DNA from: a virus | Taxonomy: Duplodnaviria; Caudoviricetes | DNA length: 64,000 bases | IMG/VR virus record: IMGVR_UViG_3300028048_003152 | Span: 4,795-68,794 of that record | Reading direction: 5' to 3' (one strand) | In this document: positions 1 to 64,000 of the stretch, in pieces | Layout of the letters: each line of letters opens with the position of its first letter | Position numbering within the stretch: the stretch's first letter is position 1 | Program-made: the position numbers and the translations under genes | Notes under the pieces: generated by a model | What the model was told of the DNA's origin: nothing | The model's input: the letters and a program-made list of their open reading frames with translations, nothing else | Database searches by the model: none

Positions 1-542
1 ATGAACTGCTGGCGCACAGCTACAGCAAATTATATAACATTCCATCCACAGGCCTTCGGTTCTTCACTGTCTACGGACCCGCCGGTCGTCCGGATATGTT
101 CTACTATTCCGCAACCCAGAAGCTGGTTGCCGGAAAGACCATCCAGATCTTCAACTACGGCAACTGCAAGAGAGACTTTACCTATGTGGATGACATCGTA
201 GAAGGAATCGTCCGCGTCATGCAGGGTGCCCCGGAGAAAATGAACGGCGAAGACGATCTCCCGCTGCCGCCCTACGCTGTGTACAACATCGGCGGCGGTA
301 CCCCGGAGAATCTCCTGGACTATATCTCCACGCTCCAGGAAGAGCTGGTCCGAGCCAAAGTTCTGCCAGAAGATTACGACTTCGAAGGACACCGTGAACT
401 CGTCGGCATGCAGCCCGGAGATGTGCCAATCACCTATGCCGACAGTACAGGCCTGGAAAATGACTACGGATTCACGCCGACCATCGGCATCCGGGAGGGG
501 CTCAGGAGGTTTGCTGAGTGGTATAAGGAATATTACAAATAA
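1..542 (+). CDS. NAD-dependent epimerase (UDP-glucuronate 4-epimerase-like), 5' part outside window
   Basis: Frame open from base 3 (ELLAHSYSKLYNIPSTGLRFFTVYGPAGRPDM...); 127/148 aa identical to C-terminus of 9206..10267. Confidence 0.9.
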   Translation, partial: ELLAHSYSKLYNIPSTGLRFFTVYGPAGRPDMFYYSATQKLVAGKTIQIFNYGNCKRDFTYVDDIVEGIVRVMQGAPEKMNGEDDLPLPPYAVYNIGGGTPENLLDYISTLQEELVRAKVLPEDYDFEGHRELVGMQPGDVPITYADSTGLENDYGFTPTIGIREGLRRFAEWYKEYYK

Positions 543-651
543 AACCTGTGGGTAGGAATTTATTGAATGATTCCTACCCACTTTTGTTATTCAGTCACAT
601 TGATCCTTTTCTACTGCTCTTTGTTTACAAATTGTTCATCTTATCACAAAA

Positions 652-965
652 TTCTGCATCCCCATCTATCTTAAAGACGTTCCAAGTTGGTCAGATGGGG
701 TGACTACAATATGTAGTGGCTGTAATCCGAAATACGGTTTTTAACTACTATATATGGTATTTACGGCATTTTCGGGAGTCCCGAAGGGTGAGGTTCATTT
801 TTGAGGGGACGGGGGTCTGCCCCGAAGGGAGAGGTTCATTTTTTCCGAAGGGTGATGTTCAGATTTGAAAAATAGACTCTTCCGAAGGGTGATGTTCAAA
901 ACATATAAAAAGCCCACCAGGTCGGCTTCCTCGTAATGAGTTTTCATTACTTGGAATCACTCCGG
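652..965. repeat. Non-coding cassette copy 1 (conserved head, NrdR-box-like pair, 4 iterons, hairpin)
   Basis: 652..694 matches 1831..1873 at 42/43 nt; 908..934 identical to 2126..2152; CCGAAGGG(T/A)GA(T/G)GTTCA at 781, 822, 845, 882. Confidence 0.85.
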
Positions 966-1013
966 CCATGTATTCCAGAAAATTCTTCGCGTTAATATAA
1001 CAGCTCGGATCTT

Positions 1014-1613
1014 TCACCTTTCTTCCATCTGATGCCTGCCTGTATTCAATCCGGAATCCGCCGTCTTCTCGTAGCCGTAAAGCCTGCACCAGCGTGTCAC
1101 GCCGTCTTCAAAACGCTTCCGGATCCCCCATGAGGTGTTCTCGGAAATCGACCTGCTCTCCTCCTGCGCAAAGGCCGCGAGGACGGTCAGAAGCATCTCC
1201 GAGAATGCCGTGCGCGTATCGATGTTGTTGCTCTCGAATACGATGTTGACGCCCAGATTATTGAGGTGGCGCACAAAGGTCAGGCACTCTAAGGTGTTTC
1301 TGGCAAAGCGGCTGATCGACTTTGTTAAGATGAGGTCGATCTTTCCTTCCTCGCACACCCTCATCATCGCCTGGAACTGCGGACGCTTGGCCGCGCTCGT
1401 TCCCGTGATGCCCTCATCGGCAAAAATGCCTGCCATCTCCCACTCAGGATTCGCCCCGATCAGTTCTGTGTAATGCTTGACCTGCCCCTCGAAGCTGGTC
1501 TTCTGGTCTTCCGTATCGGTGGATACCCGGCAGTAGGCAGCCACACGGAGCTTTCCGGTCTGTTCTTTATTCGTTTTCCTTATCGGTTCCAGGATAATCT
1601 TCTGAACTTCCAT
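1014..1613 (-). pseudogene. 3'-truncated large serine recombinase, duplicate of 14468..15979
   Basis: First 185 aa differ at 8 positions from 14468..15979; DNA homology ends at 1068 (=15426); RVAAYCRVST intact. Confidence 0.85.
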
Positions 1614-1654
1614 GTTGTTCTCCTTTCCGCGCCAATGCAGGTTATCCTCCGGCG

Positions 1655-1696
1655 CTGTCCTATATTCCCGTAAAAACTGGTGAATAGCAAGTCAAT
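1655..1696 (-). promoter_or_regulatory. ACTTG-N16-nnGnGA promoter-like motif
   Basis: TTGACTTGCTATTCACCAGTTTTTACGGGAATATAGG upstream of recombinase; near-identical at 16023..16064. Confidence 0.5.
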
Positions 1697-1830
1697 TGTG
1701 CGTAAAACAGGCGCTTTCCGGCCGTATAAATCGTAGAAAGATCCGGCCTGTTTCAGCCGGATATCTGGCAGGTGCAGACAAAGAAACAGCCCTCCGAGCC
1801 AACCCGGAGAGCCGTACAGCATTTTCGCAT

Positions 1831-2193
1831 TTCTGCATCCCCTTCTATCTTAAAGACGTTCCAAGTTGGTCAGTGGGGATAACCCCAATATGTTGATTTC
1901 AAGATTTGCAAACTACTATATATAGTGGTTTCGGTTGGTTCGGGGTGGTAAGTAGGGATAATGTTCATTTTTGAGATGGGGCTGATACCCCAGTAGGGAT
2001 AATGTTCATTTTTGAGAATCGCCCGGATCAGGGCGGTCAGATGGGAATTTGAAGTAGGGATAATGTTCAAAACATAGTAGGGATAATGTTCAGATTTTAT
2101 GTAGGTAGGGATAATGTTCAAAATGAAAAGCCCACCAGGTCGGCTTCCTCGTTACGATGTGATATCGTTTCTTGGAAACAAACCCGGTGGGCT
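1831..2193. repeat. Non-coding cassette copy 2 (conserved head, NrdR-box-like pair, 5 iterons, hairpin)
   Basis: (A/G)GTAGGGATAATGTTCA at 1951, 1992, 2053, 2076, 2104; AGCCCACC(2129)...GGTGGGCT(2193) stem. Confidence 0.85.
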
Positions 2194-2241
2194 GCATCTT
2201 TTTTATTCAGTTCTTCAGTGCCTCGTCATAAGGCGAAAATT

Positions 2242-2577
2242 TTATGACTTCTCTTCTACATCTTCATCAACCGGCTTCCCGGTCTTCTTGTACTTCCAGC
2301 CTTCGGAATCCATATACCGTTCCTCGCCGAGGACGTATTCATGATGGAAGTATTTCACGATGTCCAGATCCAAGGCTTCAAGCACCCGGCAGGCCACATC
2401 GAATGACGCCGTCCGGAGGTTCCGCTCCCCGCCTTCAAACTTCTGATAGTGCTGGATCAGAATCCCCGCCTTATCTGCCACCTGCTGCTGTGTGAGTCCG
2501 CAGGTTACGCGCCTCTCTTTAAGAAGACCGTCCTTCTTATCCTGTGTATGTACCACTCTGAACCCATTCATATTCAT
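2242..2577 (-). CDS. XRE-family helix-turn-helix regulator
   Basis: LKERRVTCGLTQQQVADKAGILIQHYQKFEGGER HTH signature; RBS and consensus promoter upstream. Confidence 0.85.
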   Translation of the reverse strand: MNMNGFRVVHTQDKKDGLLKERRVTCGLTQQQVADKAGILIQHYQKFEGGERNLRTASFDVACRVLEALDLDIVKYFHHEYVLGEERYMDSEGWKYKKTGKPVDEDVEEKS

Positions 2578-2592
2578 TGCGCATATCTCCTT

Positions 2593-2644
2593 TACATCCA
2601 GTTGTGTGTAGGCTCATTATACACACAGGTGGGTGTAATGTCAA
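2593..2644 (-). promoter_or_regulatory. Consensus sigmaA promoter with two 18-bp operator-like palindromes
   Basis: TTGACA (2639..2644)-17 bp-TATAAT (2616..2621); TACA..CAG.TG.GTGTA at 2593..2610 and 2620..2637. Confidence 0.8.
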
Positions 2645-2648
2645 TATG

Positions 2649-2852
2649 CTATCTAGTAGTCTTCCGTTTCGTATTTCGAAGCAGCTCCCGCGGAACAACG
2701 CGAGTCCCATCCTCGGAAGATGAGAGATTGGAGTCACCCTCCTGCCTGCTCATACGATGCCTCGCCTGATCGACCGTGTAAACGCGGGCATTGCTCTTTG
2801 CCTTGGATTCTTCCTCAGCGAGTTTTGCAACCATCTTGATCGTCTCCATCAT
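2649..2852 (-). CDS. Small protein resembling serine-recombinase helix E
   Basis: AAGGAGG RBS; VAKLAEEESKAKS resembles LATVAEEESRSKS of 4562..6409. Confidence 0.5.
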   Translation of the reverse strand: MMETIKMVAKLAEEESKAKSNARVYTVDQARHRMSRQEGDSNLSSSEDGTRVVPRELLRNTKRKTTR

Positions 2853-2911
2853 ACATCCTCCTTGAAATGTGATTTTTATGAACCAATCGGGTTCAGTTTT
2901 GATTCTCTAGT

Positions 2912-3370
2912 TTATATTCTCCACTGACCTCTCGGCGGAAACATCAGTGAATATAACCGCTCCCATCCCCTGCTCCCCAGGATGTTTTCGCCTTCAAAGT
3001 AGACAACCACAGATCGAGCTTCAATTTCCCTGGTGATCTCTAAAGCCTTATCCATGTCATGGCTGATATGGTTAATAGACCGGATCACAACCAGATCAAT
3101 ATCTCCGCAATCGTCCAGCAGTTTGTCCAGAGCCGTGTGATCTTCCCACCCCTCGTCAGAATAGACACCTTTGAGAATCCAGTTGTACCTCTTGGCTCTT
3201 TCCTGATACTCCCGCACTATCAACTGGCAGGAAGCTATCTGCTCGAAGGGCTGTGGGGAAGATCGGCGGTAGACAGCTACACGTAAGCCATCGGTAGCGA
3301 AGACTGGCGGATCGATCACCATTTCCTTGTACTTATCCCTGATCCTCTGCTTACGTTCCTCTCGCGTCAT
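2912..3370 (-). CDS. Degenerate resolvase-domain-only serine recombinase-like protein
   Basis: LRVAVYRRSS, YSDEG, DLVVIRSINHISHD, VYFEGENI align to the resolvase fold; SRF-type motif altered. Confidence 0.65.
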   Translation of the reverse strand: MTREERKQRIRDKYKEMVIDPPVFATDGLRVAVYRRSSPQPFEQIASCQLIVREYQERAKRYNWILKGVYSDEGWEDHTALDKLLDDCGDIDLVVIRSINHISHDMDKALEITREIEARSVVVYFEGENILGSRGWERLYSLMFPPRGQWRI

Positions 3371-3771
3371 TTCCTCGCCTCTTTCACTCTGCCTTCATGT
3401 ACTTCCAACGCCTGTCGCAGATCGAAGAAAACCTTGCGGCTGTCCGGAGACGGCTTCACACCCGGCACCCGGTATGTCAGTTTCTTTTTCCAGCCGCAAC
3501 TCTGAAAGACGAACCGGACCAGGTCCTTACTCTTGATGTCGTAGTGGTCACGACTCAGCTTGTCCGGGAGCCTGTTCGCGCCACCGTCATCGATTCCACA
3601 CGGCTCGATCCCAAAGACCAGATCTTCTGGGCTGAACATGAAGTGGAAGAACTCCGGATAGCCCATCGCCTTCAGTGTCGTTTTGAAGATTGTGATCCTG
3701 CCGGAATCTACGTTGAAGGATATGCCGGGAACTGAATAATCCCATACGATATAGTCATCCACTGTGGTCAC
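3367..3771 (-). CDS. Hypothetical protein, paralogue of recombinase C-terminal domain
   Basis: Translationally coupled ORF; motif similarity to 3813..4580. Confidence 0.7.
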   Translation of the reverse strand: MTTVDDYIVWDYSVPGISFNVDSGRITIFKTTLKAMGYPEFFHFMFSPEDLVFGIEPCGIDDGGANRLPDKLSRDHYDIKSKDLVRFVFQSCGWKKKLTYRVPGVKPSPDSRKVFFDLRQALEVHEGRVKEARK

Positions 3772-3812
3772 CTCCGTTCTGGGGCAGCATAGGGCGCATT
3801 ACTCCCCTGGTG

Positions 3813-4580
3813 TTACTCATCAGGCTGCTCGGGATCAGGTTGTGTGGGAACATCTGACTGTGGCCGCTGACCGGCTTCCTTCTTCTCTCGCACTCCCGTC
3901 AGCATCGCGATCTCCACAAAGCCGTCCATTTCCTTGACCTCGGTCTCCTTCTTGTACTGCTCCATCGGCACACCGAAGGTGTTAGCGATATCGTCCGAGT
4001 AATATCCTTTTCTGGTATCGACCTTAACGACCTCGCCGTTCTCGTCCACAGGTTCCTCTCCCTTCTTCGGCTTCTCGTTAAATACCTGCGGTACATTGAA
4101 GTCGAACACAAAGTAGAGCTTTCCGTCATAAGGAATCAGATATCCGAGGAACTTGTAACGGCACTTCTTGTCCCAGCCGAAATGATCGTAGAGGGAATTC
4201 GTGAAATCAGGGCAGCGCATCCTGCGACTCTTGCGCTTATCCTGCTTTGCCACGCACCAACGGAGAGCGTGCTTGTCGTTCTGGTCGCAGCCGGTCACAG
4301 AAAAAAGTCCGACTTCCTCATCAAACTGCAGCCTGACCCAGACCACGCCATCCAATTCCCTGAGACACGCGGCATTGAAGGATATGTTGCCGTCCCTGAT
4401 CGTAACGGCAGGATCGCGCGGGCTTGGGAACAGCTCTTTCCGGATCACCTTCATCCTGTCAGGATTGAACATGCCCATCAGTTCCTGCCGGCGTGCTTCT
4501 CTGGCAGAAGAATCCTGCTCCAGATCCTTATTCTCGTTGATCTCGTTCATCTGATCCTCGTTCATGCCGTCTTCTTCCAC
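3813..4580 (-). CDS. Recombinase-associated hypothetical protein
   Basis: Overlaps recombinase stop; TIRDGNISFNAACL similar to TIQNGKLRFNTACL in recombinase C-terminus. Confidence 0.75.
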   Translation of the reverse strand: MEEDGMNEDQMNEINENKDLEQDSSAREARRQELMGMFNPDRMKVIRKELFPSPRDPAVTIRDGNISFNAACLRELDGVVWVRLQFDEEVGLFSVTGCDQNDKHALRWCVAKQDKRKSRRMRCPDFTNSLYDHFGWDKKCRYKFLGYLIPYDGKLYFVFDFNVPQVFNEKPKKGEEPVDENGEVVKVDTRKGYYSDDIANTFGVPMEQYKKETEVKEMDGFVEIAMLTGVREKKEAGQRPQSDVPTQPDPEQPDE

Positions 4581-6409
4581 CCTTCCATAATTGTCTCCGC
4601 TTCCTTCATCAGGCCCGCCAGCTTGTCAGCTGTGAAGGTATTCATCTCTTCCAGTTCTGTCGCCGGGCGCAGTACATCCCAGTCGCCTGCATAATGCTGC
4701 TGCACCAGAACTGATGCACGGCCATAACTGCTGACCGGCACTCCGAATGAAGATGTCCAGGACTCAGGATATACACGCACCGTCTCCTGGATAACGATCT
4801 CTTCCGTAGCATCCTCTTCATCCGTTTCCTCTACTTCCGACTTATCCGGAACGACGACCTGCTCCACGACCTTTGTGATCACAGGCTCATCCAGTTCAAA
4901 TACCAAGAGTTTCTGATCGTCCTGGTTTATGAACTGTCCCCGGAACCGGTACTTGCCCTCGTCCTCCCAGCTCATGAGATCAAAGAGCGTCTTGGACAAC
5001 CCCCTGCATCCGAGCGTGCTGACCACCCAGCGTTCCTCCCGGAGCTTTCCCCAGTGGATGGCATTCGGATTGCTCTCATCGCATGGACGGATAGCGATGG
5101 TATTTGTGACCGTGTTCAGCAGGAGCTCCACATATTCCACATCTTCAAACTTTTTCAGGCAGGCTGTGTTAAACCGCAGCTTGCCGTTTTGTATCGTCAT
5201 CGTCAGCTGCTCCCTTGACGGAAAATAGTCTGCCCGGACCACTTTATAACCACCCATGAAAAGCTGTGGTCCCTTGGCGGTCACCTTGATCTCCGGGATC
5301 TCCACGCTCTCACATGCCGCCTGGTAGTCCTCAACGGAGAAGCCGCTCCAACTCTTGTCCATAGGAACGAAACCGGAAAGGATACCACCATCGATCACAC
5401 TGAGCACCGGCAGCGGACGACTCTTGGAAGCATACTGCCGGGAGGACTTTAGCAGATTCGCAGCATTATATACATCCCGGGTCACGATACCTTCGTGGTG
5501 ATCGCGTTGAATATACTGCTTCCGATTCTGCTTATTCTTAACTGACTTGTGCGTTTTGAAGTCAGGGGTATAGGTTTTACGCGAGCGGACATCGCCACAG
5601 TGTCGCTCATTCTCTATCACGCCATCGATGGAGCCCGGATTCCAGACTCCGTTACCAAGTTTGGTAGTCCTTCCATACTCGGTCAGTAATTCAGCGATCT
5701 CGGTCGGAGACCATCCGTTGATGTACAGGTAAAAGATTACTTTGACCGTCTCGGCTTCATCTGGGTTTATAACCAGTTCCCCATCCTCGTCCAGATCGTA
5801 TCCCAGTAATTTCGGAGTCAGGAAGATGCCCTTCGAAAATCGCCGCTCGATGGACCAGTTCATGATGAACGACTTAGACCGCGACTCCTCTTCCGCTACC
5901 GTGGCAAGGATGGTCAGGACAAGGGCACCGGTGGTATCCAGCGTGTACAGATTGTTCTCATCGAAATGTACACCCACGCCCAAGTTCTTCAGCTCATCGA
6001 TCACGGACAGACAGTCGACAACGTTCCTCGCGAATCTCGCGATTGATTTCGCAAGTATGTGTTGTATCTTACCGGCTCTGGCGTCCTCGATCATCTGGAG
6101 CATGCCCTTCCGATGTGTCAGACTCGTACCCGAGATACCCTCGTCGCTATAGATGCCGACAAACTCCCAGTTCGGATTTGCCTTGATCCGTTCGGTGAAG
6201 TCATTGACCTGCAGCTCATACGATGAGGTCTGCTCGTCGTTTTCCGTGGACACACGAACATACGCAGCGACCTTCAGTGGCCGCTGTTCCAAGGCAATCT
6301 CGTCGGTCGCAATAGCCGGTATGACTTCCAGCTCAGAAGGATCGACGCCCTTATATCTGGTTCTGATTTTCTGTTTGCTGTCACCCGCTGCTTTTTCACT
6401 GGCGATCAT
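4562..6409 (-). CDS. Large serine recombinase with extra C-terminal domain
   Basis: KVAAYVRVST, YSDEGISGT, KSIARFARN, AEEESRSKS, LLGYD motifs. Confidence 0.92.
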   Translation of the reverse strand: MIASEKAAGDSKQKIRTRYKGVDPSELEVIPAIATDEIALEQRPLKVAAYVRVSTENDEQTSSYELQVNDFTERIKANPNWEFVGIYSDEGISGTSLTHRKGMLQMIEDARAGKIQHILAKSIARFARNVVDCLSVIDELKNLGVGVHFDENNLYTLDTTGALVLTILATVAEEESRSKSFIMNWSIERRFSKGIFLTPKLLGYDLDEDGELVINPDEAETVKVIFYLYINGWSPTEIAELLTEYGRTTKLGNGVWNPGSIDGVIENERHCGDVRSRKTYTPDFKTHKSVKNKQNRKQYIQRDHHEGIVTRDVYNAANLLKSSRQYASKSRPLPVLSVIDGGILSGFVPMDKSWSGFSVEDYQAACESVEIPEIKVTAKGPQLFMGGYKVVRADYFPSREQLTMTIQNGKLRFNTACLKKFEDVEYVELLLNTVTNTIAIRPCDESNPNAIHWGKLREERWVVSTLGCRGLSKTLFDLMSWEDEGKYRFRGQFINQDDQKLLVFELDEPVITKVVEQVVVPDKSEVEETDEEDATEEIVIQETVRVYPESWTSSFGVPVSSYGRASVLVQQHYAGDWDVLRPATELEEMNTFTADKLAGLMKEAETIMEGWKKTA

Positions 6410-6427
6410 TTGTGTCTCACATCCTTT

Positions 6428-7411
6428 TTAACCTTCAAGTTCGCCTTCTTCGGGCATCATCCAGTACCACTTCCGCATTTTTCTGAATGGCTTAATACCA
6501 AGGGCAACCTTGGCATCGTTCATGGTCTTATCTCCGATCCGATATTCAGCCATCAGATTCTTGATCTCTGTGGACTCAACAGGACCATTCTCCAAAGCCC
6601 TGGTAATGAGAATAGCTGCCAGCTCATGCTTGTTCTTCGGCAGATCGGGAACCGGCTCTGAAGGAGCAGTTGGCTGTATGGATCTCTCAAAACCCAGCCA
6701 TCGGAAACCAGTCTCTGGACGAATCTCAAAAGAGAAGTCCGGGCCTTTGGGAGCCGCGCTGCTCTTAATGTGATGAACGATACGGATGTGTTCATCTTCC
6801 TTTGACCGCTCCACCTGTAGTACGCTCCTCGCGGACGCAACCAGGTCGATACTTCCAAGTCCCCGGTATAAATCCTTCTGTCCCCCGCTCTTATTCATGT
6901 GCCCGATAACCACAATCGCGCATTCATACATGGAAGCCCATATCCCTGTGCGTTTCATCAATCTCCGGGCTTTTGATGCACTCATCAAATCGGAGTCGTT
7001 TTCAACATAAGCCTGGATCGGATCGATAACCACAAGACGAGGGTTGAAAGTTATGATGGCTTCCCTCAGCCTCTCATCATCAATAGTCAGACCGCTGTAG
7101 ATCTCTTCATTGATGAAAGCGATGTTCCGGCAGTTTGCGCCGTTAGCTTCCAACCTGGGTTTGATCGTATCTCCCGCATCATCTTCCGAACACTGATAGA
7201 TGATCTTCTGTGGTACTCCGAGTGCCGTTCCGTCTGGCATTGCCCCGCCTCTTGACAGTTCCGCCACAATGTTCATCATCATGGTCGACTTTCCGTCATT
7301 GGGATCGCCCTGCAATAGAGTAACCTTCCCTATGGGGATATATGGACGCCACAGCCACTGAACCGGCTTTGACTGGATGTCACTGTAAAGCGTCAGCAGC
7401 TTTGACTCCAC
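6428..7411 (-). CDS. AAA_25/RecA-family ATPase (RepA-helicase-like)
   Basis: Walker A GDPNDGKS, Walker B LVVIDP, C-terminal wHTH-like region; GTG start after GGAGGG. Confidence 0.85.
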   Translation of the reverse strand: MESKLLTLYSDIQSKPVQWLWRPYIPIGKVTLLQGDPNDGKSTMMMNIVAELSRGGAMPDGTALGVPQKIIYQCSEDDAGDTIKPRLEANGANCRNIAFINEEIYSGLTIDDERLREAIITFNPRLVVIDPIQAYVENDSDLMSASKARRLMKRTGIWASMYECAIVVIGHMNKSGGQKDLYRGLGSIDLVASARSVLQVERSKEDEHIRIVHHIKSSAAPKGPDFSFEIRPETGFRWLGFERSIQPTAPSEPVPDLPKNKHELAAILITRALENGPVESTEIKNLMAEYRIGDKTMNDAKVALGIKPFRKMRKWYWMMPEEGELEG

Positions 7412-7500
7412 CTTCTTGACACCTTCCCTCCCGAAACTCACAGGCACAGTAAACACAAGCTTCTTTTTTCTAAGAATATTATACAGTACCAACGCCGATC

Positions 7501-7553
7501 TCAGTTTAACCCATTAGTTATAATTGAGCGCGCAACTTAAACTGTCAGTTTAA
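7501..7553. promoter_or_regulatory. Operator-like palindrome between divergent ATPase and XRE genes
   Basis: TTAAACTG-T-CAGTTTAA at 7537..7553; extra half-site TCAGTTTAA at 7501. Confidence 0.55.
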
Positions 7554-7696
7554 AAAAACGGCTCAGATCGCCATTCTCTCACCCGCAAAAGAAACCACCA
7601 TCTTAAAAAGGCAAAAAACTCCGTTGCTATGTAAAATTCCTGACGGTAATATGCTGATGCCTACTGTGGGCCATTCGGAAAGGAGCGCAAAAAGAA

Positions 7697-8038
7697 ATGG
7701 CCATAGACAGCGAAAGCATAGGACGAAACATCAAGTTTTACAGGAATCAAAAGGGTATTTCGCAAGAAGAATTGGGCAAAGCCGTATATGTCTCAAATAT
7801 CCACATCAGTTATCTCGAAGCTGGCACAAAGGTGCCAAGCCTAGAACTACTGATCTTAATCGCTAACGTACTCGACGTTTCCGCTGACGATCTCCTTGTA
7901 GATAACCTTACAAGAACCAGTTCCGTAGTTGGGAAAGAACTTCATGCCATCTTACAGGACTGTCACCCAGCTAAGAAGGAGATGCTCATCAAGACTCTGA
8001 AGTTTATGAAGGAGCTCTGGACGGAGTACAAAATCTGA
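7697..8038 (+). CDS. XRE-family repressor
   Basis: IKFYRNQKGISQEELGKAVYVSNIHISYLEAGTKVPSLELL. Confidence 0.9.
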   Translation: MAIDSESIGRNIKFYRNQKGISQEELGKAVYVSNIHISYLEAGTKVPSLELLILIANVLDVSADDLLVDNLTRTSSVVGKELHAILQDCHPAKKEMLIKTLKFMKELWTEYKI

Positions 8039-8047
8039 CAACATAAC

Positions 8048-8130
8048 AAAAAATCTGCCCGCGTAGGCGGCAGCAGCATCCTTGATTTTTTCTTGGGTGC
8101 TTCTGTCCTCTACACGGGCAGATACTTTTT
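8048..8130. terminator. Bidirectional long-stem terminator
   Basis: A-tract ATCTGCCCG...CGGGCAGAT T-tract between convergent genes. Confidence 0.65.
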
Positions 8131-8140
8131 CGTATGTACT

Positions 8141-8587
8141 TTACGCCACGGTCAACCAGCAGTCTGTGATGAATTCAGCCATTTCCACAGACATGGAGGC
8201 TACATATTCTTTGCCATCCAGTACCGGAAGCAGGTCATCCCGCATGAACTCGATTGTCCGTTCCAGCAGATTCTCTCCCGGCTGTGCCTGCCACTCCATC
8301 GCAGAGATTGTGGCTGCTGTTCTCGCGTCATCGATCAGCGCCGCAAAAGCATCCCTGTCGATCCCACTCCACTGTTCCGTTGCCAGTTTCCGCCCTTTGA
8401 CCGTCCCACCGCGAAGTCCCCTCATTTCCGGGCTGACAATCCGCTCAAGTTCCTCTGGCACAACCTCGACCTTCATGCTCTGCAGATATGCCTTGATCAT
8501 CGCAGCCACAGTCAAGTCTGTTATATTAAAGCCGTACTTATCTGCGTAAACGTCGCGCAGAATCCCTGTATTCATCTCCATGTACAA
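8141..8587 (-). CDS. Hypothetical protein
   Basis: 148-aa ORF with GGAGG RBS. Confidence 0.65.
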   Translation of the reverse strand: MYMEMNTGILRDVYADKYGFNITDLTVAAMIKAYLQSMKVEVVPEELERIVSPEMRGLRGGTVKGRKLATEQWSGIDRDAFAALIDDARTAATISAMEWQAQPGENLLERTIEFMRDDLLPVLDGKEYVASMSVEMAEFITDCWLTVA

Positions 8588-8716
8588 AACCTCCCCTGAT
8601 GTATGTCTGTCACATTACCTGGCTTCCTTGTTTCTCAAGTTACCTCGGGGTTTCGTACATTGCAAGATTCACTTGAATCCAGAAGATGGGGGTTCCCGTT
8701 AAATCAGACACTTGTA

Positions 8717-9139
8717 TCATTCACAAACCCAGCAATCAGGTCGAACTTCTTCTTTGACCAGTCTAAGCCACTTTGCAATATGCTTTTTCCCAGCCAGATA
8801 TTCCGGATCTATACATCCACAATTAATACTCTGGCCTGTCCTCTCATGTTTTCTCCATTCGTCGGCATAATAGCAAAAATCGTCTACAGCCACTTCGTCA
8901 AATCCAGTATATGCAATATTACGGCCCAGATACATTAGACACATCAGGTCATATCGCTTATGTTCAGAGAACTCATTGATAATCATTTTAATAGTTGCGT
9001 ATGGCTCGCCGGGATCTAGTTCCAGTTCCGGATCAAAACGTGAATCTCCCAAATAAATCAAATCATCGATTTCTTCCGGTGTGATCTCAAATCTGTTTAT
9101 TCTGCGTATCGCTTTTTGACGTAATTGGTATTTACCCAT
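8717..9139 (-). CDS. DUF3775-like protein
   Basis: INEFSEHKRYDLMCLMYLGR and EYLAGKKHIAKWL resemble the DUF3775 pattern; lower GC. Confidence 0.55.
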   Translation of the reverse strand: MGKYQLRQKAIRRINRFEITPEEIDDLIYLGDSRFDPELELDPGEPYATIKMIINEFSEHKRYDLMCLMYLGRNIAYTGFDEVAVDDFCYYADEWRKHERTGQSINCGCIDPEYLAGKKHIAKWLRLVKEEVRPDCWVCE

Positions 9140-9205
9140 ATACGTTCCTCCAAAACCATGGCATATCTTCCGGGAAAGTATCGTGAAAGACCTTCACATA
9201 TGCTT

Positions 9206-10267
9206 TTACTTGTAGTATTCCGCGTACCACTCAGCAAAATGTCTGAGACCTTCTCTTATCCCAATCTCAGGTCTGAAGCCATAGTCGCGCTCCAAAGCGG
9301 CGCTGTCAGCGTAGGTCACAGGGACATCGCCGGCCTGCATTCCGACCAGTTCCCGGTGTCCCTCGAAGTCATAATCGGCAGGAAGAACTCCGGCTCTGAC
9401 CAGTTCCTCCTGGAGCGTGCTGATATAGTCCAGAAGGTTCTCCGGCTGACCGCCGCCGATGTTGTACACAGCGTAAGGCGGGATCGGCAGACCGTCCTCT
9501 CCGTTCTTCTTTTCCGGCGCACCCTGCATCACGCGGTAAACACCCTCTACGATATCGTCGATATAGGTGAAGTCCCGGCGCATATCGCCGTAGTTGAAGA
9601 TCTGGATGGTCTTCCCTGCGACCAGTTTCTGTGTGGCGCTGTAGTAGAACATATCCGGACGACCAGCGGGGCCATAGACCGTGAAGAAGCGGAGCCCCGT
9701 GGACGGGATATTGTAGAGCTTGGAATAGGCGTGTGCCAAAAGCTCATCGGATTTTTTTGTGGCCGCATAGAGGCTCACAGGGTTATCCACTTTGTCATCT
9801 GTGCTGAACGGCACCTTCTTGTTTCCGCCGTAAACGGAAGAACTGGATGCATAGACCAGGTGTTCCACCGGGTTATGACGGCAGGCTTCCAGCAGATTGT
9901 AGAAGCCGATGATATTGCTCTCGATATACACATCCGGGTGGTCGATGGAATATCGGACGCCGGCCTGTGCTGCAAGGTTCACCACGATATCGAAGTGGTA
10001 GGTAGCGAACAGGTCATCGACCAGAGCCTTGTCTCCGATGGAACCGCGGATGAACACATGCTTGACTGAAGATTCCTCCGCTGCCTTCTCCACAAGGCCG
10101 AGACGGTATTCCTTCAGAGCCGGATCGTAGTAGTCATTCATATTGTCAAGGCTTACAACTGTGCCGCCGCTCATTTCTTTCAGCAGACGGATCACGAGGT
10201 TGGCCCCGATGAATCCAGGTGAACCGGTCACCAGGATGGTTTTGTTGTCCAAATCTATGTGCTGCAT
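9206..10267 (-). CDS. NAD-dependent epimerase (UDP-glucuronate 4-epimerase-like)
   Basis: GSPGFIG Rossmann motif, NLAAQAGVRYS, YAATK catalytic motif. Confidence 0.93.
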   Translation of the reverse strand: MQHIDLDNKTILVTGSPGFIGANLVIRLLKEMSGGTVVSLDNMNDYYDPALKEYRLGLVEKAAEESSVKHVFIRGSIGDKALVDDLFATYHFDIVVNLAAQAGVRYSIDHPDVYIESNIIGFYNLLEACRHNPVEHLVYASSSSVYGGNKKVPFSTDDKVDNPVSLYAATKKSDELLAHAYSKLYNIPSTGLRFFTVYGPAGRPDMFYYSATQKLVAGKTIQIFNYGDMRRDFTYIDDIVEGVYRVMQGAPEKKNGEDGLPIPPYAVYNIGGGQPENLLDYISTLQEELVRAGVLPADYDFEGHRELVGMQAGDVPVTYADSAALERDYGFRPEIGIREGLRHFAEWYAEYYK

Positions 10268-11491
10268 TTAATCTCTCCTGAACAGGTCACGGGTATAGAC
10301 CTTCTCTTCCACATCGCCGAGCACGTCCTGATCAAAGCGGTTTGCAATGATGACGTCGCTTTCCGCCTTGAATTTATCCAGGTCGTTTACAACCTTGGAA
10401 CGGAAGAACTCGCTGCCATCATCCAGTGTCGGCTCGTATATGATGATCGGGATGCCCTTTGCCTTGATACGCTTCATGACGCCCTGGATTGCAGAGGCGC
10501 GGAAGTTGTCGCTGTTGCTCTTCATGGTCAGACGGTACACGCCGACAGTCTTCGGATTCTTCGCAATGATCTGATCAGCGATGAAGTCCTTACGAACAGT
10601 ATTGCTGTGGACAACCGCTTCAATCATGGTCTGCGGTACATCCTTATAGTTTGCTAACAGCTGCTTAGTATCTTTCGGCAGGCAGTATCCACCATAGCCG
10701 AAGGATGGGTTATTGTAGTGGCCGCCGATACGCGGGTCCATGCAAACACCGTCGATGATCATCTGTGTGTCCAGTCCTTTGGTCTGAGCATAGGTGTCGA
10801 GCTCGTTGAAATAGGAAACACGGACTGCCAGATAGGTATTGGCAAACAGCTTGATTGCCTCAGCCTCGGTCAGATGGGCAAGTAGAACGGGGATGTTCTG
10901 CGGAGCCTGTCCAGCTCTCTGCTCTTCCACTCTTGCACCTTCCAGCAGAAGGTTGGCGAACATCTGCCCCTGCTCCTTCTGGTCATCGTCGCAACCGACA
11001 ACGATGCGGCTCGGATGCAGGTTATCATACAAAGCCTTGGACTCGCGGAGGAACTCCGGGCTGAAGATAATGTTCTTGATACCGTACTTCTCGCGGACGG
11101 ATTCTGTATAGCCAACCGGGATGGTGGACTTGATAACCATGAGGACATTCGGATTGACCTTCAGAGTCCACTCGATGGCGTCCTCAACAGCGGAGGTATC
11201 AAAGAAATGGTTCACATCATCGTAGTTGGTCGGTGTAGCGATGATAACCAGATCAGCGGAACCATAGGCAGCGGCCTTATCCGTTGTCGTGTGGAGGTTG
11301 AGTGTTCTGCTACCTTCCCTGGCTTCCTTGAAGAACCTCTCAATCTCATCATCCTGAATCGGGCTGATGAACTTGTTGAGTTTCTCAGCCTTTGCTTCTG
11401 TAGTGGTAATAGCTGTAACTTCGTGTTTCTGGGAGAGCAGGACGGCAAGGCTCAGTCCAACGTATCCTACTCCTGCAACTGTGATCTTCAT
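10268..11491 (-). CDS. ugd: UDP-glucose 6-dehydrogenase
   Basis: GVGYVG, SPEFLRE, catalytic [10 protein letters not shown]. Confidence 0.95.
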
Positions 11492-11514
11492 GTACTATAT
11501 TCTCCTCTTCTCTT

Positions 11515-13008
11515 TTAATCGCGCCTGAACAGGTCACGGGTATATACTTTTTCTTCCACATCATCGAGCGCCGGGTCATAGCGGTTGGCGATGATGCATC
11601 CACACATCTTCTTAAACTTCTTCAGATCGTTGATCACAACGGAACCGAAGAAGGTGCTTCCATCTTCCAGCGTCGGCTCGTAGATCACCACGGTCGCGCC
11701 CTTGGCCTTGATCCGCTTCATGACTCCCTGGATGGAGGACTGACGGAAGTTATCGGAATTGGACTTCATGGTCAGGCGGTACACACCGACAACGACTTCC
11801 TTCTGTTCCTTCTCCCTCGCCGCCGAGTAGGATTCGCTGTTGCCGTAGGTTCCGGCGATCTCCAACACACGATCCGCAATAAAGTCCTTACGGGTACGGT
11901 TCGATTCCACGATAGCTTCGATCAGATTCTCCGGCACATCCCGGTAATTTGCCAATAACTGCTTCGTATCCTTCGGCAAACAGTATCCGCCATATCCGAA
12001 GGACGGATTGTTGTAATAGTCGCCCACACGGGGATCTAGGCACACGCCCTGGATGATCGGCGCGGTCTTCAGATGCTTCACCTCGGCATAGGTATCCAGC
12101 TCATTGAAGTAGCTGACGCGGAGTGCGAGGTAGGTGTTCACAAACAGCTTGGTCGCCTCCGCTTCCGTGGTTTCCATGAACAGCACCGGGACGGATGTCT
12201 TGATGGCTCCCTGCTGCAGGAGAGCCGCAAACTCCTCCGCCGCTTTCATGTTCGCCTCGTCACTTCCAACAATGATCCGGCTCGGATACAGGTTATCGTA
12301 AAGAGCCTTGGATTCCCGCAGGAACTCCGGGCTGAAGATGATATTGTCCATCCCAATTTTCTCGCGGACGTGGACGGTGTATCCAACCGGGATCGTGGAC
12401 TTGATCACGATGGTCGGCTTGACCTCCCGGTCAGCAGTTGCTTCTTTAATCAGCCCCAGCACTGCCTCGACCGCAGAGCAATCAAAGAAGTTGGTTTTCA
12501 CATCGTAGTTGGTCGGAGCCGCGATAATGATGAAGTCTGCTGTAGAATAAGCTGCCGCCGCATCTGTGGTAGCCGTAAGACTCAGTCCCCGCTCCTCATG
12601 CTCCGTCATGTACTTCTCAATATATTCATCCTGGATCGGACTCTTCCAGGCGTTGATTTTGTTTACCTTGGCTTCCACGATGTCCACAGCGGTCACGTCA
12701 TTGTGCTGGGACAGCAGAACTGCAAGGGAAAGGCCGACGTAGCCTGTTCCGGCCACAGCAATCTTTTTCCGCTCGACAGGCTTGATTTCTGCTTCATCAT
12801 CCACAATGACATCGGCCGGCTGGAAACCAAGAACAGCACAGAGGCTAAGAAGCTGGTCTACAGACGGGCTATAGTCCTGCGCTTCAAGTCGTGACAGAAT
12901 GGAACGGTTTATATTCGCCTTCTGGGAAAGCGCGGTCTGGGATAGTTTCAGTACCTTCCTCCGGCTGACCACGATATCCGAGAGGAGTTTTAGTGATAAA
13001 TGCTTCAT
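11515..13008 (-). CDS. ugd: XRE-HTH fused UDP-glucose 6-dehydrogenase
   Basis: N-terminal [30 protein letters not shown]; then [22 protein letters not shown]. Confidence 0.92.
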
Positions 13009-13021
13009 GTTTGATTTCTCC

Positions 13022-13201
13022 TGTTGCTATTAGCGTCAATAAGTTTTCGTCAGCAACATGAATATAATAACAGGAGAACATGAGAAAAGCAAGAGAATGT
13101 TGTTAGATTAGCGATTAAATGTGGGTTATTTACGCTCTGAAATGACATTTTTGACGCTGTTAGCGTCATTGTTGCAAAAGAAGCTGGTGTTAATAGCAAC
13201 A
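13022..13201 (-). promoter_or_regulatory. sigmaA promoter of ugd operon with repeated operator-like sites
   Basis: TTGCTT (13087..13092)-17 bp-TATTAT (13064..13069) with TG; TTAGCG(T/A) at 13030, 13108, 13160; palindrome TGACGCT-GTT-AGCGTCA 13152..13168. Confidence 0.7.
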
Positions 13202-13252
13202 AAAAGCCCACTAAGCCGTTTCCGAAGAGTCTCGGTAGTTGCTTAGTGGGCT
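13201..13252 (-). terminator. Terminator of recombinase cassette
   Basis: 12-bp perfect stem AGCCCACTAAGC/GCTTAGTGGGCT followed by U-tract on the minus strand. Confidence 0.75.
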
Positions 13253-13265
13253 GTCTGATATCTGC

Positions 13266-14471
13266 TCATGATGCCTTTGCCATCTTCACGATCTCCACGC
13301 CGTCCTCTGAAACCAGCACCCGCTCGATCTCGGTAAGCTTCTCCTCCGCTACCTGCTCCCATCCCATCTGGACACAGATGGCTGCAATCAGGTCGGTCTC
13401 GCGGATCGTGCGGCAGGTGCAACCGTTCCCCTTCCTGCCCTTATGCCGCTCCCGGCAGGTCCATGCCTTGTAGCTTGACCCGTCGTAGGCTTTCAGTGTC
13501 CTTCTGGTCATCGGCGCTCCGCACTCGTCGCAGAAGATCAGGCCATATAGAAAGTGCGGTTGACCTCCTCTGTGACCGACCGCACTCTCGATTTCCTTTT
13601 TCTGTTTTATCTTCTCCTGTACAGCATCCCACATGACCGGTTCCACGATAGCCTCATGATCCCCTTCCAGGTAGTAGCTCTCGTAGTGTGCCCGCTTGTC
13701 CGGCTTCTTCGTCAGAAAGTCTTTCGGCGGCTGCTTCTGCAGGAGCTTATCGCCCCGGTAAGTTTCATTTTTCAAAATGTAGAGGATGTCGTTGTGAGAG
13801 ATCAGCGTTCCCTTCCTCGTCCGAACACCGTAGTCCGCAAGGAGCCTGCGGATGGCTTCGATGTTCTTCCCTTCCAGATACATGGTGTAGATCAGGCGGA
13901 CGGCATCCGCATCCTGATTCGGCACCAGCTTCCCATCCACGGAATCGTAGCCGAGAATGCGGTTGTTGCCAAGGTTATACTCACCGCGCTTGAACCGCTC
14001 TCTGTAAGCCCAGCGGACGTTTTCGGAAATGGAGCGGCTCTCGTCCTGCGCTATGGCCGACAGAAAGGAAAGCATCATAGAGCAGGACGGGCTTGCAGTG
14101 TCCAGGTTCTCCTTCTCGAATCTGACGTCCACACCGTTACCGTGGAGCAGCTTCACGTACTTTTGGCAATCGACGATGTTCCGGGAGAAGCGGCTGATAC
14201 TTTTACAGAGGATGTAGTCCACCTTGCCGTCCAAAGCATCCCGGATGAGCTTTTGAAAACCGGCCCTGTTCTCGGCTTTCGTTCCGGATTTCTCATCGGA
14301 ATAGATCCCGGCAAACTCCCACTCATCGTTGGCCTCGATGAAAGCCTTGTAGTAGCTGACCTGCGTTTCAAAGCTGTCCTCCTGCTCTTCCAGCAGGGTG
14401 GACACACGGCAGTAAGCCGCGACCCGTTTCTTGTGCAGATCTCTCTTCCTTGGTATCCTTGTGAATTTCAT
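13266..14471 (-). CDS. Large serine recombinase (cassette gene C)
   Basis: RVAAYCRVST, KSISRFSRN, zinc ribbon CDECG...CTC. Confidence 0.93.
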   Translation of the reverse strand: MKFTRIPRKRDLHKKRVAAYCRVSTLLEEQEDSFETQVSYYKAFIEANDEWEFAGIYSDEKSGTKAENRAGFQKLIRDALDGKVDYILCKSISRFSRNIVDCQKYVKLLHGNGVDVRFEKENLDTASPSCSMMLSFLSAIAQDESRSISENVRWAYRERFKRGEYNLGNNRILGYDSVDGKLVPNQDADAVRLIYTMYLEGKNIEAIRRLLADYGVRTRKGTLISHNDILYILKNETYRGDKLLQKQPPKDFLTKKPDKRAHYESYYLEGDHEAIVEPVMWDAVQEKIKQKKEIESAVGHRGGQPHFLYGLIFCDECGAPMTRRTLKAYDGSSYKAWTCRERHKGRKGNGCTCRTIRETDLIAAICVQMGWEQVAEEKLTEIERVLVSEDGVEIVKMAKAS

Positions 14472-15979
14472 GCCGTCTCAACCTCCTCCGTCTCTTTTTC
14501 TGCTTCCTTCTGGCGCTCAAGGTAACTGTTGTACAGGCCCGCGATCATAGGCGGATGCTCCCGGTCGGCATCCACACCGGACATGACCGTGGTGATCAGG
14601 CCGCATTTCCAGAACACCTTCATGGTGCGGTCATCGGTGACGTTCTCGCCAAGGGCCGCAAGCCTGCGGTACTCCCTCTCCGTCCTGCTGTGCGCACCGA
14701 ATTCAATGTGGTCGATCAGGTCATCCACCCACCAGAAGTCCACACGCTTCATGACCGGGTATTCCTTCTTAACCTCCAGCGCCAGCTTTGCGGCATCACC
14801 AAACCGCGGGCTTTTTACCTTCTCCGCGATCTTGTTCGCGTCCAGCTTCTTATAGGCTTCCAGAAGCGCCGGTTCCACCAGATAGGACCGGATAATGAAA
14901 CCGTGGCATGCGTCCTCGCCCTGTTCACAGCACCAGCCGGCGCTGTGCTTTACCTGGACCGGCATGGCTCTCTGGTAAAGGACGGAACCGCAGTAAGGGC
15001 AGCGGAGCTTGTCGCCGAGCGGGTACTGATTGCAGGGTCCGGTGTCATGTTCCTTCCTGTGACCGTTCACCCTGCGCATCCCCATGATCTTCATGCAGCG
15101 GTCATACTGCTTTCTCGGTACAATGGGGAGATGGTGGTTCTCGATGTAGAAGCTCGGGACCTCGGTGCTATCGTTCCTGATAGACTTATGGCTCAAATGG
15201 TCTTCCGTCAGGAACTTCTGGAGAATGATGTCTCCGGTATAGCGTTCATTGATCAGCAGGGTGTGGATCGCGGAATTCGTCCATTTCGGCTCCCCGGTCG
15301 GGCTTTTGATGCCATGTGCCGTCAGGTACTTGCGGATGTTCTGGATGCTCTCGCCGTGCTCGTAGAGATCGTAGATCTTCTGCACCACCGCCGCCTGTTC
15401 CGGTACGATCTGGTATTCCCCGTTTGCCGTCTTCTCATAGCCGTAAAGCCTGCTCCATCTGGTAACGCCGTCTTCAAACCGCTTCCGTATTCCCCAGGAG
15501 GTGTTTTCGGAAATCGACCTGCTCTCCTCCTGCGCAAAGGCCGCAAGGACAGTCAGAAGCATCTCCGAAAATGCCGTGCGCGTATCGATGTTGTTGCTCT
15601 CAAACACGATGTGGACACCCAGGTTGTTGAGGTGTCTCACAAAAGTCAGGCACTCTAAGGTGTTTCTGGCAAAGCGACTGATCGACTTTGTTAAGATGAG
15701 GTCGATCTTTCCTTCCTCACACACCCTCATCATCGCCTGGAACTGCGGCCGTTTGGCTGCGCTCGTTCCCGTGATGCCCTCGTCGGCGAAGATGCCTGCC
15801 ATTTCCCATTCCGGATTACCTTCGATCAGTTCCGTATAGTGCTTGACCTGTCCCTCGAAGCTGGTCCTCTGGTCTTCTGTATCGGTGGAAACCCGGCAGT
15901 AGGCAGCCACACGGAGCTTGCCGGTCTGTTCCCTGACCGTTTTTCTGATCGGTTCAAGTTTGATCTTCTGAACTTCCAT
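14468..15979 (-). CDS. Large serine recombinase (cassette gene B)
   Basis: RVAAYCRVST, KSISRFARN, CPYCG zinc ribbon. Confidence 0.93.
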   Translation of the reverse strand: MEVQKIKLEPIRKTVREQTGKLRVAAYCRVSTDTEDQRTSFEGQVKHYTELIEGNPEWEMAGIFADEGITGTSAAKRPQFQAMMRVCEEGKIDLILTKSISRFARNTLECLTFVRHLNNLGVHIVFESNNIDTRTAFSEMLLTVLAAFAQEESRSISENTSWGIRKRFEDGVTRWSRLYGYEKTANGEYQIVPEQAAVVQKIYDLYEHGESIQNIRKYLTAHGIKSPTGEPKWTNSAIHTLLINERYTGDIILQKFLTEDHLSHKSIRNDSTEVPSFYIENHHLPIVPRKQYDRCMKIMGMRRVNGHRKEHDTGPCNQYPLGDKLRCPYCGSVLYQRAMPVQVKHSAGWCCEQGEDACHGFIIRSYLVEPALLEAYKKLDANKIAEKVKSPRFGDAAKLALEVKKEYPVMKRVDFWWVDDLIDHIEFGAHSRTEREYRRLAALGENVTDDRTMKVFWKCGLITTVMSGVDADREHPPMIAGLYNSYLERQKEAEKETEEVETA

Positions 15980-16192
15980 ATGCTGTTCTCCTTTCTGCGC
16001 CGCTGTAAGTTATCCCCCGGCGCTGTCCTATATTCCCGTAAAAGCTCGTGCATAGCAAGTCAATTGTGCGTAAAACAGACGCTTTCGGGCCGTATAAATC
16101 GTAGAATAATCCGGCCTGTTTCAATCGGATATCTGGTAGGTGTAGACAAAGAAAGGCCCCCTGAGCGCTTATCTCAGAGAGCCTGATGAACT

Positions 16193-17350
16193 TCATTCTT
16201 CGCCTTGCTTTTTCCTCACTTCCTCCGCCAGTTCCGGATACCTGTCCGGGTAGCGCAGGAGGTAGCCGTCCCACAAGATGGCCTTGTGCCTCGGATCATG
16301 GGAATCCCTGGTCACCCCGGAGGGTATGGTCGTTTTCAGGCCGCACCGCCACTTGATCGTGATCGTCCGGTCGTCCAGGATGCGCCTCTGGCCTTCCTCC
16401 AGCAGGTTCAGGTCGGAAGCCGTGTAGCTGTGCTGCCCAAACTCGATCTTAGCCACATACTCGTCCAGCCACCAGTATTCGATGGAATCAAAGGTTGGAT
16501 GCTCCGCTTTCGCCACAAGAAGTTTCTCTGCCTCTTTTGCCCATTTGCGATATTTTGATGTCAGCAGCTTATCCACCGCTGTCAGGTCAAGATTGTTCCA
16601 GGCATCCAGCACCATCTTCCTGACCGGAACCGACATGATCACAAAGCCCCTGCAGGCTCCTTCCCCCTCACAGAGGAAGTGGCTGTCGCAGTTCTGGATC
16701 GGGAGCCGTCTGTGCCGCAGGACATGACCGCAGTAAGGGCAGCGCAGGTAGTCTCCGAAGGGATAAGTGGATGGCGTGGACTTCTTCTTCAGTTCCAGGA
16801 TAACGTTGCACCGCTCGAACTGTTTTCTGGACACGATAGGCTCGTGATGGTCCTTCAGCATTTTGCCGGGAAGCAGTCCGTCATTCCGGTAGCAGCGGTA
16901 TTCCAGATAGCTCTTCTTGTAGAACTTCTGCGTCCGCAAATCGCCGGCATATTTTTCATTCATGATCATGTAATGAATGCGGGATTCATCCCACACCTTT
17001 TTCTCCCCGTTTGGCATCGGGTACCCTTTTTCCTTCAGTGTCCGGGTGATCTCTGGCACGGAGGTCCCATGCTCGTAAAGGTCAAAGATGAGCTTCACTA
17101 CCTCCGCTTCCTCGGGCACGATCTCGTAACTCTCGGTCTCCTCATTCTTCCGATAGCCGTATACCGGGATCAGAAGGGCATGACCTTTCTGCAGCCGTTT
17201 CCGTTTGCCCCATTTGACGTTTTCCGAATGGGAGTGGCTTTCCTCCTGCGCAAAGGCGGCAAGCACGGTCAGCAGCATTTCCGAATACTCATTGTCGGTG
17301 TCGATGCCTTCCTTCTCAAAGATCAGGCGGATACCAAGTTCACGTAACCA
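16193..17350 (-). pseudogene. 5'-deleted large serine recombinase (cassette gene A)
   Basis: Frame begins mid-domain (WLRELGIRLIFEKEGIDTDNEYSEMLLTVLAAFAQEES) right after the tail gene stop; catalytic-Ser region absent. Confidence 0.85.
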
Positions 17351-19117
17351 TTACGTTTCTCCTTCCGCGTTTTCCGTTATGCCGCCAAGCATCGCCATCA
17401 ATTCAAGATGCACCGGCTCGTTTACCGTAAATGCTCCGCTTGTGCCGGGGTTAACCAAAGCCTGCGTATCGATCCTTCCGATCATCTCCGCAAGTTCGCC
17501 GTGGATGACTTCTTCCACTTCGATCTCGCCCATGAAGCCTTCCTCAAGCTGACGTACACGGTTTTCCAGTGAAGCAAGCTGACGCATGAGTATGGTCAGG
17601 TCGGATTCCTCCGAGACCTCGCATTTCAGGGCGATCCTTACCTCGTGGACACCCTCATCCCCGCGCTGTATCTCAAACGGCGTGGAAACAGTGAGCGTCG
17701 TATTCCCGGCCATCCGCCAGTCCCGGCAGGAATAAATCAGCCTGTCATCCAGATACACATTGGCCGTCACGACAGAAGGCTCGTCCAGCGTGTAGGTTCC
17801 CGTCCAGATGATCTCTCCCCTCGACTTATCCGTCTGGATCTCAAACTGTGTGGCTGTGACCACGGCTTCTTCCGTGACCGCCATATCCGCCGCGCTGTAG
17901 GCATCCGACATCCAGAAGGTGGATGTGCCCTCGATGCCCTCGTTCTGGGCAAGCAGTCCTTCGATATCCTTGGTGTAGCGGCTCTTTGCCTGATTGAGTC
18001 TCGGGTTTTCTCCCACGCATTTGATGTGGCTCTTCCCATTGATGCGGTAAACGATCTCTGTGATGCAGGCGATCTCGCCCGTTGCCTGTCCTCCGGAGAG
18101 GCTTAGGACATCCATCGGATCAAGGGACGGATCACCCGGAATATCCGCCTCAAACGGCGTATAGGTGGTCGCTGCAAGGTTATTGATGATAGCCTGGAGG
18201 ACTCTGCTCCGCTCTGCTGTTGCAGCAATCTGGGTAAACGGATTTGTGCCGATGTTATAGATCAGCCCATCGTCCGGCTCCACGTTATAGTATTCCGTCA
18301 GCCCTCCGGCCCGGTAGGTGGCATAGAGGCCTGTATATTTCGTGATGTAGTCCGCGATCTTAGACGAATACCGCCACGATGCAGGGATATCCATCACTGG
18401 TGTGTTGGTAAACGGGATCACGGTAAGCGCGCCGGACCGGTCGATCTGGCACACACCGCAGAGCACGGTCGCCACATGCGCGATCAGGTCACGCCAGGTC
18501 TTATCCTCGTCCAGGTTGGTCCAGGACAGGTTCCTTGTTCCGTTCGGCATGGCGGCCACAGCTTCCTCTGTCACGCCAAGCGGCACACTGCAGGCTTCGC
18601 AGGCATATTTCAGCCACTCATAAGGCGTCCGCACCGTCCCGCTGTTTTTCATGTTCTTATCGAACTTCAGCATGTAGTCGTAGGCTTTCAGTTGCAGAAC
18701 AGTCAGCGTCCTGGTTGCCTCAGAGACTACGAACTTCCCCATGGGGATCGTCTCCGACTCGCCCCTGTCATTCCACCTTTTTGTTCGCATCGCGCCCCAG
18801 GTAAACGGGCGCAGATCGCTCCATACCCGCTTCACACTGTGGCGGCATACAAAGGACAGGTCGATCACCGCGTCGTACATGCTGTAGCGGTCTACGTCCA
18901 GGAACAGCGAAATATCCAGCTCCGCCGCATAAACGGAGCCAAGCTCCAGGGACGTGCTGCCCGCGCAGGAGCGGGTAAGCGTCCCGCTCCCCTTTACGAT
19001 GTCTTTTGTCGTGAAGTGGTAGACCTTTCCGTTGGTGGTCGTGATCGTACCCTGCCACTCGAATTTCCTTGTCTGTCTGCGGATGGCCCTCTTATACTCT
19101 TGTGATACCTCATACAT
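17351..19117 (-). CDS. Phage tail/baseplate protein
   Basis: Second gene after the tape measure gene; 588 aa. Confidence 0.7.
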   Translation of the reverse strand: MYEVSQEYKRAIRRQTRKFEWQGTITTTNGKVYHFTTKDIVKGSGTLTRSCAGSTSLELGSVYAAELDISLFLDVDRYSMYDAVIDLSFVCRHSVKRVWSDLRPFTWGAMRTKRWNDRGESETIPMGKFVVSEATRTLTVLQLKAYDYMLKFDKNMKNSGTVRTPYEWLKYACEACSVPLGVTEEAVAAMPNGTRNLSWTNLDEDKTWRDLIAHVATVLCGVCQIDRSGALTVIPFTNTPVMDIPASWRYSSKIADYITKYTGLYATYRAGGLTEYYNVEPDDGLIYNIGTNPFTQIAATAERSRVLQAIINNLAATTYTPFEADIPGDPSLDPMDVLSLSGGQATGEIACITEIVYRINGKSHIKCVGENPRLNQAKSRYTKDIEGLLAQNEGIEGTSTFWMSDAYSAADMAVTEEAVVTATQFEIQTDKSRGEIIWTGTYTLDEPSVVTANVYLDDRLIYSCRDWRMAGNTTLTVSTPFEIQRGDEGVHEVRIALKCEVSEESDLTILMRQLASLENRVRQLEEGFMGEIEVEEVIHGELAEMIGRIDTQALVNPGTSGAFTVNEPVHLELMAMLGGITENAEGET

Positions 19118-19484
19118 CGTTCAAGTCCTCCAGAGAAAAAGAGACCGTCCACAGGCTGCCGCCGCTCGTATCATGCTCCAGGGAGACCTTGAAACCGTCA
19201 ATATACATGGTCCCGGAAGACAGCTCCCCCGTTTCCGGATCGAGCCACTCCACGTTCACATACGGCTCCTTCTTCATCTTCCTGAGCCGCTTAAGCCAAG
19301 CGGCAGACACGGGCAGCGATACGGAGATGGACGGGACGCCCTCCCGGATCACATCACGGATGGTCGTTCCCGCCTCCGTTACCCCGCCGCTGTCCGCTAC
19401 CACATCGCTGTAGTCGATGGAATAATCATCCTTCTGGACCGGGAGGGCAAAGCCGTTGATCTTTAGATAGGTTTGAAATGTCAT
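19110..19484 (-). CDS. Distal-tail-like protein
   Basis: Coupled directly after tape measure; LKING..., WTVSFSL. Confidence 0.6.
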   Translation of the reverse strand: MTFQTYLKINGFALPVQKDDYSIDYSDVVADSGGVTEAGTTIRDVIREGVPSISVSLPVSAAWLKRLRKMKKEPYVNVEWLDPETGELSSGTMYIDGFKVSLEHDTSGGSLWTVSFSLEDLNDV

Positions 19485-22400
19485 GCCCTTCCTCCTGACC
19501 GCAGCGCCCTCCGCTGCTCTGCCGAAACGATCATTTCATCAATAAGGTTGCCTCCGATATACACTGGGATTGTGATATCCCCGCTGTCTGCCATCGGCAT
19601 GTTGTTATTCACCGCTGTCTGGATCATGTCCATGAGGGACGAGACACCGACCACCGCTTCCGGCCCGGCTTCCCCGCCGCCCAGCAGATGATTTCCGGAT
19701 CTTCCGAAGATCGTCGGACTGTTTAAGATCATGCCGTTATTCATGGCCTTCCTGTACCAGTCCACACTGATGTGCGGGATGGAAGGCGGATTCAGGCTGA
19801 AGGAGCCCGAAATGGAAAAATGCGGCAGCTTGATGTGCGGCAGACTCCAGCTGAAATTGAAGATCCCCTTCAGCTTGTTCACGATTCCCTGCACAAAGGA
19901 CCACACTCCGTTGAACACGGATGTGAAGGTGGATTTGATCCCGTTTAAGATGCTGCTCACCGTGGATTTCACCGCATTCAATCCGGAGGATACCGCCGTC
20001 TTGATGGAATTCACCACGGTAGTAATGGTTGTCTTGATCCCGTTCCAAACTGTGGACGCCGCCGTCTTAACCGCATTGAAGACAGTGGTGGTGACGGATT
20101 TGATTCCGTTCCAGGCAGTGGTCACCGCCGTCTTAATCCCGTTTACCACAGTCGTGATGGTAGTTTTAATGCCGTTCCATACCGTAGAAGCCGTTGTTTT
20201 CACAGCATTGAAAGCAGTAGTGGTCGCCGTTTTAATGGCTTCCCAGGCAGTGCTTACCGCCGTCTTGATCCCGTTGATAATCGGGTCGAGCGCTGTCTTG
20301 ATCGCCGTCCAAACCGTGGTTACCACCGTCTTGACCGCTTCAAAGATGGTGGAAGTTACAGTCTTCACCGTGTTCCAGGCATTGGTGATTCCGGTCTTGA
20401 TGGCCTCCACTGCCGTGGTCACGACACTCTTGATCGCTTCCCATGCCGTGGTGATGATCTCCTTGCAGTTTTCCCAGATGAACTGGAAAGGCAGAGTGAT
20501 GATCGTCAGCGCCGTGGAGAAGAACTCACCGATTGCCATGATCGCTACCTGCACCACGTTTTTAATGGTCTCCCATGCCGTGGATACGATCTCCTTCATG
20601 CCGTCCCATATTCCGGAGAAAAAGGTTTTTACACCTTCCCACAGCCCTTTGAAGAATTCCACAAAGGTATTGAAAGCCTCCGGTACGGTCTGGGTAAAGA
20701 AAGTGGCAATCGCCTGTACGACAGTCTGCACCGCCGTTTTGATCGCTTCCCACAGGTTGATCCAGAACTGCCGGAATTCCTCCGATGTGTTCCAGAAATA
20801 AATAAAAGCCGCAACAGCGGCGGCAATGGCGGCAACGATCAGTGTGATTGGATTGGCGATAATGACGCCCCAGAGCGCCTGCAGGCCTCCCATGAGTTTG
20901 CTGCCGATGCCCATAATGGATGACACCCCATTTACGATCTTCGGAGCCCAGGTCATGATCGTTCCCACCGAAGTGAGCAGTTTCCCAATAATGACAAGCA
21001 GCGGTCCAATGGCCGCCACAACAAGACCGATCTTTACGATGATCTGCTGTTGTGCCGGGGTCAACGCGTTGAATTTGTCTACAAGGTTCTGAATGAAAGT
21101 CGCCACTTTCAAAATGGTCGGGGCCAGTGCCTCGCCGATGGAGGTCACCAGGACGTCGATAGAGCTTTTCAGCTTTTCCAGTGAGCCGCCGAATCCGCTC
21201 ATCATGGCTTCCGCCATTTCATCCGTGGTGCCGGCGCAGTTCCGAAGGGATGTATCCAGTTCTCCCACATCCTCCGGAGCCGTATTGATCAAAGCCAGCC
21301 ACGGAGCCATCTGGTTTTTACCGAAGATGGCCGATGCCGCCGCGATCTGCTCCGACTCGGAGAGCTTTCCGAAAGCGTCATGCAGTTCCTTCTGGATCTG
21401 AATGGAGCTTTTCATCGTGCCGTCCGAGTTGGTCACAGAGATGCCCAGCTTGTCCATCATCTCCGCACCTTCCTTGGCGGGAGACACAAGCCTTGCCAGT
21501 CCTGTTTTCAGGGAATTGGCGGCCTTGTCCGCGTCGATACCGTTATTGGCCATGATGCCCATGTAGAGGGCAGCATCATTGACCGAGTAGCCTGCCGAAG
21601 AAAAGATCGGGGCAGCCACGGACATGGCATGGGACAGGCTGTCCACATCCAGGGCGGAATTGTTGCAGGCCGCCGCGAATACGTCAGCATAATGCCCTGC
21701 GTCCTCAAAGCTTCCGTGGAAGCCGTTGATGGTTGCGACCAGTCCTCCGGATACCGTGTCCAGGTTACCGCCCTCACCGGCTGCCAGATTCATGGCAGGC
21801 GCAAGAGCCGCTGCAGCCTGTTCCGCGTCAAGGCCGGCACGGGCGAAGTTCAGGGTCGCAGTGGCGGCGTCCTTCATCCCGAAGGTGGAATTGGCAGCCG
21901 CGTCCTTCATGGCTTTGTTCAGAAGCTGTGCCTGCTCCTCCGTGTTACCCATGGTCTTGTTGGTGAGCTGCATGGTCTTATCGACCTCGGCAAAGCTCGC
22001 CACACCCGCAGCGCCCACAGCGGCAAGGGGAAGTGTGACATGCGTTGTCAGAGTCTTGCCCGCGCTCTCCATCTTGCTGCCGAGTTCCTTCATCTTCTCC
22101 CCGGCTGCCGCCACCTGTTGTGCCTGCACGGAACCGAAGTTCTTATACTCCTGCTCCAGGCCTTTCAGCTTCTGCTCAGTCTCAGCGATCTCCCTCTGCA
22201 GGGCATCGTACTGCTCTTTGGAGATCGTGCCGTCTTTGAGCGCCTGGTCTGCCTGCCTGGAGGCTTCCTTCAGCGTATCCAGCTTCTGCTTTGTCGCCTG
22301 TATCTCCTGCTGCAGAGTCTTATACTTCTGGGACAGCAGATTGGTATTGCCGGGGTCCATCTTGAGGAGCTTGTTAACATCCTTCAGCTTGGATTCCGTA

Positions 22401-22498
22401 TTACGGATCTCGGAGTTGACACTCTTGAGGCTGGCTTCGAGCTTAGTGCTGTCGCCGTTTAGTTCGATTGTAATTCCTTTTATTCGTCCGCCTGCCAA
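19481..22498 (-). CDS. Tail tape measure protein
   Basis: MAGGRIKGITIEL start, coiled coil, 11-aa periodic W/F repeats (WNGIKTTITTV). Confidence 0.93.
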   Translation of the reverse strand: MAGGRIKGITIELNGDSTKLEASLKSVNSEIRNTESKLKDVNKLLKMDPGNTNLLSQKYKTLQQEIQATKQKLDTLKEASRQADQALKDGTISKEQYDALQREIAETEQKLKGLEQEYKNFGSVQAQQVAAAGEKMKELGSKMESAGKTLTTHVTLPLAAVGAAGVASFAEVDKTMQLTNKTMGNTEEQAQLLNKAMKDAAANSTFGMKDAATATLNFARAGLDAEQAAAALAPAMNLAAGEGGNLDTVSGGLVATINGFHGSFEDAGHYADVFAAACNNSALDVDSLSHAMSVAAPIFSSAGYSVNDAALYMGIMANNGIDADKAANSLKTGLARLVSPAKEGAEMMDKLGISVTNSDGTMKSSIQIQKELHDAFGKLSESEQIAAASAIFGKNQMAPWLALINTAPEDVGELDTSLRNCAGTTDEMAEAMMSGFGGSLEKLKSSIDVLVTSIGEALAPTILKVATFIQNLVDKFNALTPAQQQIIVKIGLVVAAIGPLLVIIGKLLTSVGTIMTWAPKIVNGVSSIMGIGSKLMGGLQALWGVIIANPITLIVAAIAAAVAAFIYFWNTSEEFRQFWINLWEAIKTAVQTVVQAIATFFTQTVPEAFNTFVEFFKGLWEGVKTFFSGIWDGMKEIVSTAWETIKNVVQVAIMAIGEFFSTALTIITLPFQFIWENCKEIITTAWEAIKSVVTTAVEAIKTGITNAWNTVKTVTSTIFEAVKTVVTTVWTAIKTALDPIINGIKTAVSTAWEAIKTATTTAFNAVKTTASTVWNGIKTTITTVVNGIKTAVTTAWNGIKSVTTTVFNAVKTAASTVWNGIKTTITTVVNSIKTAVSSGLNAVKSTVSSILNGIKSTFTSVFNGVWSFVQGIVNKLKGIFNFSWSLPHIKLPHFSISGSFSLNPPSIPHISVDWYRKAMNNGMILNSPTIFGRSGNHLLGGGEAGPEAVVGVSSLMDMIQTAVNNNMPMADSGDITIPVYIGGNLIDEMIVSAEQRRALRSGGRA

Positions 22499-22534
22499 GG
22501 CTGTCTCCTCCTTTCAAAAGTTGCCGGGAAAAGG

Positions 22535-22699
22535 TTAAAATAAATCGAAATCGCGCTGCGTTGCCACCTGCGCATAGTTCTCATTATCATTGTCGCTCTC
22601 GATATACATGTCATTGACGAGCCCCACCGTGAGCAGGTCGAGATCCCGGATGGAGATCCCAAGCTGCACACAGCGGAGCAGGAAGAGCGGAGTCGTCAT
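22535..22699 (-). CDS. Tail assembly chaperone frameshift extension (gpT-like)
   Basis: MTTPLFLLRCVQLGISIRDLDLLTVGLVNDM..., in the -1 frame of the upstream chaperone; not in the supplied ORF track. Confidence 0.75.
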   Translation of the reverse strand: MTTPLFLLRCVQLGISIRDLDLLTVGLVNDMYIESDNDNENYAQVATQRDFDLF

Positions 22700-23073
22700 C
22701 TGCCGGTCGATGTTATGCCGTTTTTTTTAGCTTCTGACTGGGTCTCCAGGTTCACGCCCCACAGGGAGATGATCTCCGGGAGTACCTGGTAGATGGAAAA
22801 GACGCTGAATTCCTCCAGCCACTCCTCCGCAGTATCCGGGATGGAAGGATCGGCGTGTTTCGCCATCAGGTAGGCGATGTTCTCAAACGCCTCCAGCGAA
22901 CACATGGTAAGGCCGCTGTCCTCCTCGCTGTTTTCCTTCAGCTCCTTATCCAGCTTGATCAGGTCCTTGAAGATGTCCCTTCCGTATCTCACACGGTAAA
23001 TGCGCGGGATTGCGGCAGAGGCTTTGAATGCCACCTGCTTCCCGTCGATCTCGATCACTTTTGTCATGCTCAT
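22696..23073 (-). CDS. Tail assembly chaperone (gpG-like)
   Basis: Between major tail and tape measure genes; ends with slippery A AAA AAC at 22720..22726. Confidence 0.8.
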   Translation of the reverse strand: MSMTKVIEIDGKQVAFKASAAIPRIYRVRYGRDIFKDLIKLDKELKENSEEDSGLTMCSLEAFENIAYLMAKHADPSIPDTAEEWLEEFSVFSIYQVLPEIISLWGVNLETQSEAKKNGITSTGR

Positions 23074-23091
23074 AGGTTATCCTCCTCTTCC

Positions 23092-23685
23092 TTAGCCGTT
23101 CGCGGGTTCCCCAGCCGGGAGTTCTACCGGCAGATACACCGCGCTGTACCAGTTCTGATAAACGCTGTCCGTGGTATCGTCCCCTGTCTTCGCCTTCACG
23201 CAGCCGTTTGCCATCGGGGTCGCCTTGACCGACAGTGTCTCGGTCTGGACTTCGACCTCTTCCTCGTTGGTCTTGGATTCCACGCTTGGGCGGCTGGCAG
23301 CACACTTGTAGAGGACGTGGCGGATCTTGCGGATGTCGCCGTCGAACTCGAAAAGAAGCGCAAAGTTGACCGTCTCCGTGTTGGCGTTCTCGATCAGGAC
23401 GCCGTTGGCATCCAGCTGCTCACCCAGGACATCGGTGCGAAAAGACTCCGGCACCATGGCCAGTTCCAGGTCGCCCTCGTAGCCCATGTTGTTGCCGATG
23501 GTGTAGTAGGCATAACCGTCCGCATAAAAGTTCGTCGGCTCGCCGTTGGCGTCAAGCGCCAGGGATACCGCGCCGGGCATCGGCACAGGCGTCCCGAAAG
23601 AGAATGTCCCGTCATCCGCGACGGTCAGGATCGCGTAGTGGACATTGCAGATATTGAATTTGACCTTATTCTTTTTCTTCGGCAT
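23092..23685 (-). CDS. Major tail protein (phi13-like)
   Basis: KVKFNICNVHYA, FYAD, FALLFEFDGD; likely start MPKKK. Confidence 0.85.
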   Translation of the reverse strand: MPKKKNKVKFNICNVHYAILTVADDGTFSFGTPVPMPGAVSLALDANGEPTNFYADGYAYYTIGNNMGYEGDLELAMVPESFRTDVLGEQLDANGVLIENANTETVNFALLFEFDGDIRKIRHVLYKCAASRPSVESKTNEEEVEVQTETLSVKATPMANGCVKAKTGDDTTDSVYQNWYSAVYLPVELPAGEPANG

Positions 23686-24010
23686 TGCTATCCTCCGTTT
23701 CAAATTGGTAGAGGACTTCATAGAGTTTTTCTTCCTCTATCCAGACCTCCGATTTCTGATAAAAAATGCCGTGCCTGTCCAGCACGGTCTCCAGCCTCTC
23801 TTCCAGTTCCGGGTCTTTGAGGTCGGTATACAGCTCCACGTTGACGTTCCGGATCTTCAGATAGACCCTGCCGTCCGCGGAGAAATTGTCCGATCCCGGA
23901 AACAGGAAACAGATAAACGGAGGATCGGGTGATTCGCCCTCCGCAAAGTGGTCATAGGCGATGGGAAGATTGGTCTCCTCCAGCATCTCCACGATCTCGT
24001 TGTGTGTCAT
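23666..24010 (-). CDS. Tail terminator/completion protein
   Basis: Synteny; NFSADG, VELYT, EVWIEEEKLYEVLY. Confidence 0.7.
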   Translation of the reverse strand: MTHNEIVEMLEETNLPIAYDHFAEGESPDPPFICFLFPGSDNFSADGRVYLKIRNVNVELYTDLKDPELEERLETVLDRHGIFYQKSEVWIEEEKLYEVLYQFETEDSNAEEKE

Positions 24011-24384
24011 TTCAGTGCCCTCTCTATCCTTTCTTCCAGTTCCCGGATACCCGTCTCCTCTGCCGGCCCGATATGGGGGATCGCACGGACCCTGCCGCCG
24101 CCCCGTTTCGCATGGCCGTTTTCAAGAAGATGCGTCAGCTGATAGCGGTTCTTTGAATGGACAACCACATCCAGGGAGTTGGATGTCTCTTTCACTTTCT
24201 TCACCGCCCAGCTCTTTGCATAGCGGCCGGATTTCTTCGGGGCAGTCTGCGAGATCTGCTGTTTTACGGTTTTTCCCGTGTTCTGGATCTCCTTCTTCAT
24301 CACATCGACCGCCAGGTCTTTGTATTCCTCAAGTCCCTTCATGACCTCGGATGCCAGCTGGTCAGGTCTTATCGTCGTTCCCAT
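24007..24384 (-). CDS. HK97 gp10-like tail component
   Basis: APKKSG, LTHLLENGHAKRGGGRV; likely start MGTTI. Confidence 0.8.
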   Translation of the reverse strand: MGTTIRPDQLASEVMKGLEEYKDLAVDVMKKEIQNTGKTVKQQISQTAPKKSGRYAKSWAVKKVKETSNSLDVVVHSKNRYQLTHLLENGHAKRGGGRVRAIPHIGPAEETGIRELEERIERALK

Positions 24385-24388
24385 AGGC

Positions 24389-24730
24389 TCACCTCTCTGA
24401 AAGCTCCGCGTGGAACTTCCGGCTGTTGCGTTTGAATCCCATCTCGTCAATGGACAGGATGTTGTAAATCCGTCCGCCCAGAAGGATACGGTAGCCTTTA
24501 GAATTGACCACGGCGATCTCGGAGCACCAGCGCACCGTGATGTCCAGCCGGTCGGCTTCCGCCGTATGACCGGCAGATTCTTCTTCCTTTGTGGAAAGGC
24601 CACTGGTCACAGCAGTCGCCCAGCAAGAGAAATGGTCTGTCCAGACCGCTTTGTGATTGCCGTATTTGTCCACCACGGTCTCATTCTTCTGGATGGTGAT
24701 CCGTACTCGTAATGCTCCGATATCCATCAC
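24389..24730 (-). CDS. Head-tail adaptor (head closure)
   Basis: LRVRITIQ, ITVRW, RILLGGRIYNI. Confidence 0.8.
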   Translation of the reverse strand: MMDIGALRVRITIQKNETVVDKYGNHKAVWTDHFSCWATAVTSGLSTKEEESAGHTAEADRLDITVRWCSEIAVVNSKGYRILLGGRIYNILSIDEMGFKRNSRKFHAELSER

Positions 24731-25059
24731 ACCACCCCTTCCCGGATGCCAAACAGAAGCGACCGCAGAGTCAGTGTCAGAGCATGGTGGTCAGCTTCCT
24801 CACGATGCTCATACAGATAGCCGAGGGCATAGAATATAGCCACACGCAGTGTCTCCCGGATATCGGTCATCTGTGCCCTGCTGTAGTATTTGGAGCAGCA
24901 TTTATCCGAATCGATATCTTCCCACTGTTCATCGGTCAGCCTTGCCACATCCCGGCAGAGGTTCCCTGCGGCAGAAAGCAGGCTGCCAATGAGCGCATCT
25001 TCATCGGAGGTATCCACACGCAGGTATTCTTTTGCCTCATCCAAAGTGATAAATGTCAT
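24727..25059 (-). CDS. Head-tail connector (gp6-like)
   Basis: ITLDEAKEYLRVD...YLYEHRE. Confidence 0.85.
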   Translation of the reverse strand: MTFITLDEAKEYLRVDTSDEDALIGSLLSAAGNLCRDVARLTDEQWEDIDSDKCCSKYYSRAQMTDIRETLRVAIFYALGYLYEHREEADHHALTLTLRSLLFGIREGVV

Positions 25060-25076
25060 GGCAGCCTCCTCTCCGG

Positions 25077-25715
25077 TCAGTTCTCCTCGGGTGCGGCAAT
25101 GATGATGGTGATCACTGCCTCCGGATATCCTTCCGCATCAAGCGTGATCTCCTTCGGAGTATCCACGACTTCATCGGCACGGATATACAACACGAACTCG
25201 CCGGGCTGATCCAGACCGACGGACTCTGCCTCGGCTGCATCCGCATCGATCAGCGGGGAACCGTTATACTTCGCCAGTGTCACGGAAGAAAGGCCGGTAC
25301 CGATGCCAAGGCCGATCCACTTGTGGGTACCCTGCCCCGGAGCGGAACTTTCGGATTCCTCAAGGTCGTCCACATTGGCAGTGATGGTTATCACAGCGTC
25401 GACCAGTGCCACAGACGCCTTTGCGTTGTTGGCAGCCGCCACAGCATCGGTCAGGTTCGGCGCGAGACGGACAGACAAGTTCCAGGCATCCGCTTCCATG
25501 AGCCCTGCTTCCTTCAGCTTCACCAGAAGCGCGTCGAAGTCGTTCTTGAGGCCTGCCACAGCGGTCGCAGAACTGGCAGACTGGTTCTCTGCCTTGCCGC
25601 TCTGACTGCCGCCGCCAGGGAAGTTCTTCACCTCTGCTCCCTGCTCAAATTCCAGGGTGCCTCCGATCACGGTACGGTCGCCGCCGTCGGTGTTATAGTT
25701 CTTTGTCAGATGCAT
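25077..25715 (-). CDS. Head fibre/decoration-like protein
   Basis: TKNYNTDGGDRTVIGGTLEF N-terminus, LKNDFDALLVKLKEAGLM; directly after the capsid gene. Confidence 0.6.
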   Translation of the reverse strand: MHLTKNYNTDGGDRTVIGGTLEFEQGAEVKNFPGGGSQSGKAENQSASSATAVAGLKNDFDALLVKLKEAGLMEADAWNLSVRLAPNLTDAVAAANNAKASVALVDAVITITANVDDLEESESSAPGQGTHKWIGLGIGTGLSSVTLAKYNGSPLIDADAAEAESVGLDQPGEFVLYIRADEVVDTPKEITLDAEGYPEAVITIIIAAPEEN

Positions 25716-25793
25716 ATGCTTTTCTCCTCTCGAAAACGGGGAGGACGAGACGGGGAACTTCCCTCATCCCGCCCTCCCGGTGGTCAGTTACGA

Positions 25794-27044
25794 TCAGCCG
25801 TTGGCCTGCTCGTCCGAATCAGGAGTCGGAGCCGGGGCCGGCTTGATGCCGGCCATCTTCAGCACCTTCACGGACTCCGGAAGGATCAGACGGCCGTCCA
25901 CACGCTGGGTGGTCAGGAAGCCCACCTGGTCGGTGCGAGCATACAGCTCGTTCAGACGGCGGAAGGTGCGGTTCTGACGGTCAGCGACCCAGTAGTTCTT
26001 CAGGTCACCGAACAGGAGCACACGCTCGCCGGCAGACATGGTCGGCATGAAGGTGGAAGTGCGGATCGGACGGCCAAGGATGGTGTCCGGCTTTGCGGTA
26101 TCCAGGCCCGGCTTCCAGATATAGTTGCCGTTGCCGTCCTTCAGCTTCATGAGCTGCAGGAGCAGGGTCTCGTTGCAGACGAACTGGGCGTTCCTGCGGT
26201 ACGGGCTCTTGAGGCTGTAGTAGAGATCGAAGATCTCATCGAAGGTCACCACATGCTCGGAAGCCGCGGTCACGCCCAGCTCTGCGCCGCCGGTCTCAGC
26301 CAGGATGCCCAGGGGCTTCTTGTCACCGTCGCCAGTGAAGAAGGCACGCTCCTCGGCATTGCCCATCGCAACACCGAAACGGGTGGCGATATAGCTGGCA
26401 AGGTCGAAGGCGGAGTCATGCAGGAGCTCGTTGGAGATCTTGATCATGGTGCCCAGCTTGTAAGCGGACAGCGTGGTCTGACCGAACCTGGTATCGGTCT
26501 CCGGGATCTCCTCGCCCTCATCGATCCACTGTGCCTCCATGGTGTCGTTGGCGATAGGGATCTTGCGCGTACCGGAATTGGTGCGGATGACGGTCGCAAG
26601 CTGGCGGAAGATGTTGTTCTCCTCCAGCGCCTGGATCAGGCGGTGTTCAAACTCGTCAGGCACGGTATAGCCGCCCTCGGTGTCCTCGCCGATATTCAGC
26701 GCGTTGCGGACAGCGAACTGGTCGCCCTGGTTACGGATCATATTCCAGAAGGCGTCCCTGTACTCGTCGGAAGCGGTACCCTCTGCCTTCGGGGTCTGAT
26801 GCGCAGTCGGCATGCCCTTCACGGGCTTGCTGGTCGGAGCGGACAGCGCAGCGTCAAACGCCTCCTGCTGCTCCAGGCGTTCGATCTCAGCGCCGAGGGC
26901 CTGTACATCCGCAGCCATCTTGTTGTACTGTTCCACAGCGGAAGCCTCGACCAGACCGTTCTCGCCGCGATGCTCTTCCAAGAAGTTCTTCGTCTGCTCC
27001 CAGAGATTGGCACGCTTGTTGCGAAGCTCAAGAATCTTACTCAT
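25794..27044 (-). CDS. HK97-fold major capsid protein
   Basis: N-terminal delta-like coiled coil, GGYTVP, LFGDL, QVGFLTTQRVDG. Confidence 0.93.
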   Translation of the reverse strand: MSKILELRNKRANLWEQTKNFLEEHRGENGLVEASAVEQYNKMAADVQALGAEIERLEQQEAFDAALSAPTSKPVKGMPTAHQTPKAEGTASDEYRDAFWNMIRNQGDQFAVRNALNIGEDTEGGYTVPDEFEHRLIQALEENNIFRQLATVIRTNSGTRKIPIANDTMEAQWIDEGEEIPETDTRFGQTTLSAYKLGTMIKISNELLHDSAFDLASYIATRFGVAMGNAEERAFFTGDGDKKPLGILAETGGAELGVTAASEHVVTFDEIFDLYYSLKSPYRRNAQFVCNETLLLQLMKLKDGNGNYIWKPGLDTAKPDTILGRPIRTSTFMPTMSAGERVLLFGDLKNYWVADRQNRTFRRLNELYARTDQVGFLTTQRVDGRLILPESVKVLKMAGIKPAPAPTPDSDEQANG

Positions 27045-27116
27045 GAATTACCTCTTTCTCCGGAGATACGCTCCGGTCGTTGTTTTTGTTTTGGGTATAA
27101 GAAAAGCCGGGGCAGC

Positions 27117-28088
27117 TCATTTCAGCCACTCCAGCTTGTCTTTCAGGATCTCATACGGCATCGCGCCGTCTTTGGTTTTGCCGTCCATGCCGATCACGGG
27201 CATCTCCGGCTCTGTGTCGGCAGGATCGTTATCTCCGGCAGGAATATCCGGCTCCGCAGGGTTCTCAGTCAGATCCGGTTCATCGGTATCTGCTACCCCT
27301 TCGACGGGTTCCTGTGTTTCAGGACCGGCCTCCTGCTCCGGCTGACCACCAGCATCCGCATCCTCCGCACCGAGGCGGTTAAGGATGGTCTCTCCCATGA
27401 GGCGGGAGGAATACTGCCACATAGCTTCAGCCAGTTTGAACGGCTTTTTCTTTTCGCCGCCTTCTTTGCCTTCATCTCCGTCTTCCTCCGTATCGGGATC
27501 ATTGTCCTCATCCGGCTCGTCCGGATCTTCCTCCGGCTCCGGCTTCTTTGCCTCAAAGAGAATCTCGTCCGCAAAGCCCAGCTCCACCGCTTTCTTGGCA
27601 TTGAGCCAGGTCTCATCGCTCATGAGCTTGGAGATGCGGTTCCTGGAAAGCCCGGTCTTGAAGGCGTAAGCATTGATGATGCTCTCCTTGACCTCGTTCA
27701 GCGTGGTGATGGCCTTCTCCATATCACGGGCATTGCCCATGGCAATGGTGGAAGGATCATGCACCATCAGCATCCCGGTCGGGGAGATCTGGACAAGGTT
27801 CCCGGCCATCGCTACCACGGACGCAGCAGAAGCCGCGATGGATGCGATGCGCACGGTCACGCTGCCCGGATAGTCGCGGAGCATGGTGTAGATCTCCGCA
27901 GCGGCGAACACGTTACCGCCAGGGCTGTTGACCCAAAGGGTGATGTCGCCCTCCTCCGCATACAGGTCATCCCTGAATGCCTTCGGTGTTATCTCATCAC
28001 CCCAGAAGGATTCTGAGTCGATGGGTCCCTCCAGGCGGAGCACCCTGCCGCCGCTGTCATCATGAATCCAGTTCCAAAATTTCTTCAT
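27117..28088 (-). CDS. ClpP-type prohead protease
   Basis: NSPGG, AASAAS, MVHDP; acidic C-terminal extension. Confidence 0.9.
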   Translation of the reverse strand: MKKFWNWIHDDSGGRVLRLEGPIDSESFWGDEITPKAFRDDLYAEEGDITLWVNSPGGNVFAAAEIYTMLRDYPGSVTVRIASIAASAASVVAMAGNLVQISPTGMLMVHDPSTIAMGNARDMEKAITTLNEVKESIINAYAFKTGLSRNRISKLMSDETWLNAKKAVELGFADEILFEAKKPEPEEDPDEPDEDNDPDTEEDGDEGKEGGEKKKPFKLAEAMWQYSSRLMGETILNRLGAEDADAGGQPEQEAGPETQEPVEGVADTDEPDLTENPAEPDIPAGDNDPADTEPEMPVIGMDGKTKDGAMPYEILKDKLEWLK

Positions 28089-29512
28089 TTCTTCGGATTA
28101 CCTCCTCTTCTCTGCGCTTTGCGCTGCGCATGGCGCTCTGCATGGTTTTTGCTTTCAGACGCTTCCTCCTCTCCTTCCCCGGTCTGCGGTTCCTCCGGAT
28201 GTGTCTCGTCCGGCTCTTCGGCCTGCTGTTTCTCCTGCTCTGCCACCTGATTGGCTCCGTAGGCGCTTCCTGCGTCTTTTAATTTGGTGTAGCTGCCGTT
28301 CAGGTAGTAGTCGTCCCCGCCTTCGTCGGCAGGGATCAGGTCCATGTTTTCAAGCCTTCTGATATCGTTGGGAGACAGGAAACCATTCGCAAAGCCCACC
28401 GCGTAACCATCCATGCGGCTCTTGTAGTCGCCGCGCATCAGGCCGTCCACATTGAACTTCGGGAAATACTTCTCTTGCTCCTCTTCGATCAGCACATCCT
28501 TGATGATGGCCTGTTCGATCCGGACGAGCCAGGGCATGATGGTGTGCATCACAAAATCGATGCTCTGGTGCTCAATGTTGTTGAAGGTCGCCCGTTTGAG
28601 ATCCTGCACCATATGGGGAGGAACTCGGAAGATCCGGCAGATCTCCTCCACACCAAATTCCCTGGTGGATAGGAACTGCGAATCCTCCGGGGGAAGCGAG
28701 ATCGGTTTGTAGGCCATGCCCTCTTCGAGCACAGCCACCTTGTGGGCGTTTCCGGCACCGCCGTAGGCGTTCATCCAGTTATCCCGTATCTTCTGCGGGT
28801 CTTTCAACACGCCCGGATGCTCCAGGACACCGGCAGGCTGCGCACCGTTCTTAAAGAAAGCACTGCCATATTTCTCCACAGCCAGCGTCGTGCCGAGCGC
28901 GTTCTTCATCATGGCGATTGGCGAAAATCCTACCAGACCATTGAAGCCCAGACCGGGGATGTGGAGGATCTCGTCTCTCTGGAAGATGATGTCCTTATTG
29001 GTCTCGCCCGGAACTTCATCCGTATAGGCATGGTAGGTATAAAACAGGTCGCCGTTCTCTGCCCTGTCAATCTCCACGTTCTCAGGAAGCAGTGGGTATA
29101 GCCCTAGGATGCCGTTCTTGCCGTCCCGCACGATCTGTGCGTAGGCGTTTCCCCATAAGAGCAGGTGCATCATCATGGCTTCCCGAAAGGAGAAGCTGGT
29201 CATCTCCGGATTGGCCTGCCGGTACAGGATCTTATACAGCGGATGCTCTGTCGCCCTTTCCTTCCCTGCTCCCGTGTCGGTGAACCTGTAAAGGTGCAGC
29301 GGCAGGCTTGCCACAGTTTCCGCCAGAAGTCTCACACAGGCATATACCGTGGAGATCTGCAAGGCAGATTTCTCATTCACCAGTTCCCCGCTGTTTGTCA
29401 TGCCGAAAACAAAAATACCGCCCGAGTCCCGGACGTTATCTTCGATCTGTGGAAGCTCCGTGTCGGGAGCATCCCTCGGTTTTGTGAAGCCGAACCATTC
29501 TCTCCAGCTCAT
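28085..29512 (-). CDS. HK97-family portal protein
   Basis: VYACVRLLAE, LLWGNAY, FSPI, ICRIFRVPPH. Confidence 0.93.
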   Translation of the reverse strand: MSWREWFGFTKPRDAPDTELPQIEDNVRDSGGIFVFGMTNSGELVNEKSALQISTVYACVRLLAETVASLPLHLYRFTDTGAGKERATEHPLYKILYRQANPEMTSFSFREAMMMHLLLWGNAYAQIVRDGKNGILGLYPLLPENVEIDRAENGDLFYTYHAYTDEVPGETNKDIIFQRDEILHIPGLGFNGLVGFSPIAMMKNALGTTLAVEKYGSAFFKNGAQPAGVLEHPGVLKDPQKIRDNWMNAYGGAGNAHKVAVLEEGMAYKPISLPPEDSQFLSTREFGVEEICRIFRVPPHMVQDLKRATFNNIEHQSIDFVMHTIMPWLVRIEQAIIKDVLIEEEQEKYFPKFNVDGLMRGDYKSRMDGYAVGFANGFLSPNDIRRLENMDLIPADEGGDDYYLNGSYTKLKDAGSAYGANQVAEQEKQQAEEPDETHPEEPQTGEGEEEASESKNHAERHAQRKAQRRGGNPKK

Positions 29513-29665
29513 CTACTCCTCCTTCAGTTTTTCCAATTCCCGGCTGCATGCCGCAAGACACACCCGGAAGATATTATCCCGATCCTCTTTGTTCAGGATG
29601 TCGTTTTTTACAAGCTCCGTAATCCGCTCAATGAGATCACGTTTTTCAGCCATTGTCAGCTCCAA
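29513..29665 (-). CDS. Small hypothetical protein
   Basis: GAGGAG RBS with TTG start between terminase and portal. Confidence 0.45.
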   Translation of the reverse strand: MELTMAEKRDLIERITELVKNDILNKEDRDNIFRVCLAACSRELEKLKEE

Positions 29666-29678
29666 TGGATTCTCCTCC

Positions 29679-31304
29679 TCAAAAGACCCAGAGCGGATGA
29701 TCCGGGTCGTCATATACACTGCCCTGCTGTTCACGGCGGATCGCCCGATCCAGTCCCATGATCCAGGCAACGATGCCGTCAATCTTCTCCGTAGACTTCT
29801 TCTTGCTGGGCTTGATGTTCTCCGCAGCATCAATCTCTGCTACCACGTTTCCCGCCATCCATCTGAGGACCGGATTGCCACCATGGATGATCTTGCCTTC
29901 CAGTAGCAACTTGTATAGTTCCTTCATGCCGGGACTCATATCTTTGAAGCCCATGCCGATTGGAACCATCGTAAAACCGTCTCCCTCAAGGTCGGTGATC
30001 AGCTGCGTCGCGTTCCAGCGGTCCACCCCTATCTCCTTGATATTGAAAACGGTATGCAGGTCGTTGATAGTCTTGCGGACAAAGTTATAATCGACCACGT
30101 TGCCCTCAGTCACATGAAACAGTCCCTGCTTCTCCCAAACATCATAGGGAACATGATCCCTCCGAACTCTCAGCTGCAGAGTTTCTCTCGGCAGCCAGAA
30201 GTGCGGCACCACGATGTATTTCTCCGTTTCATTTCTCGGAGGGAATACCATCACAAAGGCAGTGATGTCGCTTGTACTGGAAAGGTCCAGTCCGCAGTAG
30301 CACTCCCTGCCTTTCAGGGCATCGAGGTCAATCGGGATATTCCCTTTGTCGTAGATGTGTTCCGGTATCCAGGCGACTGCACTTCCGACCCACTGGTCGA
30401 GCCGGAGCTGGCGGAAGACGTTCTCTTCTGCCGGATTGGTCAGTGCCTCTCTGTGGGCATCGCGCACACGGTCGATCTGGATGGTATATCCCAGGGAGGG
30501 ATTTGCCTTGTACCAGGCTTTCTCACTATTCCAGTCCTCTCCGTCCTCCAGACCGTAAATGACCGGATAGAAGGACGGATCAATGCGCTTGCCCTCCAGG
30601 ATGTCCTTTGCCTTGGTATGGTACTCATAACAGATGCTGTTGCGGTCAGTACCAGCCGTGGTGATCAGAAAGTAAAGCGGCTGTGTTCTGGCATCGCCGG
30701 AGCCCTTAGTCAGCACGTCCACAAGGCTGCGGTTGGGCTGCGCGTGAAGCTCATCCAGCACAAGCCCGGATACGTTTAGGCCGTGTTTTGTCCCGACCTC
30801 AGCCGAAAGCACCTGGTAGAAACCGACGTTGGAGTAGTTCACCAGTCGCTTTGTCGCCGCCATGATCTTGGAGCGTTTCAGAAGCGCCGGGGTCATCTCC
30901 ACCATCCGTTTTGCCACATCGAACACGATGGAAGCCTGCTGCCGGTCCGCAGCCGCGCCGTAGACCTCTGCAGACGGTTCTCCGTCAGCGTACAAAAGAT
31001 ACAGCGCCACCGCAGCGGCAAGCTCGCTCTTTCCGTTCTTCTTGGGGATCTCCACATAGGCCGTGCGGAACTGCCGGGTGCCGTCCTCCTTCACGATCCC
31101 GAACACATCCCGTATGATCTGTTCCTGCCAGGGAAGCAGCCAGAACGGTTTCCCGCTCCACCTGCCCTTGGTGTGGCAAAGGTTTTCGATAAATCGGACC
31201 GCCCGGTCTGCTTTGCCCTCGTCATAGTGGGATTCCGGGAGCATGAACCGGGATGGCTTGTAGTCCTTCAGTTTCGGGTAGTTCTTCGGTCTCTCCTTCG
31301 CCAT
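29679..31304 (-). CDS. terL: Terminase large subunit
   Basis: EIPKKNGKSE Walker A, LDELH, GLDLS, EKIDG. Confidence 0.95.
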   Translation of the reverse strand: MAKERPKNYPKLKDYKPSRFMLPESHYDEGKADRAVRFIENLCHTKGRWSGKPFWLLPWQEQIIRDVFGIVKEDGTRQFRTAYVEIPKKNGKSELAAAVALYLLYADGEPSAEVYGAAADRQQASIVFDVAKRMVEMTPALLKRSKIMAATKRLVNYSNVGFYQVLSAEVGTKHGLNVSGLVLDELHAQPNRSLVDVLTKGSGDARTQPLYFLITTAGTDRNSICYEYHTKAKDILEGKRIDPSFYPVIYGLEDGEDWNSEKAWYKANPSLGYTIQIDRVRDAHREALTNPAEENVFRQLRLDQWVGSAVAWIPEHIYDKGNIPIDLDALKGRECYCGLDLSSTSDITAFVMVFPPRNETEKYIVVPHFWLPRETLQLRVRRDHVPYDVWEKQGLFHVTEGNVVDYNFVRKTINDLHTVFNIKEIGVDRWNATQLITDLEGDGFTMVPIGMGFKDMSPGMKELYKLLLEGKIIHGGNPVLRWMAGNVVAEIDAAENIKPSKKKSTEKIDGIVAWIMGLDRAIRREQQGSVYDDPDHPLWVF

Positions 31305-31777
31305 CAGTTCCCTCCCAGCAGATCTTCCATGTCATCCAGCGGCACGTTTTTCAGATCCGCGCCGGCCGTGATCCTGCTTCTGGCAGAAGGCGTCAGGCCG
31401 AACTGCTCCGCGATCTTATTCATGATCTTGAGGTACGTCTGGGCAATGGATACCTGCGGGACCTGCTGCCAGTAGCCGGACGGCGTCTTCACGATGGTTC
31501 CATGCTGTGTGATGAATTCCTCAGCTTCTTTCCACCGGGCATACGCCTGGCAGTAGGAAGCGAAAGCCGCCTGGTCCACCTCGGTCAGTACACCGATCTG
31601 CTCCAGCTGCTTGGAAAGCCTGTGCCATTCCTTTTTTGCCTCCGGCTCCAGCCACTTCGGACAGGGAGGCGCTTTTCGTACCGGCTGCGGCTCCGCACTG
31701 TTCAGCGGCCGCTTGCCTGGATTGCCTTCCAGTTCCTTGATCGCAGTCGGTGTCGGTTTTCTTCCTCTCGTAGCCAT
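31304..31777 (-). CDS. terS: Terminase small subunit (P27 family)
   Basis: GRKPTPT..ELEGNPGKRPL, FGLTPSARSRI. Confidence 0.92.
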   Translation of the reverse strand: MATRGRKPTPTAIKELEGNPGKRPLNSAEPQPVRKAPPCPKWLEPEAKKEWHRLSKQLEQIGVLTEVDQAAFASYCQAYARWKEAEEFITQHGTIVKTPSGYWQQVPQVSIAQTYLKIMNKIAEQFGLTPSARSRITAGADLKNVPLDDMEDLLGGN

Positions 31778-32002
31778 GTTGGAAAATCAAACCTCCTTCC
31801 TCGAAAACGGGTATAAGAAAAGAGCCTGCGGATAATCCGTAGACTCTCGGTAATCTTTATGTTGGTGGTTTCATTCGTTAGGGGTCTTCACATGACCACC
31901 GTGCGGGTTCCCCACGCCCCTTGCGGTTCAGGGTGTTCCGATGCCGCCAATTATATCCCCAGTTCATGTTTTGGTGAAGCGGTTCCGGCTCCGCTATGTA
32001 TC

Positions 32003-32281
32003 TTAGATCTGGGAAAGCGCCCAAGCAATGGCGTGCCCTGCGTCGATGTGCTCCACTTCGCTGACTGCCATCAGCCCGATGGTGCCTTCGCAGGAAAGGT
32101 CGTCGTCCAAGTGCTCGTAAATAGCACCGTAGAAACAGGGTTTTCCTTTGCCGTTGTAATAATACCCGGCCAGGAGCACCTTGTCCCCAAAATCCAAAAC
32201 CTTGCTCCAGCGGCATTCCAGGTCCTCGCTTGTGGTCGGGTTCGGCAATCTGTATTTTTTCATTCCTTCGTTGATCGTCAT
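32003..32281 (-). CDS. Hypothetical phage protein
   Basis: GGAGG RBS; preceded by the shared promoter-like motif. Confidence 0.65.
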   Translation of the reverse strand: MTINEGMKKYRLPNPTTSEDLECRWSKVLDFGDKVLLAGYYYNGKGKPCFYGAIYEHLDDDLSCEGTIGLMAVSEVEHIDAGHAIAWALSQI

Positions 32282-32315
32282 GGTCTTTTCCTCCCGCTAT
32301 TTGTTTTCCCTTTCG

Positions 32316-32356
32316 GTAGTGACATGTTCGCTCTATACGAAGGATATATCAAGTGA
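32316..32356 (-). promoter_or_regulatory. ACTTG-N16-GAGCGA motif
   Basis: CACTTGATATATCCTTCGTATAGAGCGAACATGTCACTACC. Confidence 0.55.
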
Positions 32357-32456
32357 ATTATCACATATTTACCGCCATAATATGCACAAATCTACTGCAC
32401 TGAATCTGACCGATTTTTCTAATGAATCCGATACTCCTCATTGTCAAAGAGAGTCT

Positions 32457-32936
32457 TCATCTTTTCCACCGGCCGCCTCCAATCTGCGGGATCTTCACGG
32501 CCACCCATTCTGTCAGAGGGAGTTTTTCTATGATCCCTGCATCTTCCAATGCCTCCTTCATCCCGTCCTCGTCACAGATGATGATGTCAGCCCACCGGCT
32601 GAGTGCATGTCTGGCTTTCAGTCCAAACATCACCTGACCGCAGCGCGGGCATCTGGCATCCTCCTCCGGTTGATGCTTTCCGTACCAGTCCAGGGTGACC
32701 TTCGCCTCAGCCTCAGTTGCGATCTTATGGCAGCGGTCAGCACCATAGACCACCGAGAGGCTCCCGCCCTCGTCCCAGTCACACAGAACGCTTCCGGTAT
32801 CATCAACTCCCGTTACGGTTCCCTGGCTTCCGATCCTCGGTGCCTGGACATCGTCCATCTGATCGATCACCACTCGGCAGCCGACCGGATAGGTCCTGCG
32901 GATACGTTCTACTGTCTCTCTGTTTGGAAAATTCAT
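32457..32936 (-). CDS. DUF4314-like protein
   Basis: YPVGCRV...MDDVQAP..G..GTVTGVDD.GS...WD.GGSLSVVYGAD. Confidence 0.8.
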   Translation of the reverse strand: MNFPNRETVERIRRTYPVGCRVVIDQMDDVQAPRIGSQGTVTGVDDTGSVLCDWDEGGSLSVVYGADRCHKIATEAEAKVTLDWYGKHQPEEDARCPRCGQVMFGLKARHALSRWADIIICDEDGMKEALEDAGIIEKLPLTEWVAVKIPQIGGGRWKR

Positions 32937-33077
32937 CGTCTCACGCTCCTTTTCTTTTATGGGCTTCTTGCCCACAGCTTTATTCGCTCCGAAAAGAGTG
33001 GATAGCCACGGGGGATACCCTTCTACGACCAAGAACCGGCTCTGTGGCCGGCTTGGTTGCAGGAGGCTGTCTCCTGT

Positions 33078-33704
33078 TTAATCGTTGGCGTCTTCCGCTG
33101 CCAGCTTTTCGGCTTTCTTACGCTCCCGACGTGCCTTCTCAGCGATGCGGTTCTTTTCGCGGCGCTCCGCCAGTTTGTCCGGGTGGGCTGCATAGTATTC
33201 TTTCTGGTAGGCCATGATCTTCTTTGACCGTTCCTCTTTCGTCATCGGCGGCTTCTTTTCCTTTGGAGGTTGTTCCGCCTTTTTCTTTTCATACCACCGC
33301 TTATTCTGCTCTGCCTTTCTCTGCCGATACTCCTTGGCGTAGTCGCTCTCAACCAGGATGCGAATGATGTTGCCCCGGCAATCCTCACTCTCGCCGATGC
33401 AGACAAGGTTTTTCAGGTTGTAATCCCGCCAAATGCGGATCAAGCGCTTACGGATGGCTCCACCGAAGTAAGTGCTGAATTTACCGCCCTTAAAGTTCCC
33501 CCGGCTGATGATTTCCCAGGCTACAATGTTTCCCTCCTGTAGGAAGTCCTCCGTGCTGTAGGTATCCATCTTGCCGCGGTACATCTCCGCCTCATGAAGA
33601 GTAATCGGGGCAAGGTTGCGGAAGAGCTGTTCATATGCTTCTTCCTCGCCGTGTATGATCAGCTCAACCAGTTCCTCGTTGGTGTAATCGGTATATCTCT
33701 TCAT
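33078..33704 (-). CDS. Sigma-70 region-2-containing protein lacking region 4
   Basis: TNEELV...AYEQLF...EDFLQEG...FSTYF; Lys/Glu-rich tail. Confidence 0.65.
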   Translation of the reverse strand: MKRYTDYTNEELVELIIHGEEEAYEQLFRNLAPITLHEAEMYRGKMDTYSTEDFLQEGNIVAWEIISRGNFKGGKFSTYFGGAIRKRLIRIWRDYNLKNLVCIGESEDCRGNIIRILVESDYAKEYRQRKAEQNKRWYEKKKAEQPPKEKKPPMTKEERSKKIMAYQKEYYAAHPDKLAERREKNRIAEKARRERKKAEKLAAEDAND

Positions 33705-33744
33705 TGCTATATCCTCCCTGTAATCGCTTGGTGTGTTTCCTTTT

Positions 33745-33788
33745 GGGTGTGTACATATATCACTCAGAAGGGCAGATATAGCAAGTCA
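33745..33788 (-). promoter_or_regulatory. ACTTG-N16-GAGTGA motif
   Basis: GACTTGCTATATCTGCCCTTCTGAGTGATATATGTACAC. Confidence 0.55.
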
Positions 33789-33847
33789 ATTCGGAGATAT
33801 ATATCCAACAATTATCCTGCCTGAAAAGCGGCCGGAAATTGGTACAT

Positions 33848-34984
33848 TTACACCGTATCCCTCTCTTTGGAAGCGGCCTTTGCAGCCCGTAGTGCATCGC
33901 GCTTTACCTGCTGCCTGGCCTTCCATTTTTCCTCATCCGCAGGAGTCCGGAAAGCAGAATGGCCGGTTAGATTCTTCATGAGAATTTTGCGCTCCGCCTT
34001 GTATTCCGGACCGTTCATTCCCATCCTGACCAGCCAAACCCGGAGGGAGTATTTTTCGTTGCTGTCGTCCGTTTCCTTGGCCTGCACACGCTTCTGGGTC
34101 TGGGTCGTCTTGTTCATAGCTGCCGCCAGCTTTGTAAAGGTCTGCAGGTGTTCTGCGTCCCTTACATCCTTAAAACCATCGAAGGTCACTTTCTCTTCAT
34201 CGAAGGAAATGCCTTGCAGCGCATCCTCTCTGCCACCCCATTCCTGGACAAAGGCAATCAGGTCTTCTGTTCTTAAGAAAGTATGCCGGTCGAGGATGTC
34301 GTCCACCAGTTCCTTATCCACATGGAAGGTGCCGCCAGTCGCTTTGGAAATGAGCGGTCCTCGCGTGTGGATCATGCAGATCAGGTTGATCAGGGAAGCT
34401 GCTGTGTGTCTAGAAAGCGGGAAGCTGATCCTCGCATCCATCGGAAAGCCCATCGGCTCCTCCGCGTCCCTGATACCGAGGCTGGCTGCCGATTCTTCTT
34501 CGGCTTCCAGTTCATACTCTGCATCCGGGATCGGGTCGGCATCCGTAGTATCCGTTTCCACAATGCCCGCCTCTTCTGTCTGTGCGGTCATCTCCGCGAA
34601 TATGTCCGTTTCCGGTTGCCAGACTTCCTGCTCTTCCTGTGGCTGCGCAGGTGTTTCCGCTTCTTCCCAGTCATCCTCACCCCACTCCTCCGTTCCGAGA
34701 TCGGGCTGAAGGATCTCGGCGGGTTCAGTCCCTGGCTGAGTCGGGCTTACCGGATGCGTTTCCTCGATGCAGGCTCCGATCATGTTCTCGGAGATGAGCG
34801 TTTCCAAAACGCTCTCGTCAGCGCCTTCCTCCACGGTCAGGCAACCGTCTTTCTCGACGATGAATGGGCCAACCTCGTAAGCGCAGCGGGGAACCCTGGT
34901 GTAGCGTGCATCCAGTCCGGTCAGCTCACTCAGGCGGGCAACCAGGACTTTGCGGTCTTCGATGTTCTTTTCGTATTTCTTCAT
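33848..34984 (-). CDS. Phage 'virulence-related'-type hypothetical protein
   Basis: YTRVPRCAYEVG N-terminus; NEKYSLRVWLVRMGM.G.EYK.ERKILMKNLTG.SAF C-terminus; acidic linker. Confidence 0.7.
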   Translation of the reverse strand: MKKYEKNIEDRKVLVARLSELTGLDARYTRVPRCAYEVGPFIVEKDGCLTVEEGADESVLETLISENMIGACIEETHPVSPTQPGTEPAEILQPDLGTEEWGEDDWEEAETPAQPQEEQEVWQPETDIFAEMTAQTEEAGIVETDTTDADPIPDAEYELEAEEESAASLGIRDAEEPMGFPMDARISFPLSRHTAASLINLICMIHTRGPLISKATGGTFHVDKELVDDILDRHTFLRTEDLIAFVQEWGGREDALQGISFDEEKVTFDGFKDVRDAEHLQTFTKLAAAMNKTTQTQKRVQAKETDDSNEKYSLRVWLVRMGMNGPEYKAERKILMKNLTGHSAFRTPADEEKWKARQQVKRDALRAAKAASKERDTV

Positions 34985-35025
34985 GGCATTTCGCTCCTTT
35001 TCTGAATAATTCCCGCGTCCCTCGC

Positions 35026-35066
35026 GGTAGTGTATTCATCGCTCTACTGCCCTGAAAATGCAAGTA
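35026..35066 (-). promoter_or_regulatory. ACTTG-N16-GAGCGA motif
   Basis: TACTTGCATTTTCAGGGCAGTAGAGCGATGAATACACTACC. Confidence 0.55.
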
Positions 35067-35148
35067 TAATAATCGATAAATCCGGCTCTTTTTCAGAGTT
35101 CTACGTTATCGACAAAGGACGCGGAAATACATCGGGTAGATGTGACAG

Positions 35149-35313
35149 TCAGGAGCGTTTGCGGCTTTCCCGCCAACTGCGAAGGTACTCAATTTGGTCA
35201 CGGTCTTCGCGTTCTCTCTCTTCCAGATCCTCGTCATCAGTAACTGCACCAATCACGAAGCCAGAGAAAAAACTGATAAGAAGTACCGTAATTACGGTAA
35301 TCACATAATGCAT
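35149..35313 (-). CDS. Small membrane protein (54 aa)
   Basis: MHYVITVITVLLISFFSGFVIGAVTDDEDLEEREREDRDQIEYLRSWRESRKRS; GGAGG RBS; not in the ORF track. Confidence 0.55.
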   Translation of the reverse strand: MHYVITVITVLLISFFSGFVIGAVTDDEDLEEREREDRDQIEYLRSWRESRKRS

Positions 35314-35336
35314 CCATATCCTCCCCAATTATCGGC

Positions 35337-35978
35337 TCAGCTGTCCCACTCCTTCTTTTGTCTCGGCATCCCACACGATTTCTTTTCTGGACACTTTCCA
35401 GATATGCAGCCGGGGCCGGCATTTCCGAACAGTTCAGGAGCAGTCTGCTTACAAAGCTTCAGCATCTCATCCGCCATCTTCCGTATCTCCCATTGTGCCC
35501 GGTTGCAGCACCGCAGGGAAAAGAAATGGCGCAGCTCCCTCGCGTTCATTGTCATGATCAGAGCAGTCGGTACAGCCTGCGGTGTGACATATCTGGCATC
35601 CTCTGCTGGAATGCCTGCATCTACCATTCGCTGGTAGAGATTCATGACATCTTCCAAGAGGCTTCCTGCTTCCATGTAGAAATCAGAATTCCGGATGCTC
35701 TCAGGTATAATAAGATCCACACCCCTGATCCTGACATACCGCTGTGACTGGACGGAAAAGCTCGCCAGCCTGTGCCGGGTCAACTGCGCAAGTGCCGCTC
35801 GGCTTAAGTCCTCCACACGAAAGGTAAACACAGCGTGTTCCAGGACGGATTCATGCCCGGAAGCAAGGGACTGCTGCAGGGAATGGTATCCGTTTTTGGA
35901 ATTGGTACACACGGCGGCGGCATCACAACAGATACCGGAAGCTGTCGGAGTATAGGCGATCAGTTCAGCCTTCATCAC
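35337..35978 (-). CDS. thyX: FAD-dependent thymidylate synthase
   Basis: GHESVLEH, ThyX motif RHRLASFSVQSQRY, EDARY, LRCC.RAQWEIR. Confidence 0.95.
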   Translation of the reverse strand: MMKAELIAYTPTASGICCDAAAVCTNSKNGYHSLQQSLASGHESVLEHAVFTFRVEDLSRAALAQLTRHRLASFSVQSQRYVRIRGVDLIIPESIRNSDFYMEAGSLLEDVMNLYQRMVDAGIPAEDARYVTPQAVPTALIMTMNARELRHFFSLRCCNRAQWEIRKMADEMLKLCKQTAPELFGNAGPGCISGKCPEKKSCGMPRQKKEWDS

Positions 35979-37240
35979 TCACCCTCCACTTCTTCCGGCT
36001 CGAAGGTCGCCACTTCATCAAAGCGGAGCTTTTGCCCGTCACGGATCACAAACACGTCATCGTATTTGCCGTCGTTGTGGGCAATCGCTCTTTTCACAAT
36101 GCAGTCTACGAACTTCGGGTCAAGCTCAATGCCACGGCAGATTCGGTCAGTCTCCATGCATGCGATCAGCGTGCTCCCGCTTCCAAGGAAGGGATCGAGT
36201 ACGATTCCGTTGGTCATGGTGCTGTTCTTGATCGGATAGGCCATGAGCGTCACAGGCTTTGTGGTCGGATGGTCCGGACTGCTCTTCGGCTTGTCGTACT
36301 CCCAGACCGTGACCTGCTTGCGGTCGGCATACCACTGATGCTTCCCGCCCTTCTTCCACCCGAACAGGCAGGGCTCGTGAATCCACTGATAAGGGCTTCT
36401 GCCCAGCACCAACGCATTCTTCTTCCAGATGCAGCATCCGGAAAGGTAGAAGCCCGCGTCCTCATAGGCTTTGCGGAAGATCAGGCCCTTGGTGTCTGCA
36501 TGCCAGACGTAGATACTGCCGTCGTCAGCGAGGTTTGCCTGCATACAGCGGAATGCGGACAGCAGGAAATCATAGAACTCTGCATCAGGCAGATTGTCGT
36601 TCTGGATCTTTCCTGCTGTTTCTTCCACATCCACGCCGTAAGGAGGGTCTGTCAGTACAAGGTTTGCCTTCTGTCCGTCCATCAGACGGGTATAGATTTC
36701 TTCGCCGGTGCTGTCGCCGCAGATAACTCTGTGCTTTCCGATCAGCCACATGTCACCCAGCTTGGAGAAGACCGGCTGCTTCAGCTCTGCGTCGATATCG
36801 AAATTATCTTCCTTGACCTGCTTGTCATGGACCTTGTTAAAGAGCTGCCCGATCTCAGGCGGGTCAAAGCCGGTCTTACCCAGATCAAAGTTGCTGTTTC
36901 CTATATCTTCCAACAGTTTAACCAGAAGGTCATCGTCCCAGGCACCGGTGATCTTGTTGAGCGCAATGTTCAGGGCCTTTTCCCTGACCTTGTCGACATC
37001 CACTACCGCACATGGAACCTCAGAGTATCCCAGGTCCATCGCCACTGTCAGGCGCTGATGACCGCCGATGATCGTCATGTCGGAATTGACTACCAGAGGA
37101 TCGGCAAAGCCGAACTCCTCGATACTATCCTGGATCTTCTTGTATTCTTTGTCGCCCTTCTTGAGCTTCTTGCGCGGATTATATTCAGCCGGTTTCAACA
37201 CGGAAATCGGCAGTACTTTCAGCTCTGCTGTTTTCTTCAA
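35975..37240 (-). CDS. ParB/Srx-fused DNA amino-methyltransferase
   Basis: YNPRK, IIGGHQR; TDPPY; LDPFLGSGST; TTG start. Confidence 0.9.
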   Translation of the reverse strand: MKKTAELKVLPISVLKPAEYNPRKKLKKGDKEYKKIQDSIEEFGFADPLVVNSDMTIIGGHQRLTVAMDLGYSEVPCAVVDVDKVREKALNIALNKITGAWDDDLLVKLLEDIGNSNFDLGKTGFDPPEIGQLFNKVHDKQVKEDNFDIDAELKQPVFSKLGDMWLIGKHRVICGDSTGEEIYTRLMDGQKANLVLTDPPYGVDVEETAGKIQNDNLPDAEFYDFLLSAFRCMQANLADDGSIYVWHADTKGLIFRKAYEDAGFYLSGCCIWKKNALVLGRSPYQWIHEPCLFGWKKGGKHQWYADRKQVTVWEYDKPKSSPDHPTTKPVTLMAYPIKNSTMTNGIVLDPFLGSGSTLIACMETDRICRGIELDPKFVDCIVKRAIAHNDGKYDDVFVIRDGQKLRFDEVATFEPEEVEGE

Positions 37241-37494
37241 TTCGCACCTCCATAAAATCGTAGGACCTCGCAAAACGGAATGAAGAGCTCGCCCAGGATG
37301 AATCCCAGTTCAAGCGCTCCACTCGTTTCCATGTATTCTTCTGTCAGATCGCACCACTCGGCATCCTCGCCGTTAATGGAGGTGAGCACTTTATCCTCTC
37401 CATAGTCGATGGCGTGAACGAGGACTGCTCCGGTATTACAGATCGTATACACGCCAATGACCGCAGATAGGTCAATCATTCTCTGATCCGTCAT
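37237..37494 (-). CDS. Hypothetical protein
   Basis: Translationally coupled ORF between nrdG and the methylase. Confidence 0.55.
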   Translation of the reverse strand: MTDQRMIDLSAVIGVYTICNTGAVLVHAIDYGEDKVLTSINGEDAEWCDLTEEYMETSGALELGFILGELFIPFCEVLRFYGGAN

Positions 37495-37963
37495 AGACTT
37501 CTCCATTCCGCAGTTGGATGATCCGCTGGTTCCGGCTTCCCCGGAAGGCAAGCGAGACATCCTTTTCTGCTTCGATAAAAGGGCCGTCCACCACCACGTC
37601 CACCAGGTCTAACATTGACGAGGTAGACACACTTTCCAGACGGTATCCTGTGTAGAGCCAAACATCTTTATCAGGCAGCGCCACTCTCACCCTTTTCAGG
37701 AAAGGCAGGAGTACATCCTGGTTCTCCGGCTCCATAGGATCGCCGCCGAGAATGGAAAGGCCCTGAATCCACGAAGGACGCAGGGCTTCCAGAATCTCTT
37801 CTTCAGTATCTTCGGTGAACGGATCGCCGTAATCAAAGTCCCAGGTTTCCGGCTGAAAGCATCCTGGGCAGTGGTTCCTGCACCCGGACACAAACAGCGA
37901 CACCCGGACCCCTGGACCGTTTGCAATGTCGTTTTTGATGATTCCGCCGTAGTTCATGAACAC
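37472..37963 (-). CDS. nrdG: Anaerobic ribonucleotide reductase activating protein
   Basis: NGPGVRVSLFVSGC, CxxxCxxC (CRNHCPGC), GGDP, FRGSRNQRII. Confidence 0.95.
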   Translation of the reverse strand: MFMNYGGIIKNDIANGPGVRVSLFVSGCRNHCPGCFQPETWDFDYGDPFTEDTEEEILEALRPSWIQGLSILGGDPMEPENQDVLLPFLKRVRVALPDKDVWLYTGYRLESVSTSSMLDLVDVVVDGPFIEAEKDVSLAFRGSRNQRIIQLRNGEVYDGSEND

Positions 37964-37969
37964 CTCCCG

Positions 37970-40147
37970 TCATCTGGTAGATAGGTGCATCACACGGTCT
38001 GCGATCTCAGCCGTCCTGCCCTGGTTGAAATACTGTGTACCCAGGTAGCCGCAGACACGGCGGCAGACGTTCATCCGCTTCTGGTCACGATTGCCGCAGT
38101 TCGGGCATTCCCAGACCAGCTTGCCGTCCTCTTCCACGATCCGGATCTCACCGTCAAATCCACAGACCTGGCAGTAGTCGGATTTCGTATTCAGTTCGGC
38201 ATACATGATGTTGTCGTAGATGAACCGCATAACAGCCAGAACCGCAGGGATGTTGTTCTGCAGGTTCGGCACCTCGATATAGCTGATCGCTCCGCCGGGA
38301 GAAAGCGCCTGGAACTCCGCCTCGAAGCCCAGCTTCTTGAAAGCGTCAATCGGCTCGGCCACATGGACGTGATAGGAATTCGTGATGTAGTTCTTATCCG
38401 TCACATGCTCGATCTTCCCGAACCGGCGCTGGAGGCACTGAGCGAACTTATAGGTCACGCTCTCCATTGGGGTCCCGTAGAGGCTGTAGCTGATATTCTC
38501 TGCTTCCCGCCACTGTGCCGTCTTCCTGTTCAGGAATTTCATAACCTCGATGCCGAAGTCATGACCGGCTGGATCGGTGTGAGAGACTCCCTTCATGCGG
38601 TACACACACTCAGAGAGCCCGGCATAACCGAGGCTGATGGTTGAGTAGTTGTCGTACAGCAGGCGGTCGATCTTCTCTCCCTTCGCAAGGCGGCTGATTG
38701 CACCGTACTGCCAGAGGATCGGAGCAACGTCTGAAGGTGTGCCCAGCAGGGTCTTGTGCCGGATCATCAGCGCCTTGAAGCAAAGCTCGCACCGCTCGTT
38801 CAGCAGATGCCAGAACTTCGTCTCATCTCCCTCGGCGCTGCAGGCCACATCCACCAGATTGATAGTGACCGCTCCCTGATTAAAGCGGCCGTAGTATTTA
38901 TGACTGCCGTCCGGGTTCATGCCCTCGGTATCCGGAGTGAGGAACGCCCGGCATCCCATACAGGTGTATACATCCCCGTTCTTCAGCTGCCGCATGACCT
39001 TGGCACTGATGTAGTCGGGAACCATTCTTTTCGCAGTACACTCGGCGGCCATAACTGTCAGATACCAGTACGGCGCGTCCTCGGTCATGTTGTCCTCGTC
39101 AAGGACGTAGATCAGTTTCGGGAATGCGGGAGACACCCACACCCCGACCTCATTCTTTATGCCCTCGTGCCGCTGGCGGAGCGTTTCCGCGATGATCAGT
39201 GCCAGGTCATCCCTGGTCTGCCCTGCGGGAACCTCGTCCAGGTACATGAACACGGAGACAAAAGGTGTCTGTCCGTTGGTGGTCAGGAGCGTCTGTATTT
39301 GATACTGAATCGTCTGAACACCACGCTCCACTTCCTTCTTCACGCGCATTTCCGCCATGCGGCTGACCTCGGCCTCAGTGTACTCCCTGCCAATGGCGTC
39401 AAGCTCCTCCCGGATCTCCCGCTTATACTTCTGGCGGGACACATCCACAAATGGAGCCAGGTGAGCCAGGCTGATCGTCTGACCGCCGTAGGTGTTGGAG
39501 GCCACCTGCGCGATGATCTGCGTTGCGATGTTGCAGGCGGTCGAAAAGCTGTGCGGCTTCTCGATCAGGGTGTCCGTGATCACGGTGCCGTTCTGGAGCA
39601 TGTCCTCAAGGTTCACCAACTCGCAGTTTGAAATCGGACCGGAGACATAGCCCATGTCATGGATGTGGATGATGCCCTCGTCGTGAGCGCGGATCACATC
39701 CTCCGGGAAAATGTATCTCCGGCAGATATCCTCGGAGACCTCCGAGGCGAGGTAGTCCCTCATAGTAGAATTCAGGATCGGGTCCTTATTGGCGTTCTCT
39801 TGTTTTGCCAGCTCGTTATCATGACGCAGGAGCGACAGGATCTTCGCGTCCGTGCTGTTCTGCTTCCGCAGAAGCTCATGACGTAAGCGATAATCGCTAT
39901 AGTGCCGGGCAAGCCTGTACGCCTCGGCCTGATCCAGTTCATCGATCACCATGTCCTGGATCTCTTCGACGCTGACACTGCGGCCTGCTGCCTCGATCCT
40001 TTTCTCGATCCTGCCAACAATAAAACCGACCATCGTATCTGACAGCCGATCCTCTTCCGCCACCTCGCCGTTTGCGGCTTCAATTGCCTTCTGTATTTTC
40101 ATATAGTCGTATGGAACTTCGCTTCCATCCCGTTTGATGATCTTCAA
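37970..40147 (-). CDS. nrdD: Class III anaerobic ribonucleoside-triphosphate reductase
   Basis: ATP cone KIIKRDG, C-terminal CxxC..CxxC and glycyl-radical RRVCGYL; TTG start. Confidence 0.95.
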   Translation of the reverse strand: MKIIKRDGSEVPYDYMKIQKAIEAANGEVAEEDRLSDTMVGFIVGRIEKRIEAAGRSVSVEEIQDMVIDELDQAEAYRLARHYSDYRLRHELLRKQNSTDAKILSLLRHDNELAKQENANKDPILNSTMRDYLASEVSEDICRRYIFPEDVIRAHDEGIIHIHDMGYVSGPISNCELVNLEDMLQNGTVITDTLIEKPHSFSTACNIATQIIAQVASNTYGGQTISLAHLAPFVDVSRQKYKREIREELDAIGREYTEAEVSRMAEMRVKKEVERGVQTIQYQIQTLLTTNGQTPFVSVFMYLDEVPAGQTRDDLALIIAETLRQRHEGIKNEVGVWVSPAFPKLIYVLDEDNMTEDAPYWYLTVMAAECTAKRMVPDYISAKVMRQLKNGDVYTCMGCRAFLTPDTEGMNPDGSHKYYGRFNQGAVTINLVDVACSAEGDETKFWHLLNERCELCFKALMIRHKTLLGTPSDVAPILWQYGAISRLAKGEKIDRLLYDNYSTISLGYAGLSECVYRMKGVSHTDPAGHDFGIEVMKFLNRKTAQWREAENISYSLYGTPMESVTYKFAQCLQRRFGKIEHVTDKNYITNSYHVHVAEPIDAFKKLGFEAEFQALSPGGAISYIEVPNLQNNIPAVLAVMRFIYDNIMYAELNTKSDYCQVCGFDGEIRIVEEDGKLVWECPNCGNRDQKRMNVCRRVCGYLGTQYFNQGRTAEIADRVMHLSTR

Positions 40148-40623
40148 CTCATGTCCTCCCTCATTCTCTCCTCGGCTTCCTTCAACAGTTCCTCGCATGA
40201 TTTCCCTCCATGCTCCCGGCACTGTCTGTCCAGGCATTTGAAAACCTCGTTCTGCTCTTCTGCGCTCAGGTCGATGGTGTACAGTTCCTCGTTATCTTCA
40301 GAGTCGGAATTGACCACGACAAACTCGATGCAGCTGTCCATGTGATTATCTGCAAAACCGTTCAGGCCGACATAGAAGTCGTACCAGCCGTCGTTGTCGC
40401 AGGTATCGTCCGTGAACTCACCCATCGGATACATGGGCTTAAACCCTGCTTCCTTCCGGATACGGTCTGCAATTTGCGTCAGACCGTTTGTCGCAATCAA
40501 CTGGAATCCCACGGTTGAGAACCGGCAGGGATAATCCAGATAGCATTGGTCATCGCCGTACATGATCTCCGATCCGAAGTCGATGAAGATTTCGTCCTTC
40601 ACAAAGCCTTCTGTCAGCGTCAT
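40144..40623 (-). CDS. Hypothetical protein
   Basis: Coupled ORF (overlapping stop/start) in the operon. Confidence 0.65.
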   Translation of the reverse strand: MTLTEGFVKDEIFIDFGSEIMYGDDQCYLDYPCRFSTVGFQLIATNGLTQIADRIRKEAGFKPMYPMGEFTDDTCDNDGWYDFYVGLNGFADNHMDSCIEFVVVNSDSEDNEELYTIDLSAEEQNEVFKCLDRQCREHGGKSCEELLKEAEERMREDMS

Positions 40624-40907
40624 AGTCTCAACTCCTGCCTTCTGCATTTCCTATCCACCATGAGCTGTATCTCATGGTCGGAGATCCCGTAGATTTCCTG
40701 CATCTGCTTCATGCAGATAAGAACATCAGAAATCTCCTCGACAAGGTTGTATCTCGCCGCGCCGTCGTCCTTCCCGGCATTGGCAGCCCTGCGCATCTTG
40801 GAAACAGCCTGGATCAGCTCCGCGCATTCCTCCATGTGTACCATCGCCTGTGCGTCAGCGCCGTACCGGGCGATGACCTTTGCTTGCTGCGGAACGTTAA
40901 TCCACAT
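40620..40907 (-). CDS. MazG-like nucleotide pyrophosphohydrolase
   Basis: MEECAELIQAVSK...LVEEISDV. Confidence 0.8.
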   Translation of the reverse strand: MWINVPQQAKVIARYGADAQAMVHMEECAELIQAVSKMRRAANAGKDDGAARYNLVEEISDVLICMKQMQEIYGISDHEIQLMVDRKCRRQELRL

Positions 40908-41103
40908 CGCTGCCTCCCTTCTTCTGCTTTCCCAGAAATGTGATGTATCGGTTGATGTACCAGATCGCTTTGCGGAGATCCTCCTCCGTCTTCGCCGGGT
41001 CCTTGCGTCCGGCTCTTGCGATGTATTTCACGGCATTGCCGAGATGGTACGGCAAGAGCAGTCCTTCTTGTGCGAATATTCGGACAAGAGGGATTATCCG
41101 CAT
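40897..41103 (-). pseudogene. DUF3310-like protein, N-terminus replaced
   Basis: YHLGNAVKYIARAGRK...EDLRKAIWYI present; the usual N-terminal NHP.HY motif is missing. Confidence 0.6.
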
Positions 41104-41195
41104 AGTTTTTTTATTGCGAACGATTAAAAAGAACCCCGTGATCTCACGGAGTTCTAATGACTTGTTTAGGTGTTTTATGCGCATAAAATTTCATC

Positions 41196-41430
41196 CTACA
41201 AAAGACCGCACAGTCTTGCAGCTTCTTCTTCAGCATCAAGGCTCCATTCTCGGTCAACTTTGGGAACCCCAGGAGCGTTTTCCATTGCCTCCCTGAGCAT
41301 TTCAATGGATTCTTTTGCATAGTGCTTTTTGGTGGTCTCAATACTTTTATGCCCTGCTGTTCTGGCAATCAGTTCGATATCTACGCCCTTCTGATACAGT
41401 TCAGTAAACCTTGACCGACGAAAGCAAACA
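41196..41430 (-). pseudogene. Tyrosine recombinase C-terminal remnant
   Basis: FRRSRFTELYQKGVDIELIARTAGHKSIETTKKHY; low GC; terminator at 41126..41154. Confidence 0.65.
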
Positions 41431-41466
41431 GCACCCGCTATACAAATGATTCCTGTCATGATCCAG

Positions 41467-41793
41467 TCAAGCATCGCTCCCTCCAGTTTCTATCTCATCA
41501 GCTTCAGCTTGTTTTGCGCGGCACCATGCTGTCCTGCATTTCCCAGAGCAGAACTTTCTCTTCCGTCCCCGATCCGGCTGCTTAAGCTCTGTGCCGCAAT
41601 ATAAGCAGTGTCCGGTCTTCTCGCACCAGATCACATAGTTCAGTCGGACAAGGTTTCCATCCCCGCCAAGGCCGTGGGTCTTACAGTAAAGCTGCACCTG
41701 ATTTCTTCTCAGATGAAGGTCTCTGGCGATTGCTTTGTATCCGATTCCCTGTAGGCGCATGGCGCGGATCAGTTCTTTCTGTACATCGGTCAT
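41467..41793 (-). CDS. HTH plus zinc-finger phage regulator
   Basis: MRLQGIGYKAIARDL; CLYCG...KRKFCSGKCR. Confidence 0.75.
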   Translation of the reverse strand: MTDVQKELIRAMRLQGIGYKAIARDLHLRRNQVQLYCKTHGLGGDGNLVRLNYVIWCEKTGHCLYCGTELKQPDRGRKRKFCSGKCRTAWCRAKQAEADEIETGGSDA

Positions 41794-42054
41794 TCGCGCA
41801 TCTCCTTCTGCCATGCCCACACGGGCATCACTGTAACGATGGAAATATGTAAAAACGCCCGAGCTACTACATGTTTTCGCCTTGAAAACAGTGTGGTCTC
41901 GTGCGTTTTTGTAACGAAATGCAGCACCCGTAAGTACCTACGTCGGTCCTCGCTCGGGAAGCCGCAGATCCGCTGAATCACAAGGATTTATCAGCGTTTC
42001 AGAAGGTCTGCGTAGCTGCCTGATTCAGCCCGTCTGCGGCCGCTCCCAGATGGG

Positions 42055-42160
42055 GGCCCCTGCAATTTCGCGTTTTTTAACGCGAGAGGGGGCGGCGGTC
42101 TGTGGGAGACTTCAGCGTAGAGAAGTGACCCAGGGCCCCGGGGCCGCTCTCCGCCGCCTG
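42055..42160. other. Putative cos/packaging region
   Basis: GC-rich GAGAGGGGGCGGCGG, palindrome TCGCGTT-TTT-AACGCGA; downstream of HNH, upstream of terS. Confidence 0.4.
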
Positions 42161-42166
42161 CCCCGC

Positions 42167-42355
42167 TCACTTCTTCATTACGAGTACGACGATGGCTGCG
42201 ATGAAGACTGCGACACTGAAGGTCAGCCACAGAGGACTGAGTACCCAGAGCCAGCTCCAGGTGATGACGCCGGTCAGCTTCAGTGCGATGAACAGCAGGG
42301 TCAGCGCCTCGAAGAAGCCGAGCCCCACGGTCTTGATCTCTTTCTTCTCGTTCAT
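42167..42355 (-). CDS. Small phage transmembrane protein
   Basis: LTLLFIALKLTGVITWSWLWVLSPLW. Confidence 0.7.
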   Translation of the reverse strand: MNEKKEIKTVGLGFFEALTLLFIALKLTGVITWSWLWVLSPLWLTFSVAVFIAAIVVLVMKK

Positions 42356-42372
42356 GTACCTCTTCCTTTCTC

Positions 42373-42732
42373 TCAGTAGTGGTAGGTCGGTGTGTTATCG
42401 TTCGCCCTGGTCTTCATGCTGTGGTGACGGTGGCAGAGTGCCTGCCAGTTGCTCCTGTCCCAGAACAACTTCAGATCACCTCGATGCGGTACGATGTGAT
42501 CCACATCGGTGGTCTTGACGTACCGGCCTTCCTTCATGCACTCCACACACAGTGGGTGCGCTTCCAGGTACTGCTTCCTTGCTTTCTGCCATGCCCTTCC
42601 GTAACCGCGGGATTCGGCGCTGCGCACTTCCTCCGGGTGCATCGGCTTGTGGGCATCGCAGTATTTCGTGCCGTATGGCACAAGCGCCGCACAGCCGGGA
42701 TGCCGGCATGGTGTGTTTGGTCGTGATGGCAT
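42373..42732 (-). CDS. HNH endonuclease (packaging-associated)
   Basis: PLCVEC, VDHIVPHRGD, NWQALCHRHHSMKT. Confidence 0.92.
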   Translation of the reverse strand: MPSRPNTPCRHPGCAALVPYGTKYCDAHKPMHPEEVRSAESRGYGRAWQKARKQYLEAHPLCVECMKEGRYVKTTDVDHIVPHRGDLKLFWDRSNWQALCHRHHSMKTRANDNTPTYHY

Positions 42733-42792
42733 ATCGTGTTCTCCTATCGGGAGGGGAGTTGCATTTTCCCAGGTCAGGGCTGAATAACAACT

Positions 42793-42838
42793 CCCCTCAT
42801 ATACTGTCCGCTGAGAGGCCGATAAATAACTATCCCCT
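42793..42838 (-). promoter_or_regulatory. 46-bp operon-head motif, copy 2
   Basis: 41/46 identical to 56064..56109. Confidence 0.65.
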
Positions 42839-42858
42839 CAAAACTTTTTTATATTTTT

Positions 42859-43950
42859 TCAGGATTCCCACGGAAGGCCGGCTTTTCCGAAGTGGCCGTA
42901 TGCGGAAACGCGGTTATAATCCACATCGAGCAGACCGAGGCTCTGGATGATGCCCTTCGGCGTCAGGTCGTAGTTCTCTCGCACAAAGGCTTCCAGAAAC
43001 GCCTTATCCTGATGCTCCGTACCGAAGGTCTCAATATAGACGCTCACAGGCTCGGCCACACCGATGGCATAGGCGATCTGGACTTCGCATTTATCCGCAT
43101 ATCCGGCTCTCACGATATCCACCGCGATCTTGCGCGCCATATACGCACCGGAACGGTCCACCTTGGACGGATCCTTACCGCTCATCGCGCCACCGCCGAT
43201 ATGGGCGACTCCGCCGTAGGTATCACAGGCGAGTTTCCTTCCGGTCACGCCGCAATCGGCAAAACTGCCGCCGATCACAAAACGGCCGGTCGGATTGACC
43301 AGTTTTTCAAAATCCGTGTTCAACCCGTTTTCACAAGCGGCCAGAACCATGATGCCCTCGATGATATGGCGGAAATCTGCGGGATCCACATCGGGGCTGT
43401 GCTGAACCGAGCAGAGGAAAGTCGTGATCTTCCCGCTATCGTAGTCGAAGCTGACCTGGGCTTTCGCATCGGCGCGGAACATGCGGCTCGGATGCGCTTT
43501 CAGGATTTCGAGAAATCTGGTCGCCACCACGAACGGGATCGGCAAAAGCTCCGCCGTTTCATTCGTCGCATAGCCCATCATCATGCCCTGGTCTCCTGCT
43601 CCGCCTTTATCGACTCCCATTGCGATATCCGGGCTCTGCTCCTTCACCAGAATGCCGATGTCGGGACCGAGGAAGAAGGAATCCCTGAAATCGACCGATT
43701 TCCCATAGTCCAGCTTCTGCATTCCGATTCTCTCGAAGACCTGGTAAACCAGCGCCTTGTAATCCGGCTTGTGCTTGCTGGTCAGTTCGCCCGCGATGAT
43801 GATGTGATTGTCCTTGATCAGGACCTCAATCGCCACGCGGCTGTTCTTGTCGTGCTGCAGGCAGTCGGTCACAATCGCATCCGCGATCTGATCACAGATC
43901 TTATCCGGATGGCCATTGCTGACCTGCTCACAGGTGATAATTCTGCTCAT
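42859..43950 (-). CDS. metK: S-adenosylmethionine synthetase
   Basis: GHPDKICDQIAD, GAGDQG, GGGAMSGKDPSKVDRSG. Confidence 0.95.
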   Translation of the reverse strand: MSRIITCEQVSNGHPDKICDQIADAIVTDCLQHDKNSRVAIEVLIKDNHIIIAGELTSKHKPDYKALVYQVFERIGMQKLDYGKSVDFRDSFFLGPDIGILVKEQSPDIAMGVDKGGAGDQGMMMGYATNETAELLPIPFVVATRFLEILKAHPSRMFRADAKAQVSFDYDSGKITTFLCSVQHSPDVDPADFRHIIEGIMVLAACENGLNTDFEKLVNPTGRFVIGGSFADCGVTGRKLACDTYGGVAHIGGGAMSGKDPSKVDRSGAYMARKIAVDIVRAGYADKCEVQIAYAIGVAEPVSVYIETFGTEHQDKAFLEAFVRENYDLTPKGIIQSLGLLDVDYNRVSAYGHFGKAGLPWES

Positions 43951-44137
43951 ATGCTTTTCCTTTCTGCCGGTTCCTTCCGGCTCTCAAATAGTTCTTGATT
44001 TCGTTCAATGCCTCCCGGCCAATGTCGATCACCGAGAGATCCGGTCTGTGCGTCCAGACGATGGACACAAAAACAACTGCTGTAAGGATCAGCGGCAGGA
44101 AAACGATTACTACCGCCGCGGTTATCAAAACTCCCAT
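43928..44137 (-). CDS. Small membrane protein
   Basis: AGGAGG RBS; hydrophobic MGVLITAAVVIVFLPLILTAVVFV. Confidence 0.5.
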   Translation of the reverse strand: MGVLITAAVVIVFLPLILTAVVFVSIVWTHRPDLSVIDIGREALNEIKNYLRAGRNRQKGKAYEQNYHL

Positions 44138-44309
44138 GTTGCCTCCTCTCACCTGACCACCCTTTGTCCTTGCCACCTTTGTCCCTTGGCGCTCCGCCGC
44201 CATACCCACACAGATGGCCAGAGCAATACTCGGTCACATTTCAGCCGTCCACGATGCCAGCGGCCTCAAAGACCTATATTTCCTATCTTTTCTTCTTCTT
44301 TTCTTCTTT

Positions 44310-44482
44310 TGTCGCAAGATGTCGCAAGTAAAAACATTAATACATATAAAGAAACATAATATTAATAACCACCGTAAAAACCTGCGACAACCTGCGACAG
44401 CGCCATTTCAGGACAGACTTAGCCACCAGAAAAGAATTGAAAATGCATAGAATTTGCCTCTTCAAACGCATTCTGGTGGCTA
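44310..44482. other. Putative replication origin
   Basis: TGTCGCAAG x2 (44310, 44320), AT-rich spacer, CCTGCGACA x2 (44381, 44391), 12-bp inverted repeat 44420/44471. Confidence 0.55.
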
Positions 44483-44490
44483 CGCGCAGG

Positions 44491-46914
44491 TCAGCTGAAC
44501 GCAGCCTTCTCTTCCTCTGCTTCGCCGTTTTCCGTCTCCAGGAACCTGCAGCCAATGAGCATGGTTGTCTGACTTCCGCTGCCGTCATTCGGTCTCTTTC
44601 TCTGGATCGGGAAGAAACGCTGAATGGCGTTATTGAAGTTGGTGCTGTTTTCCTTCCTGTAGCCGTACTTGTCGCACCACTCCCCGTAGAGCTTGTAGGC
44701 GGCCGATGTGCGCACCTCGTAGGCTTCGCCCTCTTCCAGCCACGCATCCACGAACTGGCCGATACGGTCAGACTCCTCCTGATACTCCTTGGTGGCAAGT
44801 TTCACGGCTTCAGGGTCAGCCAAGTCGGACACCTTAAACTGCCGATATCCCTCATAGCACCAGTTGAAGATGGCGGAGAGGTTGGCGGGCTCGGCAAAGA
44901 AGTTCTTCAGCCCCTTATCCTGCTCATGCTCCTCAAAGTGACGCTTGAACGGTATCAGCTTCAGACGGTTCGAGTAGAACAGCGTCATATCGGACACGGA
45001 CGGCTTATAGTTGGTGTTGATAAAGATCTTGAAGTTGGGTTTGAAGTCAAAGCTGTTCTCGTGGAGGAACCGGGCGTTCAGGGTGTCGTTGCCGGTCATC
45101 CTTTTGACCAGAGCCGCATTGAAAGTAATCTTCTTTTCCGGCTCCGAGATGTTCACAAAACGCACGCCGGCAAGCCGGGCAATCTCCTCGGACGGTCCTG
45201 ATGCGTTGGTATTGCCAAACTTCGTAGACAGCATTTCCGGATTCGACGTTTTCCCGTAGTCTCCCATGATGCGAAGGAAGGTCTCCATGGTCGTGCCCTT
45301 ACCGTTGCGGCTCGTCGCGCCGTAGAGGATGAAAAGACATTCGAGGCTCGTATCCCCGGTCAGTGCGTAGCCCAGCGACTTCTGAAGGTAGGCCGCCAGA
45401 TCTTCATCACCGCACATGACCTCTGTAATGAACTGTGTCCAGCGAGGACACGATGCATCCGGGTCATAGGAAATCCCAGACATGAGCGTCAGGAAGTCAG
45501 CCGGATCATGCGGACGGAACTCTCCCGTTGTCAGGTTCAGCGTCCCATTCTGGCAGTTGAACAGATCGGTGTTACGGTCAAAGATAGAGTGAGGCACGGG
45601 ATACACAGACTTGGCATCCTCAATCATCGTCCTGCGGTTCTTTCGCATCTGGAGCTTCTGCACCCGCTTGATATAGCGATTCCTGGTATCCTCGTCCTTA
45701 ATCTGGAGAGCGAAGGTATAGAGGCGGTCAGCAAGGCGCTTGGCAAGCTCGGCCACAGCCAGGGCATTCTCATCCGGCTGCCAGACCTTTCCGTCAAAGA
45801 CATACCAGATTCCGCGCTCACGGTCGAAGCGGGCGATGGGCTTGAAGTAATCCGCGAAGGCGTAGCCGATGCCGATCTCGTCCCTCTGATAGCGAGGGTT
45901 CGTGTGCGGCTGCATCTCCTCCAATGTCAGTGTGACCTTGGACAAATCAGGCTCGAAAGAAGGCAGAGTATCCTCTTCGTCCAGATCATCAAAGTCCGTC
46001 TCCGCTGAATCCTTGTCCCGGATCGGTGTGTAGATGGTATCGTTGGTCGATACGGCATTGCGGATAGTGATCTGGCCGTAGGTGGCATCACCCGTCTGCC
46101 TGTCCCACTTATCCCTGCACAGCTTGGATGTGCGGAAGATGCGGTCGATCTGCTCCTCCACGTTCCCACACCAGAAGGCAAGGATGGAAACCAGAGCCAT
46201 ATCCGCATCCGACTGGCTGTCGTATCCTTCTTCCCACCTGCCCTCCATCAGGGCTTTAAACTTGTCACCCGATTCAGACTTGGAAGCGTGGGATATCACC
46301 TGCTCATCGGTCAGATAGGAACAGGGCTCCACGGTACGATTTGACACCTTCGCTTTCCGCTTCATGAATGTGTCCAGAAGGTTCTGCAGGGCCTCATCGT
46401 TGCGGGAAACAGAACCGGCGCGATAGGTGTCGCCAGTAACTGTGACAAAGCGGTTCGTGGTGCCGGGCAGATAAACCTCCAAACCATGCTGACGGTTGTT
46501 GATGTAGTAGACGGTCTTGTCGTAAGCGAAGTCGGGGGACAGTCTGAAGAATCCGCGAAGTCCGGATCCGGACGGCGATTTCTCAAAGTAGGCATCAGGC
46601 AGGAATGCCAGGATGCTCGCCGCCACATCGTTGAGACTTCCGTCCTCACGGATGCAGTGGTCGATGTCGATTGCGCCGATACCCTCGGATACGCGATAGC
46701 CGATTCCGTCCCAGCCGCCCATGGCGTAGGCTTTCATAGCCGTTCCGAAGTCGGAGAAAGTGGAAGCGTCATTGGTCTTCGCCAGCTGTCCCATCCTCGG
46801 ATTGTAGGGAACTTTGGTCGGCTTCCCCTTTCGTTTCTCCAGCTTCCACACGCAGAAGGAAGCATTGTTCTTCAGCTCCTGCGGAATGTTTACAAAGTTC
46901 ACTTTTGCGCTCAT
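44491..46914 (-). CDS. Phage primase-helicase (P4/D5 family, N-terminal primase-polymerase domain)
   Basis: AIDIDHC, EKSPSG.G, YDSQSDADMAL, GATSRNGKGT Walker A. Confidence 0.92.
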   Translation of the reverse strand: MSAKVNFVNIPQELKNNASFCVWKLEKRKGKPTKVPYNPRMGQLAKTNDASTFSDFGTAMKAYAMGGWDGIGYRVSEGIGAIDIDHCIREDGSLNDVAASILAFLPDAYFEKSPSGSGLRGFFRLSPDFAYDKTVYYINNRQHGLEVYLPGTTNRFVTVTGDTYRAGSVSRNDEALQNLLDTFMKRKAKVSNRTVEPCSYLTDEQVISHASKSESGDKFKALMEGRWEEGYDSQSDADMALVSILAFWCGNVEEQIDRIFRTSKLCRDKWDRQTGDATYGQITIRNAVSTNDTIYTPIRDKDSAETDFDDLDEEDTLPSFEPDLSKVTLTLEEMQPHTNPRYQRDEIGIGYAFADYFKPIARFDRERGIWYVFDGKVWQPDENALAVAELAKRLADRLYTFALQIKDEDTRNRYIKRVQKLQMRKNRRTMIEDAKSVYPVPHSIFDRNTDLFNCQNGTLNLTTGEFRPHDPADFLTLMSGISYDPDASCPRWTQFITEVMCGDEDLAAYLQKSLGYALTGDTSLECLFILYGATSRNGKGTTMETFLRIMGDYGKTSNPEMLSTKFGNTNASGPSEEIARLAGVRFVNISEPEKKITFNAALVKRMTGNDTLNARFLHENSFDFKPNFKIFINTNYKPSVSDMTLFYSNRLKLIPFKRHFEEHEQDKGLKNFFAEPANLSAIFNWCYEGYRQFKVSDLADPEAVKLATKEYQEESDRIGQFVDAWLEEGEAYEVRTSAAYKLYGEWCDKYGYRKENSTNFNNAIQRFFPIQRKRPNDGSGSQTTMLIGCRFLETENGEAEEEKAAFS

Positions 46915-47432
46915 TTCGCTGCGCTCCTTTCATCGTAGTGCTGTGTCAGAGGGATCAGGCCGAGCTGGACGGATACAGCGTGATCGACATCTGCGATCAG
47001 GTTTTTCTCATTGATCCTGCCCACATAGTTCCTCAGCTGATCCTTGCTGATGGTCGTGATCTGCTCCGCCAGAATCATGGAATTGTCCATCGTCTGATGC
47101 CTGTCCGCGATAGCGTCCGGATCCAGCTCCGTGTGGCACGGCAGATCCGGCTTCTTCAGCTGCCTCGTCATCGGCAGGACGTTCAGCGTCTCCGCATAGG
47201 TGTTGCCGACATCATTCGACACGATCAGCACCGGGCGACAGCCACCCTGCACAGAAGTTCCTGCATGCGGCTCAAGGTCTGCAAACCAGATATCGCCGCG
47301 CTGTGGCATGCGGTTCGTGTTCCGGTAGCGTCTCACGGGTGCATAGGTTGCTGCCGGCGCGATATACTTCCACGGATTGAAACCGAGCCGTGAACGGTAT
47401 TCTGTTCTCTTTCGTTTATTCTTGCGTCCCAA
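46911..47432 (-). CDS. PemK/MazF-family endoribonuclease
   Basis: RGDIWFADL, SVQGGCRPVLIVSND, LAEQITTISK; GAGGAGG plus TTG start. Confidence 0.85.
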   Translation of the reverse strand: MGRKNKRKRTEYRSRLGFNPWKYIAPAATYAPVRRYRNTNRMPQRGDIWFADLEPHAGTSVQGGCRPVLIVSNDVGNTYAETLNVLPMTRQLKKPDLPCHTELDPDAIADRHQTMDNSMILAEQITTISKDQLRNYVGRINEKNLIADVDHAVSVQLGLIPLTQHYDERSAAK

Positions 47433-47491
47433 GTTGTTCTTCACCTCCTCGATAATATGTAAAGGCCGGGGATGTTCTGCCCCAGCCTGCT

Positions 47492-48865
47492 TCAGTTCAA
47501 TCTCGCCTTCACTGCGGCGATCAGTTTTTCCTGCGTCACGTCCTTGGCTTCCAGCGCAGCAAGCACGTCCTCGTCCACCGTATCTTTCGTCACGATATGA
47601 TGGATCGTTACGGTGCTGCTCTGTCCCTGCCGCCAGAGCCGGGCATTCGTCTGCTGATACAATTCGAGGCTCCACGTTAAGCCGAACCAGATCAGGATGT
47701 GACCGCCCTCCTGGATGTTGAGTCCGTGTCCGGCTCCAGCCGGATGGATCAGGGCAACGGGGATCTTCCCTTCATTCCAATCCCTGATATCCTCGCTCTC
47801 CCGGATGTCCCTGGGATCGTATCCGGCTTCGATCAAATGCTCCAGAATACGCTGGCGGTCATGCTTGAACCAGTAGGCAATCAGCACGGGCTGACCGTTC
47901 GCCGCCTCGATCAGATCATCCAGGCAGTCTAACTTCCTGCTGTGGATGGTTCTGGTTTCTCCGTACTCGTCATACACAGCGCCGTTGCTCATCTGCAGGA
48001 GCTTGTTCGACAGCGCGGCGGCATTCCTGGCATCGATGTCCCCGTCCTCCAGTGGAATGATGAGATCTTGTTTCAGCTGGTCATAGAGCTTCCGCTCCAG
48101 CTTTGACATCTCCACCTCATGCCGCACATAGACACACTCCGGCATATCCAGATAATCCAGTGCCTTCATGGAAATCGTGATGTCGCTGATGCGCTCATAT
48201 ATCTTTTCTTCCGCTCCCGGACGAGGAATGTAACTGAAAACCACGCCGGTCTGCGGATTCATGGCTCCGGCTTTAAAATAGGCATCACGGTATCTGCCGA
48301 TGAAACGACCAAGCCGCTCACCGTCGTCCAGGATGCCGATCTCCGCCCAGAGATCCATCAGCCCGTTGGAAGTCGGTGTGCCGGTCAAGCCGACCCATCG
48401 TTTGACGAACGGTCTGATCTTCCGCAGCCACTTAAATCGCTGCGCCTGGTGGTTTTTGAAAGATGACAATTCGTCGATGACCACGCAGTCGAAATCCCAG
48501 CGCAGCCCGTTGGACTCATAATATTCGACCAGCCATTTGACGTTTTCCCGGTTGACCACATAGATCATGGCTCCGTGGTTCAGCGCCGCCGTCCGCTCCT
48601 TCACGTTGCCGACGATGACTGAGACATCCAGGTCATGCAGATGATCCCACTTCTCGACCTCGGCGGGCCAAGTATCCCGCGCAACCCGAAGGGGCGCTAT
48701 CACCAGAACTTTTGAAACGGACATACTGTCCAGCATCAGATCCCGGAGCGCCGTCAATGTCGTCACTGTTTTCCCTAAGCCCATGTCCAGGAACAATGCC
48801 GAGACAGGGTGTGTTTTGATGTAATCGATACAGTATCGCTGATACTCATGCGGTATAAACTTCAA
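47492..48865 (-). CDS. SNF2-family helicase
   Basis: MGLGKT, IDELSSFK, LTGTP, GHGLNIQ, QTNARLWRQGQ. Confidence 0.93.
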   Translation of the reverse strand: MKFIPHEYQRYCIDYIKTHPVSALFLDMGLGKTVTTLTALRDLMLDSMSVSKVLVIAPLRVARDTWPAEVEKWDHLHDLDVSVIVGNVKERTAALNHGAMIYVVNRENVKWLVEYYESNGLRWDFDCVVIDELSSFKNHQAQRFKWLRKIRPFVKRWVGLTGTPTSNGLMDLWAEIGILDDGERLGRFIGRYRDAYFKAGAMNPQTGVVFSYIPRPGAEEKIYERISDITISMKALDYLDMPECVYVRHEVEMSKLERKLYDQLKQDLIIPLEDGDIDARNAAALSNKLLQMSNGAVYDEYGETRTIHSRKLDCLDDLIEAANGQPVLIAYWFKHDRQRILEHLIEAGYDPRDIRESEDIRDWNEGKIPVALIHPAGAGHGLNIQEGGHILIWFGLTWSLELYQQTNARLWRQGQSSTVTIHHIVTKDTVDEDVLAALEAKDVTQEKLIAAVKARLN

Positions 48866-48880
48866 CAGCTCCCACCTCCA

Positions 48881-49096
48881 TCAGCATCCAAGGATTCCGA
48901 AGGATACCCTCGTCCTTCCCGGCAGGTGGATCGGCGCGACTTCTGCATATGGGCAGTTACGACTGCACCGTGACATATCGTGGAACAGACCGCAGTACGG
49001 TATCCCGTTCCGGATCACACAGTGGCGGCATCTGGGATAAAAAGGCGGGAACAAGACCATGCTCCTCGGTCTCTCCTGTACTCCTGTGTTCATCAT
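48881..49096 (-). CDS. Small Cys-rich hypothetical protein
   Basis: CRHC...C...C..CP in operon context. Confidence 0.4.
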   Translation of the reverse strand: MMNTGVQERPRSMVLFPPFYPRCRHCVIRNGIPYCGLFHDMSRCSRNCPYAEVAPIHLPGRTRVSFGILGC

Positions 49097-49111
49097 TGAC
49101 TCCTTCCCGGA

Positions 49112-49576
49112 CTACTCGTCTGAGTCAGACGGATCGTCCAAAGCATAGAAGCCCGCCAGCTCGGACGGGTCTTCTGGTTCAAAGTTATCTCCATAATCGT
49201 CAAGGTCATCCAAGCTTCCCTGATCGGACGGAAGTATGGCTATCTCCAGCTCAGGCACTTCCGCGCCGATGCCTTCCGGGAACGGCTCGCCAGGAATCCA
49301 GTCGAGAATAGCCTGGATGCACGGTTTGATCTGGCTCAGCCTGTCGATGCAGAGAACCGGGAAGCCGAGTTTCATCAGCTGATACCTTCGCTTCCTTTGA
49401 AGCGGTCGCAGCATCTTTCCGGGCGCTTTCAGTTCCACAAACACCGTCTTGGCAGGGAAGAAAAGAATAAGCCGATCAGGAAGACCGTTTGTGGTCTGGC
49501 TGGTCAGCTTGTAGGCGACTCCGCCCGCCTTCCGGACGGCCTTGACAAATTCATTCTCTACGACGTACTCTCTCAT
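49112..49576 (-). CDS. VRR-NUC domain nuclease
   Basis: GLPDRLI, FVELKAPGK. Confidence 0.88.
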   Translation of the reverse strand: MREYVVENEFVKAVRKAGGVAYKLTSQTTNGLPDRLILFFPAKTVFVELKAPGKMLRPLQRKRRYQLMKLGFPVLCIDRLSQIKPCIQAILDWIPGEPFPEGIGAEVPELEIAILPSDQGSLDDLDDYGDNFEPEDPSELAGFYALDDPSDSDE

Positions 49577-49761
49577 CGTCTGGGGCCTCCGTATCTCTCT
49601 TCCCAATTGTCACAGGAGTCCCTGCCGTCATAAGCGAGGTCATAGTAATCATCCGCTATCGTGCATTGGTGTTCCCTGAAATAGCGGCAGTTGTGACAGC
49701 AGGGCTCCCTCTCATACGTCACGCTCTCCCAGTATTCTGGGTAGGTCTCTATGTCGCTCAT
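49573..49761 (-). CDS. Small Cys-rich hypothetical protein
   Basis: CCHNCRYF...C...SCDNWE; coupled on both sides. Confidence 0.55.
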   Translation of the reverse strand: MSDIETYPEYWESVTYEREPCCHNCRYFREHQCTIADDYYDLAYDGRDSCDNWEERYGGPRR

Positions 49762-50825
49762 GCGTTGATCTCCTTCCACTGTGCCTCCGGCATGGTAGCC
49801 ACCTGCCAGCCGATGCCCTCCAACGCAGTAGCCCGGTCGTAGGACTCTACATCCTGCGAAGCGCGTGTGATGGCATTGGAAAGGCCATAGAGGGAGAGAT
49901 CGCCACCCTGAATCAGATAGTTCAGAATGTTGTCCTGCTCTGGCTGATTAAGAGCGTAGGTCTTGCCGGTCAACTCGATCACATCCTGCACCCTGCCTGT
50001 GATACGAGCGTGTGTGGCATCCTGCAGGCGTCCGACGATCTGTGCGAAACGAGCCTCCTCAATAGCGGCCATTGTGGTGTCCTTCAATTTGAGGATAAAA
50101 GCCCTGTCCTCCGCCTCCAAAGTGGCATCCGAATAGACTGCGAAGCTATCCTCCAGCGCCTTCGCCTGCCTGCCGACGTGGGCTTTCCGCTCGCCGAAAT
50201 CGTTACATACCATACCGTTCGAGCAAACCAGCCGATATACGAGAGGCTGAACGGACACAGCGCCGAGTCCGACCTCGGAATTGCTGATTACCACTCCGGC
50301 CTGCACATAGTCTCCGGGAACAACGGCCATCTCCAGTCGATGGTTTACGATCTTAATCGCCAGACGCGATTCGGTCACTTCGCAGCTGACCACTTCCATC
50401 TCCTCGCGCCCTGCGAAAAGCGGAAGCACCGCTGTTGCAACCTCAAGATTGTCGATGCGGCGGTAGCGGTCGGAGAGCAGCGCCCTCGCAACCCTGCCGC
50501 TGCCGTAATCCATGGAGCGGATCATATAGGACTGATCACGGTCTCCAAACCATGCGTTGACGTTCTCGGCCAGAAGCTCCGGCTTCTGAAGGCGCATCAT
50601 GTCGTAATACTTCGCCGGGATGTTCAGCGCCGAGCCGACCTGTCTGTGGAACAGATCCGTTGTGCCAAAGATCTCCTGCTCCCCTGTGTTCAGATGGGTG
50701 ATGCCGAAGGTGCTGCCATCGGGTTCAAGTTTGAATGACTGCGCCGGACCGATGAAGTCCTGTTTCGCTGCGTTCTGCCGCTGAAGTTCCGTAAGTACTG
50801 CGGGTAAAGTTCTGCCCTGTTTCAT
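49758..50825 (-). CDS. DUF932-like protein
   Basis: RALLSDRYRRIDN, ISNSEVGLGAVSV.PLVYRLVCSNGM. Confidence 0.8.
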   Translation of the reverse strand: MKQGRTLPAVLTELQRQNAAKQDFIGPAQSFKLEPDGSTFGITHLNTGEQEIFGTTDLFHRQVGSALNIPAKYYDMMRLQKPELLAENVNAWFGDRDQSYMIRSMDYGSGRVARALLSDRYRRIDNLEVATAVLPLFAGREEMEVVSCEVTESRLAIKIVNHRLEMAVVPGDYVQAGVVISNSEVGLGAVSVQPLVYRLVCSNGMVCNDFGERKAHVGRQAKALEDSFAVYSDATLEAEDRAFILKLKDTTMAAIEEARFAQIVGRLQDATHARITGRVQDVIELTGKTYALNQPEQDNILNYLIQGGDLSLYGLSNAITRASQDVESYDRATALEGIGWQVATMPEAQWKEINA

Positions 50826-50959
50826 TGTGTATGTCCTCCATTTCTGTGATTGAAAATATGTAACCGGAGCCATTTCTGACCCCGGTCAAAGTACGGTTTT
50901 ATAATGAATGTGCGGTTTTGAATGTCCTGCTTTCGGCTCTCAATGTCCGCTTTTTCAGC

Positions 50960-52921
50960 CTAATCCTTGAAATAATGAAACCCCTGGTATCCTGCGGAAG
51001 CCAAGGGAAGTCCGTCTGCCCACGCAGGATTCTTGTTCATGATGGCGCAGACCTCGTCCACGGTGATGGAACTGGCCGGCACTTCCAGAATGACTTCATC
51101 ATGGACGTGGCCGACGATGGCAAGTCCGGCCTGCTCAATGCGCCACATGGCTTCCGCCAGGAGATCCCGCGCCGTTGCCTGTGTGATGTTCTCCACGAGC
51201 TTGCCGGAGTACGTTTCACCCCGCGCCCACTTATTCGCTGCGTTAAGTCCCTCATAGGTGACCGCCATGCGCCCGAACCGGTTAGGCTGAAGCCTCGGTT
51301 TGATGTAGGCGAGCTTTCGCCCGGAGGGAAGCACGATCCAGAGTGTGTTTGCGTAGAACTGGAAACCGACCCTGCCGACCTGACGGTCGGTGTGATCCTT
51401 GATGGTATCCACAGCTGCCCGTTCTACATCCCACCAGAACTGCACGATTTTCTGATTAGCCGTCCGCCAGGATTCAATAATGTCGGGAAGCTCGGACTCT
51501 TTCAGCCCCATGTCCAAAGCACCCATCGAGATCAAAGCCCCTGCTGCCCCGCCGTATCCACAGGCGAGCTCGGCGACCTTGCCCTTCTGCCGCAGTTCCC
51601 CGTTGATGCCGTGCTTCACGACAGGCACACCGAACATCTGTGATGCCGATGCGCAATAGATATCCTCACCGCGTTTGAAAGCATCCAGCCGCCAGTTCTC
51701 CCCGGCAAGCCACGCAAGCACTCTCGCTTCGATGGCGCTGAAATCAACTATCGTAAAAATGCATCCCGGCTTGGCGATCAGCATCGTGCGGATTAGCTGT
51801 GACAGGATATCAGGTGTGTTCCCGTAGATGGATTCCACCATGTCGAAGCAACCCATCTTCACCAGGGCCCGTGCTTCATCGAGAGTGGAGATATGGTTCT
51901 GCGGAAGGTTCTGTAACTGTATCCCGCGTCCTGCCCATCGCTGTGTGCGGTTTGCGCCGCTGAACTGGAACAGCCCATGCGCCCTGCCATCTTTGCAGAT
52001 GTATCTGTCTGCCGCCTGATACTTCTTGACAGATGACTTCGCCATCTGTAATCTCAGCTTCAGCATATCCAAGGCTTCCTGATCCAGACCGTTTTTGTCG
52101 ATTTCTTTGATCATGGCGGCCACATCTTTTTTACCGAGGGAGTCGATGGCAATGCCCCGCTCCTCCAGCCAGCCCTTAAGCTGGGATACGGAATTCGGAT
52201 TCTCTAATCCGGTCAGCTCGTATGCTTTCCGGCTCATCTCCTCCGACAGCATCAGGTCGCAGGTGATAGCCTGCTCGACCAGGGTTCTGTCGATCAGGAC
52301 ACCCCGATCATTGATGCGCTGATCCATGTGGTAGAAGTCCCACTCGGAATCTTTCAGCGGAAGCGTCTCCAGCTTGTGTCGGATATCCCGCTCTGTGCGT
52401 ACATCCTGCTTGCAGTAGGATTTGAACCGCTCCCAGTCCTCCGGTGCATGCTCCGGCAGATTCCGTGTCCTGCCGCCGTTGCTCTTGGTCGGCCTGCAGG
52501 GAACGGAGAAATACTTGATCAGCCGCTCGCCGGCGTCATCCTTCTGCTCCCCGGTCTTCAGCACCTCCGCCGCCGTTTTCAGCTTCAGCGGAAGTGACAG
52601 GCTTGCCGCCCACACCATGGAGCATTGCCAGGAATCGGGGGATAACCGGGTACCGAAGAATTGACTGAGACAGGTGCGCTCGAACTGTGCATTCCAGGCA
52701 GCCTTGATGATGGTCGGGTCGTGAACAGCGTTAACAACCTCCTGCGGCAGTTCCTCGCCGCAGGCCAGATCCACCACATGGGCGTCCTCATCATCAAAAG
52801 CGTATGCGAAAAGCAGGATATGAAAGTCACCTTCAACGTAGCGATAAACCCCGCATTGGGCGAGGTCTACATCTGAGTACGTTTCCAGGTCGATGCTAAG
52901 TACACGTCTTTTCTCATTCAA
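50960..52921 (-). CDS. Phage family A DNA polymerase
   Basis: IDLETYS exonuclease, DFSAIEARV, RQKGKVAELACGYG, HVHDE; TTG start. Confidence 0.93.
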   Translation of the reverse strand: MNEKRRVLSIDLETYSDVDLAQCGVYRYVEGDFHILLFAYAFDDEDAHVVDLACGEELPQEVVNAVHDPTIIKAAWNAQFERTCLSQFFGTRLSPDSWQCSMVWAASLSLPLKLKTAAEVLKTGEQKDDAGERLIKYFSVPCRPTKSNGGRTRNLPEHAPEDWERFKSYCKQDVRTERDIRHKLETLPLKDSEWDFYHMDQRINDRGVLIDRTLVEQAITCDLMLSEEMSRKAYELTGLENPNSVSQLKGWLEERGIAIDSLGKKDVAAMIKEIDKNGLDQEALDMLKLRLQMAKSSVKKYQAADRYICKDGRAHGLFQFSGANRTQRWAGRGIQLQNLPQNHISTLDEARALVKMGCFDMVESIYGNTPDILSQLIRTMLIAKPGCIFTIVDFSAIEARVLAWLAGENWRLDAFKRGEDIYCASASQMFGVPVVKHGINGELRQKGKVAELACGYGGAAGALISMGALDMGLKESELPDIIESWRTANQKIVQFWWDVERAAVDTIKDHTDRQVGRVGFQFYANTLWIVLPSGRKLAYIKPRLQPNRFGRMAVTYEGLNAANKWARGETYSGKLVENITQATARDLLAEAMWRIEQAGLAIVGHVHDEVILEVPASSITVDEVCAIMNKNPAWADGLPLASAGYQGFHYFKD

Positions 52922-53069
52922 AAGATCACCATCCTCTCTGTGTGTTATCATCATCTGCCTGCGCCTTAAAAGAGCCTCCAAAACTGATGCTCTGGGGGCT
53001 CTTGTAAAGCGCAGACAGGAGAGAGCCGAAACCCTCTCCCATCCGCTGAAAGCGAGGAAACTCTTTGTC

Positions 53070-53654
53070 TTACTTCAGATAATCGGGAACGTCATCGCCG
53101 AACACATCGGTGCCGTCATCCTCGCCTTCGATCTCATCGAAATCGGAAGCAGCGGATGCCTTACCCGCCAGGCGCTCGCCGTCCTTCACCTTCTGGATGT
53201 TACCCAGGCCGGCCGCCACGCCCCTGTTGCCGGAAGCCGCGAAGCCGTAGAAGTTGACGGACACATTGCAGTAGTCGCCGGAGCCGCATTCCATAGGATC
53301 CAGAATCGGCTGAACCTTGCGGTCAACAATCTGCGGAGCGTCCTTCGATGTGGCGTTCAGGAACATGTGTCCTGCGTAGTTCTCGTCCTCCGGACGGTCG
53401 ATGTCGCCGTCACGCAGAGGAAGTTTCAGATTAGGCGGGATCTTGCCGCCCCACTTCTTGCCCTTGGCGTCCTCCTTGGCGGCTTCGACAGCCTTATGGA
53501 TCTTGGTCAGCGTGGCCTTGTCTTCCTTGGGGATCAGACAGGACACCGAATACTTCTCTTCGCCGCCGTTGATGCTCTTCGCCTCCCAGATGTTTGCGAA
53601 GCTGATGCGGCAGGGGATGACCACCTTGGTCGGGGATGTAGTCTTATTTGCCAT
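53070..53654 (-). CDS. DUF2815 single-stranded DNA-binding protein
   Basis: RISFANIWE, KYSVSCLIPK, PLRDGD, LGNIQKVKDGERL, acidic tail. Confidence 0.9.
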   Translation of the reverse strand: MANKTTSPTKVVIPCRISFANIWEAKSINGGEEKYSVSCLIPKEDKATLTKIHKAVEAAKEDAKGKKWGGKIPPNLKLPLRDGDIDRPEDENYAGHMFLNATSKDAPQIVDRKVQPILDPMECGSGDYCNVSVNFYGFAASGNRGVAAGLGNIQKVKDGERLAGKASAASDFDEIEGEDDGTDVFGDDVPDYLK

Positions 53655-53729
53655 ATACTTTTTTTACCTCCATAAAAATAGCGCCGGGTCTACCGGCGCG
53701 GATTACAAGATATCTCGCAGCCCTATTTG

Positions 53730-54980
53730 TCATTCCCCATCAGTCAGGACTGCGAATTCCTGATCGGGATTGCTGTTCAGGTCAACAGGCGGTCTCGGAT
53801 CGTCCTCCGGGACAAGCGTCAGCTTCCCAGGCGGCTTGGCGACATACTCGCCGAGCAGTTCTGCAAACCGCTTCTTACCCATCATTTTTTCAAACTCGGT
53901 CAGAGTGATGAGCTGCCGTTTGTAGAGGTCGGTGTAGCCGTTTGCCACCGCCGTGTCCACCACAGCCTTCGTGTCCGTGAACACACGCTTGCTCCTGCCT
54001 TCGACCACCTTGTAGCCGGGAATCGGGACACCATGGTTGATTGCCTCCGCTGATACGAATGCGAACACGGACTCTATCCATGAACTGATCCTGTTCAGCG
54101 TCGGCAGGATTCCCGCCAGCTCGTCCACCGGGATCAGCCCCGGCTGTTTGAAAACTGCTGTGTCTGTGTCGGGATTGTAGGGAGCCGTCATGTCCGTTTC
54201 CTCTGTATCGTCTGTAAACGCGCCTGCGTCGAGATCCAAAAATTCTTCTCGGCAAAGCGCCAGTGCTTCATCCGCGCAGGCGCGGCATACAGGCTTGGCT
54301 CGGCAGAACCGGCACCAGTCTCCCGGATGCTGTTCTCCCTTTCCTTCGTAGGCCATCTTCGCTATCGGTCTGATGCTCTCGCCCCATTCCTCCAGCTCTT
54401 TCCGGCTGCATTCGAAGGTGCTGATGTTCTCAAGGCGTGGCTGGATGATGCTCATACGGACAGTCTCGATCTCATAAATGTAGCCATAAGCGGCCAGGCC
54501 TCCGAGTGCGTATAGCATCATCTGGCTGTTGTGGTCTGCATCCACAAACACGCCCTGCCCCGTCTTAAAATCACAGACATGGAGCAGCCCCTTTCCCTGA
54601 TCGTCCTTCCCGACGATCAGCATGTCAGCCGTACCAAAACCGGAAGGAGCGATGTGGCTGTAATCCACCCGCTCCTCCACTAAAACCAGGGGTTCGCATC
54701 CATTACACTTCATCTCCTCGATGATGGTAATGACGAACTCCGCATACACATCGGTGATCGCGTCGATCTCCTCCGTGTAAAACTCCTCAGATTGAGGACG
54801 CTTCACTCTCTCGTGCAGATACTTCCTGACCTTATACTCGCACACCTCATGGGCAAATGTACCCTCGGCAGCGTAGACGGAGCTTTCATTGGGAAAGCCC
54901 TCTTGCAGCCGGACTGATGGCGGGCAATGAAGCCATTGCTTTGAACTGGATGCGCTTAACAGCGCGTGTACATCCGGCAT
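53730..54980 (-). CDS. DUF2800 Cas4-like exonuclease
   Basis: HALLSASS..W..CPPS, GTFAH, GTAD, DFKTG, QMMLYALG, CRFCRAK..C. Confidence 0.9.
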   Translation of the reverse strand: MPDVHALLSASSSKQWLHCPPSVRLQEGFPNESSVYAAEGTFAHEVCEYKVRKYLHERVKRPQSEEFYTEEIDAITDVYAEFVITIIEEMKCNGCEPLVLVEERVDYSHIAPSGFGTADMLIVGKDDQGKGLLHVCDFKTGQGVFVDADHNSQMMLYALGGLAAYGYIYEIETVRMSIIQPRLENISTFECSRKELEEWGESIRPIAKMAYEGKGEQHPGDWCRFCRAKPVCRACADEALALCREEFLDLDAGAFTDDTEETDMTAPYNPDTDTAVFKQPGLIPVDELAGILPTLNRISSWIESVFAFVSAEAINHGVPIPGYKVVEGRSKRVFTDTKAVVDTAVANGYTDLYKRQLITLTEFEKMMGKKRFAELLGEYVAKPPGKLTLVPEDDPRPPVDLNSNPDQEFAVLTDGE

Positions 54981-54995
54981 AGGCAGACCTCCCAA

Positions 54996-55484
54996 TCAAA
55001 GCTGGGAGAGGTCGGTCAGGAATGCCTCGTATTTTTCAGTGGGCAGTTCGCTCACTTTCGTTACGCCATAGGTTTTCAGAATCGCCCCGATCTTTTCATT
55101 ATTGGTACGATCCTTCTTGAGCTTCTGGACAATGATCTTGGTGATATCGTCCTGTGTGATGGACGGAGCGGTCTGTTCTTTCTCCGATTCCGCTTTTACA
55201 TCACCAGCCGGATCAGCCACAGCAGCATCGTCAGCGATACCAGCATCATCCACAGTTCCGGCTCCGGTCTCTTCCACAGCATCAGTTTCTCCCTTCCCGG
55301 CCTTTTCGCCGTCTTCCATCTTACAGGCGGTCATGATGTCCCTCGCTGTGCCGGCGTCCAGCGCCTCCAGCATCGACATCACCCCGGCGAAGACCAGACC
55401 GATGCCATCGGTCATCTTGCTCCACCTGACCGTGACTTCCTTCTTTACCTCTTCGTTGGCGAATGTCGCATTAGTCTCCGTCAT
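54996..55484 (-). CDS. Conserved phage protein upstream of DUF2800
   Basis: C-terminal ILKTYGVTKVSELPTEKYEAFL. Confidence 0.7.
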   Translation of the reverse strand: MTETNATFANEEVKKEVTVRWSKMTDGIGLVFAGVMSMLEALDAGTARDIMTACKMEDGEKAGKGETDAVEETGAGTVDDAGIADDAAVADPAGDVKAESEKEQTAPSITQDDITKIIVQKLKKDRTNNEKIGAILKTYGVTKVSELPTEKYEAFLTDLSQL

Positions 55485-55962
55485 AGATCAATCCCTCCTC
55501 TTCATCATCATTCGGGTTCCAGACATCCTCTTCGTAGCCGGGATCCTGCTGGCGAGCCTTCCATCCGAAGAACTCATCCAGCATGTGCCCTTCCATCGGC
55601 AGGCAGGGAATGTGGTGGCGGACCGGGATCCCCAGTTCCTCCGCCACAGCAATCTCCCTCTTCATGCCCTCGGTGATCCTGTTTCCGATGACCCAGAGTT
55701 CATCACAGCCAGACAGCCAATCAAGACCGAACTGGATGCCCGCCTCACGTTCCCCCGGCACATCCTCGGAAAGGAATTCCGGGAAGAACAGGTGAGGAGC
55801 CAGAGGCATGTAGCCACGGCTGACAGCGTATCCGCAGGCAAGCCTCGCAAGCTGCCGGTTGTGGCGAAGGTCTTCTGCCTTCTGCCTGGCCGTAGCGCCC
55901 CTGGGTCTGAACGGCGAGCAGATAAACGCCTTCCTGTGTTTCTGAGTGTGGACTTTCTTCAT
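55471..55962 (-). CDS. DUF4406-like (nucleoside deoxyribosyltransferase-like fold) protein
   Basis: FICSPF, PLAPHL, CDELWV.G.RITEGMKREI. Confidence 0.8.
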   Translation of the reverse strand: MKKVHTQKHRKAFICSPFRPRGATARQKAEDLRHNRQLARLACGYAVSRGYMPLAPHLFFPEFLSEDVPGEREAGIQFGLDWLSGCDELWVIGNRITEGMKREIAVAEELGIPVRHHIPCLPMEGHMLDEFFGWKARQQDPGYEEDVWNPNDDEEEGLIYDGD

Positions 55963-56063
55963 GTACAGTTCCTTTCTTCGGGTCTTTCCCGATAACGAGC
56001 GGACGGCCACAGCCCATGTGAGCCGCAGCCGTCCGTATGTCAGATTATGGAGGATTAACAAGT

Positions 56064-56109
56064 CCTCTCATATACTGTCCGCAGAGAGGCTGTTTAATAA
56101 CTATCCCCT
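56064..56109 (-). promoter_or_regulatory. 46-bp operon-head motif, copy 1
   Basis: AGGGGATAGTTATT-N5-GCCTCTC-W-GCGGACAGTATATGAG; overlaps the regulator stop codon. Confidence 0.65.
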
Positions 56110-56835
56110 GTAGTTTTTTTTCACTTTTTTTGTCGCCCCATCAAGATGATGCTTAACACCAACCTGCGTGATGCCCATAAGATCAGCGATTTCGTACTGG
56201 TTATACCCATAGTGGAAATACAGGATGAACACCTGACGCTGCTTCTCGGTCATGCTGTCCAGCGCCTCCTGCCGCGTCTCCTTGCGGATGTAAATGGTCT
56301 CCGGATCTTCGCCGATCTGATCCTCGCGCCAGGTATACTCATTCCGATAGGAGTCTTCCACAGCTTCCTCGGCATCGCCGTCCTTGTCGCCATTGTCGTC
56401 GGCGTTATAGTCCTTGGTCCCCTTGCGCCCACCCTGGCGCCGGTTCATGCTGTTCTGCTCCACCCTGTGATCCCCGACCAGCGTCAGCGCAAGCACCCAT
56501 GGCTGGGATTCCAGGAAGCCCTCCGGCAGGTCGATGTGCTCCTTGATCTCGCCGCCTTTCTCGCTCTCCTTCATCTTATCGAAGTAGTAGGTGAAGGAAA
56601 CGCAGGAGGGGATCCACACGACCGTGCGGCCGGATCCGTTGTCGTAAACCCCATAGCCGTTCGAGTAGACCAGAATGCCGTCACTCTCCGCAATCGGCTC
56701 TCCGGCTTCCTCCCGGAGCTTCCTTGAGGTCGGAGTCTTCGCTGCCCTGGTCACGGGGCCGAGGAGGTCGATCAGCTCGCCCAACGTCGTGTTCTCGGTG
56801 ATGATGTTGCCATTGATAGTTCTGTTGTTTTCCAT
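56101..56835 (-). CDS. Sigma-70 region-4 HTH regulator, paralogue 3
   Basis: MTEKQRQVFILYFHYGYNQYEIADLMGITQVGV. Confidence 0.8.
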   Translation of the reverse strand: MENNRTINGNIITENTTLGELIDLLGPVTRAAKTPTSRKLREEAGEPIAESDGILVYSNGYGVYDNGSGRTVVWIPSCVSFTYYFDKMKESEKGGEIKEHIDLPEGFLESQPWVLALTLVGDHRVEQNSMNRRQGGRKGTKDYNADDNGDKDGDAEEAVEDSYRNEYTWREDQIGEDPETIYIRKETRQEALDSMTEKQRQVFILYFHYGYNQYEIADLMGITQVGVKHHLDGATKKVKKNYRG

Positions 56836-56841
56836 GTTCGC

Positions 56842-57040
56842 GTCCTTTCTGCAGGACGCACTCCCGGCTGACAGATGCTCTCGGACCCATCACCGGCATC
56901 ACCCATGGAAAAGGGCGCACAGGCAGAAGGTGTCCTGACGCTCCATCCCCAGCTTCTCAACCACAAACTCGTGTGATCTCTAATCTGGATCTGAACCGTC
57001 TGAACATCTGTCCGCCAGTGTGCACCCTGACTTTCAAATG
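56842..57040 (-). ncRNA. Candidate structured 5' leader, copy A
   Basis: 43-nt block 56998..57040 and 26-nt block 56914..56939 identical to copy B; the blocks base-pair with each other. Confidence 0.55.
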
Positions 57041-57085
57041 GTTTTTTGTATTGTGATCGCGGCTCTCACCGCGCAGTCACCGTGA

Positions 57086-57742
57086 TTACTGATTGTTGCT
57101 GTAGTACTTCTTGACTTTTTCCAGAGCTGCCCTCAGATGCTTGCTCACAACCTGCTGTGCGGCTCCGATCATCTTCCCGATCTCCTGCTGTGTGTATCCG
57201 CGCCTGTACAGGACGAGCACCCGCCGCTGTTTCTCGGTCATCAGTTCTAGAACTTCCTCCATCTCCATCCGATGGATCAGTGCATCCTCAAAGCTGTAAT
57301 GCCCGCCATTCATCCAGTTCTTATCGTCCGGGATCTCCGAATGCTTGCTGATCCAACCCCGCTCCCGGTCATCCTCGTTCTTTTGCAGCTGGTCATCGAC
57401 CGCCATCATCAGGCGCAGCGGCCAGGGCTGGTCGAGGAAGAACTCCTCCTGGAAGTAATGCTGCAGATCGTCCCCGCCATATTGGAAAGCAGTCTTCTCT
57501 CCGTTGTCCACGAGATATCTGTAGTCTCTGCACTCATCGACTCTCACACCGACTGTCCGCCGTCCCGACCTGCCGATGGCAAAGCCGCAGGGATAAACAG
57601 CAATCTGGTAATCAGAAGACTCATACACAGCGATAGGCGCGCCGGAGGATCGGATGAACTTCGCTGTGGGGATGCGGTCGTAGGCTTCTGTGGAGGGGAG
57701 CTGGGACTTCAGCTCTCGCAGCGTTATGTACTCGCCCATCAC
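57086..57742 (-). CDS. Sigma-70 region-4 HTH regulator, paralogue 2
   Basis: MTEKQRRVLVLYRRGYTQQEIGKMIGAAQQVVS. Confidence 0.8.
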   Translation of the reverse strand: MMGEYITLRELKSQLPSTEAYDRIPTAKFIRSSGAPIAVYESSDYQIAVYPCGFAIGRSGRRTVGVRVDECRDYRYLVDNGEKTAFQYGGDDLQHYFQEEFFLDQPWPLRLMMAVDDQLQKNEDDRERGWISKHSEIPDDKNWMNGGHYSFEDALIHRMEMEEVLELMTEKQRRVLVLYRRGYTQQEIGKMIGAAQQVVSKHLRAALEKVKKYYSNNQ

Positions 57743-58221
57743 TGCACCTCCCCGGCTTCCAGCGCCTTCTGCACGGCCTGAATCGCTTTCGTCAGCCTCA
57801 GATACGACTGCTCCGGCGTGCAGAAATCCATCCCAGCGATAGCCTTGAGCGGGATGCCCCAGTGGTAGAACATGATGACCGTGTTCTTCTGCTCTACCGG
57901 CAGGGCGCGGACGGCCATCTCGACCACATCGTTCTTCTCATACGGCGTCCCGATGTGCCGCGCCGTCTGGATCAGCCCCAGCCAGGGGAGCTTCTTCGCC
58001 GCTTCCGGCAGCCGGTCGAGGTAGTCCAGCACCCAGAAGGTCTTGCCGCCGACCTCGGCGTAGCCGTTGTTGTAAATGGACACTCCGTCCGCTTCGATGA
58101 TCAGTTCTGCCGACCTCGCCAGGTAACTTGCTGTCGGCGCGCGGCCGGCCTTCTTCGCTCCGGCAAAAGTGGCTGCGAGTTCCTCCATGGCGCTGTGGTT
58201 GGTGATGAGATTGGTATTCAT
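57739..58221 (-). CDS. Sigma-70 region-4-like regulator, paralogue 1
   Basis: ALPVEQKNTVIMFYHWGIPLKAIA; shares the IYNNGY and PW motifs. Confidence 0.65.
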   Translation of the reverse strand: MNTNLITNHSAMEELAATFAGAKKAGRAPTASYLARSAELIIEADGVSIYNNGYAEVGGKTFWVLDYLDRLPEAAKKLPWLGLIQTARHIGTPYEKNDVVEMAVRALPVEQKNTVIMFYHWGIPLKAIAGMDFCTPEQSYLRLTKAIQAVQKALEAGEVQ

Positions 58222-58226
58222 GATTC

Positions 58227-58424
58227 CGTCCTTTCCGCAGAGCCTCCCCCGGCTGACAGATGTTCCCGGATCCTTGCAGTCATCACCCCACAGAAAAAGG
58301 CGCACAGGCAGAAGGTGTCCTGACCCTCCAGTTCCGCTCGGATCACCACATCATGTGTGGCTTCCTCTTCGGAGCTGAAATGTCTGAACATCTGTCCGCC
58401 AGTGTGCACCCTGACTTTCAAATG
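58227..58424 (-). ncRNA. Candidate structured 5' leader, copy B
   Basis: Blocks 58382..58424 and 58299..58324 identical to copy A. Confidence 0.55.
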
Positions 58425-58629
58425 ATATTTATTGCTGTCCGGGAAAGCGCCGGACGCGCCGCTCAGTATTTAGCCGTGTGCTGCTTCTTTTGACCGCCTC
58501 CAACCCGGTCAATCTGCCTCGCCAGCCTATTGTGTTCAAAAAGCAACGCATCCTGCTTTTTGGTTCGCAAATCCTCCACAAAAAATTTACATTCCTGCAT
58601 TTGAAATTCTGGATTTTGCCATCTGAATG

Positions 58630-58638
58630 TGTTATAAT
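58630..58638 (+). promoter_or_regulatory. Extended -10 promoter for the ABC-3C operon
   Basis: TG-T-TATAAT. Confidence 0.5.
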
Positions 58639-58689
58639 TTCCTGTGTTCGGCTGACGATGTATAGTATAAATCTGGTCAGCTTTTTTTG

Positions 58690-58724
58690 TCGGCGGCGCT
58701 CGGCAGCGTTCGGCGGCGTTCGGC
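58690..58724. repeat. Helically phased 10-bp direct repeats
   Basis: TCGGCGGCGC TCGGCAGCGT TCGGCGGCGT TCGGC. Confidence 0.8.
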
Positions 58725-58760
58725 AAAAATGCAATTTTTCAGAAGGGAGTGCGCGCCAAC

Positions 58761-59795
58761 ATGGAGTTTAAAGACTTCGCCGACATCCTGAAAACGCATA
58801 TAAACGTGGATGCCGACGATGACGAATTCTTTATGGAGATATTCGACAACTATCTGCGCGAACCCACCGACGAGGAATTGCAGAAGCTGGAGGATGCAGC
58901 TAAGAAAAAAGAAAAGAAAACGAAAAAACATGTGGAGCCGGAACCCTGGAATCCCTTTGACGGCATTGGCAAAGACGCCCAGGAGCGTTTGTTCCGCGGG
59001 CAGCGTCCGTTCCAGGTTCCCAAGCTGAAGAAAGCATATGGGAGGCGTGACGATAACCGCTTCGCCGCATATATCAATGGCCAGAGCAAGATGGTTGTGG
59101 CGCATATCGAAGAGGACTTCCTGCGCCTGATACCCGACTTCATCGATGACCAGAATATCGGGTATGCATGTCAGGACTGGCTGACACAGTTCATCCAGCG
59201 CGAGATTGACCGTGACCGTAATGCGCAGCCGGAGCCGCCAGCAAACCGCATGACGGTGCAGCAGTTCCACGCATCGTTCTATGTGGACTGGATTGAAGGC
59301 AAGATCCATTATGGCAATGAATCAATTACGATCCCGCCGGAGCTGATCCCGCCAGAAGAAATCGCGGATGAAGAAGATCTCTATGTCGGTGCCCTGCTTG
59401 ATGCATACGCACAGGCTGCAGGTGACGCGCCCGTTACGCGGGAGGATGTCCATCTACTGAAAAAGACCTACCGGGAGAACTTTTCCCAGCAGCGCATCAA
59501 CTACTATGCCGCCGTCAGAATCACCCGCATCATCCGGGAATGCTTCATCGATGACAAGGAGGAGCTTGACCGCTGGCTGAACGAATCCTCGGATTATATC
59601 AGCATTACCCGGTGTGACGATTATGACGATGGATACCAACGGCTGAAAGCGGTACTTAAGAAGGTGGTCGATTGCAGGACAACCTCCGCTGTGGATCAAT
59701 GCGGAAGGCTGATCGGACCGAAGGAACGCCAGGGCGTCTGCCATCTGCTGGTAAACAACGAAGCGTTTGTGTGGGTAAATGAAGATGATGAATAG
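58761..59795 (+). CDS. ABC-three-component/Lamassu-like effector with uncharacterised N-terminal domain
   Basis: C-terminus RINYYAAVRITR...GVCHLLVNNEAFVWV typical of ABC-3C CTDs; operon context. Confidence 0.7.
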   Translation: MEFKDFADILKTHINVDADDDEFFMEIFDNYLREPTDEELQKLEDAAKKKEKKTKKHVEPEPWNPFDGIGKDAQERLFRGQRPFQVPKLKKAYGRRDDNRFAAYINGQSKMVVAHIEEDFLRLIPDFIDDQNIGYACQDWLTQFIQREIDRDRNAQPEPPANRMTVQQFHASFYVDWIEGKIHYGNESITIPPELIPPEEIADEEDLYVGALLDAYAQAAGDAPVTREDVHLLKKTYRENFSQQRINYYAAVRITRIIRECFIDDKEELDRWLNESSDYISITRCDDYDDGYQRLKAVLKKVVDCRTTSAVDQCGRLIGPKERQGVCHLLVNNEAFVWVNEDDE

Positions 59796-60240
59796 CGCGT
59801 TTAATTCCAACACAGAAATCGCCCTGCGGATTCTTCTCTCCCTCTACGCAAGCGAGGAGAGCCTATCCGTGGACGAGCTGGTGATTCTCGATTTTGTAAC
59901 GGTATACGCTAAGGATTTCGGGATCACGACATATAATCTCCACGGCGACAACAAGAGCAAGGAATCGGAATTCGCCGCCCGCCGCCAGCAGGTAAAGGAA
60001 GCGATCCGGTTTCTGGTAACGCAGGACTATGTTGATGTCGAAGAAGCTAATAACGGATTCCTCTTCAGCATCAACGCTAACGGCACTGCCCTCTGTGATT
60101 CTATGGAGAGTACATACGCTGCGGATTACACTGCCGCCGCTATCAAAGCCGCTGAATACGCGAAAACCCACGGCCTTGAAACAGTTCTCTCCGATATCAA
60201 CCGGAAGGCTCTGGACTTCCACAAGGAAGGTAAAAAGTAA
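59779..60240 (+). CDS. ABC-three-component middle component
   Basis: FNSNTEIALRILL...LDFVTVY..DFG...NLHGD. Confidence 0.75.
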   Translation: MKMMNSAFNSNTEIALRILLSLYASEESLSVDELVILDFVTVYAKDFGITTYNLHGDNKSKESEFAARRQQVKEAIRFLVTQDYVDVEEANNGFLFSINANGTALCDSMESTYAADYTAAAIKAAEYAKTHGLETVLSDINRKALDFHKEGKK

Positions 60241-62079
60241 ATGGATTTTTTTATCAAGCAGATAACAGCACATGCTTTCCAGCCGGAACGGGAAGATTCA
60301 TCTGTGGTCTTCAGCCCTGGCGTGAATATGATCGTCGGAGCCTCCGATACAGGCAAATCGGCTGTGCTCCGCTGCATAAAATTCATGTTCGGTGGGGAGA
60401 AGCCTTTTGATCCAAAGGCGAAGGGCTTTAACAAGATCACCATGGTTCTTGGAACCATGAAAGGCGAGATTACGCTCACCCGCTATATCGGCCGCAATCG
60501 CATCAGCGTTGAAAGCGATATCCCCGGCGTGATGACCGGCGAGTTTGGTGCTGATTACGATGATAAGAACGAGAATGCGCCGCCATCCATCTCCCGTTTC
60601 TGGTTTTCCATGTACGGAATCCCAGGCGATCCGATGATCATGTGGCGCAAAGTTGGTGACCGCAAACATCTCACCATGAAAACGATCCTGCCCTCGTTTT
60701 ATCTGAACGAAGGCGATATCGATAACGCGACCTCGGTTATCCTCCCGGAGCGTGAGACGGCGCAGGTGCTATTCCTGTCTGCGCTGCTCTACTTCCTGAA
60801 CGGGGAGGAATACTCGGAACAGAAAATCTATGATACCGACGCTATTTCAAAAGCGAAACGCGCCGCTGTTGAGCAGTTTGCCAATGACCGTATCGCCGCC
60901 CTCACGAGGCAGCGCGAAGATACGGAAAAAGAACTGAAGAAATTTGACGGCATCAACGTGGAGGCGGAACTGCAGCAGTCCATTTCCCGGCTTGCCGAGA
61001 CCGAAGATTCCCTAGATGAAGCCTTCAGAAAGCAACAGGCTCTCAGTGAAGAACTGTCGCGTTATAATGATGAAGAAGCAGAGCTGACGCTTGTCCTCTC
61101 CCGCAACCGGGAACTTGCCACACAGTATCGGTCGGACATCGACCGTCTGATCTTCCTGACCGAAGGGGACAGGCTGCTGAACAATAATGAAGCCACCACC
61201 TCCTGCCCGTTCTGTCGTAGTAGGATCGATCCTATTACTCGGCCATCTTACATGGCATCCAACCGCGCCGAGCTTGCCCGCATCACACGGCAGGCCGAAG
61301 GACTGTCCGAAAGTGAACAGGACGTTGTGGAGCGGCTGAATTATATCCGTGGACAGATCACCTCCGCGGAGAAGGAGATCAACCAGCTCCAAACCATGAT
61401 CACGCGACAGCTCAGTCCTCTTGCCGATCAGCTACGCAAGGATATCGCTGTGTACAGGCACTACATTCAGACCAAGAACACCTACGATCTGTATCAGCAG
61501 GTTTCCAAGGATGTGCAGAAAACGCTGGATGCGCCGGAGTATCAGGTCAAGGCGCCGGAAACTGTGTTCAAGCCCAGGGATCATTTTCCTCTTGGCTTTG
61601 TCGCCGACATGGGCGCTATCGCTACAGAAATCCTGACGGAAGCAAACTACCGGAACCTTAATGTGGTAGAATTCCTGATCCAGCCCTTCGATCTCCAGAT
61701 CAATGGCGTAACGAAACAGGAAGAACATGGCAAAGGCTATAACTCTTTCATAAACACAGTAATGGGACTGACGATGCGCCGGTACTACATCGACCACGCG
61801 GAGTACAACCCCGGTCTGTTTATCGTCGATACGCCCTTCCACGGTTTTGACGAAGGGAAGGTCATCAAGGAAGCCAGCATGGTACATGGCCTGTTCAACT
61901 ATCTGATCGGTCAAAACGGAACCGGCCAGATCATCGTCGTGGAAAACGACAAAAGCGTCCCGGAGGATATCGACTTTGAGGCGCTTGGCGTGAATGTGAT
62001 TGATTTTCACAAGGATAATTACAAAAGCCGATTTACAAACAACCGCTACGGTTTTCTGATTGGAGTGACAGGGAAGTAA
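60241..62079 (+). CDS. Rad50/SMC-like ABC ATPase
   Basis: Walker A GASDTGKS, coiled coils, CPFC zinc hook, HGKGY signature, FIVDTP Walker B. Confidence 0.9.
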   Translation: MDFFIKQITAHAFQPEREDSSVVFSPGVNMIVGASDTGKSAVLRCIKFMFGGEKPFDPKAKGFNKITMVLGTMKGEITLTRYIGRNRISVESDIPGVMTGEFGADYDDKNENAPPSISRFWFSMYGIPGDPMIMWRKVGDRKHLTMKTILPSFYLNEGDIDNATSVILPERETAQVLFLSALLYFLNGEEYSEQKIYDTDAISKAKRAAVEQFANDRIAALTRQREDTEKELKKFDGINVEAELQQSISRLAETEDSLDEAFRKQQALSEELSRYNDEEAELTLVLSRNRELATQYRSDIDRLIFLTEGDRLLNNNEATTSCPFCRSRIDPITRPSYMASNRAELARITRQAEGLSESEQDVVERLNYIRGQITSAEKEINQLQTMITRQLSPLADQLRKDIAVYRHYIQTKNTYDLYQQVSKDVQKTLDAPEYQVKAPETVFKPRDHFPLGFVADMGAIATEILTEANYRNLNVVEFLIQPFDLQINGVTKQEEHGKGYNSFINTVMGLTMRRYYIDHAEYNPGLFIVDTPFHGFDEGKVIKEASMVHGLFNYLIGQNGTGQIIVVENDKSVPEDIDFEALGVNVIDFHKDNYKSRFTNNRYGFLIGVTGK

Positions 62080-62116
62080 AAGACGGGCTATCACAGCCGA
62101 AGGAACTGAATACAAC

Positions 62117-62160
62117 TGTGCGATCACAGATGTGCGATCACAGATGTGCGATCACAGATG
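62117..62160. repeat. 14-bp tandem repeat x3
   Basis: TGTGCGATCACAGA exact at 62117, 62131, 62145. Confidence 0.95.
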
Positions 62161-62179
62161 GAGACAAGAGAGGCAACAA

Positions 62180-62428
62180 ATGCAAATCAGTTATAAGAAG
62201 CTTTGGAAGCTTTTGATAGACAGGAATATGAACCGAAAGGATCTGCGCGCAAAGACCGGGATCAGCTCCGCCTGCATTGCAAAGATGGGAAAAGGCGAGA
62301 ACATCTCCACCGACATCATCATCCGCATCTGCTCTGCGCTGGATTGCGACATTTCGGATATCCTGGAACTTGTGGATGAGAACGATGTGCCCGTTGTACC
62401 TCTTGCGCAGCGGAAAGCGCGGACGTAG
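62180..62428 (+). CDS. Cro/C1-type HTH regulator
   Basis: ISYKKLWKLLIDRNMNRKDL...ICSALDCDISDILE. Confidence 0.88.
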   Translation: MQISYKKLWKLLIDRNMNRKDLRAKTGISSACIAKMGKGENISTDIIIRICSALDCDISDILELVDENDVPVVPLAQRKART

Positions 62429-62450
62429 AGTTGAACACAGTGGCGTAACG

Positions 62451-62497
62451 AAAAAGCCCCCAGCACCGTATCCTGACAGGATAACAGCACTGGGGGC
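62451..62497. terminator. Long hairpin, terminator-like
   Basis: GCCCCCAG...TATCCTGACAGGATA...CTGGGGGC. Confidence 0.5.
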
Positions 62498-62544
62498 CGA
62501 TATGAATTCTTTAAGATGGACAACTGGACAAGTGGACAGCGATT

Positions 62545-63150
62545 TTGGGGAAGGAGCAGCATATGCCGTTCAGAATTGATACACAGACAAAGGGAATCTA
62601 TATTGTTTCCGAGGACTCCATCTCCCACCACTTCTTCAGCATCGACGAGACCTCTCCCGGCCTGCTCGTGAAGAAGCATTATACAGAGATCGAGCGGGCG
62701 CTGTATTCCGCCTGGTTCCTCCGGGAAGGGAAATGCTACGAGTCGATAGCTGCATACATGCATGACGAAAAAGACCTGGAAGACGCGCCGCATCTGGAGA
62801 AGGTAGTCGCGGCGATAGAAAAACAGGTGGACTTATTCACAGAGGGTGAATACGGGAAGTATGTGGCTGGCCATGAGGCGCAGGACTGGAAATTGATAGG
62901 TGACAACCGCTACTGGCGGGAAGTCCAGGATGTATGGGTGGAGATCGATGCGCTGAAGGAAGGCCGATATTACGAAAACGAGATACACCACCATCCCGGC
63001 ATCCCCAGGATTGAGACTGTGGGGAAGCGGCTGGTGGATAAGATCATGGATCTGGTCTGGCGCATGGACAATGACGCGCCGGGCAAGCAGGAAGAATTGG
63101 TAGAGGCGTTCTACCGGGTGAATGAGGATAAGGCAGATATGGAGAAATGA
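62545..63150 (+). CDS. Hypothetical protein
   Basis: Long ORF with GGAG RBS; likely start MPFRID. Confidence 0.65.
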   Translation: MGKEQHMPFRIDTQTKGIYIVSEDSISHHFFSIDETSPGLLVKKHYTEIERALYSAWFLREGKCYESIAAYMHDEKDLEDAPHLEKVVAAIEKQVDLFTEGEYGKYVAGHEAQDWKLIGDNRYWREVQDVWVEIDALKEGRYYENEIHHHPGIPRIETVGKRLVDKIMDLVWRMDNDAPGKQEELVEAFYRVNEDKADMEK

Positions 63151-63205
63151 AAAAAGCCAGGGAAAGCAGTGCAGTTCAAAACCACACTACCGCCCCCGGC
63201 TTCTA
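63150..63205. terminator. Hairpin between convergent genes
   Basis: AAGCCAGGG...CCCGGCTT. Confidence 0.5.
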
Positions 63206-63211
63206 TAATTC

Positions 63212-64000
63212 CTACTCCGCCTTTATCACTCCAAACCGAATAAACATCACATAGAGATAAGATGCCGCACCAGGGACTTTCAGCTTTTTCGGTCCGGATA
63301 CAAATCCACTTCTCTCCTGTTCCTCCAGTGCGTTCTTCAGCGCCAGTTCAACTGTACTCCTGCTTATGCTCTTTTCGTGGCCGGCTATAATCATCTCGTT
63401 CCCGAAACCAGGAATCGATTCACCCTCGTAATGTCGTCCGCTGCTACTGCTCTCTTCGCTCACGGTATATTTGAATTTTGTCGCACCTGTGTGATCCTTG
63501 CCGCGACCTGCTGTGGCGAAGGGATAGTGCTGGAATGCAATCACTGTCTTCCACAGCGCCAACGGCTGCTCATCTGTACCGACGCTCTTCCAAAGTTCCT
63601 CACAAGCCTTCTTCCTTGCCCGGTATCTCGCTCCCTGTTCAGAATAAAGCGTTGGATCGGGCAGGTTGTATGCGCCTTTTTTATAGGGGAGATAAGAATA
63701 GACGGAGGCTTTGCCTAGCCCCGTTGTCTGCATGGTTTCCGTTATTGTGTGTCCCTGGCTTTCAAGCTCCTGAACCTGGCGTGAGGTTGTAGTTGAATAT
63801 ATGCCGGCTGTAATCAACAGCTTTCTGACACGGAGAATCGTCGTCTCCATCTCCTCTGCCACGGAGACAATGGTTGGCGCATCTTCCGGACGATCAATCC
63901 GATCATCGTAAGGAACTTCAAAGAGCGCCGCTGCGGTTGCAATCAAATCCGCTATTTCCGCTTCCCGGTCATATCCCGGTTTCTTCTTTGGTCTTGCCAT
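63212..64000 (-). CDS. Hypothetical protein with N-terminal HTH-like region
   Basis: SVAEEMETTILRVRKLLITAG and MQTTGLGKASVYSYLPY helical motifs. Confidence 0.7.
   Translation of the reverse strand: MARPKKKPGYDREAEIADLIATAAALFEVPYDDRIDRPEDAPTIVSVAEEMETTILRVRKLLITAGIYSTTTSRQVQELESQGHTITETMQTTGLGKASVYSYLPYKKGAYNLPDPTLYSEQGARYRARKKACEELWKSVGTDEQPLALWKTVIAFQHYPFATAGRGKDHTGATKFKYTVSEESSSSGRHYEGESIPGFGNEMIIAGHEKSISRSTVELALKNALEEQERSGFVSGPKKLKVPGAASYLYVMFIRFGVIKAE

Follow-up and report, generated by a model that had tools for sequence, protein, structure and literature searches.

The described systems that come close to the locus reported here include sites of site-specific recombinases. In the res sites of Tn3/gamma-delta, the six site of the beta recombinase and Sin resH, extra copies of a motif lie past the crossover site on one side only; in Sin resH the extra recombinase-binding motifs are direct repeats, with an HU/IHF bending site between the crossover and the accessory site, and the resolvases are proteins of ~200 aa with an HTH. 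The sites of large serine integrases (phiC31, Bxb1, A118, SPbeta SprA and TnpX) are ~40-50 bp long without accessory DNA; the large serine recombinases that have been studied in detail work without such sites, which counts against our main reading given below, and in the known integrases a zinc-ribbon/coiled-coil module sets directionality. In lambda attP, with its host and accessory proteins IHF, Xis and Fis, the core is followed on the same side by a bending-protein site and then by reiterated arm sites, accessory genes stand next to the recombinase gene, and the integrase is a tyrosine recombinase. Two other systems resemble parts of the locus: the NrdR operators of ribonucleotide reductase (RNR) genes are composed of two 16-bp palindromes with spacers of 14-17 or 24-27 bp, and the P4 alpha (ori/crr) and SaPI Rep (ori) systems combine, in one element, short irregular direct repeats with a helicase-like protein that has an extra C-terminal domain.

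The window analysed here (the whole stretch of 64,000 nucleotides) contains two homologous non-coding cassettes, which an earlier note had described. Their parts and the neighbouring genes are as follows.

641-965: cassette 1, with four direct units.
641..679, plus strand: left "type A" arm of cassette 1, a conserved 40-nt island (TTATYACAAAA...CTTAAAGACG).
680..703, plus strand: junction TTCCAAG (680-686) and right arm of cassette 1, with the proximal motif GGGGTGA at 697-703.
704-719 and 745-760, plus strand: NrdR-box-like palindromes of cassette 1, matching at 12/16 positions each, 25-bp spacer.
781..898, plus strand: four units of cassette 1, CCGAAGGG(T/A)GA(G/T)GTTCA, starting at 781, 822, 845 and 882.
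908..965, no strand assigned: tail hairpin of cassette 1, truncated at ~965.
1014..1613, minus strand: large serine recombinase remnant, catalytic domain only, 199 aa.
1831-2205: cassette 2, with five direct units.
1831..1858, plus strand: left "type A" arm of cassette 2, its outer end shortened.
1859..1883, plus strand: junction TTCCAAG (1859-1865) and right arm of cassette 2, with the proximal motif GGGGATAAC at 1875-1883.
1883-1898 (11/16) and 1913-1928 (13/16), plus strand: NrdR-box-like palindromes of cassette 2, 14-bp spacer.
1952..2120, plus strand: five identical units of cassette 2, GTAGGGATAATGTTCA, starting at 1952, 1993, 2054, 2077 and 2105.
2128..2205, minus strand: long three-tier hairpin of cassette 2, a predicted terminator of the convergent operon from its fold and a conserved minus-strand T-run.
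2242..2577, minus strand: XRE-type regulator, the last operon gene here; missing at this position in the related loci L416 and L421.
3367..3771, minus strand: o134, a 134-aa protein of unknown fold.
3813..4580, minus strand: o255, a 255-aa protein.
4562..6409, minus strand: LSR615, a 615-aa large serine recombinase.
6428..7492, minus strand: AAA_25 (RepA/RecA-like) ATPase with a C-terminal domain of ~80 aa.

The heads match at 42/43 positions (652-694 against 1831-1873) and the 27-nt tail at 908-934 is identical to 2126-2152, exactly as first described; the four and five direct units and the short flanks common to both cassettes (TTTTTGAG, AAAACAT and AGATTT) were confirmed as well. The homology begins ~11 nt further left than first described, at 641 (TTATCACAAAA), and cassette 1 breaks off inside the tail hairpin at ~965. 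One deletion truncated this hairpin and also cut the neighbouring recombinase gene, the remnant of which shows, together with its upstream region, 89% DNA identity to window positions 15426-16166. Clostridia of the rumen and gut harbour a small mobile element whose conserved end is marked by the cassettes, and the cassette is the sole repeat-bearing non-coding stretch of this element. In the window the element can be traced over ~1831-8700, with a weak inverted att-like sequence near its right end at 8690, and cassette 1 appears to be what is left of another copy, most of which has been deleted; in elements of large serine integrases, too, tandem or accreted copies leave repeated arms.

This anatomy is common to ~13 related sequences from ruminant and gut Clostridia. 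In the search of genomes with the head, suggested earlier, exact 30-mer and 20-mer matches came from two MAGs only, with none among viral or metagenome contigs, and when 401 genomes of the host family were searched at the DNA level, G001 alone was returned. The XRE protein was considered as a constant partner and rejected, because among 98 loci of XRE-gene relatives (all searched by blastn, and 38 scanned for repeated 11-mers) the cassette was present at just the two known loci. Deep conservation, apparent from matches to a unit-pair pattern, was also rejected: the pattern is passed by any tandem array holding the 12-mer once, and most matches were tandem repeats with no relation to the cassette, many of them coding. 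The pattern was matched, too, by a palindromic REP-like element from one Eggerthellaceae MAG.

Through comparison of the relatives, we found that the right arm is conserved (TTCCAAG, then TTGGTCAG and GGGGATAAC), and that the sequence left of TTCCAAG is one of two alternatives, with the switch at TTCCAAG itself. In both cassettes of the window and in L112a, L112b, L113, L111 and L400 it is the 40-nt arm followed by unrelated DNA, which this island abuts in every locus. In L321, L387, L359, L364 and L421 it is coding sequence, WK(I/V)ITxGxxGGM, corresponding to the PLP-lysine region of a DegT-type sugar aminotransferase gene; the L421 flank matched Pfam DegT_DnrJ_EryC1 at positions 174-213 with 20.0 bits (cut-off 19.8). 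Since TTCCAAG is preceded either by the 40-nt arm or by the DegT-type coding region, the head can be read as an attachment site, with a conserved element arm fixed to differing flanks, and we regard it as the recombination junction. Neither an empty DegT target site nor a circular junction was recovered. The conserved arm with its fixed joint to the target resembles the large serine integrase sites, and the target inside a conserved coding sequence resembles that of SPbeta in spsM; however, instead of ~40-50 bp, ~350 bp are conserved here, with a predicted operator and a repeat array after the arm. Because one partner site lies in a chromosomal DegT-type aminotransferase gene, the reaction would be integration and excision, not resolution alone.

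The operon that converges on the cassette encodes the AAA_25 ATPase, the serine recombinase and two small paralogues. The latter, o134 and o255, lie beside the cassette in all nine cassette-bearing loci that reach into the operon, including L416 and L421, which have no XRE gene. LSR615 has Resolvase and Recombinase domains, and an alignment with the o134 family covers its residues 398-509 (hhalign E 9.4e-5, probability 59%); o255 matches recombinase residues 382-511, as o134 does. We found no Zn_ribbon_recom match and no Cys4 motif in the LSR615 sequence, and its C-terminal domain also differs from the HTH of a small resolvase or invertase. LSR615 is best regarded as an atypical large serine recombinase, the C-terminal domain of which probably also occurs free-standing as o134 and o255. 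The structure model of o134 is confident (pLDDT 89.7), but nothing clearly related to it turned up with Foldseek (best E 0.08) or VIA-align (best Z 3.0), and the ESM Atlas yielded unnamed clusters only. The o134 family comprises ~139 clusters. Since the fold is without a clear match, a DNA-binding role of the domain common to LSR615, o134 and o255 is our assumption.

At up to 3 mismatches, the cassette 2 unit gave 6 matches in the 64-kb window, where 0.40 were expected, and the cassette 1 unit gave 4 (0.22 expected); these counts were reached in 0/100 shuffles each, and the matches were confined to the own cassettes except for a weak site at 30148. In the relatives the units, 2-6 per cassette, have the core GGG(A)TRATGTTCA. 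One homogenised variant per cassette, as proposed in the earlier note, was found in the window; among the relatives the core is common, and some cassettes (L111 and L421) mix variants; the L421 units are degenerate, and their best-conserved part is the 3' TGTTCA. In seven cassettes of ~83-90% identity, nearly all unit positions are invariant, whereas the spacers contain substitutions and indels and the small hairpins in them are not maintained, indicating selection on the units themselves. Units that stay invariant while spacers drift, with no inter-unit RNA structure kept, would act like protein-binding sites. The claim that they are binding sites of elements carrying large serine recombinases agrees with this invariance and with the recombinase carried, but the argument made from between-cassette differences is weakened, as these are only 1-4 bases around the common core. 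LexA (Cheo) boxes, DnaA boxes, CsrA-type GGA and -35/-10 elements inside the units were dropped by eye because only half-sites or 7/9 positions matched. Mini-ORFs from the unit ATG were also dropped; the ATG is missing in two cassette 1 units.

The proximal arm motif, which is GGGGATAAC but in cassette 1 GGGGTGAC, recurs in the units, and these change alongside it in three lineages. In the cassette 2 family the proximal motif is CAGTGGGGATAAC and the units are CAGTAGGGATAAT; in cassette 1 the pair is GGGGTGAC and AGGGTGAT. Motif and units have CAGT(A/G)GGGATAA in common, and they co-vary in cassette 1 and in G626. The latter is a distant relative (o134 52% identical) with a different arm motif, GAACGTCAGAAAACCA, which an unbiased repeat search found again as GAAAGTCAGAAAATCA, 85 bp off, across the NrdR pair. 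The distance from proximal motif to first unit was 80-90 bp in the cassettes measured (cassette 2, L113, L112a, L112b and L321). The co-variation covers three lineages only, and repeat homogenisation could yield the same pattern whatever the binder. The proximal motif is without the 3' TGTTCA, the best-conserved part of the unit, and this observation counts against our main reading.

No other non-coding feature of the cassette is conserved as widely as the tandem NrdR boxes, on which the earlier note did not draw. Box pairs were found in 11 cassettes with spacers of 14, 15, 16 or 25 bp, each box matching the consensus ACACWATATATWGTGT at 11-15 of 16 positions, and the box core (CTATATATAG / ACAATATGT) is identical to that of host nrdD boxes. 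The nrdD promoters of two related host genomes contain near-identical boxes with spacers of 14 and 16 bp, and both related genomes (G001 and G002, not the window's own host) encode NrdR (TIGR00244 above cut-off). NrdR kinks the DNA when it binds box pairs, and these have spacers of 14-17 or 24-27 bp (PMC12051234); the cassette spacers fall within these ranges. A background scan of 2.2 Mb gave 8 qualifying box pairs, 4 within cassettes and 2 overlapping at one site; among the remaining pairs 1 looks like a genuine operator, and ~2 unrelated sites are left. The cassette is accordingly a predicted carrier of NrdR sites, its box pairs matching the operator rules. A pair near o134-like genes of 26% identity (L427, L428) was rejected as chance, as it sits within coding sequence, and the 12-mer ACWATATATWGT elsewhere in host genomes was also located in a coding region. 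Unlike RNR operators, the cassette boxes lie in the end of a mobile element next to the junction, adjoin no ribonucleotide reductase gene, and are followed by no protein-coding gene on either strand before the terminator or the junction. To our knowledge, and in the papers found, NrdR is described almost exclusively as a repressor of RNR genes, and a literature search for NrdR boxes in mobile elements found nothing.

We think it most likely that the element's recombinase docks at the cassette. Its anatomy, conservation, junction, motif identity and co-variation, and NrdR-operator match can be read from the sequence itself; our best reading, in which we have somewhat less than even confidence, is that the units are accessory or arm-type sites of the atypical large serine recombinase, with the NrdR boxes between core and array. 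A small integrative element, moved by LSR615, would then contribute each cassette as its own arm to an attachment or recombination site, with strand exchange at TTCCAAG or beside it. The arm motif starts 10-12 bp right of TTCCAAG and is followed directly by the two NrdR boxes and, ~20-25 bp past these, by an array of 2-6 further copies extended by TGTTCA, the units. The recombinase C-terminal domain, its free paralogues, or both may occupy the proximal motif and the units. NrdR, binding the box pairs only with dATP and ATP, would kink the DNA sharply between them; from this position it could bring the array back to the crossover site by folding, or else control a promoter firing through the array, and by either route recombination would be tied to the nucleotide state of the cell.

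Such a plan would be analogous to the res sites in placing extra motif copies on one side of the crossover site, binding of the motif by the recombinase being our inference. The differences from res sites are that the enzyme is a 615-aa protein with a novel C-terminal domain, that up to five distal copies extend over 170 bp, and that the intervening host-factor site is a predicted NrdR operator. The order of core, bending site and reiterated arm sites on the same side, with accessory genes next to the recombinase, may likewise be compared with lambda attP, although LSR615 is a serine recombinase, with a predicted extra domain for the repeats.

The earlier note had left two options for the cassettes, a replication origin or a recombination site, and the recombination site fits better: the head behaves as a junction and the units repeat the arm motif. 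We consider it unlikely that the units are iterons for the C-terminal domain of the AAA_25 ATPase and the AT-rich palindromes an unwinding region, by which the excised element would replicate from the cassette, as P4/SaPI-type satellites do from helicase-bound sites (P4 alpha protein reportedly binds TGTTCACC iterons; a literature search for the P4 iteron sequence found nothing). Several direct repeats of one 12-22 bp motif, as in an iteron origin, are indeed present (four and five units here, 2-6 in relatives), and 4-6 repeats of 13-16 bp adjoin an AT-rich stretch in what is the only repeat-bearing non-coding part of the element. The ATPase has PHROG matches to primase/helicase proteins and a separate ~80-aa C-terminal region, which by eye is visibly similar between the window and L112 proteins despite 55% overall identity, in parallel with the common unit core. 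This likeness between diverged copies means, however, that the ATPase gives no discriminating signal, and its role as partner of the repeats is not supported in the form proposed earlier: the gene lies 4.2 kb away, behind the recombinase gene, with o255, o134 and XRE genes also between, and nothing implicates it specifically. We found no primase or polymerase among the element's genes, and the unit spacing is irregular (23, 28, 37, 41 and 61 bp). In sequence as well as spacing, the AT-rich palindromes correspond to NrdR boxes and are therefore probably not a generic unwinding region. What G626 repeats is its junction-arm motif, with one distal copy, which suits a recombination site better than an origin. 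Compared with the P4 and SaPI origins, the cassette would thus differ in not adjoining the helicase gene and in having repeats that copy a junction-arm motif.

An NrdR-controlled non-coding RNA is a similarly improbable alternative to the docking region. A promoter over the boxes would transcribe the plus strand through the units when dNTP pools fall, and the 16-nt motif would act in RNA. It might serve as a sponge that takes up an RNA-binding protein encoded by the element; alternatively, the transcript would act by convergent transcription against the recombinase operon. NrdR boxes usually overlap promoters, and all units have one orientation. A candidate -10 (TATAGT) lies inside box 2 of cassette 2, facing the units, with a weak -35 in the inter-box spacer; such a weak plus-strand promoter candidate was found in 4/10 cassettes (cassette 2, L113, L112b and L387), but matches are weak or absent in L112a, L321, L400, L359 and L421. 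That this candidate faces the units also fits an RNA product and counts against our main reading. Past the boxes, the G626 stretch has a plus-strand terminator of its own at its end, which stands back-to-back with that of the operon, and in cassette 2 a plus-strand T-run follows the hairpin. This T-run is not conserved, however, and the hairpin at 2128..2205 folds better as minus-strand RNA (z -4.98, against -1.52 on the plus strand), where G-U pairs stand in place of plus-strand A-C mismatches. From the better minus-strand fold and the conserved minus-strand T-run, the hairpin is probably the terminator of the convergent operon, kept even where the last operon gene differs, and the "tail" taken earlier as a cassette part is mainly this terminator. 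A structured RNA is not supported, as the plus-strand fold of cassette 2, also in the head region, was no better than shuffles and no compensatory changes preserve the inter-unit hairpins. Rfam 15 gave no match at gathering scores in the whole window and only chance-level matches at E up to 10 in positions 500-2400. No unit complement that could serve as a target was found elsewhere in the window, and the junction arm, which lies upstream of the boxes, contains the motif as well.

It is very improbable that the repeats have no function of their own and are products of slippage or duplication affecting the junction arm, carried along in a decaying end region, for although many copies are truncated or in rearranged or deleted contexts (cassette 1, L112b, L111 and L400) and the L421 units are degenerate, the units are invariant across seven cassettes despite diverged spacers, the order and distances of the parts are conserved, and G626 has the same architecture built on another motif.

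Returning to the docking region for the recombinase, a bolder version, which we think unlikely in full, is that a new DNA-binding domain replaced the zinc-ribbon/coiled-coil module and was released as two paralogues, with reiterated arm sites and the host repressor NrdR as nucleotide-sensing architectural cofactor; the element, which splits a DegT-type gene in cell-surface polysaccharide loci, would then be switched in its integration or excision by the dATP/ATP state of the cell. What follows for the biology rests on inference from sequence. Large serine recombinases are prized for genome engineering for their short sites, which work without accessory DNA or host factors. If a natural family had a structured arm of ~350 bp, reiterated binding motifs and a host-factor operator, it would represent another control of directionality. 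NrdR boxes in the end of a mobile element would extend the NrdR regulon and link the behaviour of the element to nucleotide pools, which are altered by phage infection and replication stress. As the target is the PLP-lysine coding region of a DegT-type gene, insertion and excision could act as a switch on the surface polysaccharides that rumen Clostridia synthesise.

Both cassettes in the window were built as the earlier note had described. The head of cassette 1 (652-694) matched that of cassette 2 (1831-1873) at 42 of 43 positions, and the 27-nt tails (908-934 and 2126-2152) were identical. Sequence reading and a repeat finder bore out the four short direct repeats, or units, of cassette 1 (starts 781, 822, 845 and 882), and the five of cassette 2 (starts 1952, 1993, 2054, 2077 and 2105) are all identical. 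The head homology extends to 63 nt at 89%, and the true left limit of homology is 641. When the window was searched with up to 3 mismatches, units matched within their own cassette and, outside it, at just one weak site, 30148. Matches numbered 6 for the cassette 2 unit (0.40 expected) and 4 for the cassette 1 unit (0.22 expected), counts equalled in none of 100 shuffles. Cassette 1 ends within its tail hairpin at about 965, abutting a serine recombinase gene stump which, with its upstream region, showed 89% DNA identity to window 15426-16166.

641-965: cassette 1
1014-1613, minus strand: serine recombinase stump of 199 aa, adjoining the end of cassette 1
1831-2205: cassette 2
1831 to about 8700: small element, with genes in the order XRE regulator, 67-aa ORF, degenerate resolvase fragment, o134 (134-aa protein, 3367-3771), o255 (255-aa protein, 3813-4580), LSR615 (615-aa large serine recombinase, 4562-6409), AAA_25 (RepA/RecA-like ATPase), divergent second XRE and 148-aa ORF

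The window itself corresponds to bases 4795-68794 of an IMG/VR provirus record. The element is flanked by epimerase and UDP-glucose dehydrogenase genes, and a prophage of about 50 kb carrying three further serine recombinase genes begins near 13.2 kb of the window. Two ruminant MAGs, G001 (locus L113, G001:C28) and G002 (locus L112, G002:C14), contained the same element in the same polysaccharide locus, with 80-89% DNA identity to the window. The epimerase copies around the element are inverted and 77% identical in the window (1-544 and 9204-9747), and direct and 86% identical in L113 (3877-4692 and 11956-12771), which suggests an inversion or rearrangement of the segment in one lineage. At the right end (8670-8715), a weak att-like sequence in inverted orientation (CTTGAA, 9 nt, TGGGGG) lies near 8690; in the window it is followed by an insert of 520 bp, absent from L112 and L113, that contains a 140-aa ORF (8717-9139, minus strand). 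A perfect consensus promoter of the XRE gene (region 2590-2650; TTGACA, 17 nt, TATAAT; minus strand, 2644-2616) overlaps the inverted repeat TGTGTGTA...TACACACA, which is likely an autoregulatory operator separate from the units.

Through a search for two units at short distance, true cassettes were found in loci L321, L351, L359, L364, L371, L387, L400 and L416; many further matches proved to be unrelated tandem repeats. A palindromic repeat, TGAACRTYACCCCWGGGGTRAYGTTCA, often paired, was observed in at least 18 loci of one Eggerthellaceae MAG (L268, L269, L275, L277, L278, L292, L294-L298, L308, L311-L313, L316, L317 and L319); it resembles a REP- or MITE-like family, and its likeness to the unit is probably a coincidence. 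Searching with o134 yielded two viral contigs, L421 and L422, as well as the more remote genome G626; a third cassette type was revealed in another polysaccharide locus of G001 (L110/L111). The second cassette of L112 is truncated, with two units (AGAAGGGATAATGTTCA), and is fused on its left to the interior of a recombinase gene and on its right to the remains of a second element, where the ATPase is only 55% identical to that of the window. In every case the parts followed one order, from the junction through the proximal motif, the two AT-rich palindromes and the units to the long hairpin and the 3' end of a convergent gene.

Overall identity among seven cassettes of the cassette 2 type is about 83-90%, with almost every unit position invariant; their spacers contain substitutions and indels, and small spacer hairpins are not conserved. 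Invariant units between drifting spacers point to selection on the unit sequence itself, as for binding sites. The core common to all cassette types is GGG(A)TRATGTTCA; differences among types are limited to a few bases 5' of it and to ATAA versus TGA, and mixed unit variants occur in L111 and L421. The 5' half of the unit is also the proximal motif of the arm, the sequence beside the junction TTCCAAG, and both change together: the cassette 2 family has the arm CAGTGGGGATAAC with units CAGTAGGGATAAT, and cassette 1 has GGGGTGAC with AGGGTGAT. By an unbiased repeat search, G626 was found to have a quite different 16-mer in the arm, GAACGTCAGAAAACCA, which recurs as GAAAGTCAGAAAATCA 85 bp away, beyond the palindrome pair; in the five cassettes measured, the proximal motif lies 80-90 bp from the first unit.

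Judged by sequence, the two palindromes are boxes for NrdR, the host nucleotide-sensing repressor, scoring 11-15 of 16 against the NrdR box ACACWATATATWGTGT. The boxes of a pair are separated by 25 bp in cassette 1, 14 bp in cassette 2, L113, L364, L371, L387 and L359, 15 bp in L400 and L421, and 16 bp in L112b (a cassette of L112) and G626. NrdR from three phyla binds box pairs spaced 14-17 or 24-27 bp, and far worse otherwise; on binding, the DNA is kinked sharply at each box (PMC12051234). In G001 and G002, both of which encode NrdR, the nrdD promoters contain boxes with the same cores as those of the cassettes, 14 and 16 bp apart. A scan of 2.2 Mb of unrelated fetched DNA together with the window gave 8 pairs at the same score; four of them belong to cassettes, two overlap each other at a single site and one is a genuine-looking operator, leaving about two unrelated sites. 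G626 keeps the box pair despite an o134 only 52% identical and a different flanking target gene, whose translation, by eye, resembles an FGGY-type sugar kinase.

The tail hairpin has a far stronger fold in minus-strand RNA (z -4.98) than in plus-strand RNA (z -1.52), with plus-strand A-C mismatches becoming minus-strand G-U pairs; a minus-strand T-run follows it in all relatives and its apical stem varies by compensatory substitutions. Hence the hairpin is the terminator of the convergent operon, and it is kept even when that operon ends in another gene (XRE is last in the window, a different small gene in L416 and o134 in L421). A mixed model, NrdR-gated transcription through a protein-binding array, is possible. 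That the cassette yields an NrdR-controlled RNA we consider improbable: promoters are the normal place of action of NrdR boxes, box 2 of four cassettes contains a -10-like hexamer facing the units and G626 has a plus-strand terminator, but no Rfam family matched, no conserved structure was seen, the main family has no conserved plus-strand terminator, and the motif is present upstream of the boxes too.

The head, from the comparison of loci, reads as a recombination junction. Its right arm is constant (TTCCAAG, then TTGGTCAG, then GGGGATAAC), and left of TTCCAAG there are two forms. In type A the left side is a 40-nt island (TTATTACAAAAATCTGCATCCCCATCTATCTTAAAGACG), preceded in each locus by wholly different DNA: an epimerase terminator, a recombinase promoter region, a recombinase gene interior, a lysin gene fragment or a 260-bp non-coding stretch. 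In type B (L321, L387, L359, L364 and L421) it is opposite-strand coding sequence, WK(I/V)ITxGxxGGM. The 42-aa flank of L421 (6835-6960; that of L359 is at about 120-190) matched positions 174-213 of Pfam DegT_DnrJ_EryC1, the PLP-lysine region, with 20.0 bits against a cut-off of 19.8. L364 (type B) and L113 (type A) are each about 89-90% identical to cassette 2 over about 360-390 bp. We infer that type B is the integrated junction inside a DegT-type aminotransferase gene, and that type A is either the point where two accreted elements meet or a site that has not recombined, which would explain both the place of the cassettes in polysaccharide loci and the two tandem heads in the window.

L113 also contained, at 11718-11800, an inverted partial right-arm copy with an NrdR-like box (GGGGTTATCCCC beside ACTATATATAG), upstream of an HTH-fused UDP-glucose dehydrogenase gene fragment. 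In the second polysaccharide locus of G001 (L111 8300-8800 and 10268-10720, G001:C9), a small insert composed of a 113-aa ORF, a DUF4314 protein, a degenerate cassette and a YafQ toxin gene is bounded by 250-bp direct repeats, 75% identical and rich in CTGTCTTAAAGA motifs in both orientations; TCTTAAAGA is present in the type A arm too.

LSR615 contained resolvase and recombinase domains, and a domain search gave no zinc-ribbon match in it. Its residues 398-509 aligned to the o134 family (hhalign E 9.4e-5, probability 59%), and o255 matched the same stretch; the neighbouring 503-aa recombinase does not have this domain. o134 and o255 lie beside the cassette in all nine cassette-bearing loci that reach into the operon, among them the loci that lack the XRE gene. 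The predicted model of o134 was confident (pLDDT 89.7), and solved structures included no clear relative of it. The AAA_25 protein, with a distinct C-terminal region of about 80 aa that is similar by eye between copies 55% identical overall, may also bind the units. A replication origin, one of the options given in the earlier note, with this ATPase as candidate partner, is unlikely, since direct repeats and a helicase-like protein encoded by the element are set against a cassette distant from the ATPase gene, an element without primase, repeats identical with the junction arm, and the G626 pattern.

The anatomy of the cassette is firm, and for its function we tentatively propose an accessory arm of the recombinase site, a reading we hold to be a little short of probable. 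The C-terminal domain of the recombinase and/or its free paralogues would use the units as extra sites, and NrdR, located between crossover site and unit array, would by its bend unite the two flanking motif copies. Such an arm would resemble the res sites of Sin or Tn3, which combine a crossover site with a bending protein and accessory repeats, and lambda attP, with its core, IHF and arm sites; unlike these, it would serve an atypical large serine recombinase. In the limited library of literature searched, no paper turned up that describes NrdR boxes at the end of a mobile element or reiterated arm motifs at the site of a large serine recombinase. With type B read as the integrated junction, the element interrupts a DegT/DnrJ/EryC1-type sugar aminotransferase gene at its PLP-lysine codons, and its insertion would split a polysaccharide biosynthesis gene.

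Follow-up and report, generated by a model that had tools for sequence, protein, structure and literature searches.

We studied a leader sequence that occurs twice in the early region of a prophage and asked what such an RNA could do at the entry to the lytic programme, where it stands directly before the phage's own sigma-like regulators. The window, i.e., the whole stretch of viral DNA analysed here, was 64,000 nucleotides long, and the minus strand was the coding strand for all genes of the region described below. To our knowledge, there has been hardly any work on gene regulation in temperate phages of the Clostridia that dominate gut and rumen (Oscillospiraceae, Lachnospiraceae and Ruminococcus). 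The host lineage of the prophage carrying both leaders was that of gut Clostridia; a 16S rRNA gene was not found in five host genome bins.

Regulator genes and leader copies

Three paralogous genes (A, B and C) lie in this region, and the two copies of the leader, c1 and c2, are located directly upstream of genes A and C, respectively:

57739-58221, minus strand: gene A, paralogue, 160 aa, with leader copy c1 directly upstream
57086-57742, minus strand: gene B, paralogue
56101-56835, minus strand: gene C, paralogue, 244 aa, with leader copy c2 directly upstream
56833..56835, minus strand: ATG of gene C
56101..58221, minus strand: gene block (A, B and C) under the proposed control of the leaders
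58222-58455, minus strand: leader copy c1, preceding gene A
56836-57080, minus strand: leader copy c2, preceding gene C

Pfam searches revealed a sigma-70 region-4 HTH at the C-terminal end of the products of genes B and C; no Pfam family matched gene A, which resembled gene C in its N-terminal part only (pairwise BLASTP). Each of the three has an uncharacterised N-terminal domain. In the AlphaFold model of the gene C product this domain was mixed alpha/beta, and a comparison of the whole modelled protein with Foldseek and VIA-align matched only sigma region 4, leaving the N-terminal domain without a match.

A duplicated leader of about 200 nt sharing two identical blocks had been proposed from the sequence, and the alignment of both copies (A1) confirmed it: c1 and c2, each ~215 nt long, were 78% identical over 216 nt (E = 2.6e-39), had a 43-nt block in common without any change, and both contained CATTTGAAAGTCAGGGTGCACACTGGCGGACAGATGTTCAGAC and GTCAGGACACCTTCTGCCTGTGCGCC. 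The order of the parts was the same in both copies: an imperfect hairpin of ~113-116 nt (T), a U tract, a segment named S3 and the Shine-Dalgarno sequence (SD). S3 corresponded to a second, downstream complement of the 5' arm of T, and its 3' end to the anti-SD arm of the hairpin in which the ribosome-binding site (RBS) is concealed. The third conserved block noticed earlier before each RBS is real, and it is this second complement of the 5' arm, overlapping the anti-SD. The parts of both leaders, all in the minus strand, were the following:

58437..58455, minus strand: c1, small palindrome or hairpin P0 (GUCCGG-N7-CCGGAC, read from the sequence), upstream of the leader
58413..58436, minus strand: c1, A-rich 5' flank, ending in CAUUUGAAAGUC
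58382..58412, minus strand: c1, 5' arm of the long hairpin (AGGGUGCACACUGGCGGACAGAUGUUCAGAC), the partner common to S2 and S3
58325..58381, minus strand: c1, variable apex of hairpin T (paired when folded at minimum free energy)
58299..58324, minus strand: c1, S2, the 3' arm of hairpin T
58293..58298, minus strand: c1, U tract UUUUUC, directly after the stem
58237..58265, minus strand: c1, S3 (inverted repeat I5), ending just before the SD
58219..58236, minus strand: c1, SD (GGAAAGGACGG) and ATG of gene A
57053..57080, minus strand: c2, P0 hairpin, just past the stop codon of gene B
57029..57052, minus strand: c2, A-rich 5' flank, ending in CAUUUGAAAGUC
56998..57028, minus strand: c2, 5' arm of hairpin T
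56940..56997, minus strand: c2, variable apex of hairpin T
56913..56939, minus strand: c2, S2, the 3' arm of hairpin T
56907..56912, minus strand: c2, U tract UUUUCC
56851..56880, minus strand: c2, S3 (GAGCAUCUGUCAGCCGGGAGUGCGUCCUGC), the second complement of the 5' arm, with the anti-SD at its 3' end
56840..56859, minus strand: c2, SD hairpin GCGUCC-UGCAGAA-AGGACGC, whose 5' arm overlaps S3

Complements of the 5' arm with at most three mismatches were present at four sites in the window, versus 0.21 expected by chance. A partner acting in trans was not found: no further sequence of the window resembled either the 5' arm or its complement.

Homologous leaders in other prophages

From prophages of Oscillospiraceae, Lachnospiraceae and Ruminococcus we assembled a set of 54 distinct hairpin modules; 36 of these belonged to complete single leaders that included S3. 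Wherever the host genomes were checked, the modules were located in the prophage early region only. Many phages had at least two modules each, and the several related copies of one phage often belonged to different subtypes; in some relatives (L005, L081, L083, L089, L107 and L066) the modules were arranged in tandem. About ten upstream modules in the relatives consisted of the hairpin and the U tract without S3, and a few modules with S3 had no clear U tract. The existence of both kinds indicates that the two functions are separable, and some copies may possess one of the two only incidentally. Two further candidates, L008 and L009, turned out to be chance matches to a loose DNA pattern.

The leader was better conserved than the proteins it would control: the 5' arm was identical in c1, c2 and the relative L012, and 44 nt were identical between phages whose proteins were merely 62% identical. 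The apex varied among the homologues in both sequence and length and always folded into a hairpin. The Rfam search suggested along with the original prediction matched no family, neither in the whole window at the gathering score (Rfam 15) nor between 55800 and 59000 up to E = 10, where only noise appeared (HIV-1_SL4, E = 7.8). A blastn search of the phage GenBank collection with the leader gave no match, the sequencing runs listed for this DNA were DNA contigs and not RNA, the leader sequences were absent from indexed papers, and keyword searches of the literature gave nothing specific. The family is in no RNA catalogue, and we class it as a variant of the attenuator and SD-sequestering leaders; with its 54 or more distinct modules it would be large enough for an Rfam entry.

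A terminator-like hairpin

The minimum-free-energy folds of c1 and c2 had z-scores of -3.2 and -5.4, none of 200 shuffled sequences folding as well, and the stability of hairpin T was -57 to -61 kcal/mol. Both folds contained the pairings expected beforehand, GGGUGCACA/UGUGCGCC and GGCGGA/UCUGCC, together with the CACA/UGUG apical hairpin and apical stems that differ between the copies and yet are paired in each. As in intrinsic terminators, the base of the stem was followed directly by the U tract (GUGCGCC-UUUUUC in c1 and GUGCGCCC-UUUUCC in c2), and in all but ~4 of the 54 distinct modules the GC-rich base of the stem ran directly into a U-rich tail. Hairpin and U tract together look like an intrinsic terminator, and we infer from them that transcription is actually terminated in the leader.

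The pairing of T was conserved in the family. In a sequence-only alignment (A3) 80.9% of the cells paired, versus 38-51% when the partner was slid, and changes on both sides were observed at 12 pairs (65 cells). In a covariance-model alignment (A6, 59 distinct rows) the corresponding values were 74.9% and 38-48%, and 18 of 28 pairs were compensatory (156 cells), a value that 0 of 500 shuffles reached, shuffle-based statistics being inflated by the relatedness of the sequences. RNAalifold predicted no pairs on a MAFFT alignment of the 54 modules, because the variable apex and the offsets between subtypes spoil a full-length sequence-only alignment; counts on named structures and the covariance-model alignment were used in its place.

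A second partner of the 5' arm and the SD

The 5' arm had exactly two strong partners, S2 and S3. The duplex with S2 ranged from -34 to -53 kcal/mol and was followed by Us in most leaders; that with S3, where present, ranged from about -35 to -52 kcal/mol and was followed by GAAAGGA; the third-best site reached -20 to -39 kcal/mol, mostly -22 to -33. On average S3 paired with the 5' arm at -44.6 kcal/mol and S2 at -43.3 kcal/mol. The values for c2 were -48.6 (S3), -45.0 (S2) and -30.2 kcal/mol (third-best site), and the 5' arm:S3 duplex of c1 had -37 to -38 kcal/mol (z = -3.6). In several leaders this helix comprised ~30 nearly perfect base pairs.

Two exclusive folds result from these pairings: T, with the terminator formed and the SD closed, and A, with the 5' arm paired to S3 and the SD open. 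A mean of 4.8 of the six SD nucleotides were paired in T versus 0.8 in A (four and none, respectively, in c1), and the hairpin that closes the SD (helix 3) showed compensatory changes at three of its eight pairs. The computed folds thus have what distinguishes an SD-sequestering switch: the anti-SD pairs with the SD, and the alternative pairing of the 5' arm removes the anti-SD. The distance from the end of S3 to the ATG was nearly constant, 12-16 nt, in the 36 single leaders. In c1, the bases GUC of the flank and the first A of the next part were unpaired in T and paired with UGC of S3 in the alternative; they are a possible toehold for S3 pairing.

The A fold covaried as well. On A3, 89% of the cells of helix 1 and 86% of those of helix 2 paired, versus 36-50% in slid controls, and 15 pairs were compensatory. 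The A-form pairs of columns 20, 22 and 23 with columns 296, 295 and 294 were kept in 35 of 36, 34 of 36 and 23 of 23 sequences, respectively. Column 47 paired with S3 as CG (16 sequences), UA (8) or UG (7), and the same column was mismatched against S2 in 16 sequences, which indicates that S3 tracks the 5' arm independently of S2. Cognate pairs of 5' arm and S3 had a mean of -44.6 kcal/mol versus -35.9 kcal/mol for non-cognate pairs from other subtypes, and 0 of 2000 permutations were as good. Across the family, compensatory changes thus preserve both folds.

When folded without constraints, 24 of the 36 leaders adopted T and 11 adopted A, and the forced folds differed by at most 5 kcal/mol in 19 of 36; in this window T was favoured over A by 11-14 kcal/mol. 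The U tract and S3 were 2-80 nt apart, and the spacer of most leaders measured 2-30 nt. Such a short spacer leaves no room for a separate promoter, so that the gene must be reached by read-through. Note that the leader is not a classical attenuator, in which terminator and antiterminator compete, since S3, the competing partner, is located downstream of the U tract and cannot pre-empt termination like a classical antiterminator; an upstream competitor of the 5' arm was not found. Given this position of S3, only the common 5' arm connects the two levels of control.

The counts point to an RNA of the sense strand: G·U pairs outnumbered A·C mismatches both in T (132 versus 65) and in A (136 versus 39), and the covariance model gave 38-116 bits for the sense strand of the loci versus 20-31 bits for their antisense strand. 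These data support a strand-specific, cis-encoded structured RNA with covariation.

Proposed mechanism

The arrangement of the parts points to a cis-acting leader RNA with two exclusive folds, which would gate a sigma-region-4-type early regulator gene at two levels; we give this reading a probability of about 0.6. During transcription T would form first, the 5' arm and S2 making the ~115-nt hairpin that, with its U tract, would serve as intrinsic terminator. In those transcripts that read through, the anti-SD at the 3' end of S3 would pair with the SD and turn translation off. In fold A the 5' arm, together with the three or four toehold bases upstream, would pair with S3, so that the anti-SD would be withdrawn and the SD left single-stranded. 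Actual gating of translation, like the direction and the cause of the switching, is what we infer from this anatomy. Because T is the more stable fold in this window, the default would be OFF at both levels, and expression of the gene would depend on T being weakened or pre-empted. If the model is true, a compact RNA device couples a terminator and a translational lock through one strand, which would be relevant to RNA regulation, synthetic biology and prophage induction in gut anaerobes.

The trigger, we think, is most likely a trans-acting factor that recognises the unusually conserved 5' arm or the T hairpin, perhaps a protein of the phage or of the host that may be associated with RNA polymerase. 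Besides the products of genes A, B and C, a candidate sigma-2-like protein (33078-33704) and, in relatives, XRE/ImmA-like neighbours come into question. No trigger was found: the window contained no other complementary RNA. Leader-peptide attenuation is not supported, as ORF length was not conserved: a conserved leader peptide was not found, the ORFs from the conserved AUG having from 4 to >60 codons in 15 scored leaders, a count that missed the window's own subtype, and by eye the 67-codon ORF of c1 ends after ~26 codons in c2. A tentative idea, to which we assign rather low odds, is that the extreme conservation of the 5' arm reflects recognition by a phage-encoded factor, first of all by the co-located paralogues themselves, with their uncharacterised N-terminal domain and a sigma-4 domain for which the beta-flap, at the exit channel of the RNA, is a conceivable docking site. 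They would block or melt T and thereby antiterminate and, via the 5' arm:S3 pairing, open the SD; in a variant, the terminated hairpin RNA of ~130-190 nt would act as an immunity RNA against incoming related phages. If the paralogues were the factor, the leaders would constitute an RNA-based switch with positive feedback that commits the phage to lytic growth.

Alternative explanations

The hairpin could be a plain strong terminator or insulator, or a stabiliser of mRNA ends, with S3 being a relic of tandem duplication and the SD hairpin a static damper of translation. Tandem modules in the relatives, modules without S3 and the clearly greater stability of T in this window agree with this explanation. 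We regard it as unlikely, as S3 is no weaker than S2 in its pairing with the 5' arm (mean -44.6 versus -43.3 kcal/mol), covaries with it where S2 does not, and keeps a distance of 12-16 nt to the ATG in subtypes with only 37-60% protein identity, which is not the behaviour of a decaying relic. The ~30 nearly perfect base pairs of the 5' arm:S3 helix in several leaders, formed only after read-through as at lambda sib, would also suit a site of RNase III processing or retroregulation, following the logic of lambda sib and the T7 early sites, where a long duplex is cut and the mRNA matured or destroyed. Such a logic would not be simple, however, since a cut inside this helix leaves the anti-SD on the mRNA, free to close the SD again, and it leaves the conserved U tract unexplained; we find it quite improbable. 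About as poor, or slightly poorer, are the chances of a trans-acting immunity RNA, a short terminated transcript of ~130-190 nt that would accumulate in lysogens and pair with related leaders of the same or a superinfecting phage, like the P4 CI RNA, which pairs with seqA and seqC. The layout of one sequence with two complementary partners, the multiple related copies in each phage and the promoter-like boxes shortly upstream of some first modules are all in its favour, but the pairing sequences are locked in a hairpin of -57 to -61 kcal/mol and the copies of one phage often differ in subtype.

The original prediction offered two interpretations, a switch for the regulators or an analogue of the HK022 put and lambda nut sites. 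The anatomy fits a cis-acting RNA and the former; a single hairpin of ~115 nt followed by a U tract does not fit the latter. HK022 put consists of two adjacent short stem-loops (~70 nt) without a U tract, located upstream of terminators and needing no protein factor, and lambda nut of a boxA and a 15-nt boxB hairpin with a conserved loop. The phage leader resembles them in that two copies of a structured RNA occur in phage early transcripts, but anatomically it is neither a put site, being a single long hairpin that abuts a U tract, nor a lambda-type nut site, as the apex varies in sequence and length, leaving no conserved boxB-like loop, and boxA is not conserved either. Processive antitermination in a broader sense, in which the leader, by itself or assisted by Nus factors and a protein of the phage, makes RNA polymerase ignore downstream terminators in the long, one-directional genome, would account for two copies within one early operon and for the extreme conservation of the 5' arm (44 nt identical versus 62% protein identity), and the UUUGAAA stretch of subtype A presumably resembles a boxA. 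Against this, the likeness claimed for the 5' end did not extend to the family, as just 8 of 54 modules contained UUUGAAA; the element consists of one hairpin whose apex varies; Rfam gave no match; and the U tract abuts the stem in all but ~4 of the 54 modules, the opposite of what an antiterminator needs. We consider this explanation very unlikely. Finally, the repeats could be DNA elements, i.e., operator half-sites for HTH/sigma-4 proteins, given that a ~15-bp sequence occurs once in forward and twice in reverse orientation beside genes for DNA-binding proteins. The 2- to 3.5-fold excess of G·U over A·C, the strong strand asymmetry of the covariance model and the pairing that is always kept in the variable apex are not expected of protein-binding sites and make this explanation hardly credible.

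Comparison with known leader RNAs

Alternative pairings of one segment determine if the SD is hidden or not in lambda cIII mRNA, in the Bacillus subtilis trp leader, where TRAP brings about sequestration of the trpE SD, and in ermK; the trp and ermK leaders control both termination and translation within one leader. They differ from the phage leader in their input (leader peptide, TRAP or RNase III) and in the order of the elements, the phage leader having one 5' arm and two long (30-40 nt) rival complements. In the lambda pR'-tR' "6S" leader with Q, a promoter-proximal terminator gives rise to a short leader RNA unless it is read through, and at lambda sib a structure formed only in read-through transcripts alters the fate of the mRNA. 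A short leader RNA from a terminator and a structure restricted to read-through transcripts would be common to these and to the phage leader, for which neither a Q-like gene nor a qut site nor a dependence on RNase III is known. The outcome proposed here differs from that at sib, being opening of the SD and not decay.

The cATT element of the pLS20-family conjugative plasmids is a zipper-type transcriptional attenuator, and its most conserved part is a 5' strand, a feature that suggested to its authors that an RNA-binding protein or a counter-transcript is involved (Gonzalez-Alvarez et al., NAR 2026, PMC13401043). Likened by architecture alone, both leaders open a very long one-directional operon in a mobile element of Firmicutes and immediately precede its first regulator gene, and both present a long imperfect stem-loop after a weak small hairpin, plus a terminator, two conformations of similar free energy and a 5' strand that is the best conserved part. 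In cATT, however, the long hairpin is separate and its extension, by pairing of the complementary flanks, swallows a small downstream terminator, the antiterminator fold being the default, whereas the long hairpin of the phage leader itself ends in the U tract and the alternative partner, placed downstream, would control the SD and not termination. The phage leader is thus not a zipper-type attenuator: its alternative fold replaces the 3' arm and does not extend the stem. The downstream genes are unrelated, ConAn1 in the case of cATT and sigma-region-4 proteins in that of the phage leader.

Sequences upstream of the leaders

A convincing sigma-70 promoter consensus was not found in the A-rich flank; the promoter scan gave a single weak site in the minus strand, from 58693 down to 58664, and the relatives were variable in this respect. 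In the two relatives checked (L023 and L113) the upstream repressor-like gene had an ordinary terminator of its own. The 50 nt preceding the modules, where P0 is located, folded better than their shuffles, with a mean z of -2.3 and z < -2 in 31 of 53 cases.

Gene organization of the early region

The window is a provirus in IMG/VR with almost all its genes on the minus strand. The early region and the leaders studied here, c1 and c2, are arranged as follows:

from ~58.2 kb downward, minus: early genes, namely three paralogous regulators (A, B and C), then DUF7768 and DUF2800
next downward, minus: family-A DNA polymerase, SNF2 helicase and D5-type primase, then NrdD, then terminase and further genes
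58222-58455, minus: leader copy c1, preceding gene A (160 aa)
56836-57080, minus: leader copy c2, between gene B (218 aa, upstream) and gene C (244 aa, downstream)
58749-62079, plus: ABC-3C operon (CTD6 effector, MC2 middle component, SMC-like ATPase)

Pfam searches placed a sigma-70 region-4 domain at the C-terminal end of proteins B and C and matched protein A to no family. Pairwise comparison showed that A and C have a common N-terminal domain and that all of B can be aligned with C. In the AlphaFold model of C this N-terminal domain is alpha/beta and not sigma-2-like, and matches to solved structures were confined to the sigma-4 part. A 208-aa protein at 33078-33704 (minus) gave a weak Sigma70_r2 match (20.6 bits; Pfam cut-off 24) without region 4; a split sigma factor might consist of this protein together with paralogues A-C, of which B and C have a detected region 4. 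Gene A's stop codon and gene B's start overlap (GTGATG, 57739-57742, minus) and GGAGG lies 7 nt upstream, which suggests translational coupling of the two genes. The ABC-3C (three-component) defence-type operon is complete and divergent from the early operon, in a position occupied in relatives by an XRE/ImmA-like gene. Three tandem 10-nt repeats of the TCGGCGGCGC type were found in the intergenic region between the two operons (58690-58725).

Anatomy of the leaders

The duplication of a structured leader, the starting point of the original prediction, is real: c1 and c2 are 78% identical overall and both contain the 43-nt and 26-nt blocks quoted in it. Each folds as an imperfect hairpin, T, of ~113-116 nt (fold z = -3.2 and -5.4), with a GC-rich base, GGGUGCACA / UGUGCGCC, followed directly by UUUUUC or UUUUCC. 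A repeat finder located an inverted repeat of the 5' arm, S3, downstream of this U tract after a spacer of 26-27 nt. According to RNAduplex, the 5' arm with its 3-4 preceding bases has exactly two strong partners per leader (about -35 to -52 kcal/mol): S2, the 3' arm of hairpin T, and S3; the third-best partner is background (-20 to -39, mostly -22 to -33 kcal/mol). S2 is followed by the U tract and S3 by GAAAGGA, a Shine-Dalgarno (SD) sequence. A small hairpin, GCGUCC-UGCAGAA-AGGACGC, is predicted to hide the SD; its 5' arm coincides with the final ~10 nt of S3 (GUGCGUCCUGC in c2). Two mutually exclusive folds are thus predicted: fold T (5' arm:S2), in which the terminator-like hairpin is present and the SD hairpin closed, and fold A (5' arm:S3), in which the anti-SD is taken away and the SD is open.

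Most modules (hairpin plus U tract) are preceded by P0, a small palindrome or hairpin, and then an A-rich linker; in the window P0 lies at 58437-58455 and 57053-57080 (minus), and the 50 nt upstream in relatives had a mean z of -2.3. Since some 'first' modules have a TATAAT-like box ~7 nt before P0, the leader transcript may begin with P0; alternatively, P0 may be an operator. A 67-codon ORF crosses the whole of c1 from a TTG (58218-58421, minus), its TGA overlapping the ATG of gene A; it is not conserved in c2, where the equivalent frame ends after about 26 codons.

Distribution among relatives

Searches anchored on the protein of gene C and on its family retrieved 465 proteins (E <= 1e-5) and led to about 100 loci in genomes of Oscillospiraceae, Lachnospiraceae and Ruminococcus, in metagenomes and in IMG/VR viral contigs. 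A 5'-arm profile gave 83 matches (65 unique), all on the gene strand and only two of them in the window. The resulting collection holds 54 distinct hairpin modules, of which 36 belong to complete single leaders that include S3. The subtypes are unlike in sequence (e.g. GGGUGCACAC..., GGGCGCGCAC..., GCCGGAUGCAUAC..., GGUGCACGCAGG...) and the architecture is kept across all of them. Two modules per phage are common, arranged in tandem or, as in the window, separated by 0.6-1.5 kb. S3 and the anti-SD are missing from about ten upstream modules, which do have hairpin and U tract, and a few S3-bearing modules have no clear U tract. In L024 (776-916), L023 (1302-1445) and similar loci, a module without S3 and anti-SD lies upstream of an S3-bearing one; that of L024, examined in full, precedes a DUF7768 (nucleoside deoxyribosyltransferase-like) gene. 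Because of these modules, the terminator-like hairpin appears to be a portable unit and the SD gate an add-on specific to sigma-like genes. In three host genome bins the covariance model matched prophage copies alone; of 151 genomes sampled from one host family, 3 had a match.

In relatives the first module is preceded by a co-oriented gene for an XRE/Cro-type HTH protein or for another HTH-containing protein, in one case (L110) also with an ImmA-like M78 peptidase domain. In the two relatives examined (L023 and L113) this gene has an ordinary terminator of its own; the long hairpin thus belongs to the leader of the early operon and is not the terminator of the repressor gene. Between U tract and S3 the spacer is in most cases shorter than a promoter requires, so transcription must arrive at the regulator genes by read-through.

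Evidence for RNA structure

Covariation, proposed in the original prediction as a check, was found for both folds. For fold T, standard pairs filled 80.9% of cells in A3, a sequence-only MAFFT alignment, vs 38-51% with the partner slid, with both-side changes at twelve pairs. In A6, a covariance-model alignment, the values were 74.9% vs 38-48%, and 18 of 28 pairs were compensatory (156 cells); 0/500 shuffles equalled this, although shuffle statistics are inflated by shared ancestry and the slid-partner controls and subtype differences are more telling. The two main helices of fold A were paired in 89% and 86% of A3 cells vs 36-50% slid, with fifteen compensatory pairs. Column 47 covaries with S3 (CG 16, UA 8, UG 7) and is mismatched with S2 in 16 sequences; therefore, S3 is more than a copy of S2. 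Across subtypes, cognate 5' arm:S3 duplexes reached -44.6 vs -35.9 kcal/mol for non-cognate ones, with 0/2000 permutations as good.

DNA operators would be a different explanation of such repeats. G·U pairs exceeded A·C mismatches in both folds (132 vs 65 in T; 136 vs 39 in A), and covariance model R1 scored the sense strand of the same loci at 38-116 bits vs 20-31 bits for the antisense strand. Both asymmetries indicate a coding-strand RNA and argue against operators.

Energetics and proposed mechanism

Folded without constraints, the full leader had T as its minimum-free-energy structure in 24/36 cases and A in 11/36. When the folds were forced, A minus T averaged +6 ± 8 kcal/mol, and the two lay within 5 kcal/mol in 19/36 leaders; the mean number of paired SD nucleotides, out of 6, was 4.8 in T vs 0.8 in A. 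In the window T is favoured by 14 kcal/mol (c2) and 11 kcal/mol (c1), by which the default there should be OFF.

We propose, with a probability of about 0.6, that each leader is a two-level gate, on termination and on translation, of a regulator gene. Hairpin T would form first and terminate most transcripts; those reading through would be translationally silent as long as T persists, because the anti-SD would then be free to close the SD. If T were prevented or opened, S3 would capture the 5' arm and the SD would open. A toehold for S3 could be provided by the unpaired bases immediately before the stem; they pair with S3 in 35/36, 34/36 and 23/23 sequences.

Conservation of the 5' arm greatly exceeds that of the neighbouring protein: between the window and L012, 44 nt are identical at 62% protein identity, and between the window and L024 about 90% of positions at 37%. 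Part of this conservation arises because two partners must be paired. Since the arm is conserved also in modules without S3, we infer that a trans-acting factor probably recognises it sequence-specifically.

The original prediction had offered two readings, a put-like antiterminator and a switch for the regulators. The analogy with put or nut sites fails on anatomy, the element being a single hairpin with a variable apex that abuts a U tract, and the boxA-like 5' end is no family feature (8/54 modules). The switch was right in outline, on the predicted two-fold anatomy.

Comparison with known systems

The suggested Rfam search found no such family, and the leader sequences do not occur in indexed papers. 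The leader represents a real, well-populated, uncatalogued cis-regulatory RNA family of predicted function. The closest described system is cATT, the zipper-type attenuator of pLS20-family plasmids; the two are alike in a long imperfect stem-loop with a weak upstream hairpin, near-isoenergetic folds, a conserved 5' strand and a location ahead of the first of the regulator genes in a long operon of a mobile element (PMC13401043). The cATT terminator is a separate downstream hairpin that is swallowed by extension of the stem (PMC13401043). Unlike in cATT, the leader's long hairpin is predicted to be the terminator itself, and the rival pairing would act on the SD. There is also partial resemblance to bistable SD-sequestering leaders, the lambda pR'-tR' leader and lambda sib.

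A second repeated motif

A ~70-nt motif occurs twice on the minus strand with 88% identity, at the start of the replication block (56050-56125) and at the start of the HNH/packaging block (42780-42855). Its 8-mer GCGGACAG, perhaps by chance, is also present in the leader 5' arm. The motif contains an A tract, GGGGATAGTTATT and a CCTCTC/GAGAGG inverted repeat flanking GCGGACAGTATATG, and may be a promoter or operator on which regulators of the phage itself act.

What the first reader, a model, noticed from the sequence alone, without database searches (positions are those of the whole stretch)
58761..62079. Lamassu/ABC-3C-like operon in the repressor slot, with an effector lacking a recognisable toxic domain
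Established: ABC-three-component (Lamassu/DdmABC-type) systems pair an effector-CTD, a middle component and a Rad50/SMC-like ATPase for anti-phage/plasmid defence. Seen: all three genes are tightly coupled and intact, and divergent from the early operon where cI normally sits. No cI is adjacent, and no nuclease, TIR, SIR2 or protease motif is evident by eye in the helical N-terminal ~150 aa. Inference: the DNA-sensing ATPase may gate a DNA-binding regulator, i.e. a defence chassis repurposed as a prophage induction/immunity switch, or the effector is of a new class.
Basis: partly seen in the sequence, partly recalled or inferred. Interest (0 to 1): 0.78.

Follow-up and report, generated by a model that had tools for sequence, protein, structure and literature searches.

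The report
Prophage Lamassu with unknown portable head domain

Summary
Three coupled, intact + strand genes at 58761-62079 are LmuA (CTD6), LmuC (MC2) and LmuB, each matched full-length by PADLOC Lamassu profiles. They diverge from a minus-strand phage early/replication operon.

The first 155 aa of LmuA have no match in Pfam, NCBIfam, PDB sequences, Foldseek or VIA (best Z 3.6), although the model is very confident (pLDDT 95).

Two points change the reading:
- "No cI adjacent" is wrong. A Cro/C1-type HTH_26 gene (62180-62428) lies 100 bp after lmuB. It follows the cargo in nearly all related loci and occurs in at least 538 viral contigs.
- The N-terminal domain (NTD) is a portable head. In the slot between the early operon and this HTH, related prophages carry it on CTD6 Lamassu, CTD11/MC7/DUF2326 ABC-3C, partners of an SF1 helicase (PDC-S53) and an AAA_13 ATPase (PDC-S06), and NACHT-SNaCT14.

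The NTD is acidic, has no membrane segment, has no invariant polar residue across chassis, and is under purifying selection.

Best reading: ordinary lysogeny-side defence cargo in a prophage hotspot, whose output domain is uncharacterised and probably non-enzymatic. The "repurposed immunity switch" idea is unsupported but not excluded. The scan had not seen this sequence before.

The parts
58425..58760 (.). Divergent regulatory region between the minus-strand early operon and lmuA. It contains a TGnTATAAT-like box at 58630-58638 (+), GC-rich 9-nt tandem units at 58693-58726, and the RBS GAAGGGAG at 58742-58749.
   Evidence: Read from the sequence. The consensus scan found no full -35/-10 pair on the + strand here, so the promoter assignment is inference by eye.
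58761..59795 (+). lmuA, 344 aa: N-terminal helical head domain plus linker and beta-hairpin plus CTD6.
   Evidence: PADLOC LmuA PDLC03857 3e-88 over the full length. Pfam CTD6 2e-28. AF2 model m3de600fec985.
58761..59225 (+). NTD (aa 1-155): eight-helix acidic domain with no known family or fold. It includes a Lys-rich helix insertion (aa 37-54) that more distant homologues lack.
   Evidence: AF2 on the domain alone gives pLDDT 95 and pTM 0.86. Foldseek PDB finds nothing at E<=0.001. VIA-wide best Z is 3.6. BFVD returns only three uncharacterised gut Siphoviridae proteins. phmmer against 1.84 billion representatives gives 18 hits.
59373..59792 (+). CTD6, the tethering and oligomerisation domain of LmuA.
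   Evidence: Pfam CTD6 aa 205-338. VIA Z 11.6 (rmsd 2.5, 117 aligned) to the Salmonella LmuA CTD 9hqx_A and Z 11.4 to 9nxx_A.
59779..60240 (+). lmuC, 153 aa, middle component MC2.
   Evidence: Pfam MC2 6e-37. PADLOC LmuC 7e-47.
60241..62079 (+). lmuB, 612 aa: short SMC/Rad50-like ABC ATPase with Walker A and a CPFC zinc hook.
   Evidence: PADLOC LmuB PDLC03867 4e-190. Motifs and conservation.
62117..62158 (+). Three perfect 14-bp tandem copies of TGTGCGATCACAGA (imperfect palindrome), 22 bp upstream of the HTH start. Candidate operator array.
   Evidence: the three exact copies are the only ones in the window. Any function is inference.
62180..62428 (+). Cro/C1-type HTH_26 gene, 82 aa, VanU-like. 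It is a conserved backbone gene that closes the cargo slot.
   Evidence: Pfam HTH_26 4.6e-19. PDB 3tyr 2e-26. It follows lmuB in most related loci and follows NTD-NACHT in L072 and L074. At least 538 viral contigs carry a relative.

Best explanation
This is a complete short (type II) Lamassu system of the CTD6/MC2 subfamily. A temperate phage of gut Clostridia carries it as lysogeny-side cargo, in a conserved slot between the divergent early-operon control region and a conserved small Cro/C1 (VanU-like) HTH gene.

By analogy with the solved Cap4-CTD7-MC3 systems, an LmuB dimer plus LmuC hold one LmuA by its C-terminal domain. Binding of DNA ends or aberrant DNA, together with ATP, releases LmuA. 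The CTD then drives homo-oligomerisation, which brings the N-terminal domains together.

Here the N-terminal domain is not an enzyme of any known class. It is a ~130-155 aa acidic, soluble, all-helical 'head' that is portable between NTPase sensors and is the most likely output module. I infer that it acts non-catalytically, by binding or sequestering a protein partner once it is clustered.

Shown: gene identities and integrity, the CTD fold match, the portability of the NTD, and the slot architecture. Inferred: the release/oligomerisation mechanism for CTD6, the output role of the NTD and how it acts, and co-transcription with the HTH.
For: - Lamassu identity and integrity.
- The CTD6 fold matches the LmuA CTD of solved complexes: Z 11.6 and 11.4.
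- The release-and-tetramerise mechanism is published for CTD7 systems (10.1101/2025.03.14.643221; PMC12663957).
- The NTD is a real, selected domain: pLDDT 95 and dN/dS about 0.10 against 0.07 for the CTD.
- The NTD sits at the extreme N-terminus, the effector position. It is fused to CTD6, CTD11 (+MC7 +DUF2326 ATPase) or NACHT-SNaCT14, and it also heads the first-gene proteins encoded beside a PDC-S53 helicase or a PDC-S06 AAA_13 ATPase.
- Chassis types are intermixed on the NTD tree.
- No invariant polar residue is shared across chassis, the domain is acidic, and it has no TM segment.
- Hotspot behaviour: of 75 informative HTH-centred viral loci, 29 have no + strand cargo and 46 carry varied cargo. 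More defence genes follow the HTH.
- Nearly all 60 LmuA-centred loci share the same synteny with phage genes homologous to window 50960-54995.
- Lamassu in prophage hotspots is documented (10.1101/2022.05.11.491447).
Against: - No biochemical activity can be assigned to the NTD.
- A PADLOC HamA1 profile carries an NTD-like N-terminal segment ahead of its DUF1837 nuclease region. This hints that the NTD can accompany a true effector rather than be one.
- The NTD is almost confined to one phage lineage: 18 representatives among 1.84 billion proteins. That is unusual for a generic toxin.
- Haudiquet et al. describe a short-Lamassu clade that 'seemingly lost the effector domain'. This system may belong there, and such systems might work without a toxic effector.
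- In this window a 100-bp spacer with its own repeat array separates lmuB from the HTH, so co-transcription is not shown.
Confidence: 0.6

Rival explanations
1. The NTD is not the effector. It is an accessory handle that either recruits an unlinked effector or is the docking site for a phage-made inhibitor, which silences whatever sensor sits in the slot during the phage's own lytic growth. On this view the Lamassu is effectorless and acts, if at all, through LmuB/LmuC binding to DNA ends.
For: - No residue suited to catalysis is conserved across chassis.
- The NTD-like segment in the HamA1 profile lies ahead of a nuclease domain.
- The NTD is restricted to one phage lineage and one slot.
- A published 'Clade O' Lamassu lacks an effector domain.
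- bNACHT clade 14 (SNaCT) proteins also lack recognised effectors.
Against: - There is no second NTD copy anywhere in the 68.8-kb contig.
- No non-cargo gene family in the flanks co-occurs with the NTD across chassis.
- In NTD-CTD6 and NTD-NACHT-SNaCT14 proteins nothing else could serve as output.
Confidence: 0.2
2. The sensor chassis gates a phage-specific regulatory output. On sensing foreign or damaged DNA, the clustered NTD acts on the prophage's own circuit (the VanU-like HTH or the sigma-r4 early regulators) to trigger or block induction, so the operon is part of the immunity switch.
For: - The position is conserved, directly beside the early control region and upstream of a Cro/C1 HTH, in dozens of phages.
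- The NTD is found almost only in this phage lineage.
- There is no toxic motif.
Against: - 29 of 75 related loci have no + strand cargo in the slot yet keep the HTH, so the phage family does not need this cargo.
- The NTD is acidic and shows no DNA-binding fold.
- An NTD-CTD6 lmuACB also sits on E. faecium megaplasmids with no phage backbone or HTH, although its LmuB is C-terminally truncated.
- The candidate HTH operator is absent from the early control region.
Confidence: 0.1
3. The operon is a decaying or inert passenger.
For: None in this window. One plasmid relative has a truncated LmuB, and a few related loci have split lmuB or lmuC (L005, L011).
Against: All three frames are intact, family-conserved residues are kept or conservatively substituted, and purifying selection acts on all parts of lmuA in relatives.
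Confidence: 0.03

Closest known systems
Short/type II Lamassu Cap4-CTD7-MC3 (V. cholerae DdmABC; Salmonella enterica LmuACB, PDB 9hqx/9hr5; 9nxx)
   Same: Gene order lmuA-lmuC-lmuB. A ~600-aa LmuB. The LmuA C-terminal domain has the same fold (Z 11.6 and 11.4). Presumably the same sequester, release and oligomerise logic applies.
   Different: CTD6/MC2 replace CTD7/MC3. LmuB has a CxxC zinc hook. The N-terminal Cap4 nuclease is replaced by an unrelated acidic helical domain with no catalytic signature.
Short Lamassu 'Clade O' of Haudiquet et al. [quoted passage not shown]
   Same: A short Lamassu with intact LmuB and LmuC and no recognisable effector. A PADLOC LmuA profile (PDLC03857) already covers this LmuA end to end.
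   Different: I could not check clade membership because the supplement is not held. Here LmuA is not truncated: it has a well-folded, selected 150-aa N-terminal domain.
ABC-3C CTD11/MC7/DUF2326 systems (PADLOC candidate PDC-M68) and bNACHT clade 14 NACHT-SNaCT proteins (Kibby et al., 10.1101/2022.07.19.500537)
   Same: In related prophages these chassis sit in the same slot and carry the same N-terminal domain.
   Different: The sensors are different NTPases. They share only the head domain, the slot and the trailing HTH.
Prophage lysogeny-side defence cargo (lambda cI-rexAB operon, from textbook knowledge; P2/P4 hotspots, Rousset 2022 as cited; PMC13586616)
   Same: Variable defence cargo sits at a fixed position of a temperate phage, oriented with a repressor-type gene and away from the lytic operon.
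   Different: The cargo precedes the HTH gene. Most cargo variants share one N-terminal domain, which to my knowledge has not been described for P2/P4 hotspots.
VanU_G, the Xre-type autorepressor of the vanG operon (PMC4405338). PDB 3tyr/3tys is VanU_G only from my memory; the tool gives just 'transcriptional regulator'.
   Same: The downstream HTH matches 3tyr at 2e-26. VanU_G binds 14-bp imperfect inverted repeats spanning its promoter. The window has three 14-bp imperfect-palindrome repeats just upstream of the HTH.
   Different: The setting is a phage backbone gene, not a resistance operon. Binding and regulatory targets are untested.

Membership tests
Lamassu type II / short (ABC-3C) | LmuB: SMC/Rad50-like ABC ATPase with Walker A, coiled coil and C-terminal half-site | tested here: met
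   PADLOC LmuB PDLC03867 4e-190 over 1-610. GASDTGKS Walker A, CPFC zinc hook and the conserved D-T-P are present.
Lamassu type II / short (ABC-3C) | LmuC middle component encoded between lmuA and lmuB | tested here: met
   Pfam MC2 6e-37 and PADLOC LmuC 7e-47. Gene order and coupling.
Lamassu type II / short (ABC-3C) | LmuA C-terminal tethering/oligomerisation domain (CTD family) | tested here: met
   Pfam CTD6 2e-28. VIA Z 11.6, rmsd 2.5, 117 aa aligned to the 9hqx_A CTD.
Lamassu type II / short (ABC-3C) | LmuA N-terminal domain of a recognised effector class (Cap4, Mrr, PDDEXK, HNH, Sir2, lipase, protease, FMO, SMEK...) | tested here: not met
   No Pfam or NCBIfam family matches aa 1-200. 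PDB sequence and profile searches are empty. Fold searches give nothing above Z 3.6, which on its own is inconclusive.
Lamassu type II / short (ABC-3C) | Protection against phage or plasmid by abortive infection, dependent on the ATPase | not testable with these tools
   Needs a challenge assay.
Prophage cI-type immunity switch built on LmuA | DNA-binding (HTH) domain in the LmuA N-terminus | tested here: inconclusive
   No HTH family in Pfam. hhalign against HTH_26 gives probability 0.1. Lambda cI NTD appears only at Foldseek E 3.3. Net charge is -8.
Prophage cI-type immunity switch built on LmuA | No separate repressor-type gene next to the operon | tested here: not met
   An HTH_26 gene lies at 62180-62428 and is conserved across relatives.
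Effector-associated (EAD/Death-like) adaptor domains | The same domain also occurs on a separately encoded enzymatic effector in the neighbourhood | tested here: not met
   No second NTD copy in the 68.8-kb contig at E<=10. No enzymatic fusion turned up among relatives. No co-occurring flank family.
Xre/Cro-C1 HTH_26 (VanU-like), for the gene at 62180-62428 | HTH_26 domain spanning the protein | tested here: met
   Pfam HTH_26 4.6e-19, aa 7-67 of the 63-position model. PDB 3tyr 2e-26.
Xre/Cro-C1 HTH_26 (VanU-like), for the gene at 62180-62428 | Acts as prophage maintenance repressor | not testable with these tools
   Only position and orientation speak for it. The candidate operator (62117-62158) does not recur at the early control region.

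The most novel reading that the evidence does not exclude
The 130-155 aa acidic helical head is a new class of non-enzymatic, oligomerisation-triggered output domain. It serves as a universal plug for at least five unrelated NTPase sensors (LmuB, DUF2326 ABC ATPase, SF1 helicase PDC-S53, AAA_13 PDC-S06, NACHT) within a single cargo slot of a widespread family of Bacillota temperate phages. Its target may be phage-lineage-specific, for example the phage's own regulatory or replication proteins, so that sensing an invader is converted into a phage-level decision rather than generic cell killing.
Probability: 0.3. Interest if true: 0.85.

Novelty: new variant of a known kind. Interest (0 to 1): 0.62.

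Why it matters
Lamassu activation is understood structurally only for nuclease effectors. How the same release-and-oligomerise switch drives a non-enzymatic output is an open question.

This locus offers a confidently folded domain with no PDB match above noise. Nature has bolted it onto five different sensor chassis, which makes it a natural domain-swap series for finding its target.

The work also defines a two-sided defence hotspot, bounded by a conserved VanU-like HTH, in a large family of gut and environmental Bacillota prophages (at least 538 viral contigs). That is useful for mining further cargo.

Finally, it corrects the idea that this phage lacks a repressor-type gene at the switch.

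Tried and rejected
- ESM Atlas on aa 1-155 gave no usable hit.
- Megablast of the operon against GenBank phages found no match. tblastn found only Javan630, where the genes are annotated as hypothetical.
- I noticed by eye that NTD 'ERLFRGQRP...' resembles the helix 3 to helix 4 stretch of the neighbouring HTH_26. I rejected the idea: hhalign gives probability 0.1 and there is no repressor fold hit.
- A search for the TGTG-N4-CACA candidate operator in the window's early region and in 75 related switch regions found no enrichment.
- A search for a phage gene family that co-occurs with the NTD across chassis found none within +/-7 kb.
- An HMM of the upstream sigma-r4-type regulators found them next to only about half of the NTD genes, so this was left inconclusive.
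- Krishnan et al. 2020 (ABC-3C classification) could not be read, and the Haudiquet supplement is not held. What those authors call the CTD6-associated N-terminal domain, and the Clade O membership, therefore remain unchecked.
- A careful ML tree did not finish, so a quick IQ-TREE tree was used.
Full report
**What is at the coordinates**

Three + strand ORFs fill 58761-62079: 58761-59795 (344 aa), 59779-60240 (153 aa) and 60241-62079 (612 aa). The first two overlap by 17 nt and the last two abut.

- Pfam assigns CTD6 of ABC-3C systems to aa 205-338 of the first protein (2e-28). It assigns MC2 to the second (6e-37) and AAA_23/AAA_15/SMC_N to the third.
- PADLOC assigns LmuA PDLC03857 (3e-88, aligned over 1-342), LmuC PDLC03875 (7e-47) and LmuB PDLC03867 (4e-190, full length).
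- NCBIfam gives only weak Rad50/SMC similarity for LmuB.
- LmuB has Walker A GASDTGKS, a CPFC zinc hook and the family's D-T-P Walker-B-like motif. In an alignment of 50 relatives it keeps every position that is at least 95% conserved, or a conservative hydrophobic substitute.
- ATG 58761 is the likely start, because the alternative GTG at 58749 overlaps the Shine-Dalgarno GAAGGGAG.

**Surroundings**

The window is the last 64 kb of a 68,794-bp contig with no terminal repeats, and it ends at the contig end.

Upstream on the minus strand lie two Sigma70_r4-containing regulators (56101-56835, 57086-57742), a DUF7768/deoxyribosyltransferase-like gene, and a DUF2800 PD-(D/E)XK exonuclease (53730-54995). 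Together these form a phage early/replication module. This agrees with earlier scan notes on this window.

It encodes an 82-aa protein with a full Cro/C1-type HTH_26 domain (4.6e-19; found by tblastn with neighbours of related loci). Just upstream of it lie three perfect 14-bp tandem copies of TGTGCGATCACAGA (62117-62158). This motif occurs nowhere else in the window.

**The LmuA protein**

The close family is small, with 24 clusters at 90% identity.

AlphaFold2 with that alignment gives:
- a confident all-helical N-terminal domain (aa 1-153, block pLDDT mostly 86-96, with one dip to 67 at aa 121-130);
- a disordered linker (154-173);
- a small beta-hairpin;
- the CTD.

VIA-align against 48,161 PDB representatives matches the CTD to the C-terminal domain of solved LmuA proteins: 9hqx_A at Z 11.6, rmsd 2.5, 117 aa aligned, and 9nxx_A at Z 11.4. 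The best N-terminal match is Z 3.9 to an acyl carrier protein, which is noise.

Folded on its own with a broader alignment, the NTD reaches pLDDT 95 and pTM 0.86. Even so:
- Foldseek finds nothing in the PDB at E<=0.001.
- VIA-wide peaks at Z 3.6.
- PDB sequence and profile searches are empty.
- In BFVD only three uncharacterised gut Siphoviridae proteins match (probability 1.0, TMq 0.62-0.66). These are evidently family members.

**The NTD is a portable head domain**

phmmer of aa 1-195 against 1.84 billion representative proteins found 18 hits. Most are CTD6 proteins. One (P0034, 784 aa) is NTD + NACHT + SNaCT14, and others carry unrelated C-termini. The homology runs from residue 1 in every architecture.

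I then collected 60 LmuA-centred loci, NTD-centred loci and 80 loci centred on the downstream HTH. Using my own ORF calls and HMMs, nearly every lmuACB of this subfamily sits in the same synteny. It is on the + strand, divergent from minus-strand homologues of window genes 50960-52981, 53070-53654 and 53730-54995, or of 47492/49112. In most loci a small HTH gene follows it, often overlapping the lmuB stop by 4 nt.

The NTD-NACHT-SNaCT14 genes of Hespellia (L072) and Robinsoniella (L074) occupy the same slot of related prophages. There, the polymerase-like gene is 52% identical to the window's. The same HTH follows them (60-63% identical), and in L072 a type I R-M system comes next.

**The slot seen from the HTH side**

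The HTH is present in at least 538 IMG/VR contigs. Of the 80 best loci, 75 were informative (redundancy was not removed):

| Slot content | Loci |
|---|---|
| No + strand cargo of 100 aa or more between the minus-strand genes and the HTH | 29 |
| CTD6 Lamassu (two with a split or truncated head) | 14 |
| NTD-CTD11 + MC7 + DUF2326 ABC ATPase (PADLOC candidate PDC-M68), NTD detected by my HMM | 11 |
| Further CTD11/DUF2326 loci with no NTD by my HMM; for two of them (L144, and its look-alike L146 by extension) the PADLOC LmuA profile detects the head in L144 | 3 |
| NTD protein followed by a 910-920 aa SF1 helicase (PDC-S53) | 3 |
| 190-240 aa NTD protein + 221-aa protein + AAA_13 ATPase (PDC-S06) | 3 (plus 2 without a detectable head) |
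| NTD-NACHT | 1 (plus 2 NACHT with another N-terminus) |
| Other cargo, including one lone 300-aa protein (L151) whose head only the PADLOC LmuA profile detects | 7 |

These assignments rest.

Downstream of the HTH lies more defence cargo, for example an NgoFVII-like REase plus a Z1 helicase. On a quick ML tree of the NTD, chassis types are intermixed. NACHT heads fall in two separate places, and a helicase-partner head is sister to an AAA_13-partner head at 99% SH-aLRT. Head and chassis have therefore been recombined repeatedly.

**Properties of the NTD**

- It is acidic: net charge -8 here, median -9 in CTD6 proteins, and -3.5 to -7 in the other chassis.
- It has no hydrophobic stretch compatible with a membrane helix.
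- Within the CTD6 and NACHT groups an NPF...D...R...G motif is invariant. Across all chassis, only F3, G80 and F101 stay at 90% or more, so no polar residue is conserved that could be catalytic.
- It is under purifying selection: NG86 dN/dS about 0.10, against 0.07 for the CTD. dS is about 1.4, so these values are rough.
- No second copy exists in the contig.
- No non-cargo gene family in the flanks tracks its presence.
- A word-limited architecture census returned CTD6, CTD11 and NACHT±SNaCT14, plus a few proteins with no Pfam domain and one probably spurious MFS_1 hit. No enzymatic effector fusion appeared.
- One caveat: the PADLOC HamA1 profile PDLC00151 (DUF1837) aligns its positions ~4-145 to several NTDs at 1e-8 to 3e-4. 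Some Hachiman HamA proteins may therefore carry this head in front of a nuclease domain.

**Mechanism**

For Cap4-CTD7-MC3 Lamassu, cryo-EM work shows four things. LmuB2-LmuC sequester a monomeric LmuA through its CTD. DNA ends are sensed. LmuA is liberated and forms a CTD-driven tetramer. Proximity of the N-terminal domains then activates them.

Because CTD6 shares the CTD fold and LmuB and LmuC are intact, I infer the same switch here, with the helical head as the clustered output. What the clustered head does is unknown. The absence of conserved polar residues and the acidic surface point to protein binding or sequestration, not catalysis or DNA binding.

The 'effector of a new class' alternative is supported. 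The 'repressor slot / repurposed switch' alternative rests on a premise that fails, because a Cro/C1 HTH gene is adjacent. It also fits poorly with the hotspot behaviour of the slot: many relatives have no + strand cargo there, and the rest carry varied cargo.

The HTH matches PDB 3tyr at 2e-26. From memory, that entry is VanU_G, an Xre autorepressor that binds 14-bp imperfect inverted repeats (PMC4405338). Whether the HTH is the prophage's maintenance repressor cannot be told. Its candidate operator is not found at the early control region, and no shared operator emerged in relatives.

An NTD-CTD6 lmuACB also occurs on IS-rich E. faecium megaplasmids without the phage backbone or the HTH. Its LmuB lacks the last ~30 aa. 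This weakly favours an autonomous module.

**Novelty**

The system is a catalogued kind. PADLOC profiles cover all three proteins, and Pfam has CTD6 and MC2. Haudiquet et al. note a short-Lamassu clade that 'seemingly lost the effector domain', which may include it.

What I did not find described in the accessible literature:
- that the N-terminal region is a confidently folded domain with no PDB match above noise;
- that it is shared by five NTPase chassis;
- that all of these sit in one prophage slot closed by a conserved VanU-like HTH.

The scan's own index holds no look-alike.

Noticed in passing
window 62117-62158: Three perfect 14-bp tandem copies of TGTGCGATCACAGA (imperfect palindrome TGTG-CGAT-CACA) lie 22 bp upstream of the HTH_26 start codon. 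The motif is unique in the window and is not seen in the switch regions of 75 related loci.
   Followed up: partly
window 58693-58726: GC-rich 9-nt tandem units (GCGTTCGGC-like, about four copies) sit in the lmuA leader, between a TGnTATAAT-like box (58630-58638) and the RBS. Seen by eye only.
   Followed up: no
L094:4931-6799 (also L084, L096, L098, L099, L102, L104, L106, L130, L138): In relatives without + strand cargo, a 617-629 aa minus-strand gene abuts the HTH. It gives a weak PADLOC capP (ImmA/IrrE-like peptidase) match at 6e-7. This may be an alternative cargo or an anti-repressor-type partner of the HTH.
   Followed up: partly
L094:7191-10258; L072:10631-13906: A second variable cargo zone lies directly downstream of the HTH: an NgoFVII-like REase plus a Z1-domain helicase in L094, and SIMPL plus type I R-M (HsdM/HsdS) in L072.
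   Followed up: partly
L156 (AP026618.1, E. faecium pAA96_1) 9001-12219: An NTD-CTD6 lmuA, lmuC and lmuB sit on a conjugative megaplasmid, flanked by IS30/IS256 transposases, with no phage backbone and no trailing HTH. LmuB is 586 aa and lacks the last ~30 residues.
   Followed up: partly
L012 (Methanolobus MAG), L007 (Proteiniphilum MAG): Loci identical or nearly identical to Bacillota ones sit on short contigs binned to an archaeon and a Bacteroidota. This is probably binning contamination, not cross-domain transfer.
   Followed up: no
window 62545-63150 (+) and 63212-64000 (-): Two ORFs (201 aa and 262 aa) lie after the HTH, up to the contig end. Neither has a Pfam or PHROG match. By position they fall in the second cargo zone.
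   Followed up: no
window 58866-58922 (LmuA aa 36-54): A Lys-rich helix (…AAKKKEKKTKKH…) is inserted in the NTD of the window's subclade only. It is absent from homologues at 47% identity or less.
   Followed up: no
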